Origin: a virus
Lineage: Duplodnaviria > Heunggongvirae > Uroviricota > Caudoviricetes
DNA: 22,145 nucleotides
IMG/VR virus record: IMGVR_UViG_3300037461_001229
Coordinates: 64,001-86,145 of that record
Direction: 5' to 3' (one strand)
Shown: positions 1 through 22,145 of the stretch, one piece after another
How the letters are laid out: each line of letters begins with the position of its first letter
Position numbering within the stretch: the stretch's first letter is position 1
Made by a program: the position numbers and the translations under genes
Notes under the pieces: model-generated
The model's input: only the letters and a program-made list of their open reading frames with translations
Database searches by the model: none
Told to the model about the DNA's origin: nothing

Positions 1-1
1 C

Positions 2-568
2 TCACGTCAGGAGCTTATTGTCTACTCTGGTGATTCGGTAGCCAAGCTTACCAGTCAGCCTGACTGGATAAGACTAACCATCAATGATACTATCATTAAT
101 CCCGGGGACGAGGTTCCTAACGGTACGTCAGTATGGGTATATCCTCCAGATATAAACGGGGGCAGTGGTGAGTTATCGGGGTCTATTGTCTTCACCGATG
201 CTATTGGGAATACTGATTCAGTTACTGTAACGCAACAGATGTACGAGGATACTTCTCCTCCTATATTTTACGTTATAGTTCCAGTAGCTAACGTGTGGAC
301 TGATGCAGGACTGTCGGTGGTTCTTGAGAACCCGGCCACGGCGCCTAATGTAGTAGGATCGGCAGGATCGGACTCGATAGCTATTGATTTCTATGTTGAT
401 GGACTGGCAGAGTCCTCATATACCGCAAATGTTGATATCTTTGTAGATTATATGCTGGTATATAGTGATACTATAATTTTATACGAAGGGGGTCATGTAT
501 CGACCTCTTATACGATTCCAGACGAGCTGGATTATGGTCAAATAGTAAATATTGTAATAGGAGATTAA
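2..568 (+). CDS. 5'-truncated phage tail protein with BACON-like and Ig-like domains
   Basis: The frame of the 239..568 ORF is open back to position 2 (SRQELIVYSGDSVAKLTSQPDWIRLTIN...SGELSGSIVFTDAIGNTDSVTVTQQMY...), so ATG 239 is internal. PDWI...SGSIVFT...SVTVTQ matches the BACON domain pattern. The rest is beta-rich. Confidence 0.7.
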   Translation, partial: SRQELIVYSGDSVAKLTSQPDWIRLTINDTIINPGDEVPNGTSVWVYPPDINGGSGELSGSIVFTDAIGNTDSVTVTQQMYEDTSPPIFYVIVPVANVWTDAGLSVVLENPATAPNVVGSAGSDSIAIDFYVDGLAESSYTANVDIFVDYMLVYSDTIILYEGGHVSTSYTIPDELDYGQIVNIVIGD

Positions 569-573
569 ATAAA

Positions 574-978
574 ATGGGAGTAGTTTCAAAATTTATCAAG
601 AAGGCAGAAGCGGATTATTGGGCTGGCAGAACCCTTAAATGCTGCTTACTGACAGTTGCTCATGACTATGCTTCAGCGGCATCACAGGAGCACTATGCTG
701 ATATAAGCGCCAATGAGAGTGTGGGTACTGGCTATACGGCTGGAGGGGTATTGGTTACCACAGGACTGACATCCGGCTATAGTGGCACTAACGCTTATGT
801 TGATACTAATAATGCAGTCTTTAGTGGTATCACTGTTCCAGATGCAACTTATTGTGCTATTTACGATAGCGTGACGGGAGATATTATGGCACAGTATGAC
901 CTTGGGGGGACATTGGTTACTACCGGTGGTACCCTTACGTTGGTATGGAGTGCAAGCGGTATTTTAACTATTAGCTAA
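574..978 (+). CDS. Small phage tail/structural protein
   Basis: LKCCLLT...HYADISANE.VGTGYTAGG...YD...LGG...TGGTLTLVWSASGIL resembles a widespread G/T-rich tail-associated family. It sits in the tail module. Confidence 0.6.
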   Translation: MGVVSKFIKKAEADYWAGRTLKCCLLTVAHDYASAASQEHYADISANESVGTGYTAGGVLVTTGLTSGYSGTNAYVDTNNAVFSGITVPDATYCAIYDSVTGDIMAQYDLGGTLVTTGGTLTLVWSASGILTIS

Positions 979-981
979 TGT

Positions 982-2004
982 ATGAAGGTGTTTCTTTTAA
1001 TAATAGAGTTCTTTCGCGGGATTCTTAAAAGGATGAAAAGGATGATAAAGGACAATATATTTAAAAGTAATAAGTTTTATCTTGACAAGGGGGATAAGGT
1101 AAATATCCTGGCTAAGGACACTCCCGAGAATACTGTGGTTGTTGCGTTACAGGACGAGGATGGTAATATAGAAGACATGTCTTCCATTCCAGAGGCAACT
1201 GTGGAGATAACCACTACCTATGTCGGGACGTTTGAGATACTGGTCTTTACCGGAGGAGAGATAGTAATAGACTGGGGGGATGGGAGTTTAGAATATTTTA
1301 ACACCACTGGGAATCCCGTATTTACTCCTACTCATGAATATACTGAAGCGGGTGAGAAAAATATTAAAATAAAGAACGCCAAAACGCTTTATTATCTGGT
1401 TATCAGTGCCACTTATGATGTGACTGCAGTCGTTGTGCCGGCGGTCTGTACTAGTGTACAGAGATTAGTTCTGGCAGGGACTGGCATAACGGAATTTACT
1501 ACACATCCCGAGTGGGTTGATTTATATGAGTTAGGCATATCAGGGACGGGGATAACATCTATAACCACATATCCAGAGTGGGTTGAGATGGATACTATTA
1601 ATGCCATCTCTACCCCGCTTCTTTCACTAGAGACTCACCCAGAGTGGGTTAAGTTAAGGCGGGTAAGGCTGGATGATTCTTCGGTGACCTCGCTTATTAC
1701 GTATGACACATGGGTTGAATTCAGAACTCTTGGTTTGAGTAATTGTAATATATCAAATATTGAGATTCATCCAGAATGGGTTGATTTCAGGGCGCTGGGA
1801 TGTGATGGTTGCGCTATAGCTATCGAGGCTAATATTGACAATATTTTAGTTAACCTGGATGCTACCGGGATGACAGCCACTCCTCCTTTGGATGTAAGAA
1901 ATATTTATCTTGATAGTGGAACAAATGCTCCGCCAACCCCAGTAGGAGATGCTGCCAAGGCTAATCTTGAGGCTAGGAATGTAAACGTATACACTAATAC
2001 TTAA
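982..2004 (+). CDS. PKD-domain plus leucine-rich-repeat virion appendage protein
   Basis: PKD signature IDWGDGS...THEYTEAG, then five 22-aa LRR units ([HY]PEWV-like motif every 66 nt) and a C-terminal cap (NIDNILVNLD...KANLEARNVNVYTN). Confidence 0.7.
   Translation: MKVFLLIIEFFRGILKRMKRMIKDNIFKSNKFYLDKGDKVNILAKDTPENTVVVALQDEDGNIEDMSSIPEATVEITTTYVGTFEILVFTGGEIVIDWGDGSLEYFNTTGNPVFTPTHEYTEAGEKNIKIKNAKTLYYLVISATYDVTAVVVPAVCTSVQRLVLAGTGITEFTTHPEWVDLYELGISGTGITSITTYPEWVEMDTINAISTPLLSLETHPEWVKLRRVRLDDSSVTSLITYDTWVEFRTLGLSNCNISNIEIHPEWVDFRALGCDGCAIAIEANIDNILVNLDATGMTATPPLDVRNIYLDSGTNAPPTPVGDAAKANLEARNVNVYTNT
1456..1818 (+). repeat. Five to six 66-nt (22-aa) leucine-rich repeats
   Basis: HPEWV/YPEWV/HPEWV/YDTWV/HPEWV start at 1504, 1570, 1636, 1702 and 1768, with an LxxLxIxxTxIxxI pattern. 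Confidence 0.85.
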
Positions 2005-2005
2005 T

Positions 2006-2602
2006 ATGGCAGAACTTATTACTTTAACATCTACGTCTGATGGCATACATGAACTGCATTTTGGCATGGATGTTAATACCACTGCTTCTTTTGAGATACA
2101 GTTATGGATCACAAAGTACGGTGTCCGTGTAATAGACTGGTGCCAATCGATGGGGCTGGGATATATCACGTTTATAGGAGGAGATGTGTGGGTGCATAAT
2201 GATGATGACCAGGACAGGTGTAATCTCTTTGGAGAGAAGCGTGATTGTATCATTGGCGTGGTATCTAATGAGCAGCCTAATAGGATTAAGCTTTATGATA
2301 GTGTGGGAGTGCAGAGTGATGATGAGTGGGAGATATACGAGATAACCATCCCGGCAACACTCAATTATCCGCAAGGGATGTATTCCAAACTACCCAAGCA
2401 GAGGTTTAAGAAGAGGGATGGTATATGGCAGGCAGAGTTCCTTCGTAATATGACTACCAGCAGTGCAACGCCCAACACCAGGGATGCTGTTAGTGGTGAG
2501 CCATTACGCGGGGATTCTATTTACATGAAGCTTAAGAACACCAGCAATAACCAGGTTAAGCTTTTTAAGGTCTCGGTTAATCAGACGTTAAGCAAAATAT
2601 AG
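2006..2602 (+). CDS. C-terminal part of a tail stabilisation/nozzle protein (P22 gp10-like, Bacteroidota phage type), encoded as a separate ORF
   Basis: YITFIGGDVWVHN...NLFG...IIGVVSNEQPNRIKLYDS...EW...FKKRDGIWQAEFLRN...SGEPLRG...VKLFKVSVN matches my recollection of the C-terminus of crAss-like/Bacteroidota stabilisation proteins. It lies directly before the ejection genes. Confidence 0.6.
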   Translation: MAELITLTSTSDGIHELHFGMDVNTTASFEIQLWITKYGVRVIDWCQSMGLGYITFIGGDVWVHNDDDQDRCNLFGEKRDCIIGVVSNEQPNRIKLYDSVGVQSDDEWEIYEITIPATLNYPQGMYSKLPKQRFKKRDGIWQAEFLRNMTTSSATPNTRDAVSGEPLRGDSIYMKLKNTSNNQVKLFKVSVNQTLSKI

Positions 2603-2615
2603 GTATCTTTGTAAA
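2603..2615 (+). promoter_or_regulatory. Bacteroidota-type -7 promoter element (TAnnTTTG)
   Basis: gTATCTTTGtaaa lies in the short intergenic gap before ATG 2628. The same 13-mer occurs at 14337. No clear -33 TTTG was seen. Confidence 0.65.
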
Positions 2616-2627
2616 TAATTTTTAGAT

Positions 2628-3281
2628 ATGGGATTATTTAATACAGCAGCCAGCGCTGCATCTGCGTTTACGCCATGGGGAGCGGTAGCTGCCGGGATAG
2701 GAGGTCTGGCGGGACTGGCTAAGACTGCTATAGGTGCAGTACAGACCGGAAGAGCCAATAAGGAGTTTAAAAGCCTTTTAGCTAATCGTCCCGTGTATGA
2801 GATACCCAAGGAATATGAAGACGTGCTTTCTACATACCAGAAACTGGCTGCTGGTAAGATGCCTGGCTTTGATGAGCAGATAGGTAGGATAGGTCAGTCC
2901 GCCGCCAGGGCTACTGAATCAGCTAAAAAAGGTGCGATAAGCTCTACCGCCTACCAGCAGTCAGTACAGGATGTCTACCAGAAAGAGCTGGAGGCATTAC
3001 GTGATCTCGATGTTAGGTCTCAGGACTACCAGTCTTATATGGTGGAGAAAGCTCAGGGTGCCAAGTTAGGGTTAGCTGGGGAGAAATCACAAGCATGGAA
3101 TATTAACAAAAACATCCCATGGCAGACAGAGATGAACAGGCTTTCGGAGCAGAGAATTACCGGGCAGCAGAATCTCTTCTCGGGACTTGGCGATGTGGCT
3201 GGGCAGTTTGCTGATTTTGCCGGGACTTCTATCTATCAGGATATGCTTGAGAAGCTTTACCCACAAAATACAACAACCTAA
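2628..3281 (+). CDS. DNA ejection/pilot (internal virion) protein
   Basis: N-terminal Gly/Ala-rich hydrophobic helix (WGAVAAGIGGLAGLAKTAIGAV), Q/A-rich helical body and a C-terminal NLFSGLGDVAG segment. Position is between the nozzle gene and the giant virion gene. Confidence 0.7.
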   Translation: MGLFNTAASAASAFTPWGAVAAGIGGLAGLAKTAIGAVQTGRANKEFKSLLANRPVYEIPKEYEDVLSTYQKLAAGKMPGFDEQIGRIGQSAARATESAKKGAISSTAYQQSVQDVYQKELEALRDLDVRSQDYQSYMVEKAQGAKLGLAGEKSQAWNINKNIPWQTEMNRLSEQRITGQQNLFSGLGDVAGQFADFAGTSIYQDMLEKLYPQNTTT

Positions 3282-4672
3282 TGGCCGATTACACTAATCT
3301 TTACACCGGACGCGGCACTTCCGCCCCTCTGCCATCGGGAGAACAATTCCAGAGGGCAAGTGAGCGTTTGAGTGATTTTGTCACCCGGGCAGAAGAGCTT
3401 AAATATAAAGTCTACAAGGAGAATGAGCAGGAGTTTCTGAAGGCTGGCGAGATAAAGCCCGAGTTTGTACTTGCCGATAGTGCAAGAAAGGCCACTGCCA
3501 TTATGATGGATACTTTTAATAAGAAATGGGCTAAGGTATTTCAGGCCAAGGCTAATACTGGCGGATTAACTACTCAGGAGAAACAACAGATGGCTACAGA
3601 GAAGAATCTTATAATCTCTAAGAATCAGGAAGACGTGGCCAACTACCAGAGGTATCTGCAGATGAAAGACCTGGTTAATAAAGATGCTGACAGGAATTTT
3701 GACAGTAATGAATTCAGGGCTGCAGAAGCAGAATACATTAACTCTGGCCGGTTTGATCTCACTACACCTCCGATAAAGGCCAAGAGCGTATCAGACTTCT
3801 TATATGAGAAAAGCAAGGAGCGGACAGGAGAGGTAGAACTTGGTCTAGAAGAGGTACAGGGGCAGGATGGTAGGTGGTATAAGGCAACAAGAACGGCCAA
3901 TATGACCCCTGATCAACTGAGGGAATTCATCAAGACCACTGTTGTTACTGATCCTGGCGCGCTAAAAGGAATGATCAATGATTGGAATGAAGCTAATCCT
4001 ACTGAGACTGATAAAGCCAAATGGTTGATTGATGAGGATAAGAGTGGTGATATAAGCAAGAGAGAGAAAGATAATGGGATATTAAGATGGGCTACTGAAT
4101 ACTATAGCCAGCCAGAGAGAACGCCACTTATTCAAAAAACCAGTACACTTACGCCTATAGCATCGGGTACAAGAAGTTCCAAGGGGGATGCCTATTATGT
4201 CAGGGTGGGGGATGAGGAAATTAGAGTGGCTCCTGGGAGTGCGGCTACAGGGAAAACATACGGAAAACAGACCTTTCAGAATGTTTATAACTTCGGGAAG
4301 GTTAGATTAAATAATATAAATACTGCTGGTGCTACTATCCTAGAGAGTTTTGGAGACTTCAAGGGACCAGGTACCAGTGTTAGTGGCGATATATTAAGTT
4401 ATGTTCCGGGCGAGGATGCTGTTATTGTAAGAGTTATTGGTTCTTATCCTGATTATGATTCTAAGGCGACGATTAAGATAAAGGCCGATAATATAAAAGA
4501 CATAAATAATCTCCCTATTAAAACCGACAGGGGTGATTCAACTATAGGCGCGATAAGGAAAGGGAAGGTGTCACAGCCTGTGATACCACGGCTAGTATTC
4601 CTGGATTGGAAGAAAATAGCTGGCAATGAAAATAAAACATATAAACAATATCTTGAGGAGTATCCTCAATAA
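3281..4672 (+). CDS. Second internal virion/ejection protein
   Basis: Charged helical 463-aa protein whose start overlaps the previous stop (TAATG). It occupies the middle ejection-gene position and contains an EF-hand-like loop. Confidence 0.55.
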   Translation: MADYTNLYTGRGTSAPLPSGEQFQRASERLSDFVTRAEELKYKVYKENEQEFLKAGEIKPEFVLADSARKATAIMMDTFNKKWAKVFQAKANTGGLTTQEKQQMATEKNLIISKNQEDVANYQRYLQMKDLVNKDADRNFDSNEFRAAEAEYINSGRFDLTTPPIKAKSVSDFLYEKSKERTGEVELGLEEVQGQDGRWYKATRTANMTPDQLREFIKTTVVTDPGALKGMINDWNEANPTETDKAKWLIDEDKSGDISKREKDNGILRWATEYYSQPERTPLIQKTSTLTPIASGTRSSKGDAYYVRVGDEEIRVAPGSAATGKTYGKQTFQNVYNFGKVRLNNINTAGATILESFGDFKGPGTSVSGDILSYVPGEDAVIVRVIGSYPDYDSKATIKIKADNIKDINNLPIKTDRGDSTIGAIRKGKVSQPVIPRLVFLDWKKIAGNENKTYKQYLEEYPQ

Positions 4673-4677
4673 CGATT

Positions 4678-7600
4678 ATGGCAGTAATTAACGATAGATT
4701 ATCAGAATTATATCAAGTTATCCCACAGGGTTCATTTAAGGATGAAGCTGAGTTTCGTTCTTATGTTACTGATGAGAATAAGCTTAAGGAATTCTATTCT
4801 ATTCTGCCAAGTGGATCATTTAGAGACGAGGATGAGTTTGTCGGGTATTTTGGGAATTCGTTAAAAAAAAAAGACTTTTCTCTCGAAGCTCTGGCAAGGG
4901 GCGAAAGCTTATCTCAGATGTTTGGGATAAAGCCAAAAGAATCTTCTGCTCCACTACCACCATTACAATCAACTAAAAAGCCTGTCTCTTACGAGGAGAC
5001 ATTACCGGAAGAGGTTGTCCCTACTTCAGTAATAAGAGCCAGGGATAAAAAATCTCAATATCTACAGCAAAAACAGCTAGAGCTTTCCGATAGAGTTCGA
5101 AAGGAATTAAAGGAAGAAGGTGATAAATTACAGTCTGATTACCAGAAACGTGCTCAACAGGAGGGAGCTGATAAGAAAACATTAGAAGATGAGCTTGATG
5201 TGAGACTCGGCGATCTCGTTTTTAGGAAGCAGAAAGAGTTCCAGAAAGAGATAGATGATCTTGTTTCTGATGAATATCAGTATCTTGAAAAGGGAGACGT
5301 TAAAGGTCTTGAGAAGCAGATAGACGAGATAATGGCCTCTGGTTCATTATATGATGTTAAGACAAGTAAGCTAAATCGCTTAAAGAATAGTTTCCTATCG
5401 CAACTAGCTGCCATGCCGGAAGAATACAGGAAACCTATTTCCGGTGAGATAAATGATCTATTTGTTAAAAAGACTCTATTTGACGAGGAGGGGAATGTCT
5501 CTATGTATGGATGGAAACAGGAGGCGTCCAAGAAGCTTGAGAATATCGCTACGGAGAAACAGAAACTAGCTTCGGCATTTGCGAGCAAGTATCCAGGCTG
5601 GAGTCCTAATGATGTATTCCCATTTACCCGTGAAGGTGCTCCTTCCCAACAGGAATATAATGATTATCTTAAAGAATTCACTCTTATTGATAAGGCGCAA
5701 ACATATCTTGAGCGGGTGCTTGAGATGCCTGATAGCGGAAAGGGAAATTTTGCCACTGAATTTAAAAAACAGGGCTTGGATTTTGTAAGAGATATCGCCA
5801 GTGCTGGTTTTGCTGGGGTTATTGATGATATTAAAAATTATAAGATAGCCAGGAAAATACAGGATAATGAGCCGGTGTCCCCAGGAGAAAGGGCTACCTT
5901 CGATGCGCTTGGGGTATTGGAGACTGCAGCTTCCGGTATTGAGGGAGGGAAGCTTGGTAAGGTAGTCGCGGAGGGAATACCGTTTATAGAGTCTATGCTT
6001 TTAACAGGTGGTGCCGGAATAGGTAAAAATGTTGCTAGTAATACATTAAAGCAAATATTAAAGAAAGAGGGTGCTAGGTTATTCTCCAAAGAGGGAGCTA
6101 AAATACTAGGCAGGGAGGTAGGTAAGGCTGGGATAGCTTCATTAGAAGCGGCCCCACTGTCTCCAATTTCATATAGCAGGATGTTTCAGGGATTAACCGG
6201 GCAGCGGGTGCTTAATGAAAAGGGTGAGTGGATGGTTGATAGAGCTACCGTGGAAGGGAAGCTGGAGGCTGCTACCAAGGGTCTGGCTACCGGTGCTACC
6301 GAGTATTTCACCGAGTCTCTTGGTGGGTTGGCCGGAGAGGTTGGGGGACTTATTAGAAAGGTTCCTGGATTAAGTAAGTTCAGATTGGCCAAGGGAGTAG
6401 AGGATTTATTTAAGATAACCAAATTCCAGGGAGCGCCTACAGAGGTGGCTGAAGAGCTTATTAATATTCCACTACAGGCTCCGATAGGGGATCAACCCTT
6501 GAGTGAGGTGACTTTACAGGATATATGGGATACAATATGGACTACTGCGGGATTCACTACTATATTAGGGGCTATTGGGGTACCCGGTGGTATTAGTAAC
6601 TCCATCCAGAGGGGTCGTAATTACAATACCGTTAATCAGTTTGGGCGCGATATCGTTTCTGAATTAAGGGATGCTATAGTATATAAGAACAAGGATGCTT
6701 TCTCAAGGGCTATAACGAGAGCCGAATTCTCATTAAGAGATAAGGCTCCAGAAGAGAAGCAGGCATCTATGAGTGCATTAATGACGTACGCTAAGTCCTT
6801 AGCTACCGAAACTATTACACGGGAGAATTCGGTTAATGAAGGACAGGAAACTGACGCATTAACAAAGCCTGAAAGGTTTACTATACCACAGCCAGGCGGT
6901 ACATCCTTGTATTTTAAAAATAAACAAGACTTTTTCACATGGCTCGATCAGAATGGAGAAGAAAAGCTACCAGCGCCCAATGAAGTAGGGTATCTTGATA
7001 GCAATGTCTACAAGGCTATGGATGAGTGGAAGATAATTAAAAAAGCACAACAAACCAAGGTAGTGGAGGGACAAAAAGATGCCGAAAGAATTGGAACGCA
7101 AACTAAAACAGGAAGCCGACAACCACAAGGGGTGGTCGAAGGAGAGAAAGGCGGCGTACGTGTACGGGACACTACGCAAGACCGGGTGGAAGCCAAGCCG
7201 GGAGAGGAAGTAACCGGACAAGATACCGGACAAGATGTTCAAGAACCGGGAAAAGTAGTCTCAGGAATAAAAGACCTTGAGCAGAAAGAGTCTTATGATT
7301 GTGGAGTATGTGCTCTTAGGACAGTGCTATCTAAGTATGGGATAGATACCACCGAGGATCAGATTATTAAAGAGACTAACCCGTCGGAAAAAACGGGCGT
7401 AGATTTAAAGGCTATCGTGGAGAATGCCCAAAACAAGGGTTTAAATGCAGAAATGAAGCAGGATATGACCCCTGATGATCTACGGGAGGCTGTCGATAAT
7501 GATATTCCTGTCATAATATTACAAAATGGGGTTGGAGAGACAAAGGCCGGTAAGAGCTATGAGGGTAATAAAGATGCCCATTACATAACAATCAAAGGTT

Positions 7601-10600
7601 ACGAGGGAGGGGAGTTTATTTTTGAAGACCCAAGTGCCAAAGGGAAGAACTTAAGAATCAGCGAAGAAGACTTACTGAAGAGATGGCATGGTTATCTTGA
7701 TGATGGCAAGACTATAGCTAATGGGATAGGTATAGTGATCAGTAAGCCCGCACAAAAAGCAACCCCACCAAGAGTCCTTAAAACAAAAGAGGACATTGAT
7801 ACCTATGTAAATGATAAGGTAACACAAGCCCCGGCAGAGAAGAAAAGATTCACCAGGATGAAAGCTGTAGTGGGCAGGGTGATGGATGTACTAAGTAAGA
7901 TTGCCCCGGACACAGAGGTGGTGATGCTGGAGAATGATGATGAGGTTAATAAGACTTTAGTCGGCCTTGGTGTTGATCCCGGGACTGCTAAATATAATGG
8001 CTGGTACCATCAGGGCAAGGTCTATCTCAATGCTGCCAGGTTTAAGGACACTACTCCTATCCACGAGGCCATCCACCCTATTATGAACGTGATGCGCCAG
8101 GTCGCGCCAGAGAAATATACTCAATGGGCAGATAAAGCCTCTAAAGAGCAGATACGGCTAGAAGATGGCACTACTATGACCTATAGCGAATATGTAGCTT
8201 CTGAGGGTGATACGCCGGCTATGACTGCAGATGAGTCCCTGGTGACCTTTCTTGAAGACTTCATTGGTGATAAGATCGATTATAAGAAAGTCAATAAGAC
8301 ATCGGTAGTAGAGGCTATTAAGCGTATGTTAACAGACCTATTAGAGTTCATGGGTATTAATCCTAAGACTTTTGCCGGCGCTGATATTAATCTTGATGAT
8401 ATCCAAGACCTTAAGCAGCTCTCTGAGTCGCTCCTGCAGGCATTTGAGGAAGGCAGGGCAGTGACTACGGCTACTCCGGCCAATCCTATGCTCGGGCCGG
8501 AGGTAGGTGGTGTACAGTTTCTTAATGGTACTGCAGCCGATTATCCTATCACAGAGGGTGTGCAGCCGTCTAGGGATTACGATGTTAAATTTGGTGATGT
8601 ACTTATCCCTAAAAACTACGATATAGATCAAGATGGAGATAACTTTATCTTCTATCATTACGGAGATGTAAAAGGAGGGGTAGTTGATCCTAAGTTCTTT
8701 GGGCGGAATGCCTATACCACAGATAAACGCACCCATAAGGTCAGTTACTACTACGTCAAAGATAACCAGAGGGAGCGGATGGTCAATGGGCCGGTCAATG
8801 TGGTTACCGTGCCTAAGCATAAGGTCTATCCGTTTAACGAAGACCCAATGTTTTTCTATGAGAAGGCTAAGGCTGCGTTTGAGAAAGAGAACCCGGGTAT
8901 AGCCTTTGATGCTCCAAGACAGATTGACGCCATGAATCCTATGATAGCCCAGGCCGGCTATGATATGGTGGTGGCAAAATGGGATGCATTCCCGCTAAGG
9001 GCTGAATCAACTAAGCCTCTTAAGGTAGATGAGGCGAAAACTGCTGAATTTGCCTCGGAGAAGGCTCTAGGGGGCCGGGAGCTCGTAAAAGAACAGATCG
9101 ATAATGATCTACAGGGTAAGGCCAGTCGTAATCCAGAACTCGCATCTATTTACTATAGTACAGGGGTAGATGGGGTATTGGCTGATCCGAAACTAAGGAA
9201 GCTCATAGATAAGAAACTTCTTAAAGCTTATGAAGGTAAGACGCCTGCTAGAATACAGCCGTCTATAGATAGAGTTGCTATAATTAAGAATACTTCAGCA
9301 GAAATAGAGAGACTAAAGGCACTCCCAATAGAAGCTGAGGATGGAGCCACTCTTAATCTTGATGGGACTAAGTACACTGGCGGGGGTTTAGCTACCCCAA
9401 TAACCAGCAGATCACCAAACCCAACACAGGCTGAGATCACGCCGGAAATGGTGGCTGACTTCATTGAGGCTAGCCAAAATAAGATAGGGTCAGACATAGT
9501 TAAGCCGGGGTTATATAAGTTCCCCAACCAAGCAGTGATGTCTATCGATCTTAATGCGGTCATCCCTCGTGAACACAGAGAGGTGGGTCTTGAGTTTGGT
9601 AGGTTGGCGGGACAGGAGTCGTTATTCGATCTTGATACCTTTGAGAATATTAAGACCGGGGCTACCGGCCAAAACCCAGTTCAGTTCACTGATGAAGAGT
9701 TCAGGGAGATAGCAGATTCACTGTCAAGGGGTGAGTTGCCTCGGGCAGTTGCTAATCTCAAGGCACTAGAATCTGGAGTATCGACCCATCTTGGTGATCC
9801 TACTACCCTAAGGGGCCCGATACAGGCATCAAAGGTAAGAGACGTAAAGGTCAGAGCCGGCTATAACCTGTCTTATGTAAAAGATAGCGATCTTATTGAT
9901 ATAACTACCTTAGTTAATGACATACACTCCAAGGGCCAGAAAGTGTGGTTCTGGGTAGCCGATCAGCTTGGCAGGGGTTATTATTACGATACTGTACTTA
10001 ATAAAGAGCACTATCTTGATGCAGGGCCGTCCTACGCTCTTGACCCTATAAACAGGGAGAGAGGTATTATATGGGCCTCGGGCATGAAGTTAGATCGCAT
10101 ACAGAGTAATATTAAGGATTCTGATTATATATTTATCATTAGCGGGTCTCCGATAATCAGCCATGCCTTTAACCAGGGCGTATTTGATCTATTACAGCAG
10201 AGGATCGAGCAGAAGGGCGATTTCAAGAAGTTTAAGGCTGCTACTCTAAAGACATCGGGTGTGGGCGATCTTACTAAGTTACTTAAGGCTCATGATTCTT
10301 TTGAGTCATTTAAGGGGTCTAGGGACAGGAAAGAGCTTATAAAGCTGATCTCCGCCCAGGAGACTAAGCAAACCCCCCTAAAATCACTCCTGCAGAAATA
10401 CAATGCCATTATTAATATGGACGAGCTAAGGGATGATTTCTATAGGGAGAATGATTTCCTGCAGAACGATATTATGCTTGTCCTTAAGCCCGAGAGTGCC
10501 AGCATTGGGTCTGATCATTCTACATACCTGAATGACGTATCGGGTGGGGTAGTAGGCGTACCTGATAAGGTTATTAATTCATATGACCTTATGCCTGATG

Positions 10601-13600
10601 AGTTAAGGAAAGTTCTTAGCGGCAGGCGTGTAGCACAATCCCAGGTTATTGCCCCTTATGGTTCAGGCATCAGGGATATAACATCAGTGAGGATACAGCC
10701 CTCTATAGAGCGTCCTGCAAGAAAGAGGGTAGAAGAAACCGAGACCCGTAAGCGGGAGATAGGTCGGAAGGTGGTAGAGGAGTCTGAGATGCCACAGGAT
10801 ATTAAGGATGCATTACTTGCCGAGGGTATCGAGTACATTCCAAGGGGACGCAGGTTCACCCAGGCTGAGTCTAAAGAGCTGGTGAATATCTTTGGGGCGA
10901 CCGAGGGAGGGTTGGATAAGCTAGCCAGCGCTGTCTATGACATAACTAACGACATTGCCGGGGACACTAGGGTGGTACTTAATGTCTATATAGCTGAACA
11001 GTACTCAAAACAATTAGATAGCGCCACTACTCCTGATGAGCGGGCTAAGATAAGAAAGAAACTTGCCAATGCATTTATTTTTGGACAGGAGTATGCCACT
11101 AAGGCCGGCCAGGTGGTTGAGGCGATGAAGAAATGGGGTGAGATACTTAGTCGTGATCCCGAGGCAATAATTGCTATTAAAAAACGCCAGCAGACCAAAA
11201 ATAATGAAGCCGCGCTAAAGGACTCGGAGAAAGATATTAAGACGGTAAAAGAGACATTGGATTCTCTTCTTAACACACCGGAGTTCAAGCAGATCATAGA
11301 GACAGAGGTTAATAAGGCTGTTGATAATATCGCAACGAAAAAGTTCGGAGCCACTGATAAGAAGAAGATAGAGGACTTCTTTGACAGCCTGATGATCAAG
11401 GATGATAAGATGTTCGATGCCACCCTTGGGATACCGGTAGCTGTCTATAATGGAGCCATGGTGGCTATTAAGAAAGCTATTTTTCTTGGTGTGGACATCA
11501 CTAATGCCATCAAGCAGGGGATTGAGTATATTGATAACTGGTACAAGGAGAACTACGCCAGCGGCAAGATACCGTCACCGGAATGGAATAAGACGGATTA
11601 TGAGATACAGATGGCCGAGAAACTTAAGCCGCTAACCAAGAAAGTAAAACAGGTCAAATTTAAGCTGCCTAAGAAGGCCGAGGATAATATCGTAGATAAG
11701 CTCTACGAGAAGATGGATAACGCTACCAAGCCACAGCTTCGCAGGATGGTAAGGCAGTATATTGATGTTCTTGAGGCCGAGGGGGCTGTCAGCCAGGAGC
11801 GTTTCAGGGACCTGTTTGCACGGGCGATAGGCTTAGAGGTACTAAGCGTGGAGGATGAGCAGAAGATAAGGCTCACGGGACAGGCGTTAAATAACGCCCG
11901 TAAGGTAGGTGATAGGCTGGTAGAGAAGTTTAATGAGTTACTCAAGGAGACCGATCCCGGCAAGACCAAGGAGCTGGAAGCGCAGATTAAGGCTCTTAAA
12001 AAAGAGGCTACCAAGGCTCGCCATGAGGCTCAAAAGGCATCTCAGAAGCTTGGTGAGCTACTTAGTGATCAGACCTCACTGGGGCAGGTCATTTCTTCAC
12101 TTATACAGGGGAATTTATTAACGCCTATATCTCTTGTTACTAACGTAATAGGTAATACTGCATTCCTCCCTGTCCGTGGTGTTAGAACTATGACTGCATC
12201 GGCATTAGATTTTCTAGTGGCCAGGTCAGCAGAGGTTTATACGCCATTACTGGATACGAAATGGATAAAAGCTCATCCAAGGATACGGAGACTTATAGCC
12301 GGCCTTCCCACCCCAGAGAGGGTGTATAATAGCTATGCTGCTATCAGGGGATTTGGAGCGGGTATTAAGATGGGAACTAAGGAGGGCCTGAAACAGCTCC
12401 TATCAGGTCAACTACCGGATGATTTATACGCAAGGGAGATATCCAGAGGCTTAGACCCCATTAAGGCATTTAAGCGCTTCAGGGATCAGCTTACAGGCAA
12501 AGGACAGGCTAAATTCGACAGGATGCTTGCTGACTTTCTTGAAGCCCTGCCAGGGGGATATACTGCAGAGACATTCTTTAGGTTACTTAACCTCGGTGAT
12601 AAACCATTCCGTAAGGCTGCTGAGAATGCTAGGTTATCAGAGATAGCCTCACTGAAAGGACTTAAGGGCAATGCCCGTGAGGCTTTCATGAATAATCCCG
12701 ATCCTGACTCACTGGAGGAGGCTCATAAAGCAGGGGAAGTGGCTGTATACCAGAACGATAATATTGTTTCTGATATATTCAAGTACCTACAGAGGAAATT
12801 AGGTAATTATAGCGCTGCTGATGCCCATAAGAGCAAGTCAATAATAATCAAGACCTTATATAATCTATTCAAGGGCACACAGGCTCCTTATGTCAAGACG
12901 CCGGTAAACCTTATAGTAGAAGCTATTGAATATACCATGGCTCCATATTCTTACCTCCGTGCTTTCGAGCAGATGGCGAGGGGTAATAAGAGACGTGCCT
13001 ATGACTACATGGCTAAGGCTATAGTGGGCACGATGCTGGTAAGGATGGCTATATTCCTTCTTGAGGAGGGACTGCTTAGTCCGCCTCCCGATGACGATGA
13101 GAAGATTCGCCAGGCACAATATACTGCCAAGCCCGGCTATTCGCTTAATATGGACGCATTGGCACGTAAGACATCCGGCGGAGACTCGTCATGGAAAGAC
13201 GGTGATATGGTGCTTAATATCCAGAGACTGGGAGTATTCTCGATGGTGCTTATGGCGGTATCTAAGGCATATAAAGACATCCCAAGGGATGAGTTTAAGT
13301 CTCTTACATGGATCGAGCGTAATGTCCGTATGGCTCCTGCTGTAGTTGGTAGTGCCCTCGACCAGTCATTTCTTGTGGGTACAGCGTCGGGTATTACGGC
13401 GTTCACCGAAGGAGGTCCTGCACTGGATCGGTGGGCTATCAACACTGCCAAGGCTCTATCAGCGGTGATCTATCCTAATACCTTAGCACAGATCAGCCAG
13501 GTATTCTTTGATGATAACTACATCAGGGAAGTCCGTGATATGTATAATAAAGAGGAGAGATTCGGTAAACAGATCAAGAATACCTTTAAGGATAGGATGT

Positions 13601-14334
13601 TCATGGGTAAAGACCTGCCGGCTAAAGTTAGTATATGGGGAGAGAGAGTTAATAGGGTTCCCGAGGGACGTAACTGGCCATACTCATTATTCGACGTCAC
13701 TAAATCAGTAGAATACCAGAAGAGTTCATTTGGCACAAGGATGTTCGAGTTCTATGAGAAGTATAGTTATATTGACGAGAAAGAGGCTAAACGGATACTG
13801 CCATCACTGCCTAGTGGTGCTAATACAGTAGGATGGGATGATAGGAATATGACGCCACAGGAGGTAGAAGAGCTACAGATGAGTGTGGGAAGGATGCGTA
13901 AGGCGTATGTCGAGAATCTTATGAACTCTGCTGAATGGGAGGCTATGTCTGACGAGGAGAAGATCGATAATCTGGATAAGATATACAGGGATATAGCCTC
14001 TAAGGTTAAGGCTGGTATGTTCATGCTTGACGTGGTTAAAAAGGACACCCAGTTATTTAACTATCTTAAACGCAATGATCTACTGCCTATCCCGAGTAGG
14101 TCTGTATCCTTTAAGTTCCGGGATAAGACCGTTAAGCTGGAGAAGGAAGAGGCTGCTAGCTTCTATGATACTGTTCAGAGGTATTTTGTAGAGATGATGA
14201 ATGATTCTGGCGCTGATTTCTCTGAAGATATCGATCCCGGGGCCCGTGACAGGCTTAAGGAGCGTATCGATAAGATATGGAGGCGGGCTAAAGACCGGGC
14301 TATTGGGGAGTGGAAAAGTGATTTAAGCGAATAA
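4678..14334 (+). CDS. Giant (3218 aa) polyvalent ejection protein with peptidase C39-like, zincin, ART-like and further cargo domains
   Basis: QKESYDCG...HY...DP (C39), GWYHQGKVYLN...IHEAIH (zincin), FYHYG...DPKFFG...YYY...AGYD (ART-like), and a helical C-terminus with NVIGN, DKPF and PYVKTPVN motifs typical of large podovirus ejection proteins. Confidence 0.8.
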   Translation: MAVINDRLSELYQVIPQGSFKDEAEFRSYVTDENKLKEFYSILPSGSFRDEDEFVGYFGNSLKKKDFSLEALARGESLSQMFGIKPKESSAPLPPLQSTKKPVSYEETLPEEVVPTSVIRARDKKSQYLQQKQLELSDRVRKELKEEGDKLQSDYQKRAQQEGADKKTLEDELDVRLGDLVFRKQKEFQKEIDDLVSDEYQYLEKGDVKGLEKQIDEIMASGSLYDVKTSKLNRLKNSFLSQLAAMPEEYRKPISGEINDLFVKKTLFDEEGNVSMYGWKQEASKKLENIATEKQKLASAFASKYPGWSPNDVFPFTREGAPSQQEYNDYLKEFTLIDKAQTYLERVLEMPDSGKGNFATEFKKQGLDFVRDIASAGFAGVIDDIKNYKIARKIQDNEPVSPGERATFDALGVLETAASGIEGGKLGKVVAEGIPFIESMLLTGGAGIGKNVASNTLKQILKKEGARLFSKEGAKILGREVGKAGIASLEAAPLSPISYSRMFQGLTGQRVLNEKGEWMVDRATVEGKLEAATKGLATGATEYFTESLGGLAGEVGGLIRKVPGLSKFRLAKGVEDLFKITKFQGAPTEVAEELINIPLQAPIGDQPLSEVTLQDIWDTIWTTAGFTTILGAIGVPGGISNSIQRGRNYNTVNQFGRDIVSELRDAIVYKNKDAFSRAITRAEFSLRDKAPEEKQASMSALMTYAKSLATETITRENSVNEGQETDALTKPERFTIPQPGGTSLYFKNKQDFFTWLDQNGEEKLPAPNEVGYLDSNVYKAMDEWKIIKKAQQTKVVEGQKDAERIGTQTKTGSRQPQGVVEGEKGGVRVRDTTQDRVEAKPGEEVTGQDTGQDVQEPGKVVSGIKDLEQKESYDCGVCALRTVLSKYGIDTTEDQIIKETNPSEKTGVDLKAIVENAQNKGLNAEMKQDMTPDDLREAVDNDIPVIILQNGVGETKAGKSYEGNKDAHYITIKGYEGGEFIFEDPSAKGKNLRISEEDLLKRWHGYLDDGKTIANGIGIVISKPAQKATPPRVLKTKEDIDTYVNDKVTQAPAEKKRFTRMKAVVGRVMDVLSKIAPDTEVVMLENDDEVNKTLVGLGVDPGTAKYNGWYHQGKVYLNAARFKDTTPIHEAIHPIMNVMRQVAPEKYTQWADKASKEQIRLEDGTTMTYSEYVASEGDTPAMTADESLVTFLEDFIGDKIDYKKVNKTSVVEAIKRMLTDLLEFMGINPKTFAGADINLDDIQDLKQLSESLLQAFEEGRAVTTATPANPMLGPEVGGVQFLNGTAADYPITEGVQPSRDYDVKFGDVLIPKNYDIDQDGDNFIFYHYGDVKGGVVDPKFFGRNAYTTDKRTHKVSYYYVKDNQRERMVNGPVNVVTVPKHKVYPFNEDPMFFYEKAKAAFEKENPGIAFDAPRQIDAMNPMIAQAGYDMVVAKWDAFPLRAESTKPLKVDEAKTAEFASEKALGGRELVKEQIDNDLQGKASRNPELASIYYSTGVDGVLADPKLRKLIDKKLLKAYEGKTPARIQPSIDRVAIIKNTSAEIERLKALPIEAEDGATLNLDGTKYTGGGLATPITSRSPNPTQAEITPEMVADFIEASQNKIGSDIVKPGLYKFPNQAVMSIDLNAVIPREHREVGLEFGRLAGQESLFDLDTFENIKTGATGQNPVQFTDEEFREIADSLSRGELPRAVANLKALESGVSTHLGDPTTLRGPIQASKVRDVKVRAGYNLSYVKDSDLIDITTLVNDIHSKGQKVWFWVADQLGRGYYYDTVLNKEHYLDAGPSYALDPINRERGIIWASGMKLDRIQSNIKDSDYIFIISGSPIISHAFNQGVFDLLQQRIEQKGDFKKFKAATLKTSGVGDLTKLLKAHDSFESFKGSRDRKELIKLISAQETKQTPLKSLLQKYNAIINMDELRDDFYRENDFLQNDIMLVLKPESASIGSDHSTYLNDVSGGVVGVPDKVINSYDLMPDELRKVLSGRRVAQSQVIAPYGSGIRDITSVRIQPSIERPARKRVEETETRKREIGRKVVEESEMPQDIKDALLAEGIEYIPRGRRFTQAESKELVNIFGATEGGLDKLASAVYDITNDIAGDTRVVLNVYIAEQYSKQLDSATTPDERAKIRKKLANAFIFGQEYATKAGQVVEAMKKWGEILSRDPEAIIAIKKRQQTKNNEAALKDSEKDIKTVKETLDSLLNTPEFKQIIETEVNKAVDNIATKKFGATDKKKIEDFFDSLMIKDDKMFDATLGIPVAVYNGAMVAIKKAIFLGVDITNAIKQGIEYIDNWYKENYASGKIPSPEWNKTDYEIQMAEKLKPLTKKVKQVKFKLPKKAEDNIVDKLYEKMDNATKPQLRRMVRQYIDVLEAEGAVSQERFRDLFARAIGLEVLSVEDEQKIRLTGQALNNARKVGDRLVEKFNELLKETDPGKTKELEAQIKALKKEATKARHEAQKASQKLGELLSDQTSLGQVISSLIQGNLLTPISLVTNVIGNTAFLPVRGVRTMTASALDFLVARSAEVYTPLLDTKWIKAHPRIRRLIAGLPTPERVYNSYAAIRGFGAGIKMGTKEGLKQLLSGQLPDDLYAREISRGLDPIKAFKRFRDQLTGKGQAKFDRMLADFLEALPGGYTAETFFRLLNLGDKPFRKAAENARLSEIASLKGLKGNAREAFMNNPDPDSLEEAHKAGEVAVYQNDNIVSDIFKYLQRKLGNYSAADAHKSKSIIIKTLYNLFKGTQAPYVKTPVNLIVEAIEYTMAPYSYLRAFEQMARGNKRRAYDYMAKAIVGTMLVRMAIFLLEEGLLSPPPDDDEKIRQAQYTAKPGYSLNMDALARKTSGGDSSWKDGDMVLNIQRLGVFSMVLMAVSKAYKDIPRDEFKSLTWIERNVRMAPAVVGSALDQSFLVGTASGITAFTEGGPALDRWAINTAKALSAVIYPNTLAQISQVFFDDNYIREVRDMYNKEERFGKQIKNTFKDRMFMGKDLPAKVSIWGERVNRVPEGRNWPYSLFDVTKSVEYQKSSFGTRMFEFYEKYSYIDEKEAKRILPSLPSGANTVGWDDRNMTPQEVEELQMSVGRMRKAYVENLMNSAEWEAMSDEEKIDNLDKIYRDIASKVKAGMFMLDVVKKDTQLFNYLKRNDLLPIPSRSVSFKFRDKTVKLEKEEAASFYDTVQRYFVEMMNDSGADFSEDIDPGARDRLKERIDKIWRRAKDRAIGEWKSDLSE
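7079..7213 (+). CDS. Nested out-of-frame 44-aa basic protein MPKELERKLKQEADNHKGWSKERKAAYVYGTLRKTGWKPSRERK
   Basis: Complete ATG..TAA in the +1 frame inside the giant ORF, preceded by GGAGG (7065) and an A-rich spacer. The AYVYGTLRKTGWKP motif matches a small phage hypothetical family as I recall it. Confidence 0.65.
   Translation: MPKELERKLKQEADNHKGWSKERKAAYVYGTLRKTGWKPSRERK
7270..7746 (+). other. Peptidase C39-like (papain-fold) domain in the giant protein
   Basis: Q(7282)...DCG with Cys at 7300, His at 7579 (AHYITIKGY) and Asp at 7627 (FEDP). The pattern LREAVDNDIPVIIL is also present. Confidence 0.85.
7850..8460 (+). other. Zincin-like metallopeptidase domain (MPTase-PolyVal-like)
   Basis: NGWYHQGKVYLNAARFKDTTPIHEAIHP has HExxH at 8062-8076, with a downstream candidate third ligand Glu (ADESLV, 8233). 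Boundaries are approximate. Confidence 0.75.
8572..9250 (+). other. ADP-ribosyltransferase-like domain (ART-PolyVal-like)
   Basis: FYHYG first-strand His (8656), DPKFFGRNAY, VSYYYV and a late AGYD motif. Catalytic residues were not verified. Confidence 0.5.
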
Positions 14335-14336
14335 TA

Positions 14337-14349
14337 GTATCTTTGTAAA
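14337..14349 (+). promoter_or_regulatory. Bacteroidota-type -7 promoter element (TAnnTTTG)
   Basis: gTATCTTTGtaaa is identical to 2603-2615 and lies in the gap before ATG 14379. Confidence 0.65.
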
Positions 14350-14357
14350 AATTAAAC

Positions 14358-14375
14358 GAAACTGAAACTGAAACT
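14358..14375 (+). repeat. Hexamer tandem repeat (GAAACT)x3 directly upstream of a start codon
   Basis: gaaact gaaact gaaact gaa ATG. Confidence 0.9.
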
Positions 14376-14378
14376 GAA

Positions 14379-14945
14379 ATGGCACAATTAACATTCACAA
14401 TTGCTGACGGTATCCTGACCGTTGGGAGCGCAAACACAACAGCCGATTACTTATCAGCCGATTACCGGGCTAAAGCCTACAGGAATGGCGATAGGGATGG
14501 GGTAAAGGTTTACCCGATAAACGGTAATCCCGATTTCCCTACATGGACCTGCGATGACTACCAAAATTTTGCTGTTAATATCAATGGTACGCCATTATCT
14601 CCCGCTAGCGCTTATTTCTTCGTCTGGTACTTCAACCGTGCCTGCGGGACAAGCCTGGGCTATAATACGCAGTACTGCCAGCATATCCTTTCATTTGCTA
14701 TGACTCTTGATACCTCGGTACCGGAGCAGATAACTGATATTGCTAAGGCGGGCTATATGACTATCCAGGCTGATGAAGATAATGCAGGGGTGGTCTATAT
14801 AGGCGGGGACGATGTCAGCGACCAGAGCTCTTATATAGTGGCTGGTGAAAGTAAGTTTGTAGAGCTTGATGATCTTTCGAAATACTGGGCCTATGCTGAG
14901 GTAGCTGATTGTATTATAAATGTCCTTGGCGGCTATAAATATTAG
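14379..14945 (+). CDS. Virion structural/tail-fibre adaptor-like protein
   Basis: The C-terminal TIQADEDNAGVVYIGG..VS...AGES....DDLSKYW pattern is common in phage tail regions. It precedes the tail spike. Confidence 0.5.
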   Translation: MAQLTFTIADGILTVGSANTTADYLSADYRAKAYRNGDRDGVKVYPINGNPDFPTWTCDDYQNFAVNINGTPLSPASAYFFVWYFNRACGTSLGYNTQYCQHILSFAMTLDTSVPEQITDIAKAGYMTIQADEDNAGVVYIGGDDVSDQSSYIVAGESKFVELDDLSKYWAYAEVADCIINVLGGYKY

Positions 14946-14978
14946 GCCCGCTATAGTTAAATCTTAAATATATTTCCT

Positions 14979-17372
14979 ATGCAAAATAGACTAAGGCATA
15001 GTAGTTTTGGACTGGTACCGACAATAGGAGTAGGCAACAAGTCGCAGTCGTGGAGCCAGTACTGGGCAAGTAGGGCGAATTTTTTCACAACACAAAGGAG
15101 CGGATTAGAATTAGTTGACAGTTACGGTGGTACAAATCCATCCATTCAACTACCATATTTATATGCAGAAAATAATGATGAGTATGCGAGATTTGTTGAT
15201 TCATCAAGAGTTTTAGATATAGCTTCAAATGATGAATTTACCCTTTGCGGGTGGGCTAAAAACGAAACAACGGAAAAAACAGCATATCACGCCTTTGCAG
15301 GGAAAAACGTTGCGGGATCACTGAGCGGGAGATATGGTATTTTTCAGAATGTAACAACTGGATATGTTTCTTCGTTGATTCAGACATCAATAAATACGTA
15401 TACAATCACATCCACAATAGATCATACAGACCATGCATGGCGATTTTTAAGGATGGATGTAAAACAAAGCACTAAAAAATTCCGGCTCTTCATAGATGAA
15501 ATTCAAATAGGCGCAGATGTTGATTTTCTTGGCACTTTTGGAGCATTGCCGGAAACTGCCTTTTTTGGTATTGGGGTTGCTAATGCCAACGGCGGCGGCG
15601 GGGGCACTAACTGGATTGACAGGGGGTCTTATTCCGATTGGTATATCTATCATAAAAGACTTTCCGCAGAAGAAGGCACTCTATTAATGTCACGTGGCCG
15701 AGTTTCTGGTGCGGTAGGTTATTGGGATTGTGTGCTTCGCCAGGATAATATATTAATAGACGCTTCCGGTAATGGCTATCATTTAACTGGAGTTAACCTT
15801 GAAAAAGCAACTCATTTGAAATATGGTTCAAATGGAAGCCGCCAATCGTTAGATATTGGTTATTCGCTATATGAAAACTTCCCCAATAAGGAAATACAGA
15901 TACCTTATACCCAGGATGGGATTGCGTTAGTTGGATATACACCTTCAGGATACTCAAAAACGACAGATGTGCCAGGATCAGTTACTGGGTATAATCTTGC
16001 TGATAGCTATTTGCAAATAGCAGGATGGGATAGATCAAACACTACTATATTCAGTTATTTTGCGAGACGGACAGACCTTCAATTTTACTATGATGCGGAT
16101 CATGTGAGTTGGATGCATTCAAGCGAATTAACAAATTTTAATCTGTCAAACTACTTTGAGAATGATTACAGGGGATTATGGTTCACGAAAATTACCGATA
16201 GGGTTCTGACAGAACTTATAGGTTGTTCATCAAATCTTACTGGATCAGATTATAATAAAGCGATTAGATATACAGGTGAGACAGGGTTGTTAAAATTTGA
16301 TGTTATAGTAGCCGGGCATATTTGCGCTGTTAACGGAGCAAAAATGTTAAAGTTTGATGACGTTGATACTATCTCGTTAAGTCTTGATTATGGAGCAACT
16401 TATCCGCATACCAAAGTATTGGTTGGTGTTACGGAAGTACAACACGCAATGATATTTGATAACGGTAATATAATGTTTTGTAGTGCAACAAAGTGTTATT
16501 ATTCAACAGATAATCTTGCAACCTATAACGAGTCAACCGTTTTAGATATAGCAGGGGACCCATTTGTTGCAAGTGACAGACAGAATTTTAGACCCTGGGA
16601 CTGTGATCATTTTGAGGTAACACATGACGGAGTTAGTTTACATACATGGGGGTCTTATATAAACGCCGGTACGGGTGTAGATGTTAATATAAATCAATGG
16701 TACACAATAGATCAGGGATTGACGGTTAAGAGCGGTTATAAATTTCATGTGTCTTTGCCGGATGTAGAATGTAGACATATACATTTCGTTAAATACGATA
16801 AATATGCAGATAAATTTTATATGGGCACGGGCGATGATGATGTCAACCATAATAATTTCATGCGTGGAACCTACGATTCGGTAACGGATGTTTGGACATG
16901 GGTAATAATAGGACAGGGGGCGGCAAATTCTATTTGGGAAAATTCTGATTTTGCTGTCGATGATGATTATTTTTATTTTACAGGTGAGCTTACGCTTCTT
17001 CTAAAGGGGATAAGGCGCTCATTAAAAACAGATATTGCCAATATAGCAACTAATCAGGTCAGAATATGGCCAGTGGAAGAATATTCACTGGCGATGTTTA
17101 TTGATGATAATTATTACATTCATTGTGAATCATTCAACAACTCTACAAAGGTTTATGCTCATATAAATTTTAGTGTTGACGGTAAGAGATATATATCAAG
17201 ACAATTTGATAATATAGATTTAGGGTCAGTGGCGTTTGGCGGTTATCATTGTATAGGGAAACTTGATAATGGGTATTATCTTTTTCAGGCCATATCCGTT
17301 GGTGAATTAGTAACAACTAATTACACAGAAGGACCAACATTACTCATTAAGCCGAGCAAAATAGAGGTATAG
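14979..17372 (+). CDS. Tail spike/receptor-binding protein: LamG (ConA-like) domain plus BNR/sialidase-like beta-propeller
   Basis: FTLCGWAK...WRFLRM...RLFIDE...SDWYIYHKRLS...GYWD...DASGNGYH (LamG). Asp-box-like YYSTDNLATY, YTIDQGLTV and FSVDGKRY, plus RHIHFVKYD...GTGD. Confidence 0.75.
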   Translation: MQNRLRHSSFGLVPTIGVGNKSQSWSQYWASRANFFTTQRSGLELVDSYGGTNPSIQLPYLYAENNDEYARFVDSSRVLDIASNDEFTLCGWAKNETTEKTAYHAFAGKNVAGSLSGRYGIFQNVTTGYVSSLIQTSINTYTITSTIDHTDHAWRFLRMDVKQSTKKFRLFIDEIQIGADVDFLGTFGALPETAFFGIGVANANGGGGGTNWIDRGSYSDWYIYHKRLSAEEGTLLMSRGRVSGAVGYWDCVLRQDNILIDASGNGYHLTGVNLEKATHLKYGSNGSRQSLDIGYSLYENFPNKEIQIPYTQDGIALVGYTPSGYSKTTDVPGSVTGYNLADSYLQIAGWDRSNTTIFSYFARRTDLQFYYDADHVSWMHSSELTNFNLSNYFENDYRGLWFTKITDRVLTELIGCSSNLTGSDYNKAIRYTGETGLLKFDVIVAGHICAVNGAKMLKFDDVDTISLSLDYGATYPHTKVLVGVTEVQHAMIFDNGNIMFCSATKCYYSTDNLATYNESTVLDIAGDPFVASDRQNFRPWDCDHFEVTHDGVSLHTWGSYINAGTGVDVNINQWYTIDQGLTVKSGYKFHVSLPDVECRHIHFVKYDKYADKFYMGTGDDDVNHNNFMRGTYDSVTDVWTWVIIGQGAANSIWENSDFAVDDDYFYFTGELTLLLKGIRRSLKTDIANIATNQVRIWPVEEYSLAMFIDDNYYIHCESFNNSTKVYAHINFSVDGKRYISRQFDNIDLGSVAFGGYHCIGKLDNGYYLFQAISVGELVTTNYTEGPTLLIKPSKIEV

Positions 17373-17375
17373 ATT

Positions 17376-17786
17376 ATGAACGAAATCGAGATATTCAACT
17401 TAATAGACAAGGCACTGAGCCGGTACGCTGAGAGCACATCGACACTTATTGCCGCCGAACTGGATAATGTGCGCCATGAGATACGTGGCGTTAAGGATGA
17501 GTTTAAGCAGATGAACGGCAAACTGCGGGAGGTCTGCGAGTGGAAGGCAAAACAGGAGGGGATACAGCAGGAGTGTAGTCACCGGAATGATAACAACTAT
17601 AAAACCATTGGGGCGGTGGTTGGTGTTGCCGGATTGCTTTTAACCATATTTCTTGGATTCAGTCGTGTGAATGAACGGATGGATAAAATACAGAGGGAGA
17701 ATGAGGCGCAAAGTATAATGATGATGGAAGACAGGGGACATCCCAGCCCGACAAGAGGTTCAATAGATAGCTTGCTACTGCAATGA
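17376..17786 (+). CDS. Coiled-coil, single-TM membrane protein (holin/antiholin or XhlA-like)
   Basis: Coiled coil with MNGKLR, TM segment IGAVVGVAGLLLTIFLGF, and a 4-nt overlap with the endolysin start. Confidence 0.55.
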   Translation: MNEIEIFNLIDKALSRYAESTSTLIAAELDNVRHEIRGVKDEFKQMNGKLREVCEWKAKQEGIQQECSHRNDNNYKTIGAVVGVAGLLLTIFLGFSRVNERMDKIQRENEAQSIMMMEDRGHPSPTRGSIDSLLLQ

Positions 17787-18178
17787 TAAAAGAGCTACTT
17801 AAAAAGCATGAAGGCTTACGGTTAAAGCCTTACAGAGATACGGTGGGCGTGCTTACTATCGGTTACGGGCGGAACCTTGAGAGCAGGGGAATAACAGAAC
17901 AGGAGGCAGATATGATGCTTGAGAATGATATTAAATGGTTCACCAGGCAGTTACAAATGGAATTGCCATGGTTTGACAGCAAGCCGGAGAATGTCAAGAC
18001 GGTGCTGGTGAATATGGCTTTTAACCTGGGTGTCGGTGGGTTGCTGGGTTTCAAAAACACATTGAAACTTATCGAAGACGGCAAGTACGAGGAGGCTTCA
18101 AAGGCTATGCTAAAGTCATTATGGGCGCAACAGGTGGGCGCAAGAGCCGTTGAATTATCACAGATGCTTGCGGGTTAA
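17783..18178 (+). CDS. Endolysin, GH24 phage lysozyme
   Basis: HEGLRLKPYRDTVGVLTIGYGRNL carries the E-x8-D-x5-T triad. LVNMAFNLG and SLWAQQVGARA are also present. Confidence 0.93.
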   Translation: MIKELLKKHEGLRLKPYRDTVGVLTIGYGRNLESRGITEQEADMMLENDIKWFTRQLQMELPWFDSKPENVKTVLVNMAFNLGVGGLLGFKNTLKLIEDGKYEEASKAMLKSLWAQQVGARAVELSQMLAG

Positions 18179-18260
18179 TAACTTGCGGTCATTAGTTAAT
18201 AGCATTTGGCAAAATCTGTTATCTGTTATATTTATTTAGTCTAATTTTGAATAGTGTAAG

Positions 18261-18290
18261 TGTCACGTTTTTACCGGCATTAACGTGACA
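18261..18290. promoter_or_regulatory. Perfect 9-bp inverted repeat (operator-like or hairpin)
   Basis: TGTCACGTT-N12-AACGTGACA, just downstream of a TAATTTTG (TAnnTTTG) at 18242-18249. Confidence 0.5.
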
Positions 18291-18433
18291 AATTGAGAGT
18301 TCTTTTTTGTATAAATAGTTATAAAACGGTACTTATTGCATAGTTGTTATTTTTAACAACAATAATTAATGTAAAGTATAATTAACAAAACCGGCACTAT
18401 TTGTAAAATATATGACACAATTAAAACTACTTT

Positions 18434-18766
18434 ATGAATGTAAGCATTAACATTGATGACTTAACAGATTTAAGACGAAGAAGCGATACATCAGAAATCC
18501 TTTTTGAGCGTATTATAATATTATTTGCAAAAGAATTTATCAGAAAAAACCCCCGTAATCGCAATGCTGAAGGATATAAAAATAAACTGGCCGAATACAT
18601 TAATAAAAGAATTAATAAAGAAGGTATTTATCTTAAAGACAAAGTGAGTGAGGTATGGTTTAGTTGTCAGGGTAAGGGATATTTGACGTATTGGGGATAT
18701 AAAGATTCAAAGATTATTTATGAAGTAGATAATTTAATTAGGGGCGAAGAAATATGGCACAAATAA
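18434..18766 (+). CDS. AT-rich hypothetical protein inserted in the lysis cassette (moron-like)
   Basis: 110-aa basic ORF. Two of three spot-counted lines are 15/60 GC (the third 23/60) versus 30/60 in a lysozyme line. It has its own 255-nt AT-rich upstream region. Confidence 0.6.
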   Translation: MNVSINIDDLTDLRRRSDTSEILFERIIILFAKEFIRKNPRNRNAEGYKNKLAEYINKRINKEGIYLKDKVSEVWFSCQGKGYLTYWGYKDSKIIYEVDNLIRGEEIWHK

Positions 18767-18942
18767 AACTATTAGTCACTTTAACATGGAGCAAGATTAT
18801 GGCCTTTATGGTCCTGATCGCTGCGGTGTCGCTGGACTTCTATAACGGCGGGGCAACCTGTACTATGTTTGCCATACCTTTTATTTCTGCGCTGGTTCTT
18901 GGTAAGCAGTATTTTGACAAGGGAAGGCCTGAAAACAAATGA
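18754..18942 (+). CDS. Probable holin (two TM helices)
   Basis: 62 aa with two hydrophobic segments and a basic C-terminus, overlapping the spanin start. Confidence 0.6.
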   Translation: MAQIKLLVTLTWSKIMAFMVLIAAVSLDFYNGGATCTMFAIPFISALVLGKQYFDKGRPENK

Positions 18943-19391
18943 GACAAATTAAGGTCATAGCCTTATTGATTTTTCTCCTTCCAGGATGCGTCACACAGCG
19001 CAAGTGCCTGGATAAGTTCCCGCCTGACACGGTGCGGACTGTAACAACCATTTACCGGGACACAACTATTAATATAACCATTAAAAAACTTGCGCCAAAA
19101 TTAGCTTTCGGTTCTATTAATGCACCATTAATAGTGCGTTACGGAAATACAACTGTGAAAACATACGTAAAACATGACACTATTTATTCGTTTTTTTCAA
19201 GTATAGATACAACTCTGACCTTAAAACTGGACTCCGTTATCCGGGTAACTACCGAACAATTATCGGTAATTCAGACGTATAAAGAGAAGTACGTGCCTAA
19301 ATGGGTGAGGGACCTGGCCTGCTTCGGCGGGTTCGTGGCGGGGTTGCTGATACTTATATTTATTTTGAAAGTCAAAAAGTTTTTTGCATGA
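18939..19391 (+). CDS. Unimolecular spanin (u-spanin)
   Basis: Lipoprotein signal with lipobox LLPGC, beta-rich DT-repeat periplasmic part, and a C-terminal TM (FGGFVAGLLILIFIL) followed by KVKK. Confidence 0.75.
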   Translation: MRQIKVIALLIFLLPGCVTQRKCLDKFPPDTVRTVTTIYRDTTINITIKKLAPKLAFGSINAPLIVRYGNTTVKTYVKHDTIYSFFSSIDTTLTLKLDSVIRVTTEQLSVIQTYKEKYVPKWVRDLACFGGFVAGLLILIFILKVKKFFA

Positions 19392-19621
19392 ATAGTTATT
19401 CGCCATTTTGCACCGAAAGACGCAAGGTGTTATTTGATGCATTAGATAAGTTTAAGAGAAGCAGCGACAGGGGGATAGCTAAATACCTTATTAAATACCA
19501 TCCCGGTTTTTACCCTGATGCGGAAGAGGCACGGAGGCACATAAGATACTATCGAGGTACTAACGGAAAGAAAAACAGAGACAAACTATCAATTAAAAAA
19601 TATGTCAGAGAACCCATTTGA
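19388..19621 (+). CDS. Small basic helical protein, possibly the detached N-terminal domain of the phosphoesterase
   Basis: ATG 19388 overlaps the spanin TGA (ATGA), a better start than 19301. Contains RGIAKYL...EEARRHIRYYRG.NGKKNR. Confidence 0.6.
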   Translation: MNSYSPFCTERRKVLFDALDKFKRSSDRGIAKYLIKYHPGFYPDAEEARRHIRYYRGTNGKKNRDKLSIKKYVREPI

Positions 19622-20384
19622 GTTACCGGAAAGCTACAAAGAGGAATACGAGCCATATCATTGCCCGTTCTATGATAACTGGCTGGTTATGTCAGACATT
19701 CACGTGCCATACCACGACATTGGGGCAATAAGTGAATTAATCAACTACGGCATTGAAAAGAATATCAAAGCCATATTAATCAACGGCGACTTTCTTGACT
19801 GCTACCAGTTAAGTAAATTTAACCCGGATCCACGCAAGCGCAACCTTAGTGAAGAGATGGAGGCAGGCATAGAGCTGTTAAAGTCATTACAGAAGTACAC
19901 GGGGGCAAAGATATTCTTTAAAAGCGGCAACCATGAAGAGAGGCTTGAGAACATCCTGATAAGGCAGGCCCCGTTTCTGCTTGGTATTCCTGACTTTGAG
20001 CTTGATAAGCTGTTACGGCTTGAGCAAATGGGTATTGAATACATTAAAGACCAGCGAAGGGTTTATATAGGTAAGTTAGCGGTCATTCACGGGCATGAGG
20101 TTAGGTTAGTGAATACCATTGTAAACCCTGCCAGAACACTATTTTTAAAGGCAAAGCGGTCAACTATGTGCGGTCATCTGCACGTTCCCTCAATGCACAC
20201 CGGCAAGAGCTTAGATGATAAAATAATAAGTTGCTGGAGCACCGGTCATCTTGGCGATCCTCATCCGAGGTATGCAAGGAATAACGAGTGGATACATGGC
20301 GGGGCAAGGGTAGAGGTTGATGCAGAGGGCAATTTTGAGGTGGTTAATCTGAGGCTTATACACAATAAACTATACAGGGCATGA
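19602..20384 (+). CDS. Calcineurin-like metallophosphoesterase
   Basis: All five motifs are present: SDIH, NGDFLD, GNHE, HGH and GHLH. Confidence 0.9.
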   Translation: MSENPFELPESYKEEYEPYHCPFYDNWLVMSDIHVPYHDIGAISELINYGIEKNIKAILINGDFLDCYQLSKFNPDPRKRNLSEEMEAGIELLKSLQKYTGAKIFFKSGNHEERLENILIRQAPFLLGIPDFELDKLLRLEQMGIEYIKDQRRVYIGKLAVIHGHEVRLVNTIVNPARTLFLKAKRSTMCGHLHVPSMHTGKSLDDKIISCWSTGHLGDPHPRYARNNEWIHGGARVEVDAEGNFEVVNLRLIHNKLYRA

Positions 20385-20614
20385 AGAAGGTCTATATTGA
20401 ATGGAATGATGCCTGGTCTTATGATCCATGGACAAGCAACAAGGATGCTGTTGAAATATGCAGTAAGATGATGCTCTGCAAGACGATAGGGTGGGTGTTG
20501 GACCAGACGGCTGACTTTATTATTATCTGTCACAGTTATAATGATGAGTTACAGGTGACGGGTTGTCTAAATATACCCATGTCATGCGTTAAAAAGGTTG
20601 AAGCGTTAGAGTAG
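20381..20614 (+). CDS. Conserved small phage protein (W.DA...W...C.T.GW...IP pattern)
   Basis: ATGA overlap with the phosphoesterase. VYIEWNDA...W...CKTIGWV...IPMSCVKKV is a pattern I recognise from phage hypotheticals. Confidence 0.65.
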   Translation: MKKVYIEWNDAWSYDPWTSNKDAVEICSKMMLCKTIGWVLDQTADFIIICHSYNDELQVTGCLNIPMSCVKKVEALE

Positions 20615-20639
20615 TTCTGTTTTTCATAGTTTGGGTTTT

Positions 20640-20709
20640 CCGGGGCTGTTTCCTGATTTGGCTGAAATTCACTGCGGGTTTTGGCGGTCGGTTACGGCCC
20701 CGGTTTTTT
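20640..20709 (+). terminator. Intrinsic terminator with an extended G.U-rich hairpin
   Basis: CCGGGGCTG (20640-48) pairs with CGGCCCCGG (20695-703) and is followed by T6. The enclosed sequence forms further stacked stems. Confidence 0.75.
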
Positions 20710-20765
20710 ACATATATTATGTAACAGGGAATATGTTTAACAACTTATAAACAACCGGGAATTAT

Positions 20766-20951
20766 ATGATAAATATCACTATTTTTAGTATAGTGAAAGC
20801 AAGTATTAAGATCGCTGTATCCGGTAAATTTACAGAAGATCAGCTAAAGATATTAAAACGGGTTGTTGTCGTATTAGAACAGCATAAACTGTCTGTCAGG
20901 CTCGTAATGACTGAAAAGAAACACAAATCCTGCCTGCGGAAAGTTATTTAG
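20766..20951 (+). CDS. Small hypothetical protein, paralog A (probable start GTG 20793)
   Basis: KASIKIAVSGKFTEDQLKILKRVVVVLEQHKLSV aligns with the ORF at 21108. Confidence 0.6.
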   Translation: MINITIFSIVKASIKIAVSGKFTEDQLKILKRVVVVLEQHKLSVRLVMTEKKHKSCLRKVI

Positions 20952-21031
20952 AATGCGTATAAATTACGTTCTATTTAACATAATTATATTATCATGTCAA
21001 ATAAAAATTTTAATTTAGCATCATAAATTTT

Positions 21032-21107
21032 CAGAATCCCCTTAATTTCCTATAATTAATATTATTGTTAAATAGGAAAGGGGGTTCTGGAAGAAAAAAC
21101 CAGAACC
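21032..21107 (+). promoter_or_regulatory. Alternative-hairpin 5' leader
   Basis: Hairpin 21032-21089 competes with GGTTCTGG (21083-90) / CCAGAACC (21100-07), which abuts ATG 21108. Confidence 0.5.
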
Positions 21108-21272
21108 ATGAAAACAGCAACAATCAAAATCGCAACTGCTGACAAATCGTTCAGCGGGGATCAGCTTCAAATTATTCGCAGGATTACACAGGTATTAATA
21201 CAGCATCAGCTTGCTGTATGTACTATTATTGGCAGGATTCATCACATAAATAAACATTTAAAAGCAGCTTAA
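21108..21272 (+). CDS. Small hypothetical protein, paralog B (54 aa, absent from the ORF track)
   Basis: MKTATIKIATADKSFSGDQLQIIRRITQVLIQHQLAVCTIIGRIHHINKHLKAA*; about 19 identities over about 45 aligned positions with paralog A. Confidence 0.7.
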   Translation: MKTATIKIATADKSFSGDQLQIIRRITQVLIQHQLAVCTIIGRIHHINKHLKAA

Positions 21273-21276
21273 AACT

Positions 21277-21498
21277 ATGACAACAGAACTATCAAAAGCA
21301 TTTTACAGCATCCCGGAGGAGGAGAGAACCCCCGTTGCGGATGAAATTTGCAAGGCTATGGAGTGGAGCCGGTCAACCTTTGACAACAAGAAGGCGGGGC
21401 GGTCATCTATCACTTATCTGGAACGTGCAGCCCTGACATTCTTTTTTAAGTCAAAGGGTGTGGATTACATCAGTGGATTACCAATATTCTACAGATAA
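21277..21498 (+). CDS. Cro/XRE-like helix-turn-helix regulator
   Basis: VADEICKAMEWSRSTFDNKKAGRSSITYLE fits an HTH pattern. It is 73 aa and at the start of the early region. Confidence 0.7.
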   Translation: MTTELSKAFYSIPEEERTPVADEICKAMEWSRSTFDNKKAGRSSITYLERAALTFFFKSKGVDYISGLPIFYR

Positions 21499-21752
21499 TG
21501 GATGACATGGAAACAATCAAATGGCTGATAGCTGCCAATTATGAAAAGGCGGTACAGGTGCAAAAGATACAGGACTTCCGGGCAAAGCTCATGGACTGCA
21601 AAAGTCAGTCAGAGATAAGCTCGCTGGTCTTCCAGTATGATGACTTGCTTAATGAAAATCCGAAGCTATACACGGCTATTAAATTAGCCAGTGTGCGAGT
21701 TGGTCGGTTACATAAAGAGAAGTTGAATAGCTATAACAATTTAATGAATTAG
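21498..21752 (+). CDS. Hypothetical helical protein
   Basis: 84-aa ORF coupled to the HTH gene (TAATG). Confidence 0.6.
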   Translation: MDDMETIKWLIAANYEKAVQVQKIQDFRAKLMDCKSQSEISSLVFQYDDLLNENPKLYTAIKLASVRVGRLHKEKLNSYNNLMN

Positions 21753-21754
21753 CT

Positions 21755-22145
21755 ATGAAAACAACCATTCAGATCAAATCCATTTTTGGCAAACTTCTTT
21801 TTGAATTAGAAAAAGAAGGAAATACTGTTAAACATACAGTAGAAGAAGCCGTAAAACAAGGGGCAAACCTTTACGGGGCAAACCTTATCAGGGCAGACCT
21901 TGACGGGGCAAGACTTGTCGGGGCAAACCTTGACGGGGCAAACCTTATCAAGGCAAACCTTTACGGGGCAAACCTTGACGGGGCAAACCTTGACGGGGCA
22001 GACCTTGACGGGGCAAACCTTATCAAGGCAAACCTTTACGGGGCAAACCTTGACGGGGCAAACCTTATCAAGGCAAACCTTTACGGGGCAAACCTTGACG
22101 GGGCAAACCTTATCAGGGCAGACCTTGACGGGGCAAACCTTATCA
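21755..22145 (+). CDS. Pentapeptide-repeat protein (3'-truncated)
   Basis: MKTTIQIKSIFGKLLFELEKEGNTVKHTVEEAVKQG followed by ANLYG/ANLIR/ADLDG repeats to the window end. Confidence 0.92.
   Translation, partial: MKTTIQIKSIFGKLLFELEKEGNTVKHTVEEAVKQGANLYGANLIRADLDGARLVGANLDGANLIKANLYGANLDGANLDGADLDGANLIKANLYGANLDGANLIKANLYGANLDGANLIRADLDGANLI
21860..22145 (+). repeat. 15-bp tandem coding repeat (about 19 units, e.g. GGGGCAAACCTTGAC)
   Basis: Head-to-tail units encoding A(N/D)Lxx, with no unique spacers. Confidence 0.95.

Follow-up and report, generated by a model that had tools for sequence, protein, structure and literature searches.

The giant gene in the analysed window (22,145 nucleotides from the 86-kb genome of an uncultured crAss-like phage) raises the question of why one short peptide recurs at the borders of its protein modules. 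The gene product, P0001, combines several unrelated domains on one polypeptide: a C39 cysteine peptidase, a zincin-like module with an HExxH motif, a PUA-like module (C), and modules A and B. The positions of these features and of the joints between them are listed in Table 1.

Table 1. Features of the giant gene, with positions in the window and residue numbers of P0001.
Feature	Position (nt)	Strand	Basis
Giant gene, 3218 aa (P0001); polyvalent virion-cargo-type protein (predicted)	4678..14334	+	ORF list, translation
Possible extra joint IKKAQQTK, aa 787-794 (tentative)	7036..7059	+	7/8 residues match aa 2167-2174
C39-type cysteine peptidase domain, aa 868-1007; C875, H968, D984	7279..7698	+	Pfam
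Zincin-like metallopeptidase module, aa 1025-1268	7750..8481	+	Conserved HExxH; AF2 fold, aa 1025-1265
Disordered linker, aa 1269-1312, with VQF (nt 8512-8520) and VQPS (nt 8560-8571)	8482..8613	+	pLDDT <50
Module A, aa 1313-1525; conserved core 1313-1449 plus variable extension; possibly ART-like	8614..9252	+	Breakpoints
Joint IQPSIDR, aa 1526-1532, A/B border	9253..9273	+	Motif, homology breakpoints
Module B, aa 1533-1697	9274..9768	+	40 aligned sequences (mean column identity 54%)
Disordered linker, aa 1698-1719, with joint IQAS (nt 9820-9831)	9769..9834	+	pLDDT 40-51
Module C, aa 1720-2005; PUA-like (YTH/ASCH/EVE-type) domain with helical insert	9835..10692	+	AF2, fold matches
Joint IQPSIER, aa 2006-2012, border of C and C-terminal part	10693..10713	+	Motif, AF2, breakpoints
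Possible extra joint IKKRQQTK, aa 2167-2174 (tentative)	11176..11199	+	Homology ends (aa 2163) and starts (aa 2172) of aligned pieces

Tail and cargo-like genes are located upstream of the giant gene, and P0001 has about 400 giant relatives. In the locus of one of these, P0071, a crAss muzzle-type gene (crAss_MUZ_C) is present three genes upstream of the giant gene. Also, gp18 of Elemovirus, which has module A in common with P0001, is annotated as a structural protein. Going by the gene context and the annotation of relatives, P0001 may be virion-packaged cargo. In being a giant multi-domain phage protein encoded among virion genes, with a zincin-like peptidase as a hub and swappable effector-type domains, it resembles the polyvalent proteins as characterised by Iyer et al., 2017 (PMC5512222). 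The only match of P0001 itself to the catalogued families of such proteins was LPD14, with a Pfam E-value of 0.01, which misses the cut-off. The relatives of P0001 contain PF18760, PF11697, PF18857, and PF18838 and share with polyvalent proteins the presence of ART-PolyVal, DUF3293, and LPD domains (PMC5512222).

The motif [IV]Q[PA]S, which was defined post hoc after inspection of the sequence, begins at residues 1295, 1526, 1715, and 2006 of P0001 (nt 8560, 9253, 9820, and 10693); shuffles of the protein gave 0.12 copies on average, and none of 5000 contained four. The original prediction of four copies bounding three modules was correct, as was the start of a possible fifth, GGVQF, at nt 8506. 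In the latter, VQF starts at residue 1279, directly after Gly-Gly at residues 1277-1278. Elsewhere in the 86-kb genome, the motif occurred in one 95-aa ORF only (ORFs of at least 80 aa scanned). An unbiased scan for any pair of 8-mers with 7/8 identical residues was positive in 9.7% of shuffled copies of P0001, so that the evidence for the joints lies in their position and in the relatives, and not in the repeat alone.

AlphaFold2 models, which covered all joints except that between A and B, placed VQPS, IQAS, the IQPS at residue 2006, and VQF at residue 1279 in disordered linkers. IQAS and IQPS are situated immediately outside the folded module C (aa 1720-2004), while VQPS lies about 18 aa upstream of the start of homology in module A. 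The linker containing VQF and VQPS is the counterpart of the 'LGDP..VQ..' joint, which follows the zincin tail in relatives. Homology breakpoints cluster at residues 1520-1539 and 2000-2009 of P0001, with 111 of them in the latter interval. The residues I-D-R of IQPSIDR form the first conserved block of module B. Many relatives possess an extra helical segment upstream of the joint equivalent to IQAS.

The modules between the joints differ in how far they can be assigned. The breakpoints of module A fall at residues 1310-1319 and 1440-1459. Its earlier label, 'ART-like', is retained as a lead: the language-model likeness of this module to ART-PolyVal clusters was 0.92, but matches in Pfam and hhalign were not significant. 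No sequence match to module B was found in Pfam or PDB, and its description as 'SAM-lyase-like' gained no support. Module C, which had been recognised as a third module of unknown type, does exist; its AlphaFold2 model (mean pLDDT 86, core above 90) looks PUA/YTH/ASCH-like, and the top 20 VIA matches were all PUA-like folds (Z from 7.1 to 4.9).

Comparison with approximately 240 related giant proteins revealed A, B, and C in at least 13 different orders or subsets. Two complete gene products, P0148 (283 aa) and P0241 (170 aa), consist of free-standing modules C and B, respectively; both their starts and their ends lie only a few residues from the joints, and they do not carry the joint motif beyond their own ends. 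In the closest relative, P0003, a complete ART-PolyVal domain (Pfam E = 4.8e-20) is located exactly between two copies of the A/B joint, which is present as a single copy in P0001. The residues of P0003 aligned to IQAS of P0001 read IQPSIER. P0024 possesses A and B in the same order and with 61% identity, yet without the motif at the A/B joint. The view of P0001 as a mosaic with the motif at its joints was thus borne out by relatives that gain, lose, and reorder modules at these sites. Zincin-joint-C-joint-A is an old arrangement with fixed spacing.

The joints had also been described as conserved at the DNA level, with 17-mers at nt 9253 and 10693 sharing 16 bases. These 17-mers do differ in one base, but the identity is accounted for by the shared peptide and by codon bias. 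In the giant gene, ATA makes up 45% of Ile codons and CAG 73% of Gln codons, while TCT is the most common Ser codon. Given the shared residues and this codon usage, neither the 19 identical bases of 24 in the best two joints (P = 0.19) nor their four common codons of seven (P = 0.16) were exceptional. In the joints of four family genes, 30 synonymous codons were shared where 27 were expected (z = 0.8). A mild excess of codon sharing was seen when the four 4-residue cores of the giant gene were taken alone (P ~0.01, post hoc). Judged by codon choice, selection at the joints is on the peptide and not on the DNA, since the synonymous codons show no excess and P0003 encodes the same joint peptide with other codons. 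An argument from microhomology accordingly loses its basis in DNA identity.

In the related phage proteins, which number in the hundreds, the equivalent joints bear a peptide version of their own. A further pattern emerged from module C orthologues, which are 40-53% identical. The two flanks of each have one short motif in common, and this motif differs by lineage: IERFQ, SKIKFQK, QxSxGxR, and RKQ in relatives, and IQPS in P0001. The two flanks of one protein matched each other better than permuted pairs did: z was 9.7 when all sequences were used and 3.8 (0 of 5000 permutations) when the set was reduced to 17 independent lineages below 60% identity. The joint motif of a given protein recurs after other modules as well. 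In P0071, for example, QxSxGxR occurs at residues 1339, 1525, 1740, and 2301 and nowhere else in the 29-kb locus. At least two copies of QxSxGx[RK] (median copy spacing 256 aa) were present in 21 proteins and at least two copies of KIK[FAS]Q in 16 proteins, with none in either case after shuffling; these classes were chosen by eye before counting, and the sequences share ancestry. The earlier idea of processing sites is compatible with these data and gains weight from the way in which the joints co-vary by lineage.

Two predicted peptidase domains precede the first joint. The His, Glu, and His residues of the zincin motif HEAIH (aa 1129-1133; nt 8062-8076) are invariant in 77 sequences, and a downstream glutamate, E1186, is nearly so. 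The module was not matched by Pfam, which distinguishes it from the zincins of polyvalent proteins in PMC5512222. Fold comparison gave weak matches, the best being anthrax lethal factor at Z 6.0, followed by Pro-Pro endopeptidases at Z 5.9 and 5.2, and the Foldseek matches had E-values above 0.3 only. In 136 of 147 relatives, HExxH is located 172-211 aa upstream of module C; the first joint, therefore, directly follows the zincin. The C39 domain is recognised by Pfam (PF03412, E = 3.6e-14; PF13529, E = 8.7e-11), and its Cys, His, and Asp are present on inspection. C39 peptidases cut after Gly-Gly or Gly-Ala/Ser. This domain had been named as a possible reader of the joints but is a poor candidate, because, of the 120 relatives listed, P0001 alone possesses it, whereas joints occur throughout the family. 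In addition, Gly-Gly precedes only the possible fifth joint and none of the four named ones.

We consider it plausible, with the balance not far from even, that the joints are linear motifs for one lineage-specific reader, most likely the protein's own zincin, which would cut the polyprotein. The joints would be short recognition motifs in the disordered linkers that connect modules folding on their own, and a single lineage-specific partner would read all joints of a given protein. If this reader is the HExxH zincin, the separate modules may be released while still in the capsid or once the protein has been ejected into the host. The predicted products are an N-terminal fragment with C39 and zincin (aa 1 to approximately 1278 or 1294), fragments A (approximately 1295-1525), B (1526-1714), and C (1715-2005), and the C-terminal part from residue 2006. 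Zincins usually select a hydrophobic P1' residue, and the cut would for this reason most likely fall just before Ile/Val (R|IQPS). A cut directly after Gln is disfavoured by the Pro that follows it in three of the four joints, and the site is thus placed elsewhere. Other observations speak against this reading: the A/B joint of P0024 lacks the motif, the zincin has no Pfam match and only weak fold matches (Z 6 or less), and N4 vRNAP, in which an MPTase domain is likewise present, is packaged uncut (PMC5512222). That the reader is a protease and that this protease is the zincin, as well as the exact bond and the timing, we infer from the features described above. As a by-product, the conserved joints would form short in-frame homologies at module edges and may ease the exchange of cassettes.

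Iyer et al., 2017 (PMC5512222) suggested that zincin-like MPTases process polyvalent proteins autoproteolytically, and a preprint on the phi14:2 RNA polymerase (10.1101/2020.03.07.982082) put forward cleavage of the fused polyproteins of crAss-like phages into components. Cleavage sites are given in neither. No cleavage data for P0001 or its relatives were found in the literature searched.

Several other explanations must be weighed against reading by the zincin. A functionless chance repeat is extremely improbable. Such repeats do arise in shuffled copies at the frequency given above, but P0001 contains four copies of the motif against 0.12 expected, all of them at module edges; P0003 repeats the peptide at the corresponding joints with other codons, and the same pattern is seen across the family. 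It is also unlikely that the joints are recombination junctions only, that is, in-frame microhomologies or a duplicated target, produced by and serving the insertion, deletion, and reordering of cassettes in a protein working uncut, as beads on a string. The shuffling of modules among relatives, the P0003 insert, which resembles a duplicated target, the 16 of 17 bases shared by the best two joints of P0001, and the slight codon-sharing excess of its four cores are in line with this explanation. It is opposed by the codon comparisons, in which peptide and codon bias accounted for the DNA identity (P = 0.19) and four genes showed no synonymous excess (z = 0.8). Moreover, given the old zincin-joint-C-joint-A order, duplicates should have drifted, yet the flanks match within lineages and differ between them.

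Uniformity within a protein and selection on the peptide demand a common reader, which need not be a protease. The joints could instead be bound by a packaging or ejection partner (portal, cargo proteins, or a chaperone), a host factor, or a Gln-Lys cross-linking enzyme, or could act as stereotyped linker caps that the protein requires to unfold and refold on its way through the tail. The richness of the motifs in Gln and basic residues agrees with such a role, and so do the reports that cargo of crAss-type phages is thought to cross the tail partly unfolded (PMC10172136) and that some MPTase-bearing proteins are delivered uncut (PMC5512222). Against it, a candidate partner did not emerge, other long ORFs of the P0001 genome and of the P0071 locus are free of the motif, free-standing modules lack it past their ends, and a protease domain adjoins the first joint in nearly all relatives; we regard a non-protease reader as improbable. 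Processing by another protease, either C39 or a capsid maturation protease, is very unlikely. The C39 domain appears intact and one candidate joint follows Gly-Gly; in phiKZ-like phages, the prohead protease cuts head proteins many times at a short consensus. However, neither the occurrence of C39 among the relatives nor the residues before the four named joints agree with this explanation, no prohead protease was recognised among ten head-region ORFs scanned (terminase and portal genes included), and the motif is missing from other long ORFs.

Reading by the zincin has parallels in the cleavage codes of viral polyproteins, such as Gln|Gly of picornavirus 3C, the sites of potyvirus NIa, and S/A/G-x-Glu of phiKZ gp175. 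As in those codes, a short consensus with a prominent conserved Gln lies at domain borders, the presumed protease belongs to the same system, and the consensus is uniform within a lineage and different between lineages. The P0001 family differs from them in that the candidate is a zincin and not a chymotrypsin-like or assemblin-like protease, Pro follows Gln, and cutting is predicted only. The orthologues of phi14:2 gp65-gp67 (10.1101/2020.03.07.982082) resemble P0001 in the location of the gene after crAss-type tail and cargo genes and in the presence of a zincin. The modules of P0001 are effector-like, in contrast to the RNA polymerase parts of those fused polyproteins, and a search of the whole 86-kb genome for the RNA-polymerase motifs DFDxD and DYDxD found neither.

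No junction peptides of this kind in phage polyvalent proteins were described in the literature searched. In the passages of PMC5512222 that were searched, the word 'linker' occurs 0 times and no linker or cleavage motif is named, whereas the P0001 family has an explicit, lineage-specific junction peptide. Cutting of polyvalent proteins into effectors has been proposed since 2017 without sites; this family supplies explicit candidates together with an evolutionary signature, namely one peptide for all joints of a protein, differing by lineage. It is possible, if somewhat doubtful, that zincin and junction peptides co-evolve as a 'cleavage code' in a family of crAss-like and Flavobacteriia-type phages, with automatic release of any module between two junctions as a separate effector. 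Such a code would represent natural plug-and-play cargo delivery with exact, predictable cut sites. For hundreds of uncultured phages, the sequence would then suffice to predict module borders and released products, and the protein could acquire new anti-host modules while its other parts stayed unaffected. Even uncut, the joints would still constitute a conserved linear motif of virion cargo proteins.

Two further segments of P0001, IKKAQQTK and IKKRQQTK, may tentatively be regarded as an additional pair of joints (Table 1). The N-terminal homology between P0003 and P0001 stops at residue 791, within the former segment.

Lineage-specific junction peptides between the swappable modules of this crAss-like virion polyprotein are a real and non-trivial feature. 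The giant gene is located on a wetland-metagenome contig of 86,145 bp. Translation and a scan of open reading frames (ORFs) recovered all four copies of the peptide (I/V)Q(P/A)S, hereafter the joints, at the originally predicted positions in this gene. The longer form RIQPSI(D/E)R is present at two of the four joints. A shuffled giant protein is expected to contain 0.12 copies of the four-residue motif, compared with the four present; genome-wide, among ORFs of at least 80 aa, the motif is confined to the giant gene and one 95-aa ORF. The motif was defined post hoc, after inspection, and an unbiased scan for any pair of 8-mers with seven of eight identities was positive in 9.7% of giant-protein shuffles. 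The case for the joints therefore rests on their position and on the relatives of the protein.

Coordinates of the giant gene, its modules and its repeated peptides
Feature	Residues (aa)	Window position (nt)	Strand	Remark
Giant gene		4678-14334	+	one gene of 3218 codons
IKKAQQTK	787	7036-7059		member of second 8-mer pair
C39 peptidase	868-1007			
Zincin-like module	1025-1268			
VQF	1279			possible fifth joint
Joint VQPS	1295	8560		
Module A	1313-1525			
Joint IQPS	1526	9253		
Module B	1533-1697			
Joint IQAS	1715	9820		
Module C	1720-2005	9835-10692		
Joint IQPS	2006	10693		
IKKRQQTK	2167	11176-11199		member of second 8-mer pair

A region search retrieved 398 giant relatives, and an exhaustive search 561 representatives. 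Homology breakpoints on the giant protein cluster at aa 1310-1319, 1440-1459, 1520-1539, 1680-1709, 1660-1729, and 2000-2009. At least 13 orders or subsets of modules A, B, and C were found, including C alone (63 proteins), CA (42), BC (29), BCA (24), and BA (24); the ABC order of the giant protein occurs in three proteins only. Two modules also exist as complete free-standing genes, P0148 (module C, 283 aa, within a 10.6-kb contig) and P0241 (module B, 170 aa), whose ends lie at most a few residues from the joints. Beyond these two, no split genes starting cleanly at a joint were identified. P0148 (6001-6852 of locus L005) lies amid many small genes and adjoins an endonuclease VII gene, surroundings which, by their gene content, resemble the early or accessory region of a different phage. 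This context suggests two uses of module C, as virion cargo and as a gene expressed in the ordinary way.

Residues 1-790 of the giant protein (window positions 4678-7030) are common only to its closest relative, P0003 (42% identity), and to a further giant relative, P0115 (24%). Hundreds of proteins show 40-60% identity to modules A, B, and C. Thus, the cargo modules are more widely shared than the backbone carrying them. This phage is crAss-like in its relatives and in the order of its tail and cargo genes, although the DFDxD/DYDxD motif of crAss-type virion RNA polymerase was detected in no long open frame of the 86,145-bp genome.

A module gained or lost precisely at a joint, which had been proposed as a check in homologues, was seen in P0003. 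This protein shares 56% identity with the giant protein in module A and 40% across B, C, and the sequence that follows. In place of the single IQPSIDR of the giant protein, it has VQPSIDK, 146 further residues, and IQFSIDR; the insert bounded by these two joint copies is a single ART-PolyVal domain, complete over profile positions 1-140 of 140 (Pfam, E=4.8e-20). The B/C joint reads IQPSIER in P0003 versus IQAS in the giant protein, and module C of P0003 is followed by a weaker form, IQFQ. In P0024, which among the relatives is closest over A and B, the motif is missing at the A/B joint. A form joined between 9253 and 10693 was absent from the Logan contigs of two wetland runs, which says little, since rare variants are invisible in contigs. 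Identical fragments, including one spanning 10633-10869, were present in the contigs of one wetland run; the other run is the possible origin of the DNA.

The survey of the family revealed the same arrangement with other peptides. In 136 of the 147 relatives with module C, HExxH precedes a fixed anchor in this module by 172-211 residues, which indicates zincin, joint, C, joint, A as the usual order. The giant protein and P0003 have A (and B) as an insertion separating zincin and C. Each of the orthologous C modules bears one short motif on its two flanks, and this motif varies by lineage: IERFQ on both sides; IKSQ/IKFQ; PRKQV/NRKQL; IQAQK/IQYQK; and IQAS/IQPS in the giant protein. The match between a module's own flanks exceeds that of permuted pairings with z=9.7 (64 sequences) and, for 17 lineages with <60% core identity, with z=3.8, a value reached in none of 5000 permutations. 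Modules other than C are followed by the motif as well. The giant relative P0071 contains QxSxGxR four times (aa 1339, 1525, 1740, and 2301), all in different codons, and nowhere else in its 29-kb locus. Repeats of this type were first flagged by the unbiased 8-mer scan; two or more copies per protein were found for QxSxGx[RK] in 21 proteins (median copy spacing, 256 residues) and for KIK[FAS]Q in 16, with zero after shuffling. Flanks following A and those following C, compared in a fixed 50-aa window, gave z=2.4 only, because the distance from joint to module A varies.

A second 8-mer pair with seven of eight identities, IKKAQQTK and IKKRQQTK, was found in the giant protein. Both copies are located at homology breakpoints: the N-terminal match to P0003 extends to aa 791, and further matches terminate at aa 2163 or begin at aa 2172. 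Similar to the basic-Gln joints of other lineages, these peptides may represent additional joints.

The original prediction described the joints as conserved at the DNA level and possibly acting as microhomology sites for cassette exchange. With the shared residues taken into account, identity at 19 of 24 bases between joints corresponds to P=0.19, and four of seven shared codons to P=0.16. The commonest codons in the giant gene are ATA (Ile), CAG (Gln), and TCT (Ser), and the same joint peptide is encoded by other codons in P0003 (locus L002). Across four family genes, 30 synonymous codons were common to joints versus 27 expected (z=0.8); a mild excess of codon sharing, post hoc and with P about 0.01, was seen for the four short cores of the giant gene only. 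Accordingly, conservation is at the peptide level and not at that of DNA. The microhomology reading is weakened, since the DNA identity is no more than peptide and codon usage give.

The same module has different flanks across lineages and different modules have the same flank within one protein, which makes the motif, as judged from these alignments, a property of the host protein and not of the module. That the joints are recombination joints only is possible, but the zincin-C-A order is old, and flanks dating from an ancient insertion would be expected to have diverged. They are nevertheless alike within a lineage, with no excess in codon sharing. In the simplest reading, a common, lineage-specific reader would recognise the joint peptide; a protease is the obvious candidate for this reader. 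The only protease present across the family is the zincin, directly before the first joint; it would read the joints and cut the polyprotein at module borders. Zincins select a hydrophobic P1' residue, which would place the putative cut most likely before Ile/Val (R↓IQPS); the Pro that follows Gln fits poorly with a cut immediately behind Gln. The C39 peptidase, the other enzyme originally proposed for processing, is not favoured and appears unlikely as a general reader: among the 120 relatives listed it is present in the giant protein only, and Gly-Gly precedes none of the four named joints. Joints as processing sites, for the zincin rather than C39, would be the best explanation of the family-wide pattern.

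Zincin-like MPTases have been proposed to process polyvalent proteins, with no sites given in the available text (PMC5512222), and cleavage was suggested for fused crAss-like virion polyproteins, also without sites (10.1101/2020.03.07.982082). The zincin beside the joints agrees with both proposals. No published description of a junction or cleavage motif, and no Elemovirus proteomics, was found by literature search. A non-protease partner reading the joints is also possible; some MPTase-bearing proteins are delivered uncut (PMC5512222). Processing by the zincin and cassette exchange are not mutually exclusive, as constraint on the peptide would in either case leave short stretches of in-frame homology that might aid exchange.

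C39 is the sole Pfam match in the giant protein, and PHROGs scans of its pieces gave one weak endolysin-type match, on the C39 part, and nothing else. In the zincin module, HExxH is invariant in a 77-sequence alignment (HEAIH, aa 1129-1133 in the giant protein) and Glu 1186 is nearly so. The AlphaFold2 model is folded over aa 1025-1265, while the following linker (aa 1269-1325), which contains VQF 1279 and VQPS 1295, has pLDDT <50. The assignment as zincin by predicted fold is weak: the best matches were lethal factor (Z 6.0) and Pro-Pro endopeptidases (Z 5.9 and 5.2), Foldseek gave nothing significant against PDB, and Pfam gave no match. No capsid protease was recognised among ten head-region ORFs scanned, including the terminase and portal genes. 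A scan of viral contigs found no relative of the C-terminal third of the giant protein.

Module A had been called ART-like. A language-model likeness to ART and a shared D-x-D-G...Y-H start support this as a lead only, and module A may be ART-like; none of 37 members has a Pfam match, no PDB sequence match was obtained, and hhalign probability to the ART-PolyVal insert is <1%. The label SAM-lyase-like for module B is unsupported because no family was found in Pfam, PDB, or Atlas. The C-terminal helix of this module, FT-EEF-EIA..L..G-LP (9679-9768; aa 1668-1697), resembles the helical tail between zincin and module C in relatives, so that BLAST puts both on one query segment; module B seems, from this likeness, to stand in place of that tail in the giant protein.

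Module C has a high-confidence AlphaFold2 model (aa 1720-2004, core pLDDT >90), directly flanked by IQAS 1715 and IQPS 2006 in disordered segments. Its top twenty VIA matches are all PUA-like (YTH, ASCH, EVE, and McrB-N; Z 7.1 to 4.9); Foldseek gave nothing significant against PDB, and an Atlas fold search only weak ASCH-like rows. By its modelled fold, module C probably reads nucleic acids or modified bases rather than acting as a protease, a role considered for its invariant Ser, His, and Asp and dropped after the PUA-like matches. It includes a helical insert of ~100 aa and many invariant residues, among them a W-F-W..DQ motif, SGSP, and HSTY. Module C is more widespread in the family than any other module and is additionally found as a small free-standing phage gene.

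Follow-up and report, generated by a model that had tools for sequence, protein, structure and literature searches.

A candidate FopS-like antisense RNA at the 3' end of the late transcript of a putative Bacteroidota phage

The window analysed here, i.e. the whole stretch of 22,145 nucleotides, represents the terminal 22 kb of a viral contig 86 kb in length. Its genes lack Shine-Dalgarno motifs, their leaders are A-rich and promoter boxes of the type TAnnTTTG are present, features that together point to a host from the Bacteroidota, a phylum free of Shine-Dalgarno signals (PMC6847099). Downstream of one such box, short tandem GAAACT repeats (14348-14378) abut the start codon at 14379. Concerning the assembly, bases 1-125 of the contig repeat window positions 17343-17467, and the source-run depth of 24 forks at this 125-bp repeat into 13 and 10. 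The repeat marks a fork between two phage variants with shared upstream genes and different lysis and downstream modules, so that the 86-kb contig joins two variants. Since a single unbranched contig of the source run covers positions 17423-21902, the element described below lies on the same molecule as its proposed targets in one of the two variants; the late end of the sister variant carries no such seed.

The late/lysis block is closed, on the plus strand, by a gene coding for 77 amino acids (20381-20614) that belongs to phrog_25889, annotated as of unknown function. Its TAG stop codon (20612-20614) provides the first three bases of a U/G-rich, single-stranded segment of 28 nt (20612-20639, plus strand), hereafter the seed, which is antisense to a translation start and contains the anti-AUG triplet CAT at 20625-20627. 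This is followed by a long terminator hairpin (20640-20703) with 26 pairs, seven of them G.U as counted from the predicted fold, which is stable on the plus strand only, and directly by the U6 tail of an intrinsic terminator (20704-20709, plus strand). The plus-strand fold of 20600-20720 reaches -38.5 kcal/mol (z -3.3, with none of 200 shuffles as good), the minus-strand fold of the same segment -18 kcal/mol (z -0.6), and of the hairpin-plus-U-tract structures found in the 86-kb contig none is more stable than this hairpin (-34.8). The seed is predicted to be mostly unpaired if the RNA begins at the stop codon. The seed-plus-terminator layout of a small RNA, which the original prediction had read from the letters with coordinates that all agree with the sequence, is thus borne out by the open seed, the strand-specific hairpin and the U6 tract. 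It should be noted that no TAnnTTTG promoter box was found upstream of the element, which means that an RNA made here would represent either the late-transcript tail or a piece cut from it.

The 13-nt core of the seed (20618-20630, plus strand) corresponds to the 5' R1 seed region of both the FopS consensus and GibS (PMC11697453, supplement). Moreover, other, unrelated phages use the exact 20-mer, on the opposite strand, as a normal gene start; the seed is thus the complement of a common Bacteroidota initiation context. On sequence grounds, the core is a generic one on both counts, a point that the original prediction missed. With FopS (RF04319; PMC11697453) the element shares the R1 seed at the single-stranded 5' end, 13 nt being identical, and its position fits the 3' UTR origin known for FopS-14, another member, FopS-10, blocking translation through pairing near a start codon (PMC11697453). 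The 3'-extended seed R1' of FopS is, however, absent, the positions after the core reading UUGGGUUUU in place of the consensus AUUAGAUUUAAGG, and the FopS covariance model matches 20617-20632 at 8.5 bits (E 8.3), below the gathering cut-off of 56. The element may thus be FopS-like in action at most and is not a member of the family. Whereas FopS is present in 12-15 copies per genome, with a sigma-ABfr promoter (TAnnTTTG) of its own or, as in FopS-14, an origin from a 3' UTR, the element occurs once in the 86-kb contig and has no TAnnTTTG upstream; at about 98 nt, with a much longer hairpin, it also lies at the end of a phage late operon, and its best predicted target is a phage regulator. GibS from Bacteroides thetaiotaomicron (RF04182; PMC7366714) has the same R1 core at its 5' end and an extended AU-rich seed pairing around start codons, as is likewise predicted for the element, but GibS is about 142 nt long, is encoded between genes of the host and carries a second seed. 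The GibS covariance model gave no match at the element up to E 10, and neither the element nor 16 further element loci matched anything in Rfam.

Phage antisense RNAs such as c4 (P1/P7), Sar (P22) and OOP (lambda) act by pairing to silence a regulatory gene of the phage, c4 and Sar doing so at the ribosome-binding region (PMC12197685). The element would resemble them as a phage RNA pairing with a phage regulatory gene, its own pairing being a predicted one. Their targets are, however, ant or cII in lysogeny control, whereas the element, the tail of a late mRNA in which the anti-AUG core is generic, is proposed to act in trans on a gene of the same strand 650 nt downstream; between 19500 and 22145 there was no Rfam C4 match up to E 5. 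Both the seed with its mode of action (FopS, GibS) and the antisense control of phage regulators (c4, Sar, OOP) are already known, and a limited literature search found no report of a phage late-mRNA tail silencing early genes. Phage small RNAs have been characterised mainly in Proteobacteria, PMC12197685 containing none for Bacteroidota.

As regards the targets within this genome, the main one is predicted to be a plus-strand gene (21277-21498) for a 73-aa XRE/HTH protein in the Cro position, with Atlas matches to XRE/HTH clusters. The homolog P0006 has a divergent HTH repressor-like gene and an integrase as neighbours—the classic Cro position—and is followed by a pentapeptide gene that shares 67% identity over 42 aa with the pentapeptide-repeat gene found here (21755-22145, plus strand). 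Read as its reverse complement, the 21-mer at 20612-20632 matches the Cro-like start region (21272-21291, plus strand) in blocks of 9 and 10 separated by a 2x1 internal loop; this site, which spans the start codon and is predicted to be accessible, is the best predicted one at -24.5 kcal/mol. The further matches reported at 21105 and 21753 were also found in the sequence. With gene starts taken from a simple ORF caller and duplex energies that ignore target accessibility, the two best partners among 132 starts are, as had been anticipated, the adjacent early genes at 21277 and 21108 (ranks 1 and 2), and the pairing runs across the AUG. The -24.5 kcal/mol obtained with the 28-nt seed beats all the starts taken from other phages (1,179 of 1,179). 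Under a null of recombined real starts, 17 of 50,000 were as good (3.4e-4 per start), which corresponds to p 0.002 for the five adjacent genes and to a genome-wide p of about 0.04 for the 132 starts, the latter being optimistic because the finding was picked for its match. The second-best predicted target, the 54-aa early ORF at 21108-21272 (plus strand), the stop of which overlaps the leader of the Cro-like gene, pairs at -20.0 kcal/mol and falls in the top 1%. The pentapeptide gene, also proposed as a target, did not hold up: its start pairs at -12.2 kcal/mol, which is ordinary (36th percentile) and no better than average. The start of the element's own upstream gene is not a favoured partner either.

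The depth of the Cro pairing stems from the variable 5' flank of the element, which fits codons 3-5 of the Cro-like gene and was equalled by none of 8,000 random flanks and by none of 42 flanks from other elements. The Cro-like start ranks first also for seven of 42 foreign seeds, so that its rank reflects in part a strong generic context. Word searches revealed no close relatives of the 77-aa and Cro-like proteins, and four distant Cro-like relatives lie on short contigs with no seed; an AlphaFold model built from the Cro-like sequence alone was of low quality (pLDDT 60) and was left unused. Two small ORFs (20793-20951 and 21108-21272) with similar N-terminal halves precede the Cro-like gene, and no repressor gene is divergent from it here, unlike in the homolog locus L130. 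Just before ORF 21108 there is a strong plus-strand hairpin (21029-21092) with no U tail, the surrounding segment 21011-21115 folding at -30.6 kcal/mol; it is possibly a 5' stabiliser, a processing site or an operator.

An orthologous locus, L277, was represented by one contig found via relatives of the upstream phosphoesterase (71% identity); it contains the same gene pair, the ortholog of the 77-aa gene being 49% identical, followed by early genes. A variant seed lies directly at the stop, in which CATGT replaces CATAG and the G/U-rich linker is longer, and behind it, on the plus strand, come an unrelated hairpin of 30 nt and then a U tail. Four of 13 early starts of L277 fall in the top 5% of foreign starts for its own seed (p of about 0.004, computed for 14), in comparison with one of 13 for the seed of this window. 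The tag TAACCAA is found in three early leaders of L277 and is mirrored in the L277 seed. The latter pairs poorly with the Cro-like start of this window (-14.3) and well with its pentapeptide start. This locus and L277 thus show a reciprocal preference for their own starts, with n = 2 loci only. The element is absent in L001, L129, L281 and L290; other relatives, in which the last genes differ, either lack the seed or have a G/U-rich linker that contains no anti-AUG (L285).

As regards conserved complementarity to own genes, the L277 seed prefers its own early starts, but no general rule emerges across 43 elements, many of which come from records that are fragments. Compared with foreign starts, their best own-genome targets were no better (mean p 0.49; Fisher p 0.26); finer nulls placed five of the 43 below 0.05 (binomial p 0.06), and the near-complete genomes minus this one gave a Fisher p of 0.15. 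Deep own-genome matches were seen in G009 (p 0.007), G002 and G005 (p 0.02 each), the excess among the 43 being weak at best. In G009, a complete genome (G009:C1:3470-3480, 34094-34411; L169, L170), the element follows a 395-aa capsid-like gene and pairs deeply with the start of a small gene of its own (-25.1); a search for diverged relatives in which to compare co-variation found none. A small host-target scan returned as its top match an element's own antisense frame, and nothing was concluded from it.

These comparisons bear on whether the element is a generic anti-start RNA aimed mainly at host mRNAs, its match to the Cro-like gene being incidental. Its targets would then be numerous genes with MKK/MKN starts, e.g. 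those for exported and outer-membrane proteins, as in the case of FopS and susC. The identity of the core with the FopS R1 seed, the use of the same 20-mer as a real gene start in unrelated phages, the lack of a class-wide own-gene preference and the fact that in most element phages none of the own starts matches the core exactly are all in agreement with such a role; the close fit of the 5' flank to codons 3-5 of the Cro-like gene, which random and foreign flanks come nowhere near, and the reciprocal preference in L277 speak against it, and we regard it as rather unlikely.

The core is found, by sequence pattern, behind late genes in many unrelated phages. The combination of seed core, GC stem and U5 was found in more than 120 IMG/VR stretches, and in most of these the hairpin is genuine, the antisense frame is short and a sense stop lies a little ahead of the anti-AUG, most often by 5-14 nt; the seed-plus-terminator layout recurs in more than 100 IMG/VR loci. 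The genes upstream often encode the major capsid protein, portal, head protease, endolysin or members of phrog_19091. The element is not universal, the cultured phage P12024S having none behind its phrog_19091-family gene. There is about one element per phage, some copies having a TAnnTTTG box of their own. The FopS model, applied to 42 other phage records, produced many weak matches (15-32.5 bits), none above the cut-off of 56. BLASTN against cultured phages gave chance matches only, and a metagenome scan with a longer seed returned solely a real gene start in an unrelated genome. Among prokaryote genomes, 28 of 49 strict matches are Bacteroidota by record label. A loose phylum-wide pattern was present in 38 of 301 host genomes, about the level of the backward control (a one-base variant: 90 of 301), and in view of this lack of enrichment no host-wide prevalence is claimed.

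Could the complementarity be just a chance match of a U-rich 3' UTR, or the trace of inverted repeats bounding an invertible segment of 640 bp? Terminator linkers are indeed U-rich, the loose host-genome pattern is not enriched and the arms 20612-20632 and 21272-21291 are complementary at 19 of 21 positions. Before phage terminators, however, the 13-base motif was matched 29 times, against 4 and 7 for two permuted motifs, and reading the matches left about 18 distinct true terminators as opposed to at most one in the permuted controls. Against inversion, the arms differ by an indel and the L277 ortholog, which has no such repeat, still possesses both seed and terminator; no inversion joint was seen in the source-run contigs, with which a rare one would still be compatible. 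Both origins are hardly probable.

The placement of the motif is also relevant to a signal acting in cis at the 3' end, without any pairing in trans, either as a site for an RbpB-type RRM protein or as an aid to stability or termination of highly expressed mRNAs. RbpB binds the 5' region of FopS and some 3' UTRs, the motif follows abundant genes in phages and gapA-, L27- and L31 type B-like genes in hosts, and the similar G/U-rich linker of L285 does without the anti-AUG. A cis signal would nevertheless leave unexplained the anti-AUG register, the Cro-specific flank and the anti-Shine-Dalgarno versions seen in other phages, and it is considered unlikely. Judged by the N-termini of their products, the genes preceding the host copies concerned (L180, L182, L199 and L203) resemble gapA and the genes of ribosomal proteins L31 type B and L27.

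Finally, the motif might be the real or relic translation start of a short peptide on the minus strand, an alternative that the original prediction itself had named as refuting. Here the antisense ORF has 12 codons (20589-20627, minus strand) and is judged a by-product of the anti-start seed. Its start context is strong and is a true gene start elsewhere, and a 17-codon antisense frame is kept in three related phages. The antisense frames, however, have no sequence in common and differ in length, with 3-121 codons overall and 5-28 behind one gene family, the L277 ortholog encodes a different 8-mer, no TAnnTTTG is present upstream on the minus strand and the hairpin folds on the plus strand, the sense strand being better across the 43 elements (Wilcoxon p 0.005). 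A minus-strand peptide as the main function was rejected owing to frames conserved neither in length nor in sequence and to the sense-strand folding; we hold the reading to be very improbable.

Taking the terminator, the open seed, the complementarity, the recurrence and the enrichment together—each of them shown at the level of sequence—the element is likely to be a FopS-like 3'-end antisense RNA, although not a FopS member. That it is a pairing RNA of some kind seems probable; that the phage's own early genes are its real targets is a more evenly balanced matter. According to the mechanism proposed, the 3' end of the late transcript would act in a FopS/GibS-like manner, its unpaired seed, which complements the A-rich surroundings of the AUG, being followed by an intrinsic terminator that would define and protect the 3' end. 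With no promoter motif of its own, the element would act as the late-mRNA tail or as a processed fragment, accumulating late in infection as the tail is released or exposed. Pairing in trans over start codons would block ribosome loading, by analogy with FopS-10; the core would be generic, and the flanks would extend the pairing to the phage's own early genes, the Cro-like one first and ORF 21108 next, both presumably repressed. The late build-up of the RNA would in this way damp early translation and probably affect some host start sites as well. Late-to-early silencing by the element is thus plausible, albeit unproven.

A broader proposal can be put forward only tentatively: in many Bacteroidota phages, abundant late mRNAs might end in a FopS-type anti-start seed and so serve as trans-acting repressor tails, the flanks of which, in some lineages including this one, would be tuned to the phage's own early regulators, giving a late-to-early shut-off at the RNA level. 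If true, the seed known from FopS and GibS, the most thoroughly studied riboregulatory motif in Bacteroidota, would extend to a widespread phage 3'-end element, and a Shine-Dalgarno-free phylum would be regulated via one near-universal anti-AUG seed. The element, as a 100-nt unit with a named target, is directly testable by a reporter assay.

Two further sets of copies should be mentioned. Four Bacteroidales copies (L171, L173, L188 and L212) share a conserved seed behind a gene for a UvrD/PcrA-like helicase, and both of those checked for a TAnnTTTG box have one; these are a candidate separate family of small RNAs. In the phage loci L086, L109, L254 and L062, both an anti-Shine-Dalgarno motif (CTCCT) and an anti-AUG lie between the stop codon and the terminator, and given these versions the anti-start design may reach beyond Bacteroidota.
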